A DNA stretch of 64,000 nt. Source: an uncultured Acidobacteriota bacterium (GTDB lineage: Bacteria; Acidobacteriota; JAQAZP01). The stretch covers positions 1,952,001-2,016,000 of the forward strand of contig CAWIIB010000001.1 in assembly GCA_963836075.1 (NCBI GenBank). The letters are read 5' to 3'. The position numbers and the translations under genes are program-made. The notes below the pieces were generated by a model, which saw nothing but the letters and a program-made list of their open reading frames with translations, was not told the origin of the DNA and made no database searches. Shown here piece by piece: positions 1 to 64,000 of this stretch. Positions within the stretch are counted from its first letter, which is position 1; each line of letters opens with the position of its first letter.

Positions 1-2
1 TC

Positions 3-1169
3 TTCTACCTCTATCACTACGGGACTCCCAGCCTGATCTCCCACTCCGGCGGAGTGGACTTCTTTCTCATCTCACCCATGCGCACCATCAGTTTTTTCGC
101 CGACCTCAACCAGGGGATGCTGCCCTATGTGCCGCTGCTCCTGCTGCTGGGGGTCGCCGGCGCCGTGACGGCCCTTGTCCGCCGCCACTGGGAATGTGTG
201 GGCCTCGCGGCGCTCACCGCCTGCATCATCCTTCTGATCCAGACCGCTCCGAACTGGAACAACGGCACGGCCGGGATGCTGCGCTACGCCATCTGGATAA
301 CCCCGCTGTTCGCCTGGCTGGCCGCCGAGCAGTTGACCATCAAGCGGCGGGCGCTGTGGGGCCTGCTGGTGGCCGGCCTGCTGCTCCAGGCGTTTCTGGT
401 CTTCAAGGCCGGAGAGGTGGACTACATCAAGACATCGCCCCTGGCCGCCTGGGCCCTGGACCGCTTCCCCGCGCTGGTGCACCCCGAACCGGAAATTTTC
501 ACCGAACGGCAGGTGGGACGGGACGGGGGCTGGCAGAAAAGGCTGCCGGTTGGTTTCATCGGCTCTGACGGCTCGATGATCAAACTGCTCGCCGGGGAAG
601 AGTCACTGCCCTGGCTGGCCCGGCGATTCGGTCTGGAGGAAGAACAGGTCCCGGGGATGGTCCACCGGCTGGGTCACCCCTTCCCCGACGTGCTCTACCT
701 CCACCCGCCGCGCGGACTGATCAAGGTGGTGGAGCCGGAGAGCTGGGGGAAGGAGGCCCTGGAGACAGGTCTCCACTGGGACCTGGTGGACCTGCCGGGC
801 GCCGTCCTGGATCCTGAAATCCGCTTCCGCATCGAAGTGACCAACAGCGCGCGCTACCGCTTCTGGGGTGAATCCTCCGGGGCCCGCTACCCGCTCACCT
901 GGATCTGCCGCATCTTCGAGGATTGTGAGGAACTCAGGTTTTTCCCGGTTCACGCCCCGCTGGACATCGCCCCCGGCGAAACCGTCCACCTGCCCGTGCG
1001 GGCCAGACTCCCCCGGCGTCCGGGTACCTTCGACATCGAATTGCAGGCGGCACTGAGAATGCTGGTCTGGGACGATCGGCTGATCAGATTCCGGGTGGAG
1101 GTGCTCGGTGTGGACGACAGAAGCTACCTGGCGCGGGTGGTCCGTGACGGGTCGCAGGATGCCCCTTGA
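3..1169 (+). CDS. Polytopic membrane protein with C-terminal Ig-like domain, GT-C/ArnT-like; 5' end lies outside the window
   Basis: Frame is open from position 3 (FYLYHYGTPSL...). Several TM segments (…GMLRYAIWITPLF…), then a soluble beta-rich tail (RIEVTNS…DIAPGETV…PRRPGTFDIEL). Confidence 0.55.
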   Translation, partial: FYLYHYGTPSLISHSGGVDFFLISPMRTISFFADLNQGMLPYVPLLLLLGVAGAVTALVRRHWECVGLAALTACIILLIQTAPNWNNGTAGMLRYAIWITPLFAWLAAEQLTIKRRALWGLLVAGLLLQAFLVFKAGEVDYIKTSPLAAWALDRFPALVHPEPEIFTERQVGRDGGWQKRLPVGFIGSDGSMIKLLAGEESLPWLARRFGLEEEQVPGMVHRLGHPFPDVLYLHPPRGLIKVVEPESWGKEALETGLHWDLVDLPGAVLDPEIRFRIEVTNSARYRFWGESSGARYPLTWICRIFEDCEELRFFPVHAPLDIAPGETVHLPVRARLPRRPGTFDIELQAALRMLVWDDRLIRFRVEVLGVDDRSYLARVVRDGSQDAP

Positions 1170-2203
1170 CGGTGATTGCTGTTTTCCGCCCCCGGCAGCT
1201 CCCGGGCCAGGCACCGGCTGGCCTTCATGGCGCCGGCGGCATTGAGATGGCCGTAGTCGTAGAAGTCGGCATCGGTCAGGCCCGGCCGCCCATCGTCCAG
1301 GTCGAGGAACGGGATCCCCTCCCGCAGGGCGATCCGCTGGACGTATTCGAGAAACCGGGCATATTCCTCCGGCCGGTACAGGGCGCGGCGATATACCGGA
1401 GTCACCGGCGGGTTGAACAGCGCCAGGTCGATGCCCCGGTTGCGGGTCAACCGGATGATCTCCTCCAGCCCCTCCGCCGCCGCCCCGCCGATCTCGTACT
1501 GCGGCATGAACATGCTGCGCCCCCTGGATCTCATCCCCTGGAGCAGGTCCAGCCGCTCCTCCGCCTCCATCCCCTCCAGGCTCTGCAGTTCCTCCGGGAG
1601 AGCGGGACCATAGTGCGCGCCCCTCAACCTCCGGATCGACGCCAGCTGCCCCTCCTGCCCGCCACGGAAGAGGACGCACCAGGAGCGGAGGTAAAGCGAG
1701 GTCATCCCCCGGAACAGGCCCTGCCCCGCCGCCAGCCACCGCGCAGCTGTGCGCAGCCGCGGGAGGGCACGGACCAGGTCCCCCGTTGACGCGTAGTGGC
1801 GCAGCACGTCAGGGAATCCGCCGTGGTTGGCATTGAGCATTCCCGGCGTGACCTCCAGCACCACCAACTCCGGGCCGCGGTTGCTCTCCAGCACGTCGCG
1901 CAGCACGATGGCCTGGGTCTCCGCGCTCACTCCGCGCTGGCCGAGACAGAAGGCGGTGGCCGGTTCCGCCTGCACCACGGCGGGAATCACCGCCCGGTTG
2001 ACCTTTGACGTACCGAGAAAGAGCACGTCCGGAACCAGACCGTCCCGCTGGTAGACGTAAATTTTCAGTGCCTGGTTGTTGATGAACGGCTGCCAGTAGC
2101 CAAGCCCCAGCCACCGGGCCGCGAACTGGGCCAGCAGCACCAGGCCGAGAAACCCGCCGCAGCGGAGCAGCCAGCGGATTGAAGAATGCCGGGCCATGTT
2201 CAC
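1124..2203 (-). CDS. SGNH-hydrolase-like periplasmic acyltransferase partner (AlgJ/DltD/DUF1574-like)
   Basis: N-terminal TM anchor, FLGTS (block I Ser), DYGHLN (DxxH); directly downstream of the MBOAT gene. Confidence 0.7.
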   Translation of the reverse strand: MNMARHSSIRWLLRCGGFLGLVLLAQFAARWLGLGYWQPFINNQALKIYVYQRDGLVPDVLFLGTSKVNRAVIPAVVQAEPATAFCLGQRGVSAETQAIVLRDVLESNRGPELVVLEVTPGMLNANHGGFPDVLRHYASTGDLVRALPRLRTAARWLAAGQGLFRGMTSLYLRSWCVLFRGGQEGQLASIRRLRGAHYGPALPEELQSLEGMEAEERLDLLQGMRSRGRSMFMPQYEIGGAAAEGLEEIIRLTRNRGIDLALFNPPVTPVYRRALYRPEEYARFLEYVQRIALREGIPFLDLDDGRPGLTDADFYDYGHLNAAGAMKASRCLARELPGAENSNHRQGASCDPSRTTRAR

Positions 2204-2206
2204 CCC

Positions 2207-3619
2207 TCAGAACTGGAAGTAGTAGTACGGATCGGCTGCTCCTCCCACGGTGACCAGCAGACCGATGACCAGGGCCGCCACAGCCCCCTGGACCGGCGGC
2301 GGCAGCTTGACGAACAGTTCTTCGGCCCCGTGCTTCCAGCGCTCGGGGGCGAACTGGAGCAGGACGGCCAGCAGCAGCAGGGGCAGGACATCGGGGCCCC
2401 ACCGCGGGCCGGCCATGGACTGCCAGGAAGCAGCGACCATCTGTCTCACCGTCCCCAGGTCGGGGGCGCGGAAGAAGAGCGCCGCCACCGCGGTGAGATT
2501 GAAGACCAGCAGGACCCGGGCCACGACGCCGGCAGCCGACACTTCTCCCCCGGCCCCTTTGAACAACAGTTTCCTGACCCTGGCCAGGCACATCAGAACA
2601 CCGTAGAAAAGCCCCCAGATGATGAAGGTCCAGCTGGCCCCGTGCCACAGCCCCACCAGGGCCATCACCAGCAGCAGGTTGACCTGCGTGCGCAGCTCGC
2701 CCTTGCGGGTTCCGCCCAGGGGAAAGAAGAGATAGTCGCGAAACCACGACCCGAGGGTGATGTGCCAGCGCTTCCAGTATTCGGCGATGCTTTGCGCCTT
2801 GTAGGGCGAACGGAAGTTTTCCGGAAGCTCGTAGCCCAGCAGGCGGCCGCAGCCCACAGCGATATCCGAATAGCCGGAGAAATCGTTGTATATCTGAAAC
2901 TTGAAGGCATAGACGGCCAGCAGGCCCCACACCGCGCCATACCCGGCCGGCCCGGCGAACACCGGGTCGACCAGGAGCCGGCCCAGCAGATCGGCGATGA
3001 AAACCTTCTTGGTCAACCCCTTCAGCACGAGGTAGAGCCCTGACCCGGTGCGCCGCTCCGAGGCTGCGGGCCGCCGGTCCAGCTGGGGCAGGAACTGCCG
3101 CGCCCGAACGATGGGGCCGGCCACCAGCTGGGGAAAGAAGGTCACGAAGAGGGCGAAATCGATGAAACTGCGCCGCGGTTCCAGCCGGCCGCGGTAGATG
3201 TCGATGGTGTAGCTCATCGACTGGAAGGTGTAGAAGGAGATCCCCACCGGCAACAGCAGGTCGAGCATGGGCAACGATGGATGGAGCCCCACCGCTTCCA
3301 GCAGGGCGGCCAGGTTATTGACGAAGAACCCGTAGTATTTGAAAACGCCAAGCAGGCCGAGGTTGGCGGTGATACTCAGCGCCAGCAGCAGTTTGCGCCG
3401 CCGGCTGTCGGCCGAGCGGTGGATGGCCGCCCCGAGGACATAGTCCAGCAGGGTGGAGAAGAGGATCAGCCCGAGGTAGCGCACGTTCCAGGCGGCGTAG
3501 AAGACGCAGGACGCCGCCAGCAGCATCAGGTGCCGGGCCTGGCGGTGCCGGGCGAGGATGGCGGAGAACAGCAGCACCAGGATTAGAAAAACGCCGAACT
3601 GTGCCGAGTGGAATAGCAT
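2207..3619 (-). CDS. MBOAT family O-acyltransferase (AlgI/DltB-like)
   Basis: Motifs LPVGISFYTFQ, FFPQLVAGPIVR, DFSGYSD, WKRWHITL, GLWHGA and C-terminal YYYFQF. Confidence 0.93.
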   Translation of the reverse strand: MLFHSAQFGVFLILVLLFSAILARHRQARHLMLLAASCVFYAAWNVRYLGLILFSTLLDYVLGAAIHRSADSRRRKLLLALSITANLGLLGVFKYYGFFVNNLAALLEAVGLHPSLPMLDLLLPVGISFYTFQSMSYTIDIYRGRLEPRRSFIDFALFVTFFPQLVAGPIVRARQFLPQLDRRPAASERRTGSGLYLVLKGLTKKVFIADLLGRLLVDPVFAGPAGYGAVWGLLAVYAFKFQIYNDFSGYSDIAVGCGRLLGYELPENFRSPYKAQSIAEYWKRWHITLGSWFRDYLFFPLGGTRKGELRTQVNLLLVMALVGLWHGASWTFIIWGLFYGVLMCLARVRKLLFKGAGGEVSAAGVVARVLLVFNLTAVAALFFRAPDLGTVRQMVAASWQSMAGPRWGPDVLPLLLLAVLLQFAPERWKHGAEELFVKLPPPVQGAVAALVIGLLVTVGGAADPYYYFQF

Positions 3620-3684
3620 GCCCCTACCATGAAGATTCCAGGGTGCGGGCAGTATACAGCACTGCGGAACAGCACCGGCGGGAC

Positions 3685-5080
3685 CTACTGGTCCCTGGCC
3701 AGCGCCTCGCGTTTCTTGCGGGTTATGGTCTGCAGCAACTGGTATTCGTCGCGGATTTGGCGGGCCTTGCCCAGTCCCTCCATGATCTGGTCGGCGGAGA
3801 AGTTCTCCAGCTCGCAGACCGGCAGGTCACCGGAAGCGAAGTCCTCCCAGTTGTCGGTGAGCATGCGCAGCCCCAACTTTTCCCGATTCTCGTAGATATG
3901 GGTGCCGGGGTAGGGATAGAAGATGGAGATGTCGATGCCGTCGTGGAGGTCCTGCTCCCAGAGGGTGCGCATGGCCTTGAGTGAGATGTCGAACTCGGCC
4001 GGATCTTCGCCGGGATGGCCGATGATCCAGAGGGTGTGGACGCCGAAACCATAGTCCTTGGCCATGCGGCAGGCCTCCAGGGCCTTGTCCCAGGAAGTGC
4101 GCTTGTTCATCATCTCCAGCACCTTTGGCGAAGCGCTCTCGATACCGAAGGAGACTGAGCGGATCTTGCCCGTGCTGCGCAACGACTCGAACAGCCCGGG
4201 GGAGACGTGGTCGGTGCGCAGGTGCACGTAGGTCTCGAGGTTCAACTCCAAGTCACGGAGGCCGGCGCAGATGTCGGTGCAATACTGCTTGCGGGAGTTG
4301 AACAGGCTGTCCTGGAAGGCCACCACCTGGTCCTGGTAGTTCTCGGAGATGAAGCGTAGTTCGGCCATGATGTCTTCCACCCGCCGGCCGCGGGTTTTCC
4401 GGCCCCAGAAGACCCCCTCGGCGCAGAAGTGGCAGTTGAAGGGACAGCCGCGGGTAAAAACCATGGGGATCCACGAGCGGTTGACGAAGTCGTGGGGCAG
4501 CATGGTGTAGTCGGGCACCGGCAGTTCGCTGAGGTCGCCGAAGGACCGTGTGCGGGTTCTGCACCGCCTGGCCGTCGGCGCCGCGCCAGGTGATGCCGGC
4601 AATACCGGAGAAGTCTCGCGAACTGTCGAGCGTGGACATCACTTCGCTCATCGTCCACTCGCCCTCCTTGCGCACCACCATGTCCAGCGCCGCCCCCTCC
4701 TCGAGGCTCTGCCGGTCGTAAAAGCTGACGTGGGGCCCGCCCACCACGGTGACCACCTCGGGATCCACGCTCTTCACGTGGGCCATCACCTCCAGCGCCA
4801 TGGGGTATTCCGCGGAAAAGACCGTGGCCCCCACCAGCTGGGGCTGGTACTGCTCCATCAGCGCCGTCACCGCCTTTTTCACCGCTTTCATCAGCACCGT
4901 CCGGTGCGGCGCCAGCGGGATGCCGTACTCCTCGAGCACGGTGAAGTCCAGCGGCACGACCTCGCACTGGTGGCCCTGCCGCCTGAGGTGGGTGGCGATG
5001 GAGAGCGGTCCCTGGGGGATGCAGAAGCGCCCCCGCTGGACGCCGAAGAGCGGCATTTGCAGTAGTAAGGCCCTGGCCAA
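3685..5080 (-). pseudogene. Cobalamin-binding radical SAM enzyme, split by a +1 frameshift near 4552 (possibly an assembly error)
   Basis: N-half (ORF 4253..5119) has the B12-binding VVGGPHVS…VVRKEGE; C-half (ORF 3685..4602) has TRGCPFNCHFC and GIESAS. Removing one base at about 4552 gives …QNP-TRSFGDLSELPVPDY. Start inferred at TTG 5080, 7 nt after GGAGG. Confidence 0.85.
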
Positions 5081-5223
5081 GACATGTCCTCCCGGTGTGA
5101 AGCGAAAACACCCCGGCAAACCGATCAGCCGGGGTGAAGAATCAATATTATATCACGGAGACGGGCAGCCACCAGATGTCACTTTTTGGGGTCAGGCACC
5201 GAAAGTGGACAAATTTCGCATAG

Positions 5224-5571
5224 TTATCGGTTTCGCGATGGCAAGATACCTTGAGCGATGCGGACAAAGAGAACCGCGGCAAAACCCCAGGCAAAAGGCA
5301 GCCAGAGTGGGATATTGAAAAAGCTGGGTGCTGCATAGGTCCAGATTCCCAACCTGGTGGCAATAATCTCGGTGAAGGGCCCCAGAACAGCTCCCACCAG
5401 GTATACGGCAAAATCCCCCTTCTCCCTCCAGAAACAGGACCTGACCAGAAACAGGCCCACAACAGCAACGGCGGCCAGCAGATTGTTCCGCCAGAAGAGC
5501 ACCAGCAACAGGATGGCCAGGCCAAAGATCAGAACGTCCCTGAATGCGCCAACATACTGTTTTTTCATCAT
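5224..5571 (-). CDS. Small multi-TM membrane protein (DUF2878-like)
   Basis: GPFTEIIATRLGIWTYAAP…IPLWLPFAWG pattern; locally lower GC; start inferred at MMKKQ. Confidence 0.55.
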   Translation of the reverse strand: MMKKQYVGAFRDVLIFGLAILLLVLFWRNNLLAAVAVVGLFLVRSCFWREKGDFAVYLVGAVLGPFTEIIATRLGIWTYAAPSFFNIPLWLPFAWGFAAVLFVRIAQGILPSRNR

Positions 5572-5681
5572 TTTCAAAGCATAGGGAATTCCAGTTTCGG
5601 CGTCAAGATCTGCCCGGCTTGATGCCGGTCTGGACTGTGCCGATAAGAACATGGGTAATTGTAATAAACAGGAGCAGTTAG

Positions 5682-7475
5682 ATGCCGGACAGAATCGGCC
5701 GCTACGACATCATGGAGACACTCGGCGAGGGAACGACGGGTGTCGTGTACAAGGCCAGGGATTCAAAATTCAACCGCATCGTCGCTTTGAAAGCGCTCAG
5801 CATCGGCGGGGAAATTCCTGAAAAGGAACGGGTTGAATTTTTACAGCGCTTCTCCGTCGAGGCACACGCCGCCGGCAACCTCCCGCACCCGAACATCGTC
5901 ACGATCTATGACACCGACGTCGATTCCCGCCGGCAGGTTCCGTTTATCACCATGGAATACGTGGAGGGCCGGTCCCTGGAGGACCTGCTGCAGGAGGATG
6001 GATCGTTTTCGGCGAACAAGGCCCTGGACATCACCATCCAGGTGGCCGAAGGACTGGGTTTCGCGCACAAGAGAGAGATCGTGCACCGTGACATCAAACC
6101 GGCAAACATCCTGCTGGACGGCAACGGCACGGTGAAAATCACCGACTTCGGCATCGCCAGGGTCTCCACCTCCACGCTCACCACGTCGGGGCAGTTCCTC
6201 GGCACACCGACCTACATGTCTCCCGAACAGGTTTTCGGGGATCAGGTTGACGGCCGCAGCGACCTCTTCTCTCTCGCTATCGTCCTCTACCAGATGATCA
6301 CCGGCGAGCTACCATTTCCGGGCAACAACATCACCACAATCGCCTACAAGATCGTGAACACCACCCCCCCTCCCCCGACGCACATCAACTACTGTCTCGC
6401 GGACGGGTTCGATGCCCTCCTGTCCAGAGGCATGGCCAAAAAGCCGGCCGAGCGGTTCCAGACGGCCAACCAGATGATCGCCGAGCTGAAACGGCTGCAC
6501 CAGGTGAACGTCCCGGCGGACGCTCCGGTGCGGCCGCCTGAAGGTCGTGATGGCTCATCCGGGAAAAGCACCCAGGTCGCGTCCCCGGCGCCCCTTCCCG
6601 CCACGAAAAAGACCGTGAGCATCCGGGAGCCACTCCTGCCGGTGAAGCCACCGTCGGCGACCCGCCCAAAAGATCTGATGCCGCACGTTTTCGACAAGCG
6701 GAGCGTGAGGAACGTGCTGCTCGGTATGGCGACAGGTATGGCTGCACTGCTCCTCTTTATTTTCACCTCCCCGCTGCTGACCACCAGCATCAACGAACCC
6801 CCGCTCCCGCCGCCGCGCATTCCGCAGCCGCAGATCGTAAAAAAATACGACATGGCCATGCTGGCGGCGTACTCCTCACCGGCGGAGTGGCCCACGGATC
6901 CTTCCGTGGAAAACGCCTTTCTGAAGTTCCTGGAAGGGGACGAGCCACCGGGACGGAACAGCACAGCGAGCAAGGCCCCGCAGGAAACCAACGAGATCGA
7001 GGGAGCACAGCGGGCCTCGGAGAACAACCGGGACGGAATGGCCGAGACCCGGCATGCCGGGGACGTGCTCCACAGTGGGCTTGATTCGATTGAGTATCCG
7101 GAGGCTGATCCGGCCGGGATGCTCAACCTGGTTTTCCGCCACCCCTATGAATCGGGGCGGCTGCTCCTCTATGCCGACAACCAGCTGGTCTACGAGAGTT
7201 CGCTGGGCCAGTCGGATGAGGAGGACAGCGCCTTCAGTAAAAAAATGAAAACTTTCGGCAGAAAGTTGAAGCTGGCCCGGCACAAGGCTGCCGGGATCAG
7301 AATTCCGGTGGGCAGCTACACCATCGAAGTGGAAGTGGTGCGGCCCGATGGATCGGTGTTGCCCCGGGCCGGCCTGGCCGCTGAGTTCGAGAGCGAGCAG
7401 GAGAGGAACCTCTCCATTTTGTGCAGCCGCAGGAAATCGAAGCAGCTTCAACTGGAGTGGGAGCGCACGGAATAA
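5682..7475 (+). CDS. Membrane-anchored Hanks-type Ser/Thr protein kinase
   Basis: LGEGTTGVVY, VALK, HRDIKPAN, DFG, GTPTYMSPE; Pro-rich linker, one TM helix, C-terminal beta domain; AGGAG RBS. Confidence 0.93.
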   Translation: MPDRIGRYDIMETLGEGTTGVVYKARDSKFNRIVALKALSIGGEIPEKERVEFLQRFSVEAHAAGNLPHPNIVTIYDTDVDSRRQVPFITMEYVEGRSLEDLLQEDGSFSANKALDITIQVAEGLGFAHKREIVHRDIKPANILLDGNGTVKITDFGIARVSTSTLTTSGQFLGTPTYMSPEQVFGDQVDGRSDLFSLAIVLYQMITGELPFPGNNITTIAYKIVNTTPPPPTHINYCLADGFDALLSRGMAKKPAERFQTANQMIAELKRLHQVNVPADAPVRPPEGRDGSSGKSTQVASPAPLPATKKTVSIREPLLPVKPPSATRPKDLMPHVFDKRSVRNVLLGMATGMAALLLFIFTSPLLTTSINEPPLPPPRIPQPQIVKKYDMAMLAAYSSPAEWPTDPSVENAFLKFLEGDEPPGRNSTASKAPQETNEIEGAQRASENNRDGMAETRHAGDVLHSGLDSIEYPEADPAGMLNLVFRHPYESGRLLLYADNQLVYESSLGQSDEEDSAFSKKMKTFGRKLKLARHKAAGIRIPVGSYTIEVEVVRPDGSVLPRAGLAAEFESEQERNLSILCSRRKSKQLQLEWERTE

Positions 7476-7486
7476 CGGGTCTGCGC

Positions 7487-8065
7487 CTATCCACTCCCGG
7501 CATCCGCCAGGCAGGCCTTCGCTTTCCCGATCCAGCTGGTCAGCCGCTCATCCGGCCCCCGGTCCAGTTCCTTCTCCCAGGTTTCGATGGCCCGGGCATA
7601 GTCACCCTTTTTGAAGTAGACGAGGCCCAGATTGAAGCGGACGTCGGACAGGTTGAGGGCAATTCTCGTCTTCCTGTCCGGGTCTGAACCGGAGCCGGGT
7701 TGACCGGGCATCCGTCCCGCTGCGGCTCCCGGCCGTGAACCGTCGCCATCATCGCCGGAGAGAAACTTCAGTATGGTTTTTCCGGCTTTGATCAGGTCAC
7801 CGGAGTTGAGGAGCACGGCACCGGTAATCCGTTCACCGTTGAGAAACGTTCCGTTGGTGCTGCCGATATCTTCCACGTAAAAGCTCCCCGCGCGGACAAG
7901 GACCCTCAGGTGCCTTCCCGACACCTGCTCGTCATCGGTCAGGACGATGTCATTGGACTGTTCCCGGCCCAGATACTGCGTCGTTTTCCGGAGATCATGC
8001 TCCCGGATATCGTCCCCGCTCCTGAGAACCAGTCGTGCACCGGGGGTTGCCGTGGACCCGTTCAT
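7487..8065 (-). CDS. FHA-domain protein with C-terminal TPR
   Basis: LGR…VSGRH…DIGSTNGT…LNSGDLI (FHA); FNLGLVYFKKGDYARAIETWEK (TPR). Confidence 0.88.
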   Translation of the reverse strand: MNGSTATPGARLVLRSGDDIREHDLRKTTQYLGREQSNDIVLTDDEQVSGRHLRVLVRAGSFYVEDIGSTNGTFLNGERITGAVLLNSGDLIKAGKTILKFLSGDDGDGSRPGAAAGRMPGQPGSGSDPDRKTRIALNLSDVRFNLGLVYFKKGDYARAIETWEKELDRGPDERLTSWIGKAKACLADAGSG

Positions 8066-8084
8066 ACTTTCCTCCGTCGCGCAC

Positions 8085-9080
8085 TCAAGCTTCCGCCGAA
8101 TTCATGGGCAGAAACATTCGAAAACTCGCCCCCTGCCCCAGGCTCGAAGCTGCGAGGATGTTACCACCCCAGTTTTTGACGATGGTCCTGGATATGGACA
8201 GGCCCAGGCCCGTGCCTACATCTGCTGCCTTGGTGGTGAAGAAGGCCTGGAAAATCTGCGGCATCAGATCAGGGGGAATCCCCGGCCCGCTGTCCCTGAC
8301 TTCGACGTAGGCGAACTGACTTGATTCGGCACCAGGTTCCAGATCTACGGCCAGGGCACACAACAGTCCGAAACGGCTATCCATCTCCATCGCCTGCTCG
8401 ATGGTTCCGCTTCCCGTGGTCAGGGTCACGTATCCCCCGCCCTTCACCGCCTCCTGGGCATTGAGCAGCAGGTTCATCAACACCTGTTCCACCTGGCTCG
8501 CGTCGGCATGGACCACTGGGACATCCTGGCCCAGCGCCAGGCGTACGTCGAGAACCTTCAATACCGGCTCCATGAAATCGAGCAGCCTGATCAGAACCGA
8601 ATTGAGATCCACACTGGAGGTAACCTTCTGCTGTCGCCGGGAGAATTGCAGAACATTCGTCGTCAGCCCTTTCAGGCGGTCGAGGGCGGCCACGATCGCG
8701 TCCAGGTTCCCGGCATTGAAACCCTCCCCCAGGTTCATCAGCCGTTCAACGTGAATACCGATCACATGAAGGGGATTGTTGATCTCGTGCACGATGGCCG
8801 ACGCCATCTCGCCCATGGCGGCCATCCGTTCGGAGCGGACCACCATCTGCTGCGCTTCGGAAAGCTCCTCGTAAGCGCCGTTCAGTTCTTCCAGCCGGTC
8901 CTCGAGTTCCAGGTTTTTGGCCTTCAGTTCCTGGTAGGCAACCACTCGTTCATGGTCCACAGCCACGAGCAGTTCCTCTGTCTCGCGGTAGATGGTTTCC
9001 AGTTCGTTGAGCAGCTGGTCGTTGGCCTGCTGCAGCTCCTCGACCCTGGTCTCTGGATTTTCTTTTTCAGAATAACTCAT
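8085..9080 (-). CDS. Cytoplasmic histidine kinase (coiled-coil N-terminus, HisKA + HATPase)
   Basis: HEINNPL H-box, QVLMNLLLNA N-box, DSGPGI, FFTTK, GTGLGL. Start inferred at MSYSEK. Confidence 0.9.
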   Translation of the reverse strand: MSYSEKENPETRVEELQQANDQLLNELETIYRETEELLVAVDHERVVAYQELKAKNLELEDRLEELNGAYEELSEAQQMVVRSERMAAMGEMASAIVHEINNPLHVIGIHVERLMNLGEGFNAGNLDAIVAALDRLKGLTTNVLQFSRRQQKVTSSVDLNSVLIRLLDFMEPVLKVLDVRLALGQDVPVVHADASQVEQVLMNLLLNAQEAVKGGGYVTLTTGSGTIEQAMEMDSRFGLLCALAVDLEPGAESSQFAYVEVRDSGPGIPPDLMPQIFQAFFTTKAADVGTGLGLSISRTIVKNWGGNILAASSLGQGASFRMFLPMNSAEA

Positions 9081-9208
9081 GATATCGATCGAACCACCCC
9101 GGTTCCGGCCGCAAAGTGAGCACGTTGAACTGGATATCCATATTCCATGTCGACGATTCAATGGCCGGACTTTAGAGGATGGTTGTGCTCGCAGTGACAG
9201 CAGGCTAC

Positions 9209-9262
9209 TTCAGCACCAGGAAGGGCCCGATGGCCAGGGCGTCCATGCCGGTGCCGAAGAAG
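9209..9262 (+). repeat. 54-bp direct repeat, copy 1: orphan copy of the carbamoyltransferase 3' end
   Basis: TTCAGCACCAGGAAGGGCCCGATGGCCAGGGCGTCCATGCCGGTGCCGAAGAAG is identical to 11760..11813. Confidence 0.95.
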
Positions 9263-9378
9263 ATGAACTCCAGCGACAGCCGGGATGACGAATTCTATCG
9301 AGCAGAACCGGCTCTTTTCATGTACAATATAGCTTCCATCGCCATATGGGCAAGGTCTTCCAGGGGGAGGGGATTCCG

Positions 9379-11742
9379 ATGGGAGCTGTTCTTCTGCTGT
9401 CCGTTCTCATCCTCACCTGCGTTGCCGGTGGAACAGCGCCGGCCGGCGAGGTGCTGGAAAGCGAGATGACCCTGGAACTCCGGACCGCTGACTACCTGAT
9501 TGTCGACGGGCCGGATGGACAGCGGATCAAGATGGAGGATGCCTGCAGCTTTGCCCGTCCGGGAGCGCCGCTGCTGCCCGCACAACGGCTGCTGGTCCTC
9601 CTCCCGCCCGGTGCCCATTCCCCGCGGCTCTCCCTGGAGGTTCTGGAAAGCGAGCGCCTGCCCGGCACGTTCCGCATCGAACCGGCCCCGCCGCTGCTCC
9701 TTGCCTCGGGGCCGCCTGCCGCTCGCGGCCGCCCCCCATCGACCGATACCGTATGGCACAGGACGTGGCAGGAATGCTATTCGACGGATGCTCCCTGCCC
9801 GGCCGAAGCGGTGGTGATCACCGGCCAGGGCACGCTCCGGAAATACGCGTATGTCTCCATCGCCTTCCGCCCCTTCACCTGGCGGCCGCTCAGCGGCCGG
9901 CTGTACAACAACAGGGCCGCACGAATCCGCATCCGCTTCCAGCTGCCTTCCCCCGGCAGTGAGCAAGCCCGGCAGACCTCGCTGCTGCTCCGGGACCATG
10001 CAGCCGACCTGCGGGCGGCGCATCTGTTCGTCAACTTCCAGGAGATGCAGGACCTCTATCAGCCGGATCCGGCCGACACCACCGGGCGCGAGATCTACGA
10101 CTACGTCATCGTCACCACCCCCGGCCTGCTGCCGACGGTCGCCGCTTCCGATTTTGTTGCCTGGAAAACCACTTTAGGCCACAGTGTGCGCGTGCTGTCG
10201 ACCGACGATCCCCTGATCGCCGACGAAGAGGGACGGGACCTGGCCGAGCGTATCCGCACATTCCTCCGCAAGGCCTGGCCGCAGTGGGGGATCGAGTATC
10301 TCCTGCTGGTGGGCAGTACGGCCGACCTGCCCATGCGCTTCTGCAACCCCGACCCGGACGACCACTGCACCGACCCGGACCCGCTCAACTGTACCATTTC
10401 GCGGGTCCCCACCGACCACTACTACGCCGACCTCTCGCTGCCCGACGACGACTCCTGGGACTCCGACCACGACGGCTTCTATGGCGAGTATCAGCAGGAC
10501 ACCCCCGACTTCATGGCCGAGATCGCGGTGGGCCGGATGCCGGTCAGCGATGCCGGGCGGGTTATCTACACCCTGGACAAGATGGTCCGCTACGAAGCGG
10601 ACAACGGCGCGTGGAAAAACCATGCACTGCTGGGCGGGGCGATCATGAACTACGCCAACCAGGACCATGGCGGCGGCCCCTTCTGCGATGGGGCGGCCTG
10701 CGTGGCGATGATCGAGGACGACCTGCTCGGCGGCTGGCAGGTCAGCCGCCACAGCGAGCAGGAAGGACTGGTCCCCTCGAGCTATCCCTGGCTGCCGATC
10801 AGCGCCCCGAACTTTGGCAACGACTGGCAGGGTGGCCAGTACGGCCTGGTGAGCTGGATGGCCCACGGCCACGCCAACGGCGGCTACCGGGCGGTCTGGC
10901 GCTGGGACGACGGCGACGGGGTGGCCGAAACCAATGGCAATGACGGGTTCGAGATGCTCACCTTCATCAGCACGGACACCGTTCTCGACGACGACCACCC
11001 CTCGCTGGTCTGTGCCATCGGCTGCATGCTCGGCGTTCCCGAACCGAACAGCATGGGCCGGTTCGCCGTCGACCTGCTCACCGACCCGACCGGCGGCCCG
11101 GCCGCCGGCATCGCCGCGGCCTCCCGGTCGTCGGCCTACACCTCGAACTGGCCCGCCACCCCGGGTGGAGACGCCTCGTTGTGCTACGAGTTCAACCGCT
11201 ACCTCATCGACGGCCCCGACGGACCGGAGCGGGCTGGTGACGCGCTCTATCATTCCAAATTCTTCGTTCACCAGAATTTCGGCTTCGATCACTGGTACGA
11301 ATATCTCAACATGCACGGGCTGCAGTTCTACGGTGACCCGGCCATGGCCCGCAGCGGTGCAGCCGGCCCTCCGGCCACCCTCGACGCAGCGCTCACCTGC
11401 CAGCCGGCAACCGGCACCCTGCCCTTCTCCACCCGGATGACCGTCTGGATGACCAACCTGCACCAGGACCAGTCGCGCCGTTTCTCGGGGCGGATCAACT
11501 TGACCCGGGCTGACGGCGTTCACTACGCCAACTGGCGGGCCGGCTGGACCAACGTGGCCGGCGGTGCCTCGTTCTCGACGTCATGGCAGCAGGTCATTCC
11601 TGCCCTGGGCGCGCTGGAGGGCGAAAACGTCTTCACCTTGCTGGTCGAAGACACGACACCCGCTCCGTACAATCTTCCGCCCTACCCGCCAGCGGGCGAC
11701 ACCGACAGCGATAGCGTCACGGTTGAGGGGAACGTGCCTTGA
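9379..11742 (+). CDS. Secreted C25 (gingipain-like) cysteine peptidase with propeptide and a shared 121-aa C-terminal domain
   Basis: Signal peptide; propeptide motif RPGAPLLPAQRLLVLLPPG; DYVIVT, EYLLLVG, PTDHYYADL, EIAVGRMP, catalytic His (MAHGH) and Cys (AIGC), YGDP. GGAGG precedes ATG 9379. Confidence 0.88.
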   Translation: MGAVLLLSVLILTCVAGGTAPAGEVLESEMTLELRTADYLIVDGPDGQRIKMEDACSFARPGAPLLPAQRLLVLLPPGAHSPRLSLEVLESERLPGTFRIEPAPPLLLASGPPAARGRPPSTDTVWHRTWQECYSTDAPCPAEAVVITGQGTLRKYAYVSIAFRPFTWRPLSGRLYNNRAARIRIRFQLPSPGSEQARQTSLLLRDHAADLRAAHLFVNFQEMQDLYQPDPADTTGREIYDYVIVTTPGLLPTVAASDFVAWKTTLGHSVRVLSTDDPLIADEEGRDLAERIRTFLRKAWPQWGIEYLLLVGSTADLPMRFCNPDPDDHCTDPDPLNCTISRVPTDHYYADLSLPDDDSWDSDHDGFYGEYQQDTPDFMAEIAVGRMPVSDAGRVIYTLDKMVRYEADNGAWKNHALLGGAIMNYANQDHGGGPFCDGAACVAMIEDDLLGGWQVSRHSEQEGLVPSSYPWLPISAPNFGNDWQGGQYGLVSWMAHGHANGGYRAVWRWDDGDGVAETNGNDGFEMLTFISTDTVLDDDHPSLVCAIGCMLGVPEPNSMGRFAVDLLTDPTGGPAAGIAAASRSSAYTSNWPATPGGDASLCYEFNRYLIDGPDGPERAGDALYHSKFFVHQNFGFDHWYEYLNMHGLQFYGDPAMARSGAAGPPATLDAALTCQPATGTLPFSTRMTVWMTNLHQDQSRRFSGRINLTRADGVHYANWRAGWTNVAGGASFSTSWQQVIPALGALEGENVFTLLVEDTTPAPYNLPPYPPAGDTDSDSVTVEGNVP

Positions 11743-11755
11743 GCACTGGCGGCGG

Positions 11756-13462
11756 TTATTTCAGCACCAGGAAGGGCCCGATGGCCAGGGCGTCCATGCC
11801 GGTGCCGAAGAAGGTGCGCACCGCTTCACGGGGGGTGGTGACGATCGGCTCGCCCTTGACGTTGAACGAGGTGTTGAGGATCACCGGCACCCCGGTGAGC
11901 TTTTCGAACTCGGAGATCAGCCGGTGGTAGAGCGGATTGGCCTCACGGGAAACGGTGTGCACCCGGGCGGTGCCGTCCACGTGGGTTACCGCCGGGAGCT
12001 GGTGGCGCCGGTCCTCCGGCACGTCAAAGACCAGGATCATGTAGGGTGAGCGGACACAGCCGCTGAACCACTGGCCGGCCTTTTCCTCGAGGGTGCTGGG
12101 GGCGAAGGGCCGGAACTCCTCCCGCCGTTTGACACAGGCGTTGACCAGGTCCTGCATCTCGGCCCGCCGCGGGTCGGCAATGATCGAGCGGTTGCCCAGG
12201 GCCCGCGGGCCGAACTCTGCTTTGCCCTGGAACCAGCCCACCACCTTGCCCTGGTCCAGCAGGGCCGCCACCGTTGCCGGAAGGTCGTCGGGGCGGCTGT
12301 AGCTGATCTTGTCCCCGCGCAGTTCCTCCTCCACCGCCTGATCGTCAAAGGACGGTCCCAGATAGAGGTGGGGCAGCTCCACCAGCGGCCGGCGGTGGCC
12401 CAGCACCACCCGGTCCACGTGCCAGGCCGCACCGAGGGAGGTGCCGGCATCGTGGCAGGCCGGCATGGGATAGACCTCGTCGTACCCCGCTTCACGCAAC
12501 AGGCGGCCGTTCATCACGCAGTTGAGGCCCACCCCGCCGGAAAGCACCAGCCGCCGCTCCCCGGTCTCCTCCCGCAGTTCCCGGGCCAGCCGGAGCACCG
12601 CCTCCTCCAGGGCCAGCTGGGCGCTGTGCGCGATGTCGGCGTGACGCTGCTCGATCTCCTCGCCCGTTTCCCGTGCCGGCCCCAGGGCCCGGACCAGGGC
12701 CTGGCTAAAATAGCGTTTGCGGTTCCCGGTCTGGTAACTGAAATAGTCTGTGTCGACCGTGAGCATCCCCTCGGGGTCGACACTGATCAGTTTACGGAAG
12801 AGGTCGATATGCGTCGGTTTACCGTACGAGGCCAACCCCATCACCTTGTACTCGTCGTTGTCCGGGCGGAAACCGAGGTAGTCGGTCACCGCGCTGTAGA
12901 AGAATCCCGGGGAGTGGGGGAAGCGCATCCGGCGCAGGATGCGGTAGCCTTCGGGATCGTAGGTCCCGGCGGTGCCGGTGTCCCGCTCCCCCACCCCGTC
13001 GAGAGTCAGCACCGCGGCCGATTGGAAGCCCGAGGCGAAGAAACCGGAAGCGGCGTGGGCCGGATGGTGTTCGACAAAATGGAAAGTGGTCCCGTCCAAC
13101 TCGTGGCCCAGCAGCTCGCGGACCATTGAGGGGATCGAGCGCATCTTGGCCCCGGCCCAGAGCTGGCTGCCCCAGAAGCCGAGACCGCTCACGCCACCGC
13201 CGGTGATCAGATGGCGCGGCCAGTAGGTCAGGTTCTCACGGAAGACGAGGCCGGGGATCATGTAGAAGGCCACATGGCCCAGTTGCCCCGGCCCGATCCC
13301 CGCCGCCTCCAGGCAGTGGCGGATCGCCCGGCCGGGAAAGGCGCCGTCGTGCTTGACCCGGGAGAGACGTTCCTCTTCCACCGCCGCCACCGGCACCCCG
13401 TCCACCAGCAGCGTCGCCGAGGCGTCGTGCTTGAAGCAGTTGATGCCGAGGATCGTCTCCAT
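11756..13462 (-). CDS. Carbamoyltransferase, NodU/CmcH family
   Basis: HDASA, EEERLSRVKH, EHHPAHAAS, DGVGE, EYKVMGLASYG, GGVGLNC, EFGPRALGNRS, REEFRPFAP, LNTSFN. Confidence 0.95.
   Translation of the reverse strand: METILGINCFKHDASATLLVDGVPVAAVEEERLSRVKHDGAFPGRAIRHCLEAAGIGPGQLGHVAFYMIPGLVFRENLTYWPRHLITGGGVSGLGFWGSQLWAGAKMRSIPSMVRELLGHELDGTTFHFVEHHPAHAASGFFASGFQSAAVLTLDGVGERDTGTAGTYDPEGYRILRRMRFPHSPGFFYSAVTDYLGFRPDNDEYKVMGLASYGKPTHIDLFRKLISVDPEGMLTVDTDYFSYQTGNRKRYFSQALVRALGPARETGEEIEQRHADIAHSAQLALEEAVLRLARELREETGERRLVLSGGVGLNCVMNGRLLREAGYDEVYPMPACHDAGTSLGAAWHVDRVVLGHRRPLVELPHLYLGPSFDDQAVEEELRGDKISYSRPDDLPATVAALLDQGKVVGWFQGKAEFGPRALGNRSIIADPRRAEMQDLVNACVKRREEFRPFAPSTLEEKAGQWFSGCVRSPYMILVFDVPEDRRHQLPAVTHVDGTARVHTVSREANPLYHRLISEFEKLTGVPVILNTSFNVKGEPIVTTPREAVRTFFGTGMDALAIGPFLVLK
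11760..11813 (+). repeat. 54-bp direct repeat, copy 2, inside the carbamoyltransferase 3' end
   Basis: Identical to 9209..9262; encodes FFGTGMDALAIGPFLVL(K) on the minus strand. Confidence 0.95.
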
Positions 13463-13466
13463 CAGG

Positions 13467-14396
13467 TCATTCTCCGGCCGGCGGGCCCCAGATCAGCTGG
13501 AGCGCCTTTTTCGAACATGCCCTCTTCTCCGCCCCCCAGGGGAGCGAGAACATGCGGGCGATCCAGAGCAGGCTGAGCCCCGCCCGGAAGGCCAGCAGGG
13601 AAAGTGGCCCGGCGTGCTTGCGCAGAAACCGCAGTTTGCCCGGAATGTAGCGCAGGATCAAGCCCTGGTGGCCGCCTGACGGGCCGGCAGCCAGACCGCC
13701 GCCCACGTGCACCGCTTCGGCTGCGGGAAAGAGACGCAGGTCCCAGCCCCGGTCGCGGAACCGGCGGGCGAGGTCGGTCTCCTCGTGAAAGGTGCCGTAG
13801 CCCTCGTCAAAGAGACCGGTTTCTTCCAGAGCCTCCCGCCGCACCAGCCAGACCGCACCCACGATCCAGTCGGCGGTGCGTTCCTCCTGGTGCGCGTCGA
13901 ACGCGGCCACCTTCAGCGATCGGGCCCGGCCTTCCAGCAGGTGCTCGCGGGCCAGGTTCCGGGGCGTGGGATCGTCACGCATTGACGGCTGCAGCGTGCC
14001 GTCCGGGTTGAGCAGCCGCGGCGCGGCCACCGCAGTCCGCGGGCAGCGCTCCAGTCCCTCCATGAGCAGCTGGAGCGACTGCGGCTCCATCCGGGCATCG
14101 GGGTTGAAGAGCAGCACGTCCCGTCCCTGTTCCAGCGCCCGGCTCATCCCCTGGTTGGCCGCCGCGGCATACCCGACATTGACCGGGTTCGCCTCCAGGG
14201 AGAACCAGGTCTCGTCGCCGTACAGCTCCAGCAGCGCCTCCCGGCTGCCGTCATTGGAGGCGTTGTCCACCAAGTGGACCGGCAGCGGGACCTGCCGGCG
14301 GCAGCGGACCAGGCTCTCCAGGGCCTGCCGCACCAGGTCACCCCCGTTCCAGTTGACCACCACGGCCAGCGGAGGCTGTTTTCCGCCATTTGACAC
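13467..14396 (-). CDS. Glycosyltransferase family 2
   Basis: VVVNWNG, VDNASNDG, NVGYAAAANQG, FNPDA, GLFDEGY…EETDL. Start inferred at GTG 14396. Confidence 0.9.
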   Translation of the reverse strand: MSNGGKQPPLAVVVNWNGGDLVRQALESLVRCRRQVPLPVHLVDNASNDGSREALLELYGDETWFSLEANPVNVGYAAAANQGMSRALEQGRDVLLFNPDARMEPQSLQLLMEGLERCPRTAVAAPRLLNPDGTLQPSMRDDPTPRNLAREHLLEGRARSLKVAAFDAHQEERTADWIVGAVWLVRREALEETGLFDEGYGTFHEETDLARRFRDRGWDLRLFPAAEAVHVGGGLAAGPSGGHQGLILRYIPGKLRFLRKHAGPLSLLAFRAGLSLLWIARMFSLPWGAEKRACSKKALQLIWGPPAGE

Positions 14397-14736
14397 GGCT
14401 TTATCCCCCCTGCCCGGCACGGGCCGTTGAGGCCCCTGGAGACCGGGCGGCGCGGGCGTATTGTAGGAGCCACGCCAAAGGAGCGTCAAGGCGGGGCAAG
14501 GATAACCGCAAAGATCGCCGAACTGTAAACCGGCCGTTCTCGTATGTCTGTATGGCTGGCCAGGGCGGTGTCGGGCCTGGCCGCACGAGGGGGAAAATCA
14601 ATTCAAACCTTTTACTTCCCGCAAGCATCAATAAGACGGGGTTGCCTGGAATCGAGACGCCGGCGCCCCTTGACGCACTCATGAATTGAAACCGGAGACG
14701 GTCTAACCGGACAACCGTTCAGGGAGGGGGCAGACA

Positions 14737-15846
14737 ATGGCGAAGGTGGTCAAATACCTGCTGGTGTTCATCGTTCTCGCGGCAGTGGTGGTGGGCGCCT
14801 ACGCCGTCTACCAGAACCGCGAACCCGAGGACCAGGGCTTCACCATGGTGGATGTGACCCGCGGTGATATCACCGAAAAGGCGGTGGCCGTGGGTCAGAT
14901 CGAACCGCGCCAGCGGTTCCACATCAAGTCCAAGATCTCGGGCATCGTCAAACGCTGTGCCGTGGAGGTGGGGGACCAGGTCCGGCCCGGCGACCCGCTG
15001 ATCGAGATCACCCCCGACCCCACTCCCCTGGAGCGGCTCGACGCCGAACGGCGGGTGGAGAGAGCCGAGTCGGCATACAAGCGCGCCGAGGCGGACTGGA
15101 CCCGTTCCCAGGAGTTGGTGAACCAGGGGGTGGAGTCGCGCAACACCCTCGACGCCGCGGTGGAGGCCTACGAGCTGGCCGGAATCGAGCTGGAGCGGGC
15201 CAGGGATAATCTGCAGCTGCTCGAGGATGGGCGTATCGACGGCCGCGGAGCGGTGATGGAATCGATCATCCGCGCCCCGGCCGCGGGCATCGTCCTCCAG
15301 CGGCTGGTCAACGACGGCGACCCGGTGGTGCCGTTGACCAGCTACCAGGAGGGCACCGAACTGGCCACCCTGGCCGACATGAGCGACCTGATGTTCAAGG
15401 GCACGGTGGACGAGATCGACGTGGGCAAGCTCACCGTGGGCATGCCGGCCCGGCTGAAGATCGGGGCCCTGCCCGACCAGGCGGTTACCGGCCGGCTGAG
15501 CCGCATCGCCCCCCAGGCCGTGGAGGAGGACAACGCCAAACTCTTCGAGGTGGAGATCGAGCTCGACCCCACCGACGGGGTGCTGCTCCGCGCCGGGTAC
15601 TCGGCCAACGCCGACCTGGTGATCCGGGAGAAGACCGCCATCCTCCTGATTCCCGAACGGCTGGTAATCTTCGAGGAGGAGGGGGAAAAGAGATTCGTCG
15701 AACTGCCGGGCGAGGGCCCGGAGGCCGAACCGCGCAAAGTGGAAATCGATACCGGCCTCTCCGACGGGCTGAACATCGAAGTCACCGACGGGCTCAGCGA
15801 AGGGGACCAGCTGGTCCAACGCCCGCCGCGAGAGATATCGGGCTAA
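14737..15846 (+). CDS. Periplasmic adaptor (MacA/HlyD-like) of a tripartite ABC exporter
   Basis: TM anchor, lipoyl-like half motifs KSKISGIV…VEVGDQV and IRAPAAGIV, coiled coil, VDEIDVG. Confidence 0.9.
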   Translation: MAKVVKYLLVFIVLAAVVVGAYAVYQNREPEDQGFTMVDVTRGDITEKAVAVGQIEPRQRFHIKSKISGIVKRCAVEVGDQVRPGDPLIEITPDPTPLERLDAERRVERAESAYKRAEADWTRSQELVNQGVESRNTLDAAVEAYELAGIELERARDNLQLLEDGRIDGRGAVMESIIRAPAAGIVLQRLVNDGDPVVPLTSYQEGTELATLADMSDLMFKGTVDEIDVGKLTVGMPARLKIGALPDQAVTGRLSRIAPQAVEEDNAKLFEVEIELDPTDGVLLRAGYSANADLVIREKTAILLIPERLVIFEEEGEKRFVELPGEGPEAEPRKVEIDTGLSDGLNIEVTDGLSEGDQLVQRPPREISG

Positions 15847-15862
15847 GGGGACCACCCGAGCG

Positions 15863-17086
15863 ATGATCAACACCCTCCGACAGCTGGTCCGGGACACCCG
15901 CAGCCAGAAGCTGCGCACCGCGCTGACCCTCTTCGGCATCATCTGGGGCACCGCCGCGGTGAGTCTGCTGCTCGCCTTTGGCGAGGGGTTTCACACCCAC
16001 ATGGCCAAGGAATCGGTGGGCATGGGCAACGCGGTGGTCATCGGCTGGCCCTCACGCACATCGATGCCCTTCGAAGGCCTGGGCAAGGGCCGCCGGATAA
16101 TGCTCTACGACAGCGATATTGAATTGCTGCGCCGGAAAGCCTGGGGGCTGGGCTCCATTTCCGGTGAACGCTCCGACCGGTTGAAACTGCAATACGGGCC
16201 CAAGGTGCTATCGGTGCCGGTTTCCGGCGTGGAACCCGGGTTCTGGGAAATGCGCAACCTGATCCCCGACGTGGGCGGCCGGTTTATCAACCACCTCGAC
16301 ATGGAGCAGCGGCGGCGGGTGATCTTTCTGGGCACCGACCTGGCCGAACAGGTCTTCGGTGAAACACCTCCGGTGGGGCAGACGGTCCAACTGGGCGGGT
16401 CGCCCTTCCTGGTGGTGGGTGTGCTGAGGGAGAAGAGCCAGAACTCCAACTACGGCGGTCCGGACACCAACCGCTGCTTCATCCCCGGCCCGGCTTTCAA
16501 AGCGCTCACCGGCCAGGAGTACATCGACAACATCGTTTTCAACGCCGCCGATGTGAGCCGCAGCGATGCGCTGACCGAGGAGGTGCGGAAAATCCTGGCC
16601 GCGAAACACCGCTTCGACCCCGAGGACAGCGAAGCGATCTCCTTCTGGGATACCACTGAGGGCGCACAGTTCCTGGAGGATTTCATGGTCTCTTTTCGCC
16701 TGTTCCTCGGAATCCTCGGCTGCCTGACCCTGGTGGTGGGCGGCATCGGCGTCTCCAATATCATGAACGTGGTGGTGGAGGAACGGACCCGCGAGATCGG
16801 GGTGAAGATGGCCATCGGCGCCAAACCACGGACCATCCTCGGCATGTTTCTGCTGGAGACCCTGGCCATGACCGCGGTGGGCGGGGCGCTGGGGCTGGGC
16901 ATCACCGTGGGGATCTGCGCCCTATTCCCGCTGCTGGAAATGGACGCCTATGTGGGCGCCCCCGGCGTGTCACCGGCCATGGCCCTGGCCACGGTGACCC
17001 TGCTGGGACTGATCGGCTTTATCTCCGGGTATTTCCCCGCCCGCACGGCGGCGAACCTCGACCCGGTGGTGGCGATGAAGAGGTGA
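15863..17086 (+). CDS. MacB/FtsX-type ABC permease
   Basis: RTALTLFGIIWG, GGIGVSNIM…ERTREIGVKMAIGA, PARTAANLDPV. Confidence 0.92.
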   Translation: MINTLRQLVRDTRSQKLRTALTLFGIIWGTAAVSLLLAFGEGFHTHMAKESVGMGNAVVIGWPSRTSMPFEGLGKGRRIMLYDSDIELLRRKAWGLGSISGERSDRLKLQYGPKVLSVPVSGVEPGFWEMRNLIPDVGGRFINHLDMEQRRRVIFLGTDLAEQVFGETPPVGQTVQLGGSPFLVVGVLREKSQNSNYGGPDTNRCFIPGPAFKALTGQEYIDNIVFNAADVSRSDALTEEVRKILAAKHRFDPEDSEAISFWDTTEGAQFLEDFMVSFRLFLGILGCLTLVVGGIGVSNIMNVVVEERTREIGVKMAIGAKPRTILGMFLLETLAMTAVGGALGLGITVGICALFPLLEMDAYVGAPGVSPAMALATVTLLGLIGFISGYFPARTAANLDPVVAMKR

Positions 17087-17087
17087 C

Positions 17088-18347
17088 ATGGGCAGACCAC
17101 GACCAGGACTGATTATCCAGCTCTTTCTCCGGGCCAGCCGCGTCCAGCGCAAGCGGGCGATACTCACCGTGGCTTCCATTGCCTGGGGGACACTCTCCCT
17201 GCTCCTGCTGCTGGCCTTCGGCGAGGGATTGCGCCACGCGCTGGCCACATCCTCCCACGGCATGGGCGAAAATCTGGCCATCTGCTGGCCGGGCACAACC
17301 AGCCTCACCTGGCAGGGCCTGCCCACTGGCCGGCCCGTCCGGCCGCGGATCGAGGACGTGGCCCTGCTTCGCCGAAGGATCACCGGCCTCGAGGAAGTGG
17401 CCGGCGAGATCTTCCGCGGCGGCGTGGTGGTGAGCAACGGCGACACCACCACAACCGCACGAATCAAGGGGGTGACCTACGGGTTCGGCGAGATCCGCAA
17501 CCACATTCCCCTGTCCGGGGGCCGGTTCCTCAACCCGCTGGACGAGCAGCTGCGCCGGCGCTCGGCGTTTGTCGGCGACGAACTGGCCAGGACCCTGTTT
17601 GGCGACGAGGAGCCGGTGGGACGGGAAATCCTCCTCGACAAAACGCCCTACACCGTGGTGGGGGTGATGAAACCCAAGCTGATGATGGGCAACTACGAGG
17701 GGATGGACTCGGAACAGGTGTCCATTCCGATCACCACATTGAAGGCCCAGTACGGCCGCGACCGGCTGAGCACCATCCTGCTCAAACCGGTGCGGCCGGA
17801 GCTGATGGAGGACGTGATCCGTCAGATGCACGAGGTGCTGGGGGCCAAGTACGGTTTCGACCCCGAAGATGAGCGGGTCTTCGGCATCTGGGACACGGTG
17901 GAATCGTTCCAGTTCCTGGTCAACATGCTGATCGGGATCCAGGTCTTCCTCGGCATCATCGGCGGCCTGACCCTGATCGTTGGCGGTATCGGAGTGGCCA
18001 ACATCATGTATGCGGTGGTCAAGGAACGGACCAGGGAGATCGGCGTAAAGATGGCCCTGGGTGCCCGCCGCGGCTGGATCACCGGTCCCATCGTCCTGGA
18101 GGGACTGCTCTACACCCTGATGGGCGGGGTGGTGGGCCTGCTGATGGCTGTGGGTCTCATCGTGCTGCTGGACATGATTCCCACCGAGGGCAATGAGGCG
18201 ATGCAGATGATGGGCACACCCACCCTCTCGCTGGAGATCGGCGCCGTTTCGGCCCTGGTCCTCGGCTTGATCGGCCTGCTGGCCGGCTATTTCCCGGCGC
18301 GGCGCGCCGCATCGATCAACCCGGCAGACACGCTCCGCTACGAGTGA
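17088..18347 (+). CDS. MacB/FtsX-type ABC permease (second paralogue)
   Basis: GGIGVANIM…ERTREIGVKMALGA, PARRAASINPADTLRYE. Confidence 0.92.
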   Translation: MGRPRPGLIIQLFLRASRVQRKRAILTVASIAWGTLSLLLLLAFGEGLRHALATSSHGMGENLAICWPGTTSLTWQGLPTGRPVRPRIEDVALLRRRITGLEEVAGEIFRGGVVVSNGDTTTTARIKGVTYGFGEIRNHIPLSGGRFLNPLDEQLRRRSAFVGDELARTLFGDEEPVGREILLDKTPYTVVGVMKPKLMMGNYEGMDSEQVSIPITTLKAQYGRDRLSTILLKPVRPELMEDVIRQMHEVLGAKYGFDPEDERVFGIWDTVESFQFLVNMLIGIQVFLGIIGGLTLIVGGIGVANIMYAVVKERTREIGVKMALGARRGWITGPIVLEGLLYTLMGGVVGLLMAVGLIVLLDMIPTEGNEAMQMMGTPTLSLEIGAVSALVLGLIGLLAGYFPARRAASINPADTLRYE

Positions 18348-18354
18348 GGAGACC

Positions 18355-19095
18355 ATGATATTCGACGGCTTTTTGAACGGACGCAAGGGGAACGGCCCGG
18401 AGAGCAGCGGCGAGGTGATCCTGATGCAGGGGATCACCAAGGTCTACGACACGGGCAAGGTCAAGGTGGAGGCGGTCCGCGGGGTGGACCTCCGGGTGGA
18501 ACAGGGTGAGTTCGTGGCCATCACCGGCCCCTCCGGTTCGGGCAAGAGCACGCTGATGAACCTCATCGGCTGCCTCGACACGCCCACCGGCGGCGAGTAT
18601 CTGTTGAGCGGTGAAAGGGTGGCCGGGCTGAGCCGCGAGGCGCTGGCCGCCATCCGCAACCGCCGGGTGGGCTTCATCTTCCAGAATTTCAACCTGCTGC
18701 CGCAGATCAGCGCCTGGGAGAACGTCGAACTGCCGATGCTTTTTGGCGGCTGGTCGAAAAGAAAACGGAAACAGCGGGTGGGTGAGCTGCTGGAGCGTGT
18801 GGGCCTGGCCGACCGGATGTCGCACAAACCCACCGAACTTTCCGGCGGCCAGATGCAGCGGGTGGCCATCGCCCGGGCCCTGGCCATGGACCCGGACATC
18901 ATCCTTGCCGACGAACCGACCGGCAACCTGGACAGCTCGGCCGGCGGCGACATCATGGAACTCTTCGAGGAACTGTGGAAACAGGGCCGCACGGTGCTGG
19001 TGATCAGCCACGATCCGGCTTTGGCCCGCCGTGCCCAGCGGCAGGTGGAGATCCGTGACGGGCTGATCTGCAGCGACGGTCAGCTGGCCGCTTGA
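18355..19095 (+). CDS. ABC ATP-binding protein (LolD/MacB-like)
   Basis: GPSGSGKST, LSGGQMQR, ILADEPTGNLD. Confidence 0.95.
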   Translation: MIFDGFLNGRKGNGPESSGEVILMQGITKVYDTGKVKVEAVRGVDLRVEQGEFVAITGPSGSGKSTLMNLIGCLDTPTGGEYLLSGERVAGLSREALAAIRNRRVGFIFQNFNLLPQISAWENVELPMLFGGWSKRKRKQRVGELLERVGLADRMSHKPTELSGGQMQRVAIARALAMDPDIILADEPTGNLDSSAGGDIMELFEELWKQGRTVLVISHDPALARRAQRQVEIRDGLICSDGQLAA

Positions 19096-19184
19096 GCTTT
19101 CCTCCGCCGCCGGCCCGGGTCCGAACCCCGGAAGCCGGTGAGGTGGTACCGTACCCCCGAATCATCTTCCCTGGCACATTTCCC

Positions 19185-19235
19185 TTGACACGGCCACCGC
19201 AATCTGATTAATTATTAAATCGTATTATTTCCTAT
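19185..19235 (+). promoter_or_regulatory. Putative sigma70 promoter with overlapping AT-rich PerR/Fur-type operator
   Basis: TTGACA at 19185, then 16-17 nt later GATTAATTATTAAAT. The tract is strongly AT-rich against a GC-rich background and lies upstream of a perR-like gene. Confidence 0.55.
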
Positions 19236-19248
19236 TTGAGACTCACGC

Positions 19249-21984
<2,736 letters not shown>

Positions 21985-22013
21985 TCCGCGCGCAGGGAAG
22001 CTAGCGGCAACAG

Positions 22014-22043
22014 GGGCGGGAGGGATGACCCTCCCGCCCTTTT
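22014..22043 (+). terminator. Rho-independent terminator after katG
   Basis: GGGCGGGAGGG-ATGA-CCCTCCCGCCC-TTTT. Confidence 0.85.
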
Positions 22044-22137
22044 CGTTGCGGCCGCCGCTCGCTCACTGCGGCAACATTTCGAATTTCACCTTGGAGCATG
22101 CGCCAGCTCCGGGCTTGTTTTGGCGAGGAAAGGGACG

Positions 22138-23820
22138 ATGAATCAGTCACCACCGGCGAACACCCCGCCGAATCCACGGGAAAAGAATCCCGAAGCGTTC
22201 CCCGTGCTGAGCGAAGAACAGATCCGGTTGATCGCGGAGCACGGTGCCCGGCGCCGGTTCAGCGATGGCGAAGACGTCTGGGAAATCGGCAAGCCGATGG
22301 CATCGTTCTACGTGGTCACCAGTGGCGCGGTCGAAATCTTCCAGCTCAGCGGCACGGGCGAGCGCCACGAGGTGGTCGTGCACCTGGAGGGCGAGTTCAC
22401 CGGTGACATCGACCTGCTCTCCACCAGCGCCACCGTCGTCGGCGCCAGGGCTCGCGGGGAAACCGAGACGATCGAGCTGCCGGCCGACCGGCTGCGCAAG
22501 CTGGTGGTGGAGAACTCCGAACTGTCCGACATCATCCTCGCGGCCTTTCTGGCGCGGCGGCAGGAGCTGCTCGCCTCCGGACGGGGCTCGCTCACCATCA
22601 TCGGTTCCCGGTTCTCGCCGGAGACGTTCAGGATTCGGGAATTCCTCGAACGGAATTCAAGACCCTTCGAGTGGATCGACCTCGAGAACGACGAACGCGT
22701 CTCGGGACTGCTGGAGGCGTTCGGCGTGGGGGTCGATGACACGCCCATCGTGATCGATTCCGCTGGCGTGGTGACCCACAACCCGTCGGTGGAGGACATC
22801 GCCAGGTGTTACGGCCTGTCGCAGGTCGATGACAGCCAGATCTTTGACGTGATCGTGGTCGGCGGGGGACCCGCCGGCCTGGCCTCGGCGGTGTACGCCG
22901 CCTCGGAAGGCCTCGCCGTGCTGATCGTGGAAGCGATCGCACCCGGGGGCCAGGCGAGCACGAGTTCCAAGATCGAGAACTACCTCGGCTTTCCCACCGG
23001 GATTTCCGGGCGTGAACTGGCCCAGCGGGCCATTGTCCAGGCCACGAAGTTCGGGGCTGAGGTCGCTTCGCCACGGAAGGCACTCGGCCTCGACGTCAGT
23101 AGACGACCCTATGTGCTCGACATCGGGGAGGGGCAGACCGCCCGGGGGCGAACGGTGGTGATCGCCACCGGCGCCCGGTACCGGCGGCTCACCGTTGAAA
23201 ACGCCGATCGCTACGAGGGGCGGGGTATCTACTTCGGTGCCACTGCCATGGAAGCCCGCATGTGCAGCAACGAGGAAGTGTTGATCGTCGGCGGGGGAAA
23301 CTCGGCGGGCCAGGCCGCAGTATTTCTGAGCCAGAAAACCCGTCATGTCAATATCGCCATCCGCTCGGGTACGCTGGAGCACTCGATGTCGAAATACCTG
23401 ATCCACCGGATCGAGGCGACGCCGAATATAACCCTGCACCCCCACACCGAGATCACGGCGCTCGCCGGGGATGAGGCCCTGGAAAAGGTCGAGCTGACCG
23501 ACAATCAGGCTGGCGAGTCGCGGTGGGCCGATATCCGGCACGCCTTCATCTTCATCGGAGCCTCGCCGAACACCGGCTGGCTGCCGCCGGAAGTGCTGCT
23601 CGACACCAGGGGCTTCGTGCACACCGGCCGCGATCCACATCGCGAAGCCAAGGCGCCCGAACAGTGGCCCCTGACGCGCCAGCCCTACCTGCTGGAGACC
23701 AGCGTACCGGGCGTCTTTGCCGCCGGCGACGTGCGCTCAGGGTCGACGAAACGGGTGGCCTCGGCGGTCGGTGAGGGCTCGATTTCCGTCAGCTTCATCC
23801 ACCAGATACTGGCCGAATAG
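22138..23820 (+). CDS. cNMP-binding-domain thioredoxin-reductase-like FAD oxidoreductase
   Basis: N-terminal cNMP-like domain (GEFTGDIDLL), glutaredoxin-like middle, GGGPAG, IENYLGFPTGISG, GGGNSAGQAA, GVFAAGDVR. No CxxC. Confidence 0.88.
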   Translation: MNQSPPANTPPNPREKNPEAFPVLSEEQIRLIAEHGARRRFSDGEDVWEIGKPMASFYVVTSGAVEIFQLSGTGERHEVVVHLEGEFTGDIDLLSTSATVVGARARGETETIELPADRLRKLVVENSELSDIILAAFLARRQELLASGRGSLTIIGSRFSPETFRIREFLERNSRPFEWIDLENDERVSGLLEAFGVGVDDTPIVIDSAGVVTHNPSVEDIARCYGLSQVDDSQIFDVIVVGGGPAGLASAVYAASEGLAVLIVEAIAPGGQASTSSKIENYLGFPTGISGRELAQRAIVQATKFGAEVASPRKALGLDVSRRPYVLDIGEGQTARGRTVVIATGARYRRLTVENADRYEGRGIYFGATAMEARMCSNEEVLIVGGGNSAGQAAVFLSQKTRHVNIAIRSGTLEHSMSKYLIHRIEATPNITLHPHTEITALAGDEALEKVELTDNQAGESRWADIRHAFIFIGASPNTGWLPPEVLLDTRGFVHTGRDPHREAKAPEQWPLTRQPYLLETSVPGVFAAGDVRSGSTKRVASAVGEGSISVSFIHQILAE

Positions 23821-23849
23821 CACGTAGCGCATGGCCCGACACTTCTGGC

Positions 23850-24343
23850 TGAGCCACGGGTAGCGTTCCGGGAACTCGGGGGCAATCCGCTCGGAAGCCG
23901 TCAATCCGGCCATCACCAGCGAGAAACCGATCGGCTGCTCACCCCAGTCGTCCGGCGTGCGGCCGGCAGATCCCGCGCTGTAACCCGCAAGACCAATCCA
24001 TCGTAGGGGTAGCTGTCCTCGAGTCGTTCGGATACCGGCTGGTCGACCGGGCAAACTGCCTGGCCTTGACGCCGTTGATTCACGTGCAGCCCAGTGGATG
24101 CCCGTTCAGCACTTAGATGAGCAGTGGTTTCTCTGCCTTGTGCGCCTGTGCGACCGCCTGGTCCAATCGCGGCTGCCAGTCGATCTTCAATTATGAGACT
24201 TCTTCGTCAGTTGGCTCGATGGCGGTCCGGAATCCCTCCATCGTCGACGCATCGAATTGCGGCAGTTGAGAAAAGGCCGCGCTGGACAGTGTCACCAGAC
24301 AGAAATACATAGGTACAGTGAAGAAAAATCTGCTCATGATCAT
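23850..24343 (-). pseudogene. Decayed exported thioredoxin-like probable selenoprotein
   Basis: Signal peptide MIMSRFF…AFS, then in one frame EEVS*LKIDWQPRLDQAVAQAHKAEKPLLI*VLNGHPLGCT(TGA)INGVKAR; a SECIS-like hairpin follows the TGA; further fragments lie in other frames. Confidence 0.55.
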
Positions 24344-24431
24344 TCCTTTTCTTCTCTGAATTGCGCGTCCGTTCACATCCGGCATCGGCGGTGGCAAACA
24401 TTGTCCACCGATGGTCTCGCTCGGCTCGGCC

Positions 24432-24782
24432 TCATTGAACTCGCTCGGCCGTCCATACCGCCAGGAAGTCACGTCCCAGCGAATGCGTGGTTCCCGACAG
24501 CCCACCATTTTCGAGGGTCCCGGTGGTGTGGTAAACGCCGGAATCATCAGAAGTTGTAAAGGCGAAGTGGACCGCGGCCCAGTCGGTGTTTATCCGACCA
24601 TTGCTGACTGGAGAGTTGTAGAAGCTCCCCTGCAGGATACGGCCGTCGATCCCCTCCACGATCAGTTCCTGGTACTACGGCTCGGCATCGGGGGTCGGGC
24701 GGAGGTCCACCTGCCAGGTTCCAAGCAGCGCCGCTCCGGATGGGGCCGCGTCCTGGCTGTCTCCCGTTCCGCAGGCGGTGCA
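24432..24782 (-). pseudogene. Small beta-rich exported protein remnant with internal TAG
   Basis: One frame reads …LLGTWQVDLRPTPDAEP*YQELIVEGIDG…FLAVWTAERVQ, with TAG at 24675-24677 and no clear start or signal peptide. Confidence 0.55.
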
Positions 24783-25027
24783 GGTCTGTCTGGTCCGGGC
24801 TCTCACTCATCTTGGTCCAACCGTACTCCAGGCAGGGACGGTTTCCCCGCCGGTCCGCTTTCACTGGCCGCAGGTGCAACTGATGTGATGAAAAGTCAAG
24901 TGACTCCCATGAGGCGGGTCAAGGAAATACGAGGATTGGTGGCTGTTGACTCGGAACGGGAAAATAACTATCCTCTTCGGCACTCCATTATTGCAAATTC
25001 GCAAACCGAACCGTAAAGGAGACTGAG

Positions 25028-25631
25028 ATGAAGAGAACAGGTCCTGCTGACGATGCTCTGCCTTTTCTGTTGCGCCACCCTGCTGCCGGCCCAGACCGTG
25101 ACCCAGGCGGCCGCCGAAGGCGAGAACGAAAAGATGGTGGGGCAGCTGGTTGAGGTGCACGCGGTTGTGCAGGCCATCGACCTCGAGACCCGTGAAGTGA
25201 CCCTGAAGGACGAAGAGGGTGAAGAGTTTACCATCGTGGCCGACGAACAGGCACGAAACCTGGACCAGCTGGTGATCGGCGACAGGGTTCTGATTCAGTA
25301 CTACGAACAGCTGACCCTGGCGCTGGAGAAGATCGAGGGCGGCATGCCGTCCATGTCGGAGAAAGTGGCCACCGACCGGGCCAAGAAGGGCGACAAGCCC
25401 GGCGGCATCGAGATGCGGGAAGTGACCATCACCGCTGAGATCGTGGCTATCGACAAGGAAGCCTCCACCGTGACCCTCACCGGCCCCAAGGGCCGTTCGG
25501 TGACCCTGGAAGTCAAACCCGAGCGTCTGGAGCAGGTCAAGGTTGGCGACCTGGTCTCGGCCGTCTACAGCGAGGCGCTGGCCATCTCGGTGGCCAAGGC
25601 GCCGGCTGAAGCACCGGCCGACAAAAAGTAG
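25028..25631 (+). CDS. Exported protein with two OB-fold-like repeats; +1 frameshift near 25040 in the signal peptide
   Basis: AAGGAG RBS then ATG 25028; removing one G gives MKRTVLLTMLCLFCC… Internal repeats VQAIDLETREVTLK…IGDRV and IVAIDKEASTVTLT…VGDLV. Confidence 0.7.
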
Positions 25632-25637
25632 CAGCTA

Positions 25638-25676
25638 ACGGCCCGCCGGCGCCGTGCACGCTTGCCGGCGGGCCGT
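25638..25676. terminator. 13-bp GC inverted repeat between convergent genes
   Basis: ACGGCCCGCCGGC…GCCGGCGGGCCGT. Confidence 0.55.
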
Positions 25677-25696
25677 GTGATTTTCTCCCCGCCCGC

Positions 25697-27101
25697 TCAC
25701 TGGTCCAGATACCCCAGGGCCCTCAGGTTCTCCGCCACGTCCTCGTCCAGCGCCCCGGGGGTGAGTGTCCGTCGCTCTCCGCCATCTTCGCCCCACACCC
25801 CGTCCTGCAGCAGGTCCCGCAGCATGTCCCGCTGGAAGTGCGCCCTGCCGGCAAGGTTTATCGACTCACCCGGGTCGGCCGCCAGGTTGTACAGCTCCTC
25901 CCGGCCGTTCTCGTCGACGATGTACTTCCAGCGGCCCGAGCGGAGGCTGCGGGTACTGGTGGGGGTAAACGTCCGGGGTTATGGCATAGACCGGGGCCGG
26001 CTCACCAGGTTGCCCGTTGATCAGGGGCAGCAGGCTGCGGCCCCGGAACTCCACGGGCCGGGGAACGCCGAGGATCTCGAGAATGGTGGGGGCCAGGTCG
26101 ATCAGGCCCACCGGCGTGTCCACCACCCGCGGCTCGTGCTGGCCCGGGAAATGGAGCACCAGCGGCACCCGCAGCTGGCCCTGGTAGGCGAACCAGCCGT
26201 GCTCGAAGTAGAAGTCGTGCTCCCCCAGGCCCTCCCCGTGGTCGGCGGTGATTACCACCAGCATGTCATCGAGCTTTCCCGCACTCTCCAGACCGTTGAT
26301 CAGCCGCCGCAACTGGGCGTCGGTGGAGCGGATCTCCGCGTCGTACTGGGCGATGTAGAAATCGGTCTCCCGCCGTCGAGGGTGCGTCAGATACGGCTGC
26401 TGCTGGTAGCGGGGTACGGCTCCGAGGACGAAGTTCTTGTTGTATCCCTCCAGCGGTTCGTAGTCCAGCCGCACCTTCCGTGACGGGTCATAGATCGGGT
26501 CGTCGAGGTACATCTCGTCGAAGCGGTCCGGCGGTGCATATTTTCCGTGGGGATCGTTGTAGTGCACCCAGACGAAGAAATCAGCAGGCATCGGGGCCTC
26601 GAAACGCTGCAGCACCGTTTCGGTCAGTCCAAAGGCCTGCCAGGGCTGAAAGGTGAATTCGTCGAAGCCCTGGGTGATCCCCCGTTCCTCGATCAGGTTG
26701 CCGTTGCTGCTGAAGGCGATGGTGTGGAAGCCCTGGTCGCGCAGCAGCTCGGCCAGGGTCACCGCCTCCGGGGCCAGCACGTTGCGGTTGGAGAGCACCC
26801 CGGCACCCACGGGGTAACGGGAGGTCATCATCGAGGCCACCGACGGGAGCGTCTTGGGGATCTGGGCCGAAACGTCGAGAAACACCGTGCTCCGGCCGGC
26901 CAGCCGTTCCAGAAAGGGTGCGGTGGCCCGCGGGTAGCGATGGTGACCGAGGTGGTCCGCCCGCAGGGTGTCGATGGTGACCAGCAGGACACCGGACGGG
27001 GGGCGCTGGGGCAACGGCTCCGGTGAGCGGCACTGTGAGCAGAGCAGTCCCGCGGTGAGCAGAACGGCGAGCAGCGGGATGGTGCCAGGGCCTCGGTTCA
27101 T
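25697..27101 (-). pseudogene. Sulfatase-like (alkaline phosphatase superfamily) exported protein with Thr at the nucleophile site; +1 frameshift near 25952
   Basis: TIDTLRADH, KTLPSVAS, WVHYNDPH, TADHGE, EHG. Removing one C from TACCCGC restores QYRSLRSGRWKY…ELYNLAADPGE…ENLRALGYLDQ* (stop 25697). Confidence 0.85.
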
Positions 27102-27275
27102 CGTTGACGTCCTTCCGGTGGGTCCCGGGAACCCCTAGCATAATGAAATCAGCCGCCCCGTATCAAACAGCCGGAACGAATCGCCCATTTTCCCGTTTTT
27201 ATAAAGATAGCGGAGCGGGGGCGCTGTGTATCCCCCCGCCCGACATCATTCAGTATCCGCGAGGAGAAGACCAGC

Positions 27276-28379
27276 ATGATCAGGAAAAGTGCATTTATCG
27301 TGATTCTTGCCGCCACTGCCCTGTACGCGGCCGTGGCCCAGGGTGAAGACTGCCGCACGGCCCGGGAGGTGATTGAGAAGAACCTCGAGGCGGTGGGCGG
27401 GGTTGAACGGATCAGGGCCTTGGAGTCGCTGGTGCTCCGGGGGGCCAGCGGCAGCGCCCTGCTGCCCCCCAGCGAAGAGGTGACCCTCTACCTGCTGAAG
27501 CCGGACCGGCTGAAACAGGTGGGCGACTTCCGGGTGGTGCTCTGCGACGGCGGGCGCTATCTCTACAACGACGGCACCGCGGAGAGCGAGATGACCGGCG
27601 GAACCCTGGAGGGGATGCTCTACCGTCTCGGCTTCTACCACGGCGCCTTCAGCCTGCTGAAGTGGGAGCAGTATTTCGACACCGCCGAGCTGGCGGGGGT
27701 CAAGGACTACGGCCTCACCCGGCAGTACGAACTCCGCTTTCCCGGGGCGGAGAACGGGCGCGACCTGCTGGTCTACATCGATGCCGAGACCATGCTCATC
27801 GACCGGCTGGTCTACCTCAAGAGCCAGGAGGGAGCCGGGCTGCTCAAGGTGGTCAACCAGCTCCGCGACTGGGAGGAGCACGGCGGGCTGACGGTCCCCA
27901 CCAGGATCGTCTTCGACACCATCGGCTGGGAGGCCAGCCCCAGCCACTTCGTGATCAGCGAGTTCCTGGTCAACGAACCGGTGGACCCGGCGATCTTCGA
28001 GACCGCGTCCATCGACTTCGGAACGGTCACGGTGGGCGAGGGGCGGGTGCAGGGTGAGATCTACGGCGAGATGGACGGCACCCTGCTGACCAATGTGCGG
28101 ATCGAGGACCTGGCCCAGGCGGGCATCGAACAGCTGGACTGGGTCACCTTCCGCATGGGCGACTTCAGCATGAAGATGCGTTTCCTCGAAAACATCCAGG
28201 CCAGCGCCGCCTGGATCAAGCCCGAAGAGATCTATGTCACCCGCTACCTGATCTCCGGTTTCCCCCGCATCCTGCTCCTCGGCTGGAACATGGACCTGAA
28301 GGAAAAGATCCCCTGCGAAAAAGGTGACACATTTAACATCACCCTCCTGGAAAAGCACGTGGAGGAGGCCGGTCAATGA
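27276..28379 (+). CDS. Exported hypothetical protein (LolA-like N-terminal half)
   Basis: Signal peptide, AREVIEKNLEAVGG…, YIDAETMLIDR, NEPVDPAIF; overlaps the next start codon. Confidence 0.55.
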   Translation: MIRKSAFIVILAATALYAAVAQGEDCRTAREVIEKNLEAVGGVERIRALESLVLRGASGSALLPPSEEVTLYLLKPDRLKQVGDFRVVLCDGGRYLYNDGTAESEMTGGTLEGMLYRLGFYHGAFSLLKWEQYFDTAELAGVKDYGLTRQYELRFPGAENGRDLLVYIDAETMLIDRLVYLKSQEGAGLLKVVNQLRDWEEHGGLTVPTRIVFDTIGWEASPSHFVISEFLVNEPVDPAIFETASIDFGTVTVGEGRVQGEIYGEMDGTLLTNVRIEDLAQAGIEQLDWVTFRMGDFSMKMRFLENIQASAAWIKPEEIYVTRYLISGFPRILLLGWNMDLKEKIPCEKGDTFNITLLEKHVEEAGQ

Positions 28380-29602
28380 GAGACAAGGAGAAGACGATGA
28401 GCAGTCAGGATATCAACCGGCGCCGGTTTCTCATGGCCGGCGCCCTGGGGCTGGCCGGGGCCCCGCTCCTCCAGTCCTGTGGCGGGGAAAAGAGCACGCC
28501 GGTCACCGGGACGGCCGACGCAGCCGGCGCGGCCGACACCGGGCCGCGGATCCGTAAATACAACACTCTCGGCCGCACCGGTCTGCAGGTCTCCGACATC
28601 AGTCTCGGCGGGGCCACCGAGGAGCCGGTGCTGCGCTACGCCCTGGACCGCGGGATCAACCTCTACGACACCGCCGAGCAGTATCATTCGGGTGAGCATG
28701 AGCGTTATATCGGCCAGGCATTCAAGGGCAGCCTGCGGGACAAAGTGGTGGTGATCACCAAGCACGTTCACGGGCTCGAGGCACCGATCACCCGCCAGAA
28801 CGTGATCGAGCGTTTCGACGCCAGCCTCGAGCGGATGGGCTATGACTACGTGGACATCGCCATGCTGCACCATGTGGCCGACCCGGCAACATTCGAGAAC
28901 GAGGAACTGCTGGGGGCCTACGAGGCCCTCCGGCAACAGGGCAAGTTCCGCTTCCTGGGCTTCTCCACCCACGACGCGGAAAAGGTGATCCCCGGGGCCA
29001 TCGATTCCGGGCTCTTCGACGTGATGCTGATGATTTACAACTCGATCCAGTATCCCCAGCGCAGCGAACTGATCACCCGGGCCCGCCAGGCCGGTATCGG
29101 GACCATGGCGATGAAGACCATGGCCGGCCGGCAGCAGGACCGGGTGGCCGGTCTGGTGAACGAGAAAACCACCTTCTCCCAGGCGGCGATCAAGTGGGCG
29201 CTCAGCGACCCCAGCCTGGACAGCGTACTGATCTCCATCCGCACCTTCGAGCACGTGGACGAATACTGCGGCGCTTCGGGCCGGACGCTGACCTCGGCTG
29301 ACGAGGCGGTGCTGGGCAAGTACGAAACGGCGGTGAACAACCAGTTCTGCCGCATCGGCTGCACCACCTGCCAGGCCAGTTGCCCCGAACAGGTGGCGGT
29401 GGGCGACATCATGCGCTTCGGGATGTACTACGAGAACTACGGCAACGAAAAGCAGGCGATCCTGGAATATGCCGCGCTCAACGGCCGCAACCGGGCCTCG
29501 GCCTGCCTCACCTGCCGTTCCGGCGCCTGCGAGACGGCCTGCCCGCACAATCTCTCCATCAGGGAGCGGTTGGTGCGCTACGACGGGATGCTGAGAGTTT
29601 GA
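28376..29602 (+). CDS. Tat-exported aldo/keto reductase with C-terminal Fe-S dicluster
   Basis: INRRRFL Tat motif, LLQSC lipobox, LGRTGLQVS, YDTAEQY, GFSTH, CRIGCTTCQASCP and CLTC…CETACP. Confidence 0.88.
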   Translation: MRDKEKTMSSQDINRRRFLMAGALGLAGAPLLQSCGGEKSTPVTGTADAAGAADTGPRIRKYNTLGRTGLQVSDISLGGATEEPVLRYALDRGINLYDTAEQYHSGEHERYIGQAFKGSLRDKVVVITKHVHGLEAPITRQNVIERFDASLERMGYDYVDIAMLHHVADPATFENEELLGAYEALRQQGKFRFLGFSTHDAEKVIPGAIDSGLFDVMLMIYNSIQYPQRSELITRARQAGIGTMAMKTMAGRQQDRVAGLVNEKTTFSQAAIKWALSDPSLDSVLISIRTFEHVDEYCGASGRTLTSADEAVLGKYETAVNNQFCRIGCTTCQASCPEQVAVGDIMRFGMYYENYGNEKQAILEYAALNGRNRASACLTCRSGACETACPHNLSIRERLVRYDGMLRV

Positions 29603-29651
29603 CGTCGGAGCCGGGGCCGCAGTCGGGTAGAATGGGGGCAGGAGGATCACC

Positions 29652-30341
29652 ATGGCCACAGAAGCATACTTCACCCCTGCCCTCTTCACCTGGCTCCGGC
29701 AGCTGAAGAAAAACAACAACCGCGAGTGGTTCCTGCAGCACAAGGACCGTTATCACGAAGCGGTGCGCGACCCGCTGCTCCGTTTCATCGCCGACTTCGG
29801 CCCGCGGTTGGAGAAAATCAGCCCTCACTTCCTCGCCGACCCCCGTCCCTCCGGCGGCTCCATGTTCCGTATCTACCGCGACACGCGGTTCTCCAGGGAC
29901 AAGAGCCCCTACAAGACCCACGCTGCGGCCCAGTTCCGCCACGAGAGGGGCAAGAACGTGCACGCACCCGGGTTCTACCTGCACCTTGAACCCGGGGAAC
30001 CCTTTGTGGGCGGTGGGATCTGGCACCCCGACTCGAAGGCCCTGACCGGGATCAGGAAACTGATCGTCGAAGAACCGGCCGCTTGGAAGAAGTCGATCTC
30101 CGGCAAGGCATTCAGGGACGACTTCGCCCTGGGCGGCGAATCGCTCAAGCGGCCGCCCCGCGGGTTCGATCCCGACCATCCGCTGGTGGAGGAGCTCAAG
30201 CGGAAGGACTTTATCGCCTTCACCCGGTTCAGCGAAGAGGAGGTCTGCGCTCCGGACTTCCTCAACACCTTTACCCGGGCCTGCCGGACCATGAGCCCCT
30301 TTGTCCGCTTTCTCACCCGGGCGGTCAGCGTCCCGTTCTAG
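29652..30341 (+). CDS. DUF2461 / TIGR02453 family protein
   Basis: NNNREWF, FRIYRDTRFSRDKSPYK, GFYLHL, LKRPPRGF. Confidence 0.9.
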   Translation: MATEAYFTPALFTWLRQLKKNNNREWFLQHKDRYHEAVRDPLLRFIADFGPRLEKISPHFLADPRPSGGSMFRIYRDTRFSRDKSPYKTHAAAQFRHERGKNVHAPGFYLHLEPGEPFVGGGIWHPDSKALTGIRKLIVEEPAAWKKSISGKAFRDDFALGGESLKRPPRGFDPDHPLVEELKRKDFIAFTRFSEEEVCAPDFLNTFTRACRTMSPFVRFLTRAVSVPF

Positions 30342-30427
30342 CCCCTCGTTTGACTGCTGGGCTGCCGGTTGGCTATCCTCTAGGGTCTGTCGGCTGAACA
30401 GAGAACCCGGTATCCCGAGGAGATCCG

Positions 30428-31786
30428 ATGACCGAAAGCAAAACATCCTGGCGCTTCCCCTACGTCTTCTGGATCGCCAACGGTGCGGAGTTGTGCGAGC
30501 GGGCGGCCTATTACGGCACCTTTATCGCCATCACCCTTTACCTGACCCGCGTCGTGGGTCTCAACGATGTCAAGGCTGGTCTGGTCAGTGCAGGGTTTGC
30601 CGGCTTGATCTACCTCGTGCCTTTCTTCACCGGGGCCATGGCCGACCGCATCGGCTTTCGCAAGGCGTTGATCCTCGCCTTTGCCCTGCTCACTATTGGC
30701 TACGGCTCGCTGGGGGTCTTCAACACCCTCGGGCCGGTACTGATCGGCCTCTTCCTGGTGTGCATCGGCGGCGGTATCGTCAAACCGGTGATCACCGGGA
30801 CGGCGTCGAAGTGTTCCAGCTCGTTAAACCGGGCCCGGGCCTTCAGCATCTTCTACATGGTGGTCAACATCGGCTCGTTTACCGGCAAGACCATCGTCGC
30901 CCCGATGCGGATCCAGATGGGCGTGGCCACCGTGCCCTGGTTTTCCTCGGCAGCGGCCCTGGTGGCACTGATCTTCGTCGCGCTCTTCTATCACCCGCAG
31001 AAGATCGACCCCGCCCAGGTGAGCAGCGTCAAGGAAACCCTCAAGGGCATGTGGCTGGCGATCAAGAATATCCGTTTCGACTGCCTGATCCTGATCACCG
31101 CCGGGTTCTGGGCCATCCAGGGCCAGCTCTACGCCGCCATGCCCAAGTACGTGCTGCGGATGGCCGGCGAGGAATACAAACCGGAGTGGTATGCCAACGT
31201 CAACCCGCTGGTGGTGGTGCTCTTCGTGGTGCTGATCACCCACCTGGTGCGGCGCTGGAAACCGGAGGCCTCGATCCTGGTGGCCATGGCGCTGATCGGC
31301 ATCTCGCCGCTGACCATGGCCTCCTCGCACCTCTTCAGCTCCAACTTCAACATCCTCGGCATGTCGGTCCACCCGATCACCGCCCTGATGGTGGTGGGTA
31401 TCGCCATCCAGGGGCTGGCCGAGTGCTTCCTCAGCCCCAAGTATCTGGAGTATGCGTCGAAACAGGCTCCCAAGGGCATGGAGGGCACCTTCCTCGGTTT
31501 TGCCCACATCAACACCTTTTTCGCCTGGATTTTCGGGTTTATCTTTTCGGGCTTCCTGCTCAGTGCGTACTGCCCCGAGCCGGGAACCCTGTCCGAGGCG
31601 GCGCAGAAGGCCCACCAGCTTTACCTGGCCGGTGAGGGCCCGCTGCCCAGCGCTTACGCCCACGCCCACTATCTGTGGTACGCCTACGTGGGGGTGGGGG
31701 CCTTCTCCTTCCTGATGCTGCTGCTCTACATCTTCGTGACGAACAGGATCGACGCGAGGAAAGCGGCGGATCCCCAGGCCGGATAG
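30428..31786 (+). CDS. MFS transporter, POT/PTR-like
   Basis: ELCERAAYYG, ADRIGFRK, KPVITG, AFSIFYMVVNIG; about 12 TM helices. Confidence 0.88.
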   Translation: MTESKTSWRFPYVFWIANGAELCERAAYYGTFIAITLYLTRVVGLNDVKAGLVSAGFAGLIYLVPFFTGAMADRIGFRKALILAFALLTIGYGSLGVFNTLGPVLIGLFLVCIGGGIVKPVITGTASKCSSSLNRARAFSIFYMVVNIGSFTGKTIVAPMRIQMGVATVPWFSSAAALVALIFVALFYHPQKIDPAQVSSVKETLKGMWLAIKNIRFDCLILITAGFWAIQGQLYAAMPKYVLRMAGEEYKPEWYANVNPLVVVLFVVLITHLVRRWKPEASILVAMALIGISPLTMASSHLFSSNFNILGMSVHPITALMVVGIAIQGLAECFLSPKYLEYASKQAPKGMEGTFLGFAHINTFFAWIFGFIFSGFLLSAYCPEPGTLSEAAQKAHQLYLAGEGPLPSAYAHAHYLWYAYVGVGAFSFLMLLLYIFVTNRIDARKAADPQAG

Positions 31787-31806
31787 TTGATCTGACGTCT
31801 GCAATT

Positions 31807-31837
31807 GGCCGGATTTCCATGGGAAGTCCGGCCTTTT
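31807..31837 (+). terminator. Rho-independent terminator after the MFS gene
   Basis: GGCCGGATTTCC-ATG-GGAAGTCCGGCC-TTTT. Confidence 0.8.
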
Positions 31838-31857
31838 CGGTTTCAGAGGGAGGAGGC

Positions 31858-32739
31858 ATGATGGACTGGAAAAAGATGATGTACAACGACAGATTCCCCA
31901 GGTCCAACACCTATGACCCGGAATTTGTCGCTGAAAACCAGATGGGACCAAACGCCCTTTGGCTCATGGAATGGCTTACTGAAAAAATCGAGATCAGGGA
32001 AAACATGAACGTCCTGGATCTTGGTTGTGGCCGCGCCATCAGTTCTATTTTTCTGGCAAAAGAATTTGGCGCGAAGATCTATGCAACAGATCTCTGGATA
32101 GATGCGAGTGAAAACCAGAAACGCATTGTTGAATTCGGCCTGGAAGACAAAATAGTCCCGATCACGGCCGAGGCTCATGCCCTGCCCTTTGCTGCGAATT
32201 TTTTCGATGTGATTGTGGCCGTGGATTCCTACGGGTATTTCGGCACCGACGACCTGTATCTGTCCTACATCACCCGCTTTTTGAAACCTGAAGGAATTAT
32301 CGCCGCGGCTTTACCAGGTTTGATGAAGGATTTCAATTACTTCGAGATTCCTGGTCATCTGATCGAGAAGCAGGAGAACGGCCATGTCTTCTGGGAACCC
32401 GATTGCTTCACTTTTCATACGAAGACATGGTGGTTCAATCACTGGATGAAGACCGGACTGGTGAACGTCAAAACGAACGACACACTTGATCACGGTTACA
32501 CATACTGGGCCGCACAGGAAAGAGCGTTACAGCTTGCCGAGCTCGATATCTTCCCATCAGTTGAGGAAACGCTACTGAAAGACGCCGGTCGATACATCGG
32601 TTTTGTGCGAATTATCGCCGAAAAAATAAAAGCCGGGACAGAAGGCTCCATGCCCCACGCCTGGCAGCCGGAATTCAGTGCGGTTTGTGACGCCCTCTTC
32701 AATGAGAGAGATGGCAGGAAAGAAAAACAGTCGCCGTGA
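31858..32739 (+). CDS. Class I SAM-dependent methyltransferase (lower GC)
   Basis: MGPNALWL, VLDLGCGRAISSIFLAKE, AEAHALPFA…FD; GGAGG before ATG 31858. Confidence 0.88.
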   Translation: MMDWKKMMYNDRFPRSNTYDPEFVAENQMGPNALWLMEWLTEKIEIRENMNVLDLGCGRAISSIFLAKEFGAKIYATDLWIDASENQKRIVEFGLEDKIVPITAEAHALPFAANFFDVIVAVDSYGYFGTDDLYLSYITRFLKPEGIIAAALPGLMKDFNYFEIPGHLIEKQENGHVFWEPDCFTFHTKTWWFNHWMKTGLVNVKTNDTLDHGYTYWAAQERALQLAELDIFPSVEETLLKDAGRYIGFVRIIAEKIKAGTEGSMPHAWQPEFSAVCDALFNERDGRKEKQSP

Positions 32740-32745
32740 TTCCCT

Positions 32746-33870
32746 TCAGGCAGGGATGAACTGCCGGTCGAAGTCTTTCCAGACCGGCTCGAAGCCGCGG
32801 GCGGCGATGGCCGCGGCCACCTCCTCGGCGCTCCGGTCATCGCTGACGTCGAACTGCTCACCTTCGTGATCGAGGGGGTGGCTGTACCCGCCGGGGCTGG
32901 TCTTGGAGCCGGCGCTGAAGCGGGTGACGCCGAGGCCGATCATGTTGTCGCGGAACTCGGCCGATTCGCGGGTGGAGAGCACCAGTTCGGCATCGGGCAG
33001 GACCAGCCGCATCGCGCAGAGCATCTGCACCATGTTCAGCGGGGTGACCTGAAACTCGGGGGCCATCTCCCGGCAGGCGAAACCCTGCAGCCGCGGGAAG
33101 CTCACGGCCACCCGGCTCTTCCAGAAACGGCGGGTGAGGTAGCGGCCGTGCATCGCCAGCAGCAGCGCCTCCACCCGCCAGTCGGCCAGGCCGAGCAGCG
33201 TGCCGATACCCAGGGAGCGGAAGCCGGCCTCGCCCCCGGCCTCCATGGCCGCCATCCTGCGGCTGAAGATTTTCTTCGGGCCGGACGGATGGTAGCGGGG
33301 GTAGATCGCCGGGTCGTAGACCTCCTGGTAGAGAGTCAGGCCATCCACGCCGGCCTCGGCCAGCCGTCTGTACCGGGAGAGCTCCAGCGGCTGGATTTCG
33401 ATGGCGATGGAGTCGAAGAGTTTGTGCAGTCCGCCCACGCATTCCAGCAGGTAGTCCAGAGTCACCGCCCGGGGGTCCTCTCCGGATACGAGGAGGATGT
33501 GGCGGAATCCTTCCTGGTGCAGGATCTCCGCCTCGGCCAGCACCTGTTCCGTGGTGAGGGTGGTGCGCTCGATCTCCAGCGCCCGGGAGAAGCCGCAGTA
33601 GGTGCAGCTGTTGGTGCACTGGTTGGAGAGGTAGAGCGGCGCGTAGAGGTTGATCACCTTGCCGAAGCGGCGTTCGGTGATCGCCGCGCTGCGCTGGGCC
33701 ATCTGCTCAACCAGCGGCTCGGCGGCCGGCGAGAGCAGAGCGGCCAGTTCCAGTTCCCCCGGCTGATCCGTGTCCAGGGCCCGCCGGACGTTATCCAGGG
33801 TGGTGGCGTACAACCGGCTGCGCAGTTGCTCCAGATCGAGCGTGGCCAGATGATCCGCGAAACCCATCAC
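32746..33870 (-). CDS. thiH: 2-iminoacetate synthase (radical SAM tyrosine lyase)
   Basis: [61 protein letters not shown]. Confidence 0.95.
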
Positions 33871-34661
33871 TGACCGCCCTTTTCCTCGCGGAGGAACCCG
33901 GTGAGCGGGCTGGAAGCACGGGCCAGCCGGCTCTCGCCCCCGGCCCCGGCCTCGCGGCCCAGCACGGCCGCCTCCACCGCGCCCTTGAACGCCCGGGCCA
34001 TCATCACCGGGTCCCCGGCAATGGCGATGGCCGTGTTCACCAGCACCGCGTCGGCACCCAGCTCCATGGCCTCGGCGGCGTGGGCCGGCGTGCCCAGCCC
34101 GGCGTCCACCACCACCGGCACCCCGGCCTGCTCGACGATGATCTGCACCTGGTCCCGGGTGCGCACCCCGCGGTTGGAGCCGATGGGTGCGGCCAGCGGC
34201 ATCACCGTGGCGCAGCCGGCATCCTCCAGGCGCCGGGCCAGCACCGGATCGGCATTGATGTAGGGCAGCACCACGAACCCCTCGGCCACCAGTTTCTCCG
34301 CGGCCTTCAGGGTTTCCACCGGGTCAGGCAGCAGGTAGTTGGGATCCGGGGTGACCTCCAGCTTGAGCCAGTTGGTCCCCGAGGCGGCCCGGGCCATCCT
34401 GGCCAGCCGGATGGCCTCGTCGGCATCGCGGGCGCCCGAGGTGTTGGGCAGCAGGCGGTACTTGCTGAAATCGAGGGCGGAGAGGGTGGCGTCCCCGGGG
34501 CTGCTGAGGTCCACCCGGCGCAAGGCCACGGTGACCAGTTCGGTGCCCGAGGCGAGCACCGCCTCGGCCATCACCGCCGGCGAGGGAAATTTCCCGGTGC
34601 CCAGAAAGAGGCGGGATTTTAGCTCCTGGCCGTCGATGACCAGCGGTTTGAGTTCTTTCAC
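33867..34661 (-). CDS. thiG: Thiazole synthase
   Basis: [43 protein letters not shown]. Confidence 0.96.
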
Positions 34662-34667
34662 GGTATA

Positions 34668-34871
34668 CTACCCCCCGCCCACGAAGTGGACGATTTCCAG
34701 TGTGTCGCCTTCGCCAAACACCACGGTCTCCCAGTCGGTTTCAGGGTCGAGGAACTGGCCGTTGTGCTCAATGGCCAGGTTGCGGTCCCCGATCCCGAAC
34801 TGGTCCAGCAGTGCGGAGAGGCGCAGCCCCTCCTCCACTTCCCGGTCTTCCCCGTTGATCGTGATATTCAT
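34668..34871 (-). CDS. thiS: Sulfur carrier protein
   Basis: 67 aa, ITING, ends EIVHFVGGG. Confidence 0.95.
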   Translation of the reverse strand: MNITINGEDREVEEGLRLSALLDQFGIGDRNLAIEHNGQFLDPETDWETVVFGEGDTLEIVHFVGGG

Positions 34872-35776
34872 TTCGCCTCACCGCCGCCGCACGGATCCTC
34901 GCCCAGCAGCAGCCGAAGAATCAGGTTCGCCTGGTGGCCGGCGGCCACTGCCACCCGCGGGGCCAACAGCCCCAGCCCGGGACGGGCCGAGGACACGTGG
35001 TCGCCCACCAGGTAGACGTTGTCAAACACCCGGCGGATCCCGATCTCCTGCGACGGTCCGTGGCCGGCGATCCCGGAGACGGTGACCAGCGGCGTGCCGG
35101 GCAGTTCACGCCGCACCGCCAGGGTCATTTCCCGTTTCATCTCCGGGTCGTCAAAACACTCGGCCAGCACCGTGCAGCCGGCAAAAACCTCAGGAAGGTT
35201 CTCCCGGGTCAGGCGCATGTCCCGGGTTTCCACCGTCACGAACGGGTTCATCCGTTCGAGATTATCCCTCAACGCCTCCACCTTGGGCAAACCGATCTGG
35301 TCGACAAAAAACTGCTGGCGGTTGAGGTTGCTCGGCTCCACCAGGTCGTAGTCCACCAGCAGCAGCCGCCCCACGCCCAGCCGGGCCAGCGAAACCGCCA
35401 CCGCGCTGCCCAGGCCGCCGCAACCGGCGATGCCCACCCGGGCGCCCTTCACCGAACGGAGGATCCCCGGACCATGACGGGCCGCCAGCTGGGCCTCCAT
35501 CTCGGCCGGATCGGGCATCCGGCCCCGCTCGATGAAAACCACCTCGTCGCCTTCCTCCAGCGGACAGTCCCCGCCGGCCGGGAAGCCGTTGCGGATGACG
35601 ATATCGGCATCGCGGTTCACCAGGTCGCGCAGCGCCTGGAGCCAGAGCCCTTCGCTCACCTCCATCGGGCGCTCGTTGACCTTGACCGTGATTCGTCTGG
35701 ATTCCGAGTTCGAAATGTCCCGCCTCCAGAGGATGTCAGAGGCCGTTGCACCAGAAGACAGGCTCACCTCGGACAC
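34868..35776 (-). CDS. thiF: ThiS adenylyltransferase with N-terminal ubiquitin-like domain; start uncertain
   Basis: KVNE…IRNGFP…EGDEVVFIERG (Ub-like), GIAGCGGLGS, DYDLVEPSNLNRQ, LAPRVAVAAGHQAN. Confidence 0.88.
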   Translation of the reverse strand: MSEVSLSSGATASDILWRRDISNSESRRITVKVNERPMEVSEGLWLQALRDLVNRDADIVIRNGFPAGGDCPLEEGDEVVFIERGRMPDPAEMEAQLAARHGPGILRSVKGARVGIAGCGGLGSAVAVSLARLGVGRLLLVDYDLVEPSNLNRQQFFVDQIGLPKVEALRDNLERMNPFVTVETRDMRLTRENLPEVFAGCTVLAECFDDPEMKREMTLAVRRELPGTPLVTVSGIAGHGPSQEIGIRRVFDNVYLVGDHVSSARPGLGLLAPRVAVAAGHQANLILRLLLGEDPCGGGEAK

Positions 35777-35782
35777 CTGATC

Positions 35783-35811
35783 AGAGTAGCCCCGGGGGAG
35801 GGGGCTGTCAA
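35783..35811 (-). promoter_or_regulatory. Sigma70 promoter for thiFSGH
   Basis: TTGACA-17 nt-TACTCT on the minus strand. Confidence 0.7.
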
Positions 35812-35887
35812 CGGAAAGAAACCTGAAATGCGGGCCGCTTAGGGATGCCGGCCGAAGTGTGGCTGAAGTCGTGAACAGATCGCGGTT

Positions 35888-38389
35888 TCAGTCCAGGGCC
35901 TGGCGGACGCTGCGCAACAGCTCACCGCGGTTGAACGGCTTACGCAGCAGGTCCAGCCCTTCGTCGAGTATGAAGCGGGTGTGGATCGCATCCTGGTTGT
36001 AGCCGCTGGAAAAGAGGACTTTGGCGTTCGGCCGGAACTCCCTGATCTTATCGTACAGCTCACGGCCGTTCATCTTCGGCATCACCACGTCGAACAGGCA
36101 GAGGTCGATGTCGTTGCGGTGGCGGCTGAACAGCTCCAGCGCCTCGGTGCCGTCGGAGGCCTGGATCACCGTGTAGCCGGCGACCTCGAGCACCCGCAGG
36201 GCATAGGCTCGAACCATCTCCTCGTCCTCGGCCAGCAGGATGGTTTCCCCTCCGCCCGCGGCCGGTCCGGCCGGCGCAGGTTTCACCGCACCCACTTCGG
36301 CGTCCACCCGGGGCAGGCACACCCGGAAGGTGGTCCCGCGGCCCGGCTCGCTCTGCACTCCGATACAGCCGTCGTGCTGGGTGACGATGCCGTAAACCGT
36401 GGCCAGGCCGAGGCCGGTTCCCTGCCCCACCTCCTTGGTGGTGAAAAACGGCTCGAAGATCTGCCGCTGGACCGTCTCGTCCATCCCGTGGCCCGAATCG
36501 CTGATCGAGAGCTGGACCTGCGGATCGGACAGACGTTCCTCGTGCTTCGTGCAACACTCGCAAGCCCCCACCGTGTTCCGGGTCTCGATCACCACCCGCC
36601 CGCCGTCGGGCATGGCATCCCGGGCGTTAACACAGAGGTTCATCAGCACCTGCTCCATCTGACCCGGGTCAGCATTGACCACACCGAGATCGGACCCCGG
36701 ATTGAATTCCAGGTCGATGTCCTCCCCGATTCCCCGCTGGATCAGCTTGAGCAGCCTGGCGATCACGTCGTTGAGATCGAGGGCCACCGGGCTCAGCACC
36801 TGCTGGCGGCTGAAGGCCAGCAGTTGCGTGGTCAGTTCGGCGGCGCGCTCCCCACCCTTCACCACCTGCTTCAGGCTGGCCTTCACCTGCTCCTGGCTCT
36901 GCGGTTCGGAAAGAGCCAGTTCGGCATGGCCCAGAATGGCCTGGAGAAGATTGTTGAAGTCATGGGCCACACCGCCGGCCAGAAGCCCGATGGCCTCCAT
37001 TTTCTGTGAGTGGCGCAGCTGCTCCTCCAGGCGTTCCTGTCCGGCCAGCAAGAGGGCGTTGACCAGGGCCACCGCGGCCTGGTCGGCCAGACCCTCGAGG
37101 AGTTGCACATCCCGATGGTCAAAGGGCCGCCCGTCCAGGGCATCGTGGATCTCGAAACATCCCAGCAGGTCGCCGGAGCGGCCGACGATCGGCACGTCCA
37201 CCAGCTGGCGGAACCCCAGCGCATCCCGCACTTCCTGGATCACGTGGGGGTCCGATGCGGCATCGTTGGAGAGGTAGGGCCTCCGGGTCTCGATGATGTG
37301 GCCCGGAACGCCTTCGCCGGGGAGAAAGCGCAGGGCAATGGACTGGATCGTCCCGCCATCGTTGTACTCGGTGAACACCATCGCGCCATCGCGCATCAAA
37401 CCGGCGCCCCCCGACTCGGCCCCCACCAGGGCCAGAGCGGTGGAGACCAGTTCACGCATCACCGACGGCACCACCAACTCGGCATTCAGCCGCTTGGCCG
37501 CGCCGAGGAGCAGTCCCATCTGCTCGGTGCGCAGGTGAAGCGCCCGCTGCCGCTGCAGGGCCACGTGGAGCAGCCAGGCCAGGATGGCCGCCATCAGGAG
37601 GCTGGCCGCCAGCATGAACTCGTCCACCACGGTCCTGTTGGCGGCCAGCAGGGCCGCTGAAGGCGCGATGACCAGGATCCAGGGCTTGTCCACCACCCGG
37701 ATACGAACCTGTACCTGGAACGGCCAGTCGTGATGATTCTGCTCCCCCACATGGTGGCCATGTATGGGTCGCCAGTCCTCCTCGTGCAGACAGTAGCGGA
37801 ATCTCTCGTAAAGATCCGTCTCCGAAAGACAGCTCTCCACCAGGGTCTGCACCAGGAACACTCCGTTGATATACCCCAGGGGCTCGCCCGAAGGGTCCCG
37901 TACCTGCTTGTAGGTGACGAAGCCCTTCGCCCCCTGAAGCAGGTCGATGACCGTGGTCCGGGTGATACGACCGGTTTCACCGGCCAGGGTGATTGCCGGT
38001 ACGACCCCGGGGTCGGGATGGAAGTGCAAGTCTTTGTTCAGCGCCTGCTCGTTTCCCTCGGCGGGGACGGTGATGCGGATCACCCACTGGCGATCGATCC
38101 AGTTCAGCGCCTTGAAACCGGGAAAGGCATGGAGGAAGCGGTATGCTTCGTCGGAAAAGGCCTGGGGAGATCCGCCCAGGCTGGTGTGCCAGCCGCCGGC
38201 CAGGTGGTCGACAATGGCCGCCCGGGTATCGATCCAGGCTTCCAGCCTCAGCCGGACCTGTTCGGCGGTGACCTTGGTCTCCACCCGGATCCTCTTGCTG
38301 TCATCGTGGTCCAATTTCCACCAGAGCGTGATCGCCAGGGACGCGGCAAGGAGAAAGACGAGGAGCGGCAACACCGTCTCACGGCCCAT
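35888..38389 (-). CDS. Hybrid sensor kinase (CHASE-like, GAF, HisKA, HATPase, REC)
   Basis: Two TM helices flanking a sensor, GAF (GEGVPG…DAASDP), HDFNNLL, NARDAM, GTGLGL, REC (LAEDE…[10 protein letters not shown]…KPF). Confidence 0.92.
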
Positions 38390-38645
38390 AAAACGAAGTC
38401 GTGCCGTTGGTCTCCTGTTGGTCAACCTTTCCCCCGATGAGGACGCCACAGGGCAATTGTGTGGAAAACACAGATAACAAAGAGTATCTGAATCCCGGCC
38501 CACTGGCAACACAAAAGAGCGGCCCGATGAGCCGCCCGTAACCATTGGTGATGGATGGGAGGATGAAGTAGAAGCCGATAGTCATCGCCAACTGTTTCTG
38601 GCAAACAGAACGGGATATACGGGTCAGACGGAGCTGGCGCAACTA

Positions 38646-39413
38646 CTAATCTTTGAGTTCCTCAGCCACGTCCCTCGCCTGGTCAGGCGATATTTTCCGG
38701 GCCGACCACTCGCCGTATTCGGGACGGCCGGTTCCGATGAGCTTGGACTTCCAGGTGCCGGTGATTTCCCCACTGGTCCCGTCGAATGTGCCGTCGATCC
38801 ACAGGTCGTCGCCGTACTCGGCATCGGTCCGGGTCAGTTTCACCGCATCACCCACAAGTGTGCCGTGCAGCGAACCCTGGGTCCCGCTGCTCATGCGGTA
38901 TGTCCCATTGATAACCGTGCCGTTCATGGTCAGTTTCATCAGCCCGAAGGCACCGGCAAAAGCCGTGGCCGCATCGATCTCCCACACACCGTCCAGACGC
39001 TCCGTCTGGACCAGGGACCGGTCATTAATCAATTCCAGTTCCTGCCCCAAATGATCCAGCCGGTCCAGGCTGCCGTAAATATTGGTTCGGAGTTCGGAAG
39101 ATGCCCGCAGCCGTTCCATCGCCGTTTCCCGGGCAACGCTCAGATCCCCCTCCAGTGACCGGAGATCCGAAACGGGATAATTTTCATCAAACAGCGCCTG
39201 GTCCATCTGTTCGGCAAGTTCCATCAGGCGCTGCAGGGCCTGGCGGTCCAGATCCCGGGCCCGGGCATACCTATCGCTCTCCTTCTCCAGCAACGAATTC
39301 TCAAGGTGGAACGAAGATTCAAGAGCATCGCGTGTCTGGCCGGTGGCCGGCAGAGCGATAGTACAGGCGAGCAGGACGACCACCACTCCGATCCTCTGGT
39401 TGAGCTTGAACAT
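38646..39413 (-). CDS. Exported hypothetical protein (coiled coil plus beta-rich C-terminus)
   Basis: Signal peptide MFKLNQRIGVVVVLLAC; AAGGAG RBS. Confidence 0.65.
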   Translation of the reverse strand: MFKLNQRIGVVVVLLACTIALPATGQTRDALESSFHLENSLLEKESDRYARARDLDRQALQRLMELAEQMDQALFDENYPVSDLRSLEGDLSVARETAMERLRASSELRTNIYGSLDRLDHLGQELELINDRSLVQTERLDGVWEIDAATAFAGAFGLMKLTMNGTVINGTYRMSSGTQGSLHGTLVGDAVKLTRTDAEYGDDLWIDGTFDGTSGEITGTWKSKLIGTGRPEYGEWSARKISPDQARDVAEELKD

Positions 39414-39479
39414 GGATGACTCCTTTTTCTCCAATTCTGTCGTAAAGTTCTTGTCTTGTGAAAACCCCTCGGCCACCGG

Positions 39480-40181
39480 CTATTCGGACCTGCGCTGAGA
39501 GATGAAAACGGAAATCAGGTAGGCCACCACCACACCCACATAGAACTGTCCCATCACGCTCTGGATAATCACCAGCCGTGAGGCCAGCGGCAGCTGCGGT
39601 GTGATGTCTCCATACCCCAGGCCGGCCTGGGTGACGAAACTGAAATAGACGAACGGACTCGTCTGCTCCATGCTGAATATCCCGGTTGCCGGACCGAACG
39701 AACCGGGGACAGCGTTCTCGAGCATTTCGTAGACAAAGGCCCAGGTCAGGCCGATCATCATATAGAGGCTGATTGTGCCCAGAATCTCGTTGGCCGTGAC
39801 CTCCCGGGCCACGAGGAGCGAGCGCAAAATCAAGTAGCCGCAGTAAGAAAGCGCGAGGAGCAGCAGCACCTGGAGCAGGGCGGACAAAGGCCCGCGGTTG
39901 AAGGTGCGCCACCAGCTATAGTCGGAAAACCAGAATATTCCCACAATTCTCATCACCGCCGGAAGCGCCACCACGGCGACGGCCACCTGGGTCCGCCGCC
40001 GCTGGCCGTCCAGCAGCAGGGCCGCAACAGCCACGGCGCAAAGAAAGGAGACCGCCGTCAGTTCCGACGGCGTGAACGGCTCGATGAGGATGATCACCAG
40101 TATGACGGCCAGCATGGCGGAGTGCCGGAGCGTGCGGATCTCCTGACTCTGAGGACCTGTTGAATTGAGATTTCCTGTCAC
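39480..40181 (-). CDS. Ion channel family protein (Ion_trans_2 / K+ channel-like)
   Basis: Multiple TM helices; pore YFSFVTQAGLGYGDITP; GQFYVGVVVA. Confidence 0.85.
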   Translation of the reverse strand: MTGNLNSTGPQSQEIRTLRHSAMLAVILVIILIEPFTPSELTAVSFLCAVAVAALLLDGQRRRTQVAVAVVALPAVMRIVGIFWFSDYSWWRTFNRGPLSALLQVLLLLALSYCGYLILRSLLVAREVTANEILGTISLYMMIGLTWAFVYEMLENAVPGSFGPATGIFSMEQTSPFVYFSFVTQAGLGYGDITPQLPLASRLVIIQSVMGQFYVGVVVAYLISVFISQRRSE

Positions 40182-40516
40182 GCTGATTCGCCTCTGGGGA
40201 TTCGCACGGCACCGCCATAAAGTGGTGCCTTCCTTGAAACATCATAGAGGACGGTATTTGGGGAGTCAACGAACGCCGGGTCAACAGGAAGCGGCGAACC
40301 GATCGCTCAACAAACAACCCGGAATTTGCCTGCTCGGCGCAAAGCAGCTATATTATATGGAGGCAGTAAACATTTTGGTGGCCGGCACTGTCCGGGCACC
40401 TGTATCTCAATGTCTCGACCGTGTATATCCACAGCGCGCCGGCACAAGGAGCTGTACGGGGATACCCGCCGTCATCAGCCCTGGCCAGCGGCGTGCAGGC
40501 CAACGGATCTCCGATC

Positions 40517-41740
40517 ATGTGTCACCGGTCCTTCCCCGGTATGATCCTGCTGTCCGCCCTGCTGCTCGTCCTGGGCGCCGGGCCATTGTCTGCCGACTCG
40601 CCCTGGAACATGCACGTCATCGACGGCAGCCTCACCGGCGCAGACGGGGTCAAGATCAAGGACATCAACGGTGACGGCCATCCCGACATCGCCAGCGGCT
40701 TCGAAGAAGGCAACGAGGTCCGCGTCTATCTCCACCCCAAGTATGCCCGGGTCACCTCACCCTGGCCCGCGGTCACCGTGGGCCAGGTGAACGGGCCCGA
40801 GGACGCGGTGTTCGTCGACCTGGACCGCAACGGCGTCCAGGACGTGGTCAGCTGCACCCAGAGCAAACTTGGCGGACCGACCAACGCGCTCTTCGTCCAC
40901 TGGGCCCCGCCCGACCCGGACCGCTACCTCGATCCCGAAGCCTGGACCACCGAGGTGATCCCGGCCAGCCAGGGCCGGAGCTGGATGTACTGCGAGCCGA
41001 TGGTGGATGGCGGCGCCATCCGGTTGGTCTGCGGCAGCAAGAACCGGGACGCCGCCATCGGCTACTTCACCGTCATTGGCAACTCTCCGGCCGACTGGGC
41101 CTGGCATCCCCTGCGCCGGGCCGGCTGGGTGATGAGCCTCGAGATCACCGACATGGACGGTGACGGGGACAAGGACGTGCTCTACTCGGACCGCAAGGGC
41201 GCCGACACGGCGGTGGGCTGGCTGGAGAATCCCAGCCACCCCGACGGGCTATGGGCCGACCATGTCATCGATTGCAGCCTCGGCATACCGGACCGGATGG
41301 GCCTCTACATGTTCCTCACCAGAAGCGACATCGACAATGACGGCCTGGTGGACGTGGTGACCGCGGTGCGCCAGCGGCGCATCCACTGGCTCCGGCGGCT
41401 GAACGACTCGGGCGACTCCTGGGAAAAGATCCTCATCCCCGCCCCGGCAGAGGCCGGTTGCGTCAAATCGGTGGCCGCCGGTGACCTGGACGGCAACGGT
41501 ACGGTGGACCTGGTCTTCTCCTGCGAGCAGGCGGACAACCGGCCGGGGCTGATGTGGCTCTCCCGCGACGGCCCGGGCCAGGACTGGACGGCCCACGACA
41601 TCGGCGGGCTGCCTGGACGAAAGTTCGACCTGGTAAGGCTGGCCGACCTGGATGGCGACGGCGACCTGGACGTGATCACAACCGAAGAACGGACCATCGA
41701 CGCCGTATTGTGGTATGAGAATCCCTTGACCGGCCGCTAG
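40517..41740 (+). CDS. Secreted FG-GAP/VCBS repeat protein
   Basis: Repeats DINGDGHPDI, DMDGDGDKDV, DIDNDGLVDV, DLDGNGTVDL, DLDGDGDLDV; ends WYENP; start uncertain. Confidence 0.88.
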   Translation: MCHRSFPGMILLSALLLVLGAGPLSADSPWNMHVIDGSLTGADGVKIKDINGDGHPDIASGFEEGNEVRVYLHPKYARVTSPWPAVTVGQVNGPEDAVFVDLDRNGVQDVVSCTQSKLGGPTNALFVHWAPPDPDRYLDPEAWTTEVIPASQGRSWMYCEPMVDGGAIRLVCGSKNRDAAIGYFTVIGNSPADWAWHPLRRAGWVMSLEITDMDGDGDKDVLYSDRKGADTAVGWLENPSHPDGLWADHVIDCSLGIPDRMGLYMFLTRSDIDNDGLVDVVTAVRQRRIHWLRRLNDSGDSWEKILIPAPAEAGCVKSVAAGDLDGNGTVDLVFSCEQADNRPGLMWLSRDGPGQDWTAHDIGGLPGRKFDLVRLADLDGDGDLDVITTEERTIDAVLWYENPLTGR

Positions 41741-41791
41741 CGGGCCCGCTCACCTTTCCCTCTGATCCGTTTTCCAATAGAATTCTGCGCC

Positions 41792-44080
41792 ATGAAGCAA
41801 ATGATGCAGATGGTCAGCACCGGCACCGCCACAGCCGTCATCCTCGCCCTCCTCCTCTGCCAGGGCTGCGCAGAGGAGCCCCCGGTCAGGCTGGTCCCGG
41901 AAGTCGACCTGCTTGATCTGGCTCCGCCGTGCCGTGGGCCCGACGGGTATCAGCCGCCGGCGGTGGAGCGCCAGGCCTGGAGTTTTTTCGAAGGCCTGCC
42001 CGATGGCTGGACCGCCGGCCCCGAGGGCGTGCGGGTTGTCGCTACGGAGAACGGCGTCCGGCTGGAATGCGAGGGCGCCGAGCCCTGGCTCGAGCTGCAC
42101 CAGGAAATCGATCCGCTGCTCTACGACCGTCTGGTGCTCACCCTGAAGCCGCTGGCCGGCGGGAGCGTGGGGCTGCAATACGCGTTTTATCAACCGGGGA
42201 ACTACCGGCCCTACGGTGTGATACTGAAGATGCTCCAGCAGGCGGGCGAGACCCAGCGCTGCTCCTTTAATATTCCCACCCCCGACTCCTCGGAATCTGT
42301 CGTGCATTCCACAAGGCTGGGCCTCGGCGGCAGCGGCACGGTGCTGGTTCGCCAGGCGGCCCTGGTGCCGCGGCCTAAAGGGTTTATCCGGGGCAGGATC
42401 CTCCCCAAAGAACAGATCTCCCTCTCTCAGGAGTTCAAGCGCTGCTGGCGATTTTCCGGTGGCGACCAACGGAACGTCACCTTCACCGTGCCCGATAACA
42501 AGGACGCTGTGCTGAGGTTTGCCGCCGGCACTCTGATCGGCGCCCGGGCCGCCCGTTGCACCGTCGAGCTGGTCGGCGACAGCCCGAAGGAACTCTTCTC
42601 GGTAACCATGCCCCGCCCCGGAACTGGCTGGCACGACGAGCGCGTTGACCTCGGACGCTGGGCTGGCCGTCGGATCACCCTGAACTTCCGGCTGGAATCG
42701 GAAGAAGCGGAGTCGATCCACCTCATCGGCGCCCCCACGGTCTTCGCCGCCGAGGAGGAATCGCGACCCAACGTCATACTGATCCTGGTGGATACCCTTC
42801 GCGCCGACCACCTCTCCGGCTACGGGCACCACCGGAACACCACGCCCCACCTGGACCGGCTGTCCCGCAACAGCATGCTCTTCACCGCGGCGGCGGCCCC
42901 GGCTTCCTGGACCATCCCCTCGGTGGCGGCCACGCTCACCGGCCACTACCCCGGCTCGAACAACATCGGTCACGGCCGGGCCGCCGGTGTCCCGGCCGGT
43001 ACGCCCACCCTGGCCAGCATTCTCGGTGAAAACGGGTATTCCACCGCCGGGTTTGCAGCCAATGCCCTCCTCGACAACGCCCGCGGTTTTCACCACGGGT
43101 TCAGGCACTACTTTTTCGCGCCACATACCGACAACCAGTTCACCGCGGAGGAGCTGAACCACCGGGCGCTGGACTGGATCGATGACCATGGCGACGAGCG
43201 GTTCTTCTGTTTCCTCCACTACATGGACCCGCACAACCCCTACGACCCGCCCCCCTTTTTACCTGACCCCCTCGATCCCGACGCTCCCACCGCATGGGAG
43301 GGCGGCCATGTTCGCGCCCTGATTGCCGGCGACGTCACCGTGGACCGGCCCGAGGACCTGGAGAGGATCAACCGCTTCTACGACGAGGAAGTTCGCTACG
43401 TGGACCGTCAGATCGGCCTGCTGCTGGCCCGTTTGCGGCAGCTTGGCCTGCTGGAGGATACGGTGGTGCTGATCAGTGCCGACCATGGGGAGGAACTGCA
43501 CGACCGGGGCAATTGGGGCCATGGCTTCACCCTCTACCAGGAACTGATCCGGGTGCCGCTGATCCTCCGGCTGCCCGCGGGAATGAACCACGTGCCGGGG
43601 CTGGTGTCCACGCCGGTGTCGCTGGTGGACGTCCTGCCCACCATCGCCGGCCTGGTTGGCATCTCCCCCCCCGGTGACGGCCGGCCGGGGCACAGTCTGC
43701 TGGAGCCGGTGGAAGAACGGTTCCTGCGCAGCGGCATCTGGGGCAAGCGGGCACCCGACCTCTACTCGGTGAGCCGCGGTCCACGGAAATACATCTATCT
43801 CAACGGCCTGCCGGGCCGAGGGCGCGCTGCCAGGAACCGTCAGCGGCTGGCAACCGTCCTCGAGGCACCGGGGGCGGAGATGTTCTTCGACCTGGGGACC
43901 GATCCCGGTGAACGGCGCAACCTGGACGGCGAAACAGTGGAGGATGAGGCGGCGCTGCGCGAAGAAATGGCGCACTGGCTGGCCGAGATGGGTGCGGCCC
44001 CTTCACTGGAGGAGAAGGAACAGGCTACAATCGACCGTGAGCTGGAAGAGAAGCTCCGGGCCATGGGCTACATGAAGTAA
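41792..44080 (+). CDS. Sulfatase-like lipoprotein (Thr at nucleophile site) with N-terminal beta domains
   Basis: Lipobox CQGC; PNVILILVDTLRADH, WTIPSVAA, HYMDPH, SADHGE, EKLRAMGY. Confidence 0.85.
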   Translation: MKQMMQMVSTGTATAVILALLLCQGCAEEPPVRLVPEVDLLDLAPPCRGPDGYQPPAVERQAWSFFEGLPDGWTAGPEGVRVVATENGVRLECEGAEPWLELHQEIDPLLYDRLVLTLKPLAGGSVGLQYAFYQPGNYRPYGVILKMLQQAGETQRCSFNIPTPDSSESVVHSTRLGLGGSGTVLVRQAALVPRPKGFIRGRILPKEQISLSQEFKRCWRFSGGDQRNVTFTVPDNKDAVLRFAAGTLIGARAARCTVELVGDSPKELFSVTMPRPGTGWHDERVDLGRWAGRRITLNFRLESEEAESIHLIGAPTVFAAEEESRPNVILILVDTLRADHLSGYGHHRNTTPHLDRLSRNSMLFTAAAAPASWTIPSVAATLTGHYPGSNNIGHGRAAGVPAGTPTLASILGENGYSTAGFAANALLDNARGFHHGFRHYFFAPHTDNQFTAEELNHRALDWIDDHGDERFFCFLHYMDPHNPYDPPPFLPDPLDPDAPTAWEGGHVRALIAGDVTVDRPEDLERINRFYDEEVRYVDRQIGLLLARLRQLGLLEDTVVLISADHGEELHDRGNWGHGFTLYQELIRVPLILRLPAGMNHVPGLVSTPVSLVDVLPTIAGLVGISPPGDGRPGHSLLEPVEERFLRSGIWGKRAPDLYSVSRGPRKYIYLNGLPGRGRAARNRQRLATVLEAPGAEMFFDLGTDPGERRNLDGETVEDEAALREEMAHWLAEMGAAPSLEEKEQATIDRELEEKLRAMGYMK

Positions 44081-44138
44081 CGACGATGCTGGCCACTGCC
44101 GCTGCGCACTCCGCGCCGGAGCCCCATACCCAGGGAGT

Positions 44139-46337
44139 TTGATGTCGACTTTCTCCAGAACCGTGATGCTGTTCATCCTGCTTGCTCTCTGGGGCACTCC
44201 GCTGGCCGCCCTGGAGGGACGGCTGATCGGCGTCGACGGCGCACCGCTGGCCGGCGCCCGGATCTCGGTGGAGGGACGGCCCGGTTCAACTGTCTCGGGC
44301 CACGACGGCTCCTTCACCCTCACCCCCGACCCCGTTCCGCCTTTCGTCCTGCTGGTTACCCGGCCGGACGGCGTGGCCCTGGCCCCGTTCCCGGTGCTGG
44401 ACATTCCCGGCGGAGAGCTGCTGGAAGTGCGGCTGGCCGGTGTGCTGCGACAGACGGTGACCGTGATCAGCGGCTCGGTGCCCGACCTGGAACTTCCGCC
44501 GGCCGCGGCCTCCACCGTGATCGGCCGCCGCGACCTGGAGCAGCGGGTGCCGGCAACCCTGGGCCAGGTGCTGGAGGCCATCCCGGGGAGTGAAGAGAGC
44601 GGCGGCGGCCTGGCCGCGGTTCCCTCCCTGCGCGGGTTGTCCATGTCGCGAACCCTGCTGATGCTTGACGAAGGCCGGATCACCGCCGAGCGCCGCGCCG
44701 GCCCCTCGGCCACCTTCCTCGACCCGGACACCGTGGAGGAGGTGGAGGTGATCCGCGGGCCCGGCTCAGTGGCCTACGGCTCCGACGCCTTTGGCGGGAT
44801 CATCCGTGCCCGCTCGCGGATGCCCTCACCGGGGGATGGTCTCGCCGTACGGTACGGTCTCACCGGCGGCCTGGGGGTGGGCGAGGTGGGAGCGATGGCC
44901 GAGGTGAGCGGCGATGCGCTGGGCGGAGCCCTGCTGGCCGGAATCCAGGCCCGGGCCTACGACGACTACCGCAGCCCCGAAGGCGTGGTGCAAAACTCAT
45001 CGGCCACGCGCCGCGGGTTCCGTCTGGCCTGGCAGCGTTTCCTCTTCAACGGCGTACTGCGCGTCGGCTGGCGCACCGACCAAGGGCGGGATATCGGCAA
45101 GCCGGACACCGACTGGCCGGAAAAGCGGACCACCTACCCCGAAGAGGACTCGCACCGCCTGGGCGTCTCCTTCGAGACGCCCGGCCCGGGCAACTGGTCA
45201 CGGGTGACGGTGAGCGCCGCCTGGGACCAGTACCGGCTGGTGCTGGAAAAGGAACGCTTTGCCAGCGGCGAAGAAGGCCGCAGCCTCAGCGGCTCCGATA
45301 CCGACGCCAGCGACTACGAACTGCGGCTGGAGGCCGAGCGGCCCCTGGGCCAGGCCACCCGGCTGATCGTCGGCCTTCACGGCTACGGCCGCTACGGTCT
45401 CGAGGCGGAGAGCCGCGCCGAGGTCTACGACCTGGACGGCGGACTCCTGGAGAGCGTTGCCGAAACCAGCATCGCCGACGCCCGGCGGGACGACATCGGG
45501 GCCTTCGCCGGCCTGGGCACCCAGCTGGGCCAGCGGCTGAAGATCAACGCCGGCCTGCGTCTCGACCTGGTGCGGTCGGAGAACCGCGGCGGGTATTTCG
45601 GTGACCGGAGCACCGACGACACCGCGGTCTCCGGTTTCCTCTCCGCCGGCCTCACCCTGCTGCCCGACCTGGAGCTCACCGCACAGGCCGCCCGGGGGTT
45701 CCGTGACGCCCTGCTCTCGGACCGCTACTACACCGGCCCCAGCGGCCGGGGCACGGTGATCGGCAACCCGGACCTCCAGCCGGAGACCAGCCGGCAGTAT
45801 GACCTGGCCCTGCGCTTCAACCGCGGCCCGCTGCGGCTGGCCGCCTTTGGCTACCTCTACCGGATCCGCAACCTCATCGAACGCTACGGCGAGGACGATG
45901 TCTATTTCTTCCGCAACCGCGGCCAGGCCGAGATCACCGGCCTGGAGCTGGAGGGGACCTGGACGATCTCGGAACAGCTGCTGGTCCAGCTGGGGGCGCA
46001 GCTCCAGCGCGGCGAAGCGCTGGACGACGGGGCGCCCCTGGACAGCATTCCCGCACAGGGCGTCTTTCTCACCCTGCGCGGCGACAGCGCCTCCGGCTGG
46101 TGGTGGATGACGAGGGCCCGGGCCTATGCCCGGGACGACCGGCCCGGCCCCACCGAGAAGGTGGTCCCTGGCCATGCGCTGTTCGATGCCGGGCTGGGCC
46201 GGGATTTCAGCGACCACCTGCGGCTGCAGCTGCTGGCCGGCAACCTGCTGGACCAGACCTATTCCGCCTCGGCCGACGAAAAGTCGATGCCCGCCGCCGG
46301 CCGCTCGCTGCAGCTGATGCTCCGCGGGACATTCTGA
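44139..46337 (+). CDS. TonB-dependent receptor
   Basis: Signal peptide, CarboxypepD-like N-terminus, plug (SLRG…VEVIRGPGSVAYGSDAFGGII), GNPDLQPE, NLLD, C-terminal F. Confidence 0.92.
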   Translation: MMSTFSRTVMLFILLALWGTPLAALEGRLIGVDGAPLAGARISVEGRPGSTVSGHDGSFTLTPDPVPPFVLLVTRPDGVALAPFPVLDIPGGELLEVRLAGVLRQTVTVISGSVPDLELPPAAASTVIGRRDLEQRVPATLGQVLEAIPGSEESGGGLAAVPSLRGLSMSRTLLMLDEGRITAERRAGPSATFLDPDTVEEVEVIRGPGSVAYGSDAFGGIIRARSRMPSPGDGLAVRYGLTGGLGVGEVGAMAEVSGDALGGALLAGIQARAYDDYRSPEGVVQNSSATRRGFRLAWQRFLFNGVLRVGWRTDQGRDIGKPDTDWPEKRTTYPEEDSHRLGVSFETPGPGNWSRVTVSAAWDQYRLVLEKERFASGEEGRSLSGSDTDASDYELRLEAERPLGQATRLIVGLHGYGRYGLEAESRAEVYDLDGGLLESVAETSIADARRDDIGAFAGLGTQLGQRLKINAGLRLDLVRSENRGGYFGDRSTDDTAVSGFLSAGLTLLPDLELTAQAARGFRDALLSDRYYTGPSGRGTVIGNPDLQPETSRQYDLALRFNRGPLRLAAFGYLYRIRNLIERYGEDDVYFFRNRGQAEITGLELEGTWTISEQLLVQLGAQLQRGEALDDGAPLDSIPAQGVFLTLRGDSASGWWWMTRARAYARDDRPGPTEKVVPGHALFDAGLGRDFSDHLRLQLLAGNLLDQTYSASADEKSMPAAGRSLQLMLRGTF

Positions 46338-46346
46338 CATCCTTTA

Positions 46347-46413
46347 GGGACGTACATGAATATATGAATAAATCTGGTGCGCCGCTAACAATTCATATAT
46401 TCATGTACGTCCC
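46347..46413. repeat. Perfect 23-bp inverted repeat with 21-nt spacer (MITE/REP-like)
   Basis: GGGACGTACATGAATATATGAAT (46347-46369) and ATTCATATATTCATGTACGTCCC (46391-46413). Confidence 0.9.
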
Positions 46414-46419
46414 CGGGGG

Positions 46420-48963
46420 TTAGCTGATGTCGGCCAGTTGGGTGGTGGGGACCTTGAGGTCGAGGTCGAAGAGGAATTCGTGACGCACCCGCACGCGCCG
46501 CACCGGCGAGCTCATCTGGTTCAGGGAAGGATCGGCGGAGTTGATCTTCAGCAGGTAGTCGCCCGGGGCCACGTGGTCGATGCGGTAGAGGCCGAACTGG
46601 TCGGTGGTCACCACCGACACCAGGGAACCCGAAGTGCTGAGCAGCTCCACCCGAACCCCGGACTGGTTGTTGCCCATGGCATCTGTCACCCGGCCGGCCA
46701 GACCGTATTCCTGCCGCACTGTGAAATCGAGACGGGTCACCGCCCGGGGCAGCACCTTGGCGATCAGCGAACTGCGCTCCGGGACCAGCTCCATGGGCAG
46801 GTTCTCCAGGTCGAGGTCCACCACGTGCATCCCCGCCTTGAGGTTGCCCTTGTAGAAATTGCCCGACGGATCGGTGAGCACCCGGTAGAGATTGTCGATG
46901 ATCACCACCACCCCCTCCAGATCGAACTTCTGGCCCGGCTTCAGCCCCTTGACCAGGATCCGCCCGGCCACCGAACCGCGGTTGCGCAGGGCGGTCCCCC
47001 CTCGGCGGGGAGCATCCGGCCGCCGGCAAAGGTGAAGTCTGTACGCACATTGGCCACCAGGTAGGTGTCCTTGTACGTCTGATCAAGATTCCCGGTCATG
47101 GCCAGGGGCGGTATGCTCTGATATTCGGCGCTGGCAAAGACCCCGGGGAGGACCCGCATGCTTCCTCCAGCCGCGACACCAAAATCACCGTTGCTGTACA
47201 CCGGGCCGACGTGGAAGCTCGGGGCGGTGAACCGGTCACCGTTGCGGTTAAAGACCGCCGAGTAACGGGTCCGCTCAAAGTCATCCGCCTCGGCGGTCAA
47301 CGACATCCCGTATAGTGCGTTGAAGCGGCGGGTGTAGTCGAGGGTTGCCGTCTCGTGGATCACGCAGCTCAGCCGTGAAGCATGGTCAATGGTCCAGTTC
47401 CCGTCGAAGCGATACTTGCCGTCGTAGTCAGGCCGCAGACTGAACCGCAACCGGGGCATTGGCCCCCAACTGATGTAAGGCAGGATGAATTGCGTTTCAT
47501 TAAAGTTGAGCTGATAATAGCGGGCGCGCAGACCGAGCTCCAGCTTGTTGCTCAGCCGGTAGCTGGAGTCGAAATTATGATCAAAATAGTCAGTGCCACG
47601 CACAGTAGTGGAGTACCCCTGGGACATGTACATCGAACGACCATACATTCGCCACCGTTCTGTTCCCCCCTCGATGTCGAAAAGGTAGCCGTTCCCGCCG
47701 TTGGAAGCCGCACCAGACAGCGAGACCACAAAGCGATTGAATAGGCTGGTCACCAGGCCGGCCTGCCCCTGGACGACGCCGTCCAGAGTCTGTATTGCAC
47801 CCTCCAGGGTAAAGTTATCGGTGATTCCCTGCCGGTACTGATAAAAGGCGGTTGAGCCCTGACTGTTATCCAGGCTGGACTGCAGGATACCGTTGGTCAG
47901 GTTTCCGCCCATACCGGCGCCGCCCAGATGGGTCGCCGCACCGATGGGAAGCAATTCGCTGGAAACGGCCACCCGCAGCTCACGGACCTCCAACGGCACG
48001 CTGAGGTTGTGATGGTCGAAAATGTAGATTTCAACGAAGGCGAGGCGCAGGGAGGGCAGAACAACTTCGAGAAACTCGAACTCCCCGCTGAGCCCCACGA
48101 TGGTCTGACCCAGCACCACCCCGTCCACTCGGAGTTGAATAAAACTGCCCGGGTCGGCCCGGCCGCGGAAGGTGCGCACCGGTGATGTGTTGCGCGAAAA
48201 CATATTCCGTGAATCACCGAGATCCGCATAGAGGTCCATGCGCTGGTTGGTCCAGCCCAGCTGGGCGCCGGTGAAGTCGACACTGTTCAGCAGTGGGTGA
48301 ACCTGCAGCCACTGGCGGCCAGCCTGGAAAACGGTCTGGCCAAAAATTCTCTGCCAGTTGTATTCCCGCAGTTCGTGGTACCTTTCGAAATTTGTATCGT
48401 AGCGTGCCTGCCAGGTGCCGCCCACCGCGCGTCCATCGAGCCTAGTGGCACTGTGGTGCTGGGCAGAGCGATCGGTGCGGGTATAGTTGTATTCCTCACT
48501 GAATGTCGGAGACACCGAAGCCGCTTGGTTCGGCGTCGGGGGTCACCTGGACCTGCACCGGCCGAGGCTCACCCCAGCCGGGGCGCCAAGGCAGGTCGAG
48601 GTCCAGGGCGAATTCCACCGGGTCGAAGGTGACCGGTGTGTGCAGCCGCCGCTCCACCAGCTCCTGGCTGACATAGAGAGCACCATTGTACCAGCGGAGG
48701 TCCTGCTCGTAGAAAAAGACCGTGCCCAGCGGTGTGGCCACGTGGACCTGGGAACCAAACTTTTCCAGGGTGCAACCGGTGGCCCGGGCCAGCGGCTCCA
48801 GCGGCAGGTAGTACACACCATTCTCCTTCACCGCTTCCACGGTGTCCACTTCCCGGTGCTGGATCGACAGACCCACCACCAGGATCTCCTCGGCGGCGGC
48901 ACCGGGGATCAACACCGCCAGGCCAAGAAGCCAGATCGCGGCTTGGAGAACGCGGCTCTTCAT
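46420..48963 (-). pseudogene. Usher-like outer membrane protein with C-terminal CarboxypepD-like domains; frameshifts near 48498 and at the C6 run 46996-47001
   Basis: Three consecutive ORFs join: signal MKSRVLQ…SDIQ(+T)EEYNY…; YRQGITDNFTLEG; then TALRNRGSVAGR…TTDQFGLYRIDHVAPGDY. Lies downstream of a PapD-like gene. Confidence 0.7.
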
Positions 48964-49020
48964 GCTGGTCACCACCCCTGGGGTGAGCAACGCTTGCGTC
49001 AGACGAAAACCAATCGATCG

Positions 49021-49932
49021 CTATTCCAACTCGGGGGAGCCGGAGGAAACGGCCTCCGCGGCAGAGACTGTAAAGGGCAGAGCCCGGTCAAAACTGTATT
49101 CACCCAAGTCAAAGTCGAGGTCGAGAATATAGTCCCCAGCGGGCAGCGGCTTGCCGGCCTGGAACCAGACCTGCCGGCATGCCCCGGCCAGCACCGGGAT
49201 CCCCGGCAGCTTTCCCGCATCGACCAACGCCTCGGGCAGCACTACATCGGCCGTGTCGAGGTTGAGGACGCGGTGCTCTGAGGAAAGACCAGGGTAGAGA
49301 GAGGCCGGCCAGACGGAGTAGTGGCCAAGGATCCTCACGTGGGCCGTTCCCTTACTGCTGATCTGCAAGCCGGCCTGCACCGGGTTGCTCCCCTGGGCCA
49401 GTTCCACCGAGTGCAGTTCGCCGATCCGTTTCACCTCGCCCACCGTGCCGTAAACCGCCACGCCGATCCGGAATTTAACCCGCATCTGTGCATCGCTTTC
49501 CTTAGGAAGCACTTGGTCGAGGTAGATCATCGCCCGGTGCTCCCCCAGTTCGGGCCGCACCCGAGGCCGAATGGAAAGACGAACGCTCTGGGATTTCCCC
49601 GGCTCGATGGTGAAGCGCAGGGGGTTGATCACGATCCACTGGTCCAGTGACTGCTCATTTGGGTCCAGCAGCCGGACCTGGTTCTGCTCGTCCAGATCCC
49701 AGGTGGCCAGACTGACCTGGACCTCAACCGGCTCCTTGCCGAAGTTCAGCACCCGCAGGGAGTGCAAGCTGGGGGTGGATCCGATCTCCATTTCCAGGAT
49801 GGACGGGCTCACCGCGACCATCGGCGGTGGGAGATTTTCCTGGGCCACGGCTCCCAACGGCATGAGCATCAGCAGGATGAGCCAGGCGCCCCAGTTCCGA
49901 ATGCACAACATCTTCATAGTTGGTCTCACCAT
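49021..49932 (-). CDS. PapD-like periplasmic pilus chaperone
   Basis: Signal peptide, VAVSPSILE, WIVINPLRFTIEPGKSQSVRL, GEHRAMIY, SKGTAHVR. Confidence 0.8.
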   Translation of the reverse strand: MVRPTMKMLCIRNWGAWLILLMLMPLGAVAQENLPPPMVAVSPSILEMEIGSTPSLHSLRVLNFGKEPVEVQVSLATWDLDEQNQVRLLDPNEQSLDQWIVINPLRFTIEPGKSQSVRLSIRPRVRPELGEHRAMIYLDQVLPKESDAQMRVKFRIGVAVYGTVGEVKRIGELHSVELAQGSNPVQAGLQISSKGTAHVRILGHYSVWPASLYPGLSSEHRVLNLDTADVVLPEALVDAGKLPGIPVLAGACRQVWFQAGKPLPAGDYILDLDFDLGEYSFDRALPFTVSAAEAVSSGSPELE

Positions 49933-49980
49933 TGATTTGCGGGTTGGACTGCTCGATCAGGAATAAAAAAACTTTATCCG

Positions 49981-50583
49981 CTAGAACTGGTTGACCACCA
50001 CGGTCAACGTTCCGGAATAGGTACCCGTGGAGCGGGCCGTATCCAGCCTGAGGTGCATCACCATCCCCCCCTCCACCACCATGGAGTGCTTTTCGCGGCC
50101 GATGATCCGGGGCGGGATGTCGTCGATAACCACCTTGATTTCCGAGTCGTTTTTTTCAAGACTGCCGAGGCAGGAAGAGCGGCCGTTGGCCCCCACCAGT
50201 TCGTAGCTCACGTCCAGGGCGAAAAGCATGGTTTCCACCGGTAAACGCATCCGCCACAGTTCGGGCACACTCCGTGACACAGTTGTGAGCAAATTCAACG
50301 AATTGAAAGACCCGCCGCCATGATGGAAATCGCCAACGGAGAGTGCCTGCTGATTGCGGCCACCTGTCAATTCAATGGCGGTCACCGGTTCCAGGTGGAC
50401 ACGGGGCTTGATGGTGAAAACTCCAGTGACCCCCCGGTGAACGGTATGCTGTTCCTTGTTGAACGTAGTCAGACTGCCCTTGGGCCCGGCAACCGCATCC
50501 ATGGACATCATCAGCATCAGGGTCGTTACAACCAGGATGACCGTCCAGATTGATCGCACAAGCAAAAAAACAGCGATCCGCAC
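49981..50583 (-). CDS. Minor pilin / tip-like subunit
   Basis: Signal peptide; C-terminal strand LRLDTARSTGTYSGTLTVVV; start inferred at GTG 50583. Confidence 0.55.
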   Translation of the reverse strand: MRIAVFLLVRSIWTVILVVTTLMLMMSMDAVAGPKGSLTTFNKEQHTVHRGVTGVFTIKPRVHLEPVTAIELTGGRNQQALSVGDFHHGGGSFNSLNLLTTVSRSVPELWRMRLPVETMLFALDVSYELVGANGRSSCLGSLEKNDSEIKVVIDDIPPRIIGREKHSMVVEGGMVMHLRLDTARSTGTYSGTLTVVVNQF

Positions 50584-50668
50584 CGGCCGAAGCCGGTGCG
50601 GCGCTGCAGGAGAAGCCAAAACAACGCGAAGCGGGGACCGCCGGGGCACCCGCACTGCGAGGTGGCTG

Positions 50669-51262
50669 CTAGACAAGCGTTGCTGTAAGAGTGAATACAC
50701 CATCCTCATACTCACCAGCTGCCGTTGCATTTGTCAGGTCAAGCGTCAGTTGGACATCGCCTTCATGCGCATCGACCAGACCAGGTGAGGGGAATGTGAC
50801 TGTGGCTGCAGGTCCACCCCCGGCATCCACGGCGTGACCGGTGATGAGCATCGTCGCAGTACCACCGGTGTGGGTCAAAGTGGGTGTGTTTTGTGTGATC
50901 GCGATCTGGGACATATCTCCGGTGCCCCCAAGCGATCTCACGGCCCAGGCGTCCTCCAGCGTCAACACCACAGCACTGGGATCACCGGTCAGCGCCGTGG
51001 GAGAGATGTTGAGATTAAAATTCATCCCGCCAGACAGCGGACCGATAGCACCCTCATCCACAGCCGCCGTCCCTCCGGTAAGATAGGCACCCAGGGCACC
51101 GCTGGTGATCGTCACGTCCACTTCACTGAAGTAGTGGAGAATGACGATACCCTCCAGTGTAATGTCAATATTGGTGTCTCCGCTGGCCTGGGCTGCGACC
51201 GGCGCACTGTTCAGCGACAGGGCCACCAACGCAATGGTCAGAACAAACAGTAGTCTCTTCAT
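50669..51262 (-). CDS. Major pilin-like subunit
   Basis: GGAGGAG RBS, signal MKRLLF…VAA, Thr/Gly/Ala-rich, ends LDLTNATAAGEYEDGVFTLTAT; first gene of the operon. Confidence 0.65.
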   Translation of the reverse strand: MKRLLFVLTIALVALSLNSAPVAAQASGDTNIDITLEGIVILHYFSEVDVTITSGALGAYLTGGTAAVDEGAIGPLSGGMNFNLNISPTALTGDPSAVVLTLEDAWAVRSLGGTGDMSQIAITQNTPTLTHTGGTATMLITGHAVDAGGGPAATVTFPSPGLVDAHEGDVQLTLDLTNATAAGEYEDGVFTLTATLV

Positions 51263-51628
51263 TGCTCCTCCTCGTGGGGTTGCGGCGATGGTTTCGTTTC
51301 CTTCTTGTTGTCCTATCGCCAAGTTCACGTTCCGGCATACGGGCACAAACATGAATCTGATCGGTATGTGTGGTTTAAAACATTAGAAAATTCAGGGACG
51401 AGTATCTGGATGAAACCGGGAAATGGAGAACCACCAAAGTTGCGCGAACCGCTAATGTTTACGGCTTTTTATGTCGAAAAAACGAGTGGCGATAGAACAA
51501 GCCGGCGGCTCCTGACCGAGTTCCAACACAACCGACCACCGCCGGAAAGATCACTGACAGGTTCAGGCAATCAATGAAGCGCAGATGAAACGAGGTTTGC
51601 GCGACTCAGGTCTGACAGGGGGCCCCTG

Positions 51629-52597
51629 ATGAAAGCATCCACCTTTTTAACGCTCATACTTCTCCTGGCCTCATCGGTGGGAACCGTCGCGGACGGGCTC
51701 ACCCCCGGCCAGACCCAGGAGCTGCTGCTGAGGGTTCCGATCCCCGACTGCCACCCCGGCGGGATTCTTTCCCAGCAACTGGTCACCGGCTGTGACACCA
51801 TCGAGGATCTCGACGTGGCGCTGGAGATCGACCACCACTGGACCGGCGACCTGGTGGTCACCCTGGAGAGCCCCGAGGGGACCCGGGTGACCCTGGTGGA
51901 CCGGCCCGGTTTTGACGGCTCGGGGTACGGCTGCCCATTTGCCGGACTGTCCGCCCTCCTCGATGACGAGGCGGCCACGGCATTGGAGGACCAGTGCATC
52001 GACGATAGCGGCGGAACCATCCCGGCCATCAGCGGTGTCCTGTCCCCCAGCGAACCGCTGGCCTCCTTTGACGGCGAGCTGGGATCCGGGGTCTGGACCC
52101 TGCGGGTCAGCGACTGGGCCGAGGAGAACACCGGAAAACTGATGAACTGGCAGCTGCAGTTCCAGTGCAGTTCACGCGACGTGGACCTCCAGCCGGAGCT
52201 GTCCGCCGACCGCACCTGGGCCAGTCCGGGGGACACGGTGATCTTCACCCTCCATCTGCTCAACGCCGGCAGCGAAGCGGCCAGCGGAGTGGAGGCTGTC
52301 TACGACCTGCCGGCCGGGTTCGACTGGCTGTGGGCCGAACCGGGGGCGCTGGCCGATGGTCAGTTGATCATCCAGCGCCACGGCAACCTCGAGCCGGGTG
52401 AAACGGCCGAGGCCCGGCTGGCGCTGACCGTCACCCCGGGCCAGTGGGGCGAACTGAAACTTTCAGCCCTCGTCCGGGCCGAGCAGACCGACAGCTACCC
52501 CTGGAACGACCAGGTGAGCGCCGGTATCCGCGTCGGCCCCGGGTCCGGCGGCCACACCGCATCTGACATTCAACAGCACGTGGAGATAAAACAATGA
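51629..52597 (+). CDS. Secreted protein: proprotein-convertase P domain + DUF11
   Basis: IDHHWTGDLVVTLESPEGT…GVWTLRVSD…GKLMNWQL; PGDTVIFTLHLLNAG…D…ND. Confidence 0.8.
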   Translation: MKASTFLTLILLLASSVGTVADGLTPGQTQELLLRVPIPDCHPGGILSQQLVTGCDTIEDLDVALEIDHHWTGDLVVTLESPEGTRVTLVDRPGFDGSGYGCPFAGLSALLDDEAATALEDQCIDDSGGTIPAISGVLSPSEPLASFDGELGSGVWTLRVSDWAEENTGKLMNWQLQFQCSSRDVDLQPELSADRTWASPGDTVIFTLHLLNAGSEAASGVEAVYDLPAGFDWLWAEPGALADGQLIIQRHGNLEPGETAEARLALTVTPGQWGELKLSALVRAEQTDSYPWNDQVSAGIRVGPGSGGHTASDIQQHVEIKQ

Positions 52598-52623
52598 CCG
52601 GGCAGCGGAGAATGGAGGAACCC

Positions 52624-54852
52624 ATGGCGGATCGGCGGAACAGACGTCACGGTGCCCGGAAGCTGCTTCCACTGCTGCTGGTCCTGCTGCTCGGTGCGGC
52701 CTGGCCGGCAACGGCCCAGATCACCAACGGCGGATTCGAGACCGGCAGCCTCTCCGGCGGCTGGGTTACCGGCGGAGGCGACCGGGTGGAGGTGCTGGAA
52801 GGGGACGAGTTCAGACCGGACATCACCGCACCCGAGGGCGACTGGCTGGCGCTGCTCACCACCGGCCCCGGTGATATCTGGGGCGGTCCCAGCGGGGACT
52901 GGGACGGTAATGGCACCACCGACTACGACATGTCCACACTGAGCATCAGCTTCGACACCAGTGAGCCGGTGATGCTCAGTTTTCTCTGGGACTTCTTCAC
53001 CGCCGAAGAAGACCAGCCGGACCAGTACGACGACTATTTCATCGTCTCCCTCGACGGTGCAACGGTCCTGGCTCACAGTTCGTATCACCCGGGCGGGGGG
53101 TCGCCATTCCCGGACACACCTCCCTATGACGGCACCCGCTACCGGATCGACAGCAACGGCCAGGCGGACAACAACGATTTCCGCAGCGGCCGCTGCGGGG
53201 TGCAGCAGTTCCAGGTGACCATCGACACCCCCGGGACCCACACCCTGGTCTTTCTCATCGCCGACCAGGCCGATTCGCAATACGACAGCGGCCTGCTGAT
53301 CGACGACGTGTTTGTGGCGCCGCACACCGACCTCTGGATCACCAAGGACGACGGTGTGACAGTGGCCCTGCCCGGTCTGCCGCTGACCTATGTCATCACC
53401 GTGGGCAACGACGGCCCCAACGATGCGCCGGGCAGTCTGGTCACCGACATATTCCCGCCGGAACTGAACAACATCAGCTGGACCTGCGCCGCCACCGGCG
53501 GCGCCAGCTGCCCGGGGAGCGGCAGCGGCGACATCAACGAGCTGGTGGACCTGCCGGTGGGCTCCACGGTGACCTTCACCGTGGACACCACCGTCGATTC
53601 CGGCGCCTCGGGCACACTGAGCAATACCGCCACCGTGGATATCCCCCCCGGGATGTTCGACACCGACGACAGCAACAACAGCGCCACCGACACCGATTCC
53701 CTCGACCCCTCGCTGCTGCCGGTCCAGATAACCGATTCCAGCGGCGACAACGTGATCGTGAAGGACGGCGGGTGGCACTGGATCCCCATCGCCAACCACC
53801 AGGCCGCGCTCAGCGACAACGGAAGCGTCCTGGCCTTTGTCTCCAACGGCGACTTCACCGGGAACAATACCGATCTCGGATCCGAGATCTTTGTCCACAC
53901 CGACGGCGGGGATATCGAGCAGGTCACCGATGTCCCGGCGCCGGTGGCCTTTGACCACGCCGCAACCCCGGCCCTCTCGCGCAACGGACGCTGGCTGGTC
54001 TTCACCTCCACTGCCGACCTCACCGGCGGAAACCCGGACTGGAACCGCGAAGTCTTCCGCATGGACCGCAACAATGACAACGCGATAACGCAGGTCACCA
54101 GCACCACAACCGGAGAGCAGGGTAGCCCCACAGTGACGAACAACGGCCGGCGGATCTCCTTCACCACCACCGCATCCGACCTGATCAGCGGCTTCAATGC
54201 CGACGGCAACCAGGAGGTGGCGGTGTGGAACAACGGTGCGCTCCGCGGGTTCGAGTCCACGGGCTGCCACAACCACACACCGAGGATCAGCCGGCACAAC
54301 CAGGGGCGCTACGTGGCCTTCACCAGCAACGGCAACCTCACCGGGGACAACGCCGACATGAACAATGAGATCTTCCAGTGGCGCTGGGACCAGGGGGACA
54401 GCGGCATGAACCAGGTCACCGATTCCCAGGGCCTGCTCAACGATGTGGCCTGCACATCTCAGGACGGCAGCCTGCTGGCTTTTCTCTCCAACGCCGACTA
54501 CACCGGCCAGAACGGAGACAACAGTCTCGAGGTGTTCACCTGGGACCGCAACAGCGGCAACTTCACCCAGGTGACCGTCAGCAGCCAGCTGGTGCTGCAC
54601 ACCATGGTGGCCATGGACGACGATGAGGACTACCTGGCCGTGGAGCGGTTCAACATCCTCTCCGGCAGCTTCGAGATCCACCATATCGACCTGGGATCGG
54701 GCAGCTCCACCCTGGTGGTCAGCGGCGAGTCATTCCTGCCGACCATCGGAGTCAGCGGCTCGACAACGGTGGTGGCCTTCGAGTCGACGGAGGACTACGT
54801 GGGTCTGAACGGCGACGGGAACAGCGAAATCTGGATCGCCCGGGTGGAGTGA
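52624..54852 (+). CDS. Secreted protein: beta-sandwich + DUF11 + TolB-like beta-propeller
   Basis: ITNGGFETG, DLWITKDD…YVITVGNDGP…NNSATDT, repeats AFVSNGDFTG…NxEIF. Confidence 0.8.
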   Translation: MADRRNRRHGARKLLPLLLVLLLGAAWPATAQITNGGFETGSLSGGWVTGGGDRVEVLEGDEFRPDITAPEGDWLALLTTGPGDIWGGPSGDWDGNGTTDYDMSTLSISFDTSEPVMLSFLWDFFTAEEDQPDQYDDYFIVSLDGATVLAHSSYHPGGGSPFPDTPPYDGTRYRIDSNGQADNNDFRSGRCGVQQFQVTIDTPGTHTLVFLIADQADSQYDSGLLIDDVFVAPHTDLWITKDDGVTVALPGLPLTYVITVGNDGPNDAPGSLVTDIFPPELNNISWTCAATGGASCPGSGSGDINELVDLPVGSTVTFTVDTTVDSGASGTLSNTATVDIPPGMFDTDDSNNSATDTDSLDPSLLPVQITDSSGDNVIVKDGGWHWIPIANHQAALSDNGSVLAFVSNGDFTGNNTDLGSEIFVHTDGGDIEQVTDVPAPVAFDHAATPALSRNGRWLVFTSTADLTGGNPDWNREVFRMDRNNDNAITQVTSTTTGEQGSPTVTNNGRRISFTTTASDLISGFNADGNQEVAVWNNGALRGFESTGCHNHTPRISRHNQGRYVAFTSNGNLTGDNADMNNEIFQWRWDQGDSGMNQVTDSQGLLNDVACTSQDGSLLAFLSNADYTGQNGDNSLEVFTWDRNSGNFTQVTVSSQLVLHTMVAMDDDEDYLAVERFNILSGSFEIHHIDLGSGSSTLVVSGESFLPTIGVSGSTTVVAFESTEDYVGLNGDGNSEIWIARVE

Positions 54853-54868
54853 ATGCTGGGGCTCGCGA

Positions 54869-56248
54869 TCAGCACTCGGTGATGTTGATGGCCAGCCCGC
54901 CGGTGGATGTCTCCTTGTACTTGGACATCATGTCGCGCCCGGTCTGCTGCATGGTGCTGATCACCTGGTCCAGGGTGACATAGGAACGGCCCTGACGGCT
55001 GAGGGCGATGCGCGAGGCGGTGATGGCTTTGACCGCCGCCATGGCGTTCCGCTCGATGCAGGGGATCTGGACCAGGCCGTCAAAGGGGTCGCAGGTCAGA
55101 CCCAGATTGTGCTCCATGCCGATCTCGGCGGCGCTCTCCACCTGCCGGTTGGTGCCGCCCAGAGCCTGGGTCAGACCGGCGGCGGCCATGGAGCAGGCCA
55201 CACCCACTTCACCCTGACAACCGACCTCGGCGCCAGATATGGAGGCGTTGGTCTTGAACAGCAGGCCGACGGCGCCGGCCGCGAGGAGAAAGTCGTGGGC
55301 GCCCGTGCGATCGGACCCGCGGATGAACTTCTCGTAGTAGCGCAGCACCGCCGGCACCACACCGGCGGCGCCATTGGTGGGGGCGGTGACCACGCGCCCG
55401 CCGGCGGCATTTTCCTCGTTGACCGCCAGGGCATAAAGCGCGACCCAGTCGAGAATGATCAGCGGGTCGGTGAAGGCGGCCTCGTTCTGCCGTTGCAGGG
55501 ACTGATACAGCTCCGGCGCCCGCCGCCGCACGCGCATACACCCGGGCAGTTCACCGCCCACCTCGAAGCCGCGCTCGATACAGGCCATCATGGCGCCGCG
55601 GATGCGGTCGAGGTCGTCCTCCACCCCTGAGCCGGGCTGGCGCGCGGCCTCGTTTTCAAAGACCAGCCGGGCCACGGACAGGTCGGCATCCTGAGCCACC
55701 TGGAGCATTTGGTCAGCCGCACTGAAGGGCCGCGGCACCGCTATGGGATGTTTGATCAGATTGTCCGCCTCGGCCGTCTTGTGGCCGACGATGAAACCAC
55801 CCCCGATGGAATAGAACTTCTTGACGAAGATGGTTTCGCCGGCACCGTCAAACACCGTGAAGCGCATGCCGTTGGGGTGGAAGGGCAGCAGCTCGTCGGG
55901 TTTGAAGACGATGTCCTCGCCGGGCGCAAAGGCGATGGTCTGTTCCCCGTCAAGGGCAAGCTTTCCGGAGGCGACGACGGCTTCAAAGAGCGGCGTCTGC
56001 TCGGCCGGCTCGATGGTCTCCGGGTCCTGGCCCAACAGACCCCAGACCAGTGCACGGTCGGTGTGGTGGCCCTTGCCCGTGGAGGCCAGTGAACCGAAAA
56101 GTTCAACCTGAATGCGGGCGACGCGCTGGAAAAGACCGTGGTTTTTCAGCTTGCGGCAGAGGAATTTGGCCGCCCGCATGGGGCCCACGGTGTGCGAGCT
56201 GGAGGGACCGATACCGATCTTGTACAGGTCGAAAATGCTGAGATTCAT
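54869..56248 (-). CDS. sdaA: L-serine ammonia-lyase (Fe-S)
   Basis: [29 protein letters not shown]…[39 protein letters not shown]. Confidence 0.96.
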
Positions 56249-56285
56249 CTGGGGAAGACGTCCTCTCTTTTGGTACTGGCCAGGT

Positions 56286-56768
56286 TCAAATCGAATGAAC
56301 CGTCTGGACGTCTCCCGTCCCCGGATCCGGAACACAGGTTCCCGCGGCGCTGCCGGTGTGCCCGGCCCGGTCCTGGAAGACCACCAGCGTATCCTGCTGC
56401 AGGTGCCGGATGATCCGGTCGGCCGCCTGCGGGTTGAGCGACCTCTTCAAGCCCGCCCGCACCACGGGCAGCATCTGCCGCAGGACTCGGTCAGCTTCCG
56501 TGGACGACGGCTCACTACGCCCGGCCTGGCTCGCATCCGCGACGGGTGCCGGGACCGGATCCAGGCCGTGGGCCTGCCGCCACTTGAGGATGGCGTCCAC
56601 AACACTTTGATCGATGCGGATGGTGAGGCGGGTGCCGCCACTGGCCGCCAGCACGTCTCCCGAGAGGGTGAAAAGCAGCAAAATGACTGCCAGCCAGGCC
56701 AGGTGAGAAGAACGTGCGGAACGATTCCTGACTGGAGAAATCCACCGAGGCAACCGGTCGAAACTCAT
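56286..56768 (-). CDS. Small exported hypothetical protein
   Basis: GAGG RBS, hydrophobic signal-like segment LAWLAVILLLFTL…VLA; no family recognised. Confidence 0.4.
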   Translation of the reverse strand: MSFDRLPRWISPVRNRSARSSHLAWLAVILLLFTLSGDVLAASGGTRLTIRIDQSVVDAILKWRQAHGLDPVPAPVADASQAGRSEPSSTEADRVLRQMLPVVRAGLKRSLNPQAADRIIRHLQQDTLVVFQDRAGHTGSAAGTCVPDPGTGDVQTVHSI

Positions 56769-56955
56769 GACCTCAACCTCCGTCAACAGATAGAGAGAGA
56801 CTCCTGCGACTCTCGTTGACGTGGGGGTTGATGAATTGAAACTACTATATTTGTTATGGCACTCGCCCGCGAGAATGCGGCCCGGGCCGAGATGTGCGAT
56901 AATAATACACGTTTTAACCGATCCCGTCGACAACAAACACAAAAGCCTGGCCACC

Positions 56956-59955
56956 ATGCCCCAGACCGCACAACGCCCCGTCCCCCTGCCCGCCGGTTAC
57001 GGCACCCTGGTGGCGGCGGCCGCCGGATTCTACAGCCTGGGGCTCCTCGCCCTGGCCGCCCCGCACACGGGGCCCGGGTTCCACTGGGACGGGAACATCA
57101 TTTCCCGGGCCGTGCTGCTGGCCTACCCCAAGGGACGTGAAACCGTCATCTATCTGCTGGCCTGCCTGCTGGTGCCGCTGTTCTCTTTCACCGCGGTGTG
57201 CATCTGGCGCCGCCTGGCCTCCCGCGGATCCCCCCGTCTGGATGCCCTGGCCCACCTGCCGCTGGCCGCCTGGGCCGGGTTTCTCTGCACCGGGCGCGGA
57301 CCGTTGTGGGCCTGGCTGCTGGGCGCCCTGCTGGCCCATCTGCTGCTGCGCCTGGCCCTGCTGACGGCCGGCCGCCGGGACGCACCACCAGCGGCGGAAC
57401 AGACCCTGACCGACGCTGCAGCCCCTGTGGATCTGGCCTGGTCCACGGCCTGGGCCCGTCTGATCCTCGCCGGCACCGCCTGCGGCCTGACCCTCTTCCC
57501 CCGGCTCGGCGCAGCCATGGACCCCAAGCTCGCCGCCATGAGCCGGACACTGCTCGGCACGGCACTGCTCATCACGCTCTGGCTGGTCCTGGCCGCCCTG
57601 CCCCTCCCCCGCGTGGGCCGGACACTGCGCCGGCGGGCCATAGCCCTCTCCTGGTGCTTTCTCCCGCTGGTCCTGCTGCTTCTGCGGCACTTCATGCCCT
57701 ACGACCGGACGCTCTTTCCCTGGCTCGCCGCGGCCGTCTTTTCCGCTTCGGTGGTCTGGCTGGCAGTTCAGCTGCTCCGCCGTCGCAACGAGGAGGCACC
57801 ACGGCCGGGACGCTTCCGGGGGTTCTGGTGGATCGTCGTGCCGCTGTCCATCTACGCCATCGGCTACATCCACGAGACCGCCGGCCGGGTGGACCTCTAT
57901 CACGAGGGGGAACGGATCGTGCCACCCATGGCCACCAGCCGCGGGGCGGTGCCCTACCGCGATGTCTTCCTCTGGCACGGGCTGTTCGAGAACGACCTCA
58001 AGGGACGGTTGGCCTTCGGGCTGGTGGAGGAGTCGGTGGCCGGCATGCGCCGTTTCGATGCGATCCTGGAACCGTTGGCCGCGGTGGCCTTTTTGCTGCT
58101 CGCCCGGGCCTGTCTCGGTTCACCGCTGGGCGGTCTGGCCGCGGTACTGCTCCTGTTGCACTGGGTGGCGCCACCCAATGTGCGCTACATTTTGCCCTAC
58201 CTCGCCTTTGCCCTGCTGGCCGGCTGGTTGCGGGACAGGGGACAGGACACGACCAGACCGGCCGCGGCTGGAGCACTGGCCGCACTGGCCGTCTTCCACA
58301 GTCTCGACGGGGGGATGGGCGCGCTGCTCTCCGCGGCGCTGATCCTCGGCTACGGGGCCCTCCGCTTCCCCCAGGGGAACCTCTACGACCGGGCCTCCCG
58401 GGCAGGAAAACAGGCCGGCGCGTTCATTGCCGGGGCCGCAGCCGGGGCGCTGGTCCCGCTCACCTGGTTGATGACCCAGGAAGCGCTGATTCCCTTTTTC
58501 CGGGTGAGCAGCGAGATCGTCTTTGGCCTCTCCGACCGTTCTTCCCATCCCTACGCCACCCTGATGCCGGTACTGGGGCAGCCGGCCAAAATGTTGGTCA
58601 CCTATCTGCCGGCCATGGTGATCCTCTGGGGGCTGGGCCACCTGGCGTCGCGCAGCCCGGCCTGGAGTCTGCGCCGGGCCGTGCCCGCGCTGGCCGTGCC
58701 GCTGGCCGGGGCGCTGGTCTTCTACCGTGCCGTGATCCGCCGGCCGGACATGGACCACGTGATCAAAATGACCCCGCTGATCTTCCTCGTCCTGCTGATG
58801 CTCATCGTGCACCACGGAGCGGGGCTGTTCGCCGCCCGCGGCAGGCCGGCACGCCGGGCACTGTCACTGGCCGCGCTGGTGCCGTTGACCGGTCTGCTGG
58901 TCCTCCTCGGGCTGTACCAGGCGGAGACCGCGCCGGGCCGCTCGATTCAGGCACTGAAGCGCGAACCGCCGCTGATCTCCGGACCGGACGAACCGATGCG
59001 TGAACTGCGCTTGGATCGCGCCGGGTACGGGGTGGCCGACGTGGAGCACTCGGCCCGCTGGATCGAAGGCGTGACCGGCTTCCTGCACCGGCACCTCGAC
59101 CCGGGGGAGCCGTTCTATGACTTCACCAACATGGGGCTGTTCTATTTCCTCGCCGACCGGCCCTGTCCCACCCGCTATGTCCAGACCACCTACGCCGCCT
59201 CCCTCGAAGCCCAACAGGAGGTGGTGGCTGACCTCCAGGAGCAGCGGCCCCGCTTTGTCACCTTCCCCTCGGGAAACATGCGGAAATACGACTACGACCG
59301 GATCCTCCACCCGCTGCGCCAGCCCTTGATCACGCGCCACCTCTACCGGCACTACCGGCCGTTCACCGTGATCGGCGACACGATTTTGCTGGTCCGCGAA
59401 GATGAGCCGGGGCATCCGCGCACCGAGGAGCTGGAGGTCTTCCTCGAACACGAGTCCTTTGCCTCGCACCTGGGCCAGTTGCCGCGGCTCTTCGCCCGGA
59501 CACCGGTGAGCCACGCCACGGTACGGGAGTGGGGCGCTGCCGCCATCGCCAAACAGTGGCGCCGCCGCGGTCCGGTCCGGACCGCCTCACGGGTGGAGGG
59601 GGAGAGCTTTGTCTTCACCACCGGCAATCATGCCAGGCAGCCGCGGCTCACCTCCCCGCCCCTGGACCTCGACCCGGCCGCCGCCGACGCCCTGGTCCTC
59701 CGCCTCTCCGCCGACGAAGACCTGGAAGTGGACATCCACTACCGTCCGGCGACCGACGTTCATTTCACCAACCGGGCCCGGGTCTCCTTCGTCGTCACCG
59801 GAGACGGTACGGCCCGCGACTACCGGGTGGACCTGGGCCTGATGCCCAACTGGGCCTGGCGCGGCCCGGTGGCCGCGATCCAGATCCGGATCAAGGAGAA
59901 AGCCGGCCCCCTGCGCATCGAACGGATCAGCCTGATCAGGTTTGCCGCGGAGTAG
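56956..59955 (+). CDS. Large polytopic membrane protein, GT-C-like, with C-terminal carbohydrate-binding-like domain
   Basis: Many TM helices; DLYHEGE…GAVPYRDVFLWHG; FYFLADRPCPTRY; C-terminal YRVDL…NWAWRGPVAAIQI. Confidence 0.65.
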   Translation: MPQTAQRPVPLPAGYGTLVAAAAGFYSLGLLALAAPHTGPGFHWDGNIISRAVLLAYPKGRETVIYLLACLLVPLFSFTAVCIWRRLASRGSPRLDALAHLPLAAWAGFLCTGRGPLWAWLLGALLAHLLLRLALLTAGRRDAPPAAEQTLTDAAAPVDLAWSTAWARLILAGTACGLTLFPRLGAAMDPKLAAMSRTLLGTALLITLWLVLAALPLPRVGRTLRRRAIALSWCFLPLVLLLLRHFMPYDRTLFPWLAAAVFSASVVWLAVQLLRRRNEEAPRPGRFRGFWWIVVPLSIYAIGYIHETAGRVDLYHEGERIVPPMATSRGAVPYRDVFLWHGLFENDLKGRLAFGLVEESVAGMRRFDAILEPLAAVAFLLLARACLGSPLGGLAAVLLLLHWVAPPNVRYILPYLAFALLAGWLRDRGQDTTRPAAAGALAALAVFHSLDGGMGALLSAALILGYGALRFPQGNLYDRASRAGKQAGAFIAGAAAGALVPLTWLMTQEALIPFFRVSSEIVFGLSDRSSHPYATLMPVLGQPAKMLVTYLPAMVILWGLGHLASRSPAWSLRRAVPALAVPLAGALVFYRAVIRRPDMDHVIKMTPLIFLVLLMLIVHHGAGLFAARGRPARRALSLAALVPLTGLLVLLGLYQAETAPGRSIQALKREPPLISGPDEPMRELRLDRAGYGVADVEHSARWIEGVTGFLHRHLDPGEPFYDFTNMGLFYFLADRPCPTRYVQTTYAASLEAQQEVVADLQEQRPRFVTFPSGNMRKYDYDRILHPLRQPLITRHLYRHYRPFTVIGDTILLVREDEPGHPRTEELEVFLEHESFASHLGQLPRLFARTPVSHATVREWGAAAIAKQWRRRGPVRTASRVEGESFVFTTGNHARQPRLTSPPLDLDPAAADALVLRLSADEDLEVDIHYRPATDVHFTNRARVSFVVTGDGTARDYRVDLGLMPNWAWRGPVAAIQIRIKEKAGPLRIERISLIRFAAE

Positions 59956-59981
59956 AACCGTTCTCGTTTCCAGATGTACAC

Positions 59982-60023
59982 AAAAAGCGGGACGAAACAC
60001 CGGCCGGCACCCCATCCCGCTTT
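59982..60023 (-). terminator. Rho-independent terminator of the RRM gene
   Basis: Minus strand GCGGGATGGGGTGCC-GGCC-GGTGTTTCGTCCCGC-TTTTT (with G-U pairs). Confidence 0.75.
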
Positions 60024-60045
60024 GATATACGAATCGGCTACAAGC

Positions 60046-60312
60046 CTACCACCGCTGGGACCGCTCCTCCCGCGGGCGGGCTTCGTTGACCCGGATGTTG
60101 CGGCCGCCGAGATCGGTGCCGTCCAGTTCCTGGATCGCCTTGTCGGCGCCCTCGTCGTCCATCTCCACGAAACCGAAGCCGCGGGGGCGGCCGGTGTCGC
60201 GGTCGGTGATCAGTCTCACCGACTCGACGGTGCCATACTGGGAAAACAGTTCGCTAACATCACCTTCGGAAGAGGTGAAGGGGAGATTGCCGATATAGAG
60301 ATTCTTGGACAT
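60046..60312 (-). CDS. RRM RNA-binding protein
   Basis: RNP2 LYIGNL, RNP1 RGFGFVEM, GRNIRVNEARPRE. Confidence 0.95.
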   Translation of the reverse strand: MSKNLYIGNLPFTSSEGDVSELFSQYGTVESVRLITDRDTGRPRGFGFVEMDDEGADKAIQELDGTDLGGRNIRVNEARPREERSQRW

Positions 60313-60697
60313 TGTTCTCGCTTCCTTGAAAAAAATACGCTGTCTTCATCCAGCCGGAAGCAGCGAGGCTGCCGGCTGCTCACTCTACCTGCGCTGGTTC
60401 TCCTTTCCGAGCACGCCCGACCTCAGCCGCCCACGGGTCCACGGATCATGGCCAAGACGACACCTTGTTGGGACAGGGGTCCGGGCCGGGCACCGCCCCC
60501 GGTGTCGTCGCCGCACGGTCTCTGGATTCGCAGCCGGGAAGAGCAAGGAGGGATTGGCGTCGCCTCGTTCTCTGCGTGCATCGGACCGGGAAGTCAGAAG
60601 ACCTGATTGCCAATGTGCCGGTGGAGACTCACCGCCTCCCCGAGCGTCAAGAAAAGAATAGGACATCTCAGGTCCGCAGTCAATCACCTCCAGCAGC

Positions 60698-62473
60698 TCA
60701 GGGCGCCACCCCGGTAACCGTGCAGACCGCGCTGGCCGTGTCGCCGGCCGGCGGGTAAGGCGGCTGGTTGTAAGGCGCCACGGTGATGTCCTCCACCGAG
60801 AGGGTGAAGACGTTGTTCCCCACCACCGACCCCAGGGCCGGGATGGTGGTGTTCCACACCGCATCGTAGCTTGCTCCGGCAGCCACATTGGTCCACCCGG
60901 CCCGCCAGGAGCCGAAGGAGGCGCCGCCGGCCAGGGCCACATCCATCCGCCCGGCGATCCTTCTGGACTGCCCGCTGTACAGGTTCCCCAGGCTGACAGT
61001 CATCTGGGTGGTGAAAGGCACGGTGCCCGCAGACGGCAGGCAGGTCAGCGACGCCGCGACCGTGTCAGTCACCGCCGGCCGCAGACCGGCCACCTCGGCC
61101 AGGGTGGCGGCACAGGCCTGGGAGATCTCGTAGCCGATGTGGGCCGTGGCCGCCACATTGGCCCAGGTGTCCGAGGTCTGGTGGTAGTGGGGGTAGGAAC
61201 CCCAGTCCCAGTCGATGGCCAGGAAGGCCGGGATGCCCGCCTGCTGGAAGGGCACGTGGTCGCTGCCCCAGCTGTAGTAGTCCTTGCGGCTGCTCAGCGT
61301 GGTGTAGTCGGCCACCGCGTCCTCCATCACGCTCATCAGTGCCTCCCACTCGGTCTCGCCCTCGATGAGCACCCCGTAGTGCGAGCTGTAATAGGTCACC
61401 ATGTCGGCAGTGATCGCCGAGACGATCACCCGGCCGGCGGCGATGGCCTCGTCGACGAAGTGCTCGCTGCCGTTGAGACCCTGCTCTTCGCAGTCGAAGA
61501 GCACGAACTGCACCGAACGGTCGAAGTCGTAACCCGCGGCCATCCGTGCGATCTCCATCACCAGGCAGGAGCCCGACCCGTTGTCCTCGGCCCCCGGGGC
61601 CAGGGTGGACGCCTGGGGACTGGTGGAGTCGTAGTGCGCTCCCAGCACCACGTACTCGTCAGGGGTGGTCACACCGGTTTTCGTGGCCACCACATTGCGG
61701 CAGGGCTGGCCGTTGAAATAGAAGCTCTCGAACTCCACGGTGTAGCCGTAGTCTTCCAGTATCCCGAAGAGATAGTCCCCCACCAGGTTTTTGGCGGTGG
61801 TGGAGTAGTAGCGCGTGCTCACCGAGTGCCAGTTGCCGTTGTACCAGAAACTGGCGGCCCCGGTGATCTCCTGCAGCATCAACTGGAAGGCCGACTCGTC
61901 ACCTTCGGCCAGAAAGGCGGCCACGTCCACCGGATCGGCCAGCCGGCTGCCGCCGGTACGGCCCACCGATTCTGTCAGCCGTTCCCCGTAGCCCTCCCAG
62001 CCGGCCGGCGGCGGGTCAAGGGGGATGCGCTGCATCCGGAACTGCTGGCCCGGGAAATCGTCCAGCGCACCAGCCGGCACCTCCAGCAGGGCAAAACCGC
62101 CATCCCGGAGATGCACCATCCCGAACTGCTCCAGACTCCTGATGGTTGTCATCTGGGGCTCGCTCCCCGCCCGCAAGGGCCTCGCATCCACCAGGAACCA
62201 CTGGCTCCGCGGGTAGGCCGCAACAAAGGGTTCGCCGGAAACCACTGCCCCGCTCTCCCCCAGGCGGTCGGCCAGCAACAGGCCGCCGGGCAAATCCCAG
62301 GCGAGCAGGGCCACCGACGGCTCGAGGGCGAGCTTCTCCACCGCTCCGGCGCGGTCAAGGCCGGGCAGGTATGAGATGCCTGAGGCCGAGGCCACGGCCG
62401 GAATCAGCAGGATCAGGGCGGACAGGACGACCACCGGCACTGCGGCCGGGAACGGGATACGACGTTGGAACAT
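60698..62473 (-). CDS. Secreted M28 metallopeptidase with the shared 121-aa C-terminal domain
   Basis: GAGGAG RBS, signal peptide, NVVA, GAHYDS, PGAEDNGSG, EEQGLNGS, SDHVPF, YHQTSDT. Confidence 0.92.
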   Translation of the reverse strand: MFQRRIPFPAAVPVVVLSALILLIPAVASASGISYLPGLDRAGAVEKLALEPSVALLAWDLPGGLLLADRLGESGAVVSGEPFVAAYPRSQWFLVDARPLRAGSEPQMTTIRSLEQFGMVHLRDGGFALLEVPAGALDDFPGQQFRMQRIPLDPPPAGWEGYGERLTESVGRTGGSRLADPVDVAAFLAEGDESAFQLMLQEITGAASFWYNGNWHSVSTRYYSTTAKNLVGDYLFGILEDYGYTVEFESFYFNGQPCRNVVATKTGVTTPDEYVVLGAHYDSTSPQASTLAPGAEDNGSGSCLVMEIARMAAGYDFDRSVQFVLFDCEEQGLNGSEHFVDEAIAAGRVIVSAITADMVTYYSSHYGVLIEGETEWEALMSVMEDAVADYTTLSSRKDYYSWGSDHVPFQQAGIPAFLAIDWDWGSYPHYHQTSDTWANVAATAHIGYEISQACAATLAEVAGLRPAVTDTVAASLTCLPSAGTVPFTTQMTVSLGNLYSGQSRRIAGRMDVALAGGASFGSWRAGWTNVAAGASYDAVWNTTIPALGSVVGNNVFTLSVEDITVAPYNQPPYPPAGDTASAVCTVTGVAP

Positions 62474-62604
62474 GGTACTCCTCGTGAAATCAGATAAGGG
62501 GCAAGGCAACCAGGCAGGAACAACCACGGCGGCGAAACTGCCTTTCCATACTATAGGTCCTGAAATCGACTCAGTCCACAAACGCGCCTGCTATTAATGG
62601 GGTG

Positions 62605-62643
62605 GGTGCGGCCGCTCGGGGATACTCCCCAAGCAGCCGCACC
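62605..62643 (-). promoter_or_regulatory. 18-bp RNA hairpin downstream of a TATAAT box, upstream of the M28 gene
   Basis: GGTGCGGCTGCTTGGGGA-GTA-TCCCCGAGCGGCCGCACC pairs fully only on the minus strand (two G-U pairs). Confidence 0.5.
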
Positions 62644-62852
62644 GGAACCTTGAGAGCTCCTCCTATCCATATTATACCTTGCGATTTTATATGAATTGAT
62701 AAATCTCGCAACCGAACCTCCCCCGGCATGGCAGATTCTGAATTTTTCGCCCCTGTCTCGTCCCGATACCGTTAATCGGGTATAATTGATGGTCAATAGT
62801 CGAATCCGGAACAGGTATAAACCGAACGTACCACTTCCCCTTTGAGGTCACC

Positions 62853-63491
62853 ATGCGACTGCTGTTGTCGATACTGGTTCTGGTTCTGCTCAATCCCCTG
62901 GCCGCTTTTGCCGGCTGCGCACCGCAAAAGATGGTCAAGATCACCTTCCGTGACGCCACTCCCGGCTACGAGAAGGGCGACTTCGCCACGCAGCCCAAGA
63001 CCCTCTACCGCTGGGGTTCCCATTTCGCCCGGCTGGAGGAGCAGCCCGACCTGGAGAACGGCGTCCATGCCCTGGTGGTGGTCAACAACCGTGACACCTG
63101 GATGGTCAACAGGGCAGCCAGGACGGGCCGGCACATCGTGGACCGGGCCGAGACCTTTGACTTCCATGCCCCGCTGGTGGGCAGTCACGACAGCCCCTTT
63201 GCCGAGTTCGAGTTCGGCTGTGAACTGGCCTACATGCAAGAGAGGGGAGTCGAACCGACATCGGTCATCATCGCCGACCTCACACTGCTGCAGTATGAGT
63301 ATTCAACAGGAGGTGCGCTGACCATCCGGTTGATGATCGATCCCCAGACCCGTCACCCGTGGGCCGTGGCAGTGATCGAGCGGGGTCAGCCCGTCTACTT
63401 GCTACGCTACGTATCCTACGAAACCGGCCTGGAGCCGGATATGGACCTCTTCACCAAACCTGCCGAAATTGAGTGGGAAGCGTCCGAGTAG
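62853..63491 (+). CDS. Exported hypothetical protein
   Basis: Signal peptide MRLLLSIL…AFA; GAGG RBS; coding-like composition. Confidence 0.7.
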   Translation: MRLLLSILVLVLLNPLAAFAGCAPQKMVKITFRDATPGYEKGDFATQPKTLYRWGSHFARLEEQPDLENGVHALVVVNNRDTWMVNRAARTGRHIVDRAETFDFHAPLVGSHDSPFAEFEFGCELAYMQERGVEPTSVIIADLTLLQYEYSTGGALTIRLMIDPQTRHPWAVAVIERGQPVYLLRYVSYETGLEPDMDLFTKPAEIEWEASE

Positions 63492-63588
63492 CGTAGACTG
63501 GTTGCCGCCACCACGTTTGACAACATCGGCAAAACCTGCTTCCCTGAAGAAAGCTCGTAGCACAGAAGTTCCCACCGGAGGTTGTACA

Positions 63589-64000
63589 ATGAAACGCGAA
63601 TTCATTTTCTCTATTGCTCTTCTCCTGGCCTGCTCCACGGCCGTTGTTACGGTTCATGCCGCGGAGGATCAGGGCTCACAGCCGGTGGTCAAGCTCGACC
63701 CGCTGCTGGCCCGGATGGTTCACAGCGGCACGGTCAGCAACAGCGCGCCGCTCACCCCCGCCGGGATGGTGGTGGTGAACATCTTTCTCACCGATCAGGA
63801 GGGCGACGCGGTGAGCCGCCGGGTGCGGCAATCACACCAGGAGAAGGTGGATTCTCTGGGCAATGAGATCATGGAGCGCCGCCGCCGGCATTTCCCCCAC
63901 GATAGACTCCTCCGCGAGGCGGAAGAAAAGCTCTTCGTCCACTACTGGGGCAATTTCCGGCCGGCGGACGATCAGGAGCGGATCCGGCAGTTGAAGGTGG
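63589..64000 (+). CDS. Exported protein, N-terminal part only (possibly a protease propeptide)
   Basis: GGAGG then ATG 63589: MKREFIFSIALLLAC…KLDPLLARM…; open to the window end; absent from the supplied ORF track. Confidence 0.6.
   Translation, partial: MKREFIFSIALLLACSTAVVTVHAAEDQGSQPVVKLDPLLARMVHSGTVSNSAPLTPAGMVVVNIFLTDQEGDAVSRRVRQSHQEKVDSLGNEIMERRRRHFPHDRLLREAEEKLFVHYWGNFRPADDQERIRQLKV

Follow-up and report, generated by a model that had tools for sequence, protein, structure and literature searches.

A repeated C-terminal domain, probably a new address label on exported proteins, in an uncultured class of Acidobacteriota

The window, that is, the whole 64-kb stretch of DNA analysed (64,000 nucleotides, from an uncultured Acidobacteriota bacterium), contains genes for a C25 and an M28 peptidase whose last 121 residues form related domains, hereafter the tag domain. 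The features are as follows (positions in the window).

9346..11742, + strand: gene for a C25 (gingipain-family) peptidase, from Pfam and the ORF
10102..11346, + strand: Peptidase_C25 domain, residues 253-667 (Pfam, E 8e-34)
11377..11739, + strand: tag domain copy 1, on the C25 peptidase (173.7 bits, model positions 1-121, ending at the stop)
11650..11700, + strand: Pro-rich loop of copy 1, domain residues 92-108, between the last two strands, from conservation
60698..62473, - strand: gene for an M28 peptidase of 591 aa, from Pfam and a database protein
61145..61696, - strand: Peptidase_M28 domain (Pfam, E 4e-35)
60701..61063, - strand: tag domain copy 2, on the M28 peptidase (185.6 bits)
60740..60790, - strand: Pro-rich loop of copy 2, domain residues 92-108, from conservation

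The C25 gene starts at 9346 or 9379 (ORF of 798 aa), has its stop codon at 11740-11742 (+) and encodes a hydrophobic N-terminus, a propeptide, the C25 domain, a short linker and the tag domain. Pfam recognises Peptidase_C25 and Propeptide_C25 in the product and leaves the terminal 121 aa unannotated. The M28 gene, with its stop codon at 60698-60700 (-), encodes a hydrophobic N-terminus, an N-terminal region, the M28 domain and the tag domain; its start is most likely at 62473, as in the 591-aa database protein P0006, rather than at the TTG (62581) chosen by the ORF finder.

A first-pass annotation had proposed that the two enzymes share an undescribed C-terminal sorting or anchoring domain. 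Its ungapped alignment is reproduced: the tails, of 121 aa each, are identical at 70/121 positions (E 6e-52), whereas in 20,000 shuffles the number of identities averages 9 and never exceeds 21. The six conserved blocks that it quoted and the TVxGxxP ends before the stop are present in both copies, the catalytic domains are indeed unrelated (Peptidase_C25 versus Peptidase_M28 in Pfam), and the Sec signal peptides that it assigned to both hosts correspond to a hydrophobic N-terminal stretch in each, seen by eye and with a hydropathy rule. At codon positions 1, 2 and 3 the nucleotide identity of the two copies is 0.69, 0.74 and 0.56; being highest at position 2 and lowest at position 3, it points to a conserved protein domain and rules out a DNA repeat or mobile element as the source of the shared tail. 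An Rfam scan of the 64-kb window gave no match, and no RNA holder is listed for the M28 gene.

To count the copies, a profile was iterated to convergence on six-frame translations of the source genome (6.23 Mb, 64% GC). It matches 226 times, in 225 ORFs that correspond to 218 loci once the 8 split loci are merged, so that the domain is not merely a feature of two proteins, and the many paralogues predicted from the window do exist. Of the 194 near-full copies, which cover at least 80% of the model, 181 extend to the final residue of the ORF, 9 end within 10 residues of it and 4 deeper. Thus, 190/194 are terminal (no more than 10 residues from the stop), in keeping with the predicted C-terminal position, and frequent internal placement is not seen. 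The last residue is Pro in 164 of these 190 copies. As to the four non-terminal ones, one belongs to a protein with two copies, of which it is the inner one; another has 420 residues behind it, and two stop at model position 110-111, where a frameshift is suspected. Copies of the source genome have a median pairwise identity of 48%, and 21/190 have a paralogue at 90% nucleotide identity or above, which indicates that duplication is ongoing.

The carriers are diverse. Pfam was run on 76 of the 194, picked because they cluster in the fetched regions, and it assigned FG-GAP propellers, beta-helices, C25, S8 and M6 peptidases, peptidyl-arginine deiminase, LVIVD, BNR and FGE domains; these unrelated families agree with the diverse catalytic cargo expected of a sorting domain. 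No Pfam family was found at E 1e-5 in 25 of the 76. Many carrier ORFs start in the middle of a repeat, which suggests assembly frameshifts.

The same architecture is found in the databases. Among the matches listed, some of them from the source genome, 243/248 carriers have a terminal copy (9 of these 243 with a second one), and the other 5 have an internal copy only, one of them off by just 15 residues. Two copies in the terminal region of 9/248 carriers would suit avidity. In 78 loci of metagenome and viral collections, taken from the best 80 of 349 matches, all 87 tag copies in closed ORFs are terminal (87/87); the viral collection contributes a single weak partial match. Moreover, the carriers have export-type N-termini, as predicted. 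A strongly hydrophobic stretch lies within the first 45 residues of 95% of 169 carriers (those of at least 450 aa that start with Met), against 3.6% of internal windows, according to a heuristic hydropathy rule, not SignalP. A lipobox-like pattern occurs in 2/169 and a Tat motif in 0/169. A cruder test on new gene calls separates weakly (96/131 carriers versus 650/1,489 other long genes); its control set includes membrane proteins, and the assembly is frameshift-rich.

The tag domain has a narrow distribution. The GTDB class of the source genome consists of three genomes of one genus, and in each of the two sister genomes 109/109 scored candidates match the tag, figures that are lower bounds. 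With up to 11 candidates scored per genome, the 398 other genomes of the phylum gave no match to a 108-row tag profile, so that the domain is confined to 3/401 phylum genomes scanned. Among 1.84 billion representative sequences, 504 match at E 0.001, 465 at 1e-10 and 388 at 1e-30: the family is compact, with little twilight zone. One genome outside the class has three matches, all on a single 4.2-kb contig that is probably mis-binned. Identities within and between genomes are alike (0.47-0.53), which excludes recent homogenisation within one genome and indicates that the expansion is older than the three species.

AlphaFold, run on 108 sequences, confidently predicts an eight-stranded Ig-like sandwich (pLDDT 97.8) that lacks long helices and has an ordered loop at residues 93-108. 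The model has no membrane helix, consistent with the earlier remark that the domain lacks a TM tail. Conservation is concentrated in the loop: residues 92-108 have a mean modal frequency of 0.85, against 0.56-0.58 elsewhere in the domain, and D92, T94, P97, N99, P101, P102 and G107 are conserved at 95-100%. The Pro-rich loop is missing or altered in seven divergent members, and it is therefore not needed in every case. Cys8 and Cys114 occur together in 128/189 copies, where independence would predict about 110; this excess suggests that a disulfide joins the first strand to the last. Both cysteines are present in the M28 copy, and the C25 copy lacks Cys114. In the 20 positions upstream of the domain no residue is conserved (maximum 23%). 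Overall, the domain carries a neutral to acidic net charge (median -3), and in 33 cross-genome best-hit pairs from other assemblies it is as conserved as its cargo (medians of 80% and 80%).

Fold searches retrieve RbmA (PDB 4be5; Z 11.9, rmsd 2.6, 104 aligned residues), AlkC (Z 11.0) and the CARDB domain 3idu (Z 10.2, rmsd 2.4, 98 aligned residues). The matches have 8-14% identity, with FnIII, CARDB, transglutaminase and macroglobulin folds tied at Z 10-12, and the T9SS CTD is not among the rows listed. By sequence, neither founding copy matches Pfam or NCBIfam at E 1, no family of these libraries is matched by more than one of 108 members at E 0.1, and the PDB yields nothing below E 0.079 with one copy and nothing with the profile. 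The best ESM Atlas scores (0.90-0.91, a weak CARDB lead) lie below the level of reliable recognition. The proposal that the domain belongs to no known family (CTD, FlgD-Ig or CARDB) thus stands for the libraries searched, its likeness to CARDB and FnIII being that of a generic Ig sandwich. No description of the domain was found in the literature searched, with most subscription papers and supplements outside reach, and the term 'C-terminal' is absent from the available main text of two secretome papers on Acidobacteriota or sludge (PMC8528874, PMC11495043).

So common a fold raises the question of whether the domain simply caps its carriers, spaces them or helps them to fold, as a generic Ig-like module dispersed by domain shuffling and with no single partner. 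The tie between unrelated Ig folds and the ongoing duplication would agree with such a role. However, a spacer would not normally be found once per protein, at its very end and flush with the stop; conservation is concentrated in one loop and not in the core, and the domain is mutually exclusive both with the FG-GAP tail described below and with known tags on homologues. This reading is therefore judged improbable.

The position of the domain was compared with that of other tails by searching for homologues with the cargo parts of the two peptidases alone and then clustering the tails. For the C25 cargo, 8,000 scored candidates yielded 107 homologues, 105 of which reach the junction. Their tails comprise 41 of the T9SS-A/FlgD type, 18 copies of an unnamed 84-aa tail, 14 dockerins, 7 Big_7-type, 5 PF25275-type and 5 PKD-type domains, 3 of another unnamed domain, 2 tag domains, 2 short membrane tails, 2 singletons and 6 of under 30 aa. 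Of ten T9SS-type tails scanned, 8 pass the TIGR04183 cut-off. For the M28 cargo, the best 120 of 249 matches include 119 non-self sequences, and the 117 that reach the junction carry 96 T9SS-A/FlgD-type tails, 8 tag domains, 4 tails that are dockerin-like by eye, two unnamed types (3 each), 2 membrane-tail-like sequences and 1 short tail. Source names on some of the homologue rows include Eisenbacteria, Krumholzibacteria and Zixibacteria. Thus, the final domain of both peptidases is exchanged by lineage, and its known occupants are secretion signals or anchors; since dockerins and membrane tails are among them, the slot holds anchors besides secretion signals. This also bears out the earlier statement that the domain sits in the same position as known CTDs, T9SS type A signals, dockerins and membrane tails all being found at the junction on homologous cargo.

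A FastTree phylogeny was built from 83 C25 cores, omitting short, partial and singleton rows; the nine tail types require 11 changes on it. All three tagged enzymes fall on a single branch, nested in a group with 99% local support in which enzymes with T9SS-type and 84-aa tails also occur. Homology of the tag to ten other tail families was considered and rejected (HHalign probability of at most 2.5%, several of the alignments having only 3-7 rows). One enzyme family thus bears at least nine different tails across lineages, several of them unnamed. Each can serve to mark which proteins an uncultured group exports, and the tails offer a handle on surface-held hydrolases in microbes in which no T9SS was found.

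Unbiased clustering of C-termini in the source genome yields two large non-catalytic families, the tag (160) and an FG-GAP-type repeat (122). The second tail occurs in 148 ORFs at 60 bits or above, within 10 residues of the stop in 133, and no ORF carries both. Among 239 homologues of tagged cargo in this genome, 151 have the tag domain, 57 the FG-GAP tail and 31 neither; the last are mostly frameshift fragments by inspection, and three of them end in a dockerin-like tail. Homology between the two tails was rejected (HHalign probability of 0.1%). A single-sequence fold prediction for the FG-GAP tail has a pLDDT of 35.

In integrins, FG-GAP propellers bind to loops on FnIII domains. It can be asked whether the tag and the FG-GAP propeller tail recognise each other and so tie the two sets of enzymes together in an extracellular network, in the manner of cohesin and dockerin. 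For 91/165 tagged cargoes there is a homologue with the FG-GAP tail (up to 73% identical), and the two gene sets lie closer together than chance would have it, 42% being within 10 kb (null mean 28%, maximum 37%). However, two alternative tags would be just as likely to exclude each other and to share cargo, and co-clustering follows from tandem duplication with a tail swap. We consider this pairing highly improbable.

Taken together, the results establish a folded, selected, terminal and exchangeable module on proteins with export-type N-termini, which is probably a new address label for exported proteins. This raises the question of the machinery that would read it. Models for SprA_N, PorP and GldN (PF14349, PF11751 and PF19841) and for TIGR04183 match in 0/3 genomes of the class, weak blanks because the positive controls are silent too. 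SprA_N is also found in 0/201 phylum genomes, and inspection of the 40 longest predicted proteins shows no SprA-sized barrel. A PorV-family match stays below the cut-off (48 versus 90 bits) and is FadL-like, the control being matched. Exosortase (PF09721) is found in 0/3 class genomes, with a matching positive control.

Could the domain, then, be the signal of a highly diverged T9SS that family models miss? The cargo (C25, S8, M6, peptidyl-arginine deiminase, FG-GAP, LVIVD and beta-helix proteins) resembles that of T9SS, and the silent controls take weight from the blanks for SprA, PorP, GldN and TIGR04183. Nevertheless, these components and a barrel of SprA size were not found in the searches above, the only PorV-family match is sub-cut-off and FadL-like, the profile-profile probability against T9SS-A tails is 2.5%, the tag is a 121-aa domain of eight strands versus about seven, and T9SS genes are absent outside the FCB group according to the available part of PMC11285876. 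A diverged T9SS is accordingly the least probable of the readings weighed here.

The source genome does contain a PilM-Q locus and a T2SS-like operon. The latter encodes GspE/F, a PilM/N/O-like platform, pseudopilins and a secretin with N-terminal TPR and C-terminal cohesin domains, and it is syntenic in all three genomes of the class (68-94% identical). Its core proteins score below curated NCBIfam cut-offs, GspE and PilB scoring alike, so that its identity as a T2SS is putative. The cohesin domain of the secretin has matches in 118/201 phylum genomes, some of them not on secretins. As the tag is found in 3/401 genomes, the machine does not track the tag.

It is possible, and only somewhat less likely than retention at the surface (see below), that the tag is the dedicated cargo signal of this T2SS-like machine, an analogue of the T9SS CTD that would be read by a GspC-like protein, by the N-domains of the secretin or by its cohesin. 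The tag sits where T9SS type A signals sit on homologues, its C-terminus is flush with the stop and ends in Pro, and the operon is conserved in the three genomes, where T9SS parts were not found. Recognition of an Fn3-domain loop by a T2SS is documented for PelI/Pel3 in the available part of PMC7949064. However, the same text describes composite signals and not a single portable domain; moreover, the cohesin and tag distributions differ as above, the operon is assigned to T2SS from sub-cut-off scores, and neither the carriers with two copies nor the few internal placements are what one would expect of a signal alone. If correct, this reading would provide a rare portable T2SS signal, useful for studies of cargo recognition and for surface display. 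A broader proposal, which we hold to be rather unlikely, is that the tag directs cargo into an export and display pathway, so far undescribed and addressed by domains, outside the FCB group, in which a phylum-wide, cohesin-tipped T2SS-like machine would read class-specific C-terminal domains, here through two channels (tag and FG-GAP) serving about 350 proteins. Such a pathway would amount to a portable signal for a type II-like system.

The reading that we tentatively favour is that of a portable, lineage-specific, uncleaved C-terminal docking tag that would keep exported proteins on or near the cell surface. Carriers would enter the periplasm via Sec thanks to their N-terminal signal peptide. 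There, the tag would fold independently into its predicted eight-stranded Ig-like sandwich, usually pinned by the putative Cys8-Cys114 disulfide. The folded protein would cross the outer membrane, by exclusion most plausibly via the T2SS-like system. The tag would stay on and bind, through its Pro-rich loop, one shared envelope partner, either a surface polymer or a receptor protein. New genes, many of them common to other lineages, would join the system by exchanging their tail for the tag, and tail replacement is observed on the cargo. The working mode would resemble that of CBM37 or dockerins without membership in either family.

Surface retention is favoured by the lack of a cleavage motif, by the conservation of the tag at the level of its cargo, by the peak of conservation in the Pro-rich loop, by the two-copy carriers and by the slot that also holds plain anchors, CBM37 showing the same pattern in the accessible part of PMC4081043. 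It should, however, be noted that a signal recognised by a translocon would explain the almost invariably terminal position and the final Pro no less well, and that the commonest occupant of the slot elsewhere, a T9SS signal (41/105 C25 tails; 96/117 of the best-listed M28 tails), speaks against retention. Because of the neutral to acidic charge, glycan binding is only putative. The two readings, retention and secretion signal, are not mutually exclusive. The first-pass suggestion of a cargo tag for export or surface display is thus supported in its genomic predictions and lacks a reader protein: no reader, partner, scaffold or surface polymer was identified, and no receptor is evident by inspection in the listed neighbourhoods of divergent or stand-alone copies or among 55 barrel-like candidates. 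Whatever the reader, about 200 genes (4-5% of some 4,450 predicted) rely on a single uncatalogued module, a number that rises to about 350 when the second tail is included.

Lineage-specific terminal domains are a known kind, exemplified by the T9SS CTD, CBM37 and FPm-1, and the tag family is in no library tested. Like the tag, the T9SS type A CTD (TIGR04183/PF18962) and FlgD_ig tails (PF13860) are terminal Ig-like sandwiches on unrelated Sec-exported cargo, and they occupy the same junction on homologues of both peptidases. However, 0/108 tag members match TIGR04183 or PF18962 at E 0.1, in a library that recognises 8 of the ten T9SS-type tails scanned, and profile-profile comparison with type A gives the 2.5% cited above. 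In the accessible part of PMC11285876, T9SS CTDs are described as seven-stranded and of very low mutual identity; the tag is longer, has a Pro-rich loop and a terminal Pro, and its paralogues (median 48%) are far more alike. FlgD_ig matches 0/108 members, with one sub-threshold match per genome and a matching control. CARDB (PF07705; 3idu) and FnIII (RbmA, 4be5) share the overall fold at 12-14% identity, tied with unrelated Ig folds, and PF07705 matches 0/108 members at E 0.1. As compared with PEP-CTERM and GlyGly-CTERM signals, the tag has no membrane helix in its model, and exosortase was not found in the three genomes. Dockerins (PF00404) are portable terminal docking modules like the tag and fill the same slot on 14 C25 homologues; the tag differs in being all-beta and in sequence (profile probability of 0.1%), and no repeated scaffold was found.

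Solibacter Soli_cterm (TIGR03437) is another lineage-specific paralogous C-terminal domain with a proposed role in localisation; its model of 225 positions matches 0/108 tag members and 0/3 genomes, the control being silent. Fibrobacter FPm-1 is likewise lineage-specific, paralogous and C-terminal, with a proposed localisation role according to the part of PMC3079729 available, and is basic, unlike the tag. A further comparison is with CBM37 from Ruminococcus albus. According to the accessible part of PMC4081043, CBM37 is confined to one species, has 51-102 copies, some in tandem, stands in place of dockerins on orthologous proteins and binds carbohydrate of the cell wall. The tag is likened to CBM37 by description, with no Pfam sequence match: it too is lineage-confined, present in many copies, sometimes in tandem, and found where homologues have dockerins, whereas its host is diderm and its cargo consists mostly of peptidases, propellers and beta-helices, not glycoside hydrolases.

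Beside the tag, the source genome carries a second large C-terminal family, made of FG-GAP-type repeats of about 330 aa and found in 148 ORFs. Placement is terminal in 133 of these; the cargo families overlap those of the tag, and no ORF of this genome carries both tails. A third, small terminal family (eight genes) appears dockerin-like by eye; the genome also gives four cohesin-domain hits. Among C25 and M28 homologues of other lineages, four more unnamed terminal domains, without Pfam match, are each a candidate lineage-specific tag.

L095 (fetched region):4353-5342, + strand: FG-GAP-type tail, example
Contig C1:417548-419206, source genome: dockerin-like family, example
Database proteins P0256 (18 rows), P0335 (3), P0360 (3) and P0362 (3): unnamed terminal domains

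An FG-GAP protein of the window (40421-41740, + strand), followed downstream by a sulfatase and a TonB-dependent receptor, has neither the tag nor the FG-GAP-type terminal family.

Seven copies of the tag form a divergent subfamily, in which the Pro-rich loop (tag residues 92-108) is absent or replaced and most members have extra Cys; HHalign relates it to the main family with 99.6% probability. A 150-aa ORF consists of a signal-peptide-like N-terminus and a single divergent tag domain, without cargo, and is possibly a decoy, a spacer or a remnant.

C9:2392206, C9:2390488, C9:1050833, C9:666255, C1:1708557, C1:997674, C1:1911143 (contigs of the source genome): ORF ends, divergent subfamily
L096 (fetched region):2396-2845 = C1:1239395-1239847, + strand: stand-alone divergent tag domain
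Window 63469-64000, running on to C1:2018357, + strand: long ORF with third tag copy

This third copy lies about 2 kb past the window end, divided over two frames, in an ORF with a signal-peptide-like stretch. Many carrier genes are apparently broken by single-base frameshifts in this assembly, so that ORF lengths and N-termini taken from it are unreliable. A pair of adjoining ORFs at window 51629-54852 (+ strand) encodes P_proprotein, DUF11 and PD40 domains; neither ORF has either of the two tails, and the pair may be a single gene split by frameshift.

Outside the class, tag matches occur only on one short contig (L052; genome G401, contig C16, 4.2 kb), which is probably mis-binned.

The source genome also encodes a T2SS-like operon.

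L089 (fetched region):6455-17804 = C1:2167454-2178797, - strand: T2SS-like operon

Its secretin has N-terminal TPRs and, after an acidic linker, a C-terminal cohesin domain; of 201 genomes of the phylum, 118 contain matches to this cohesin.
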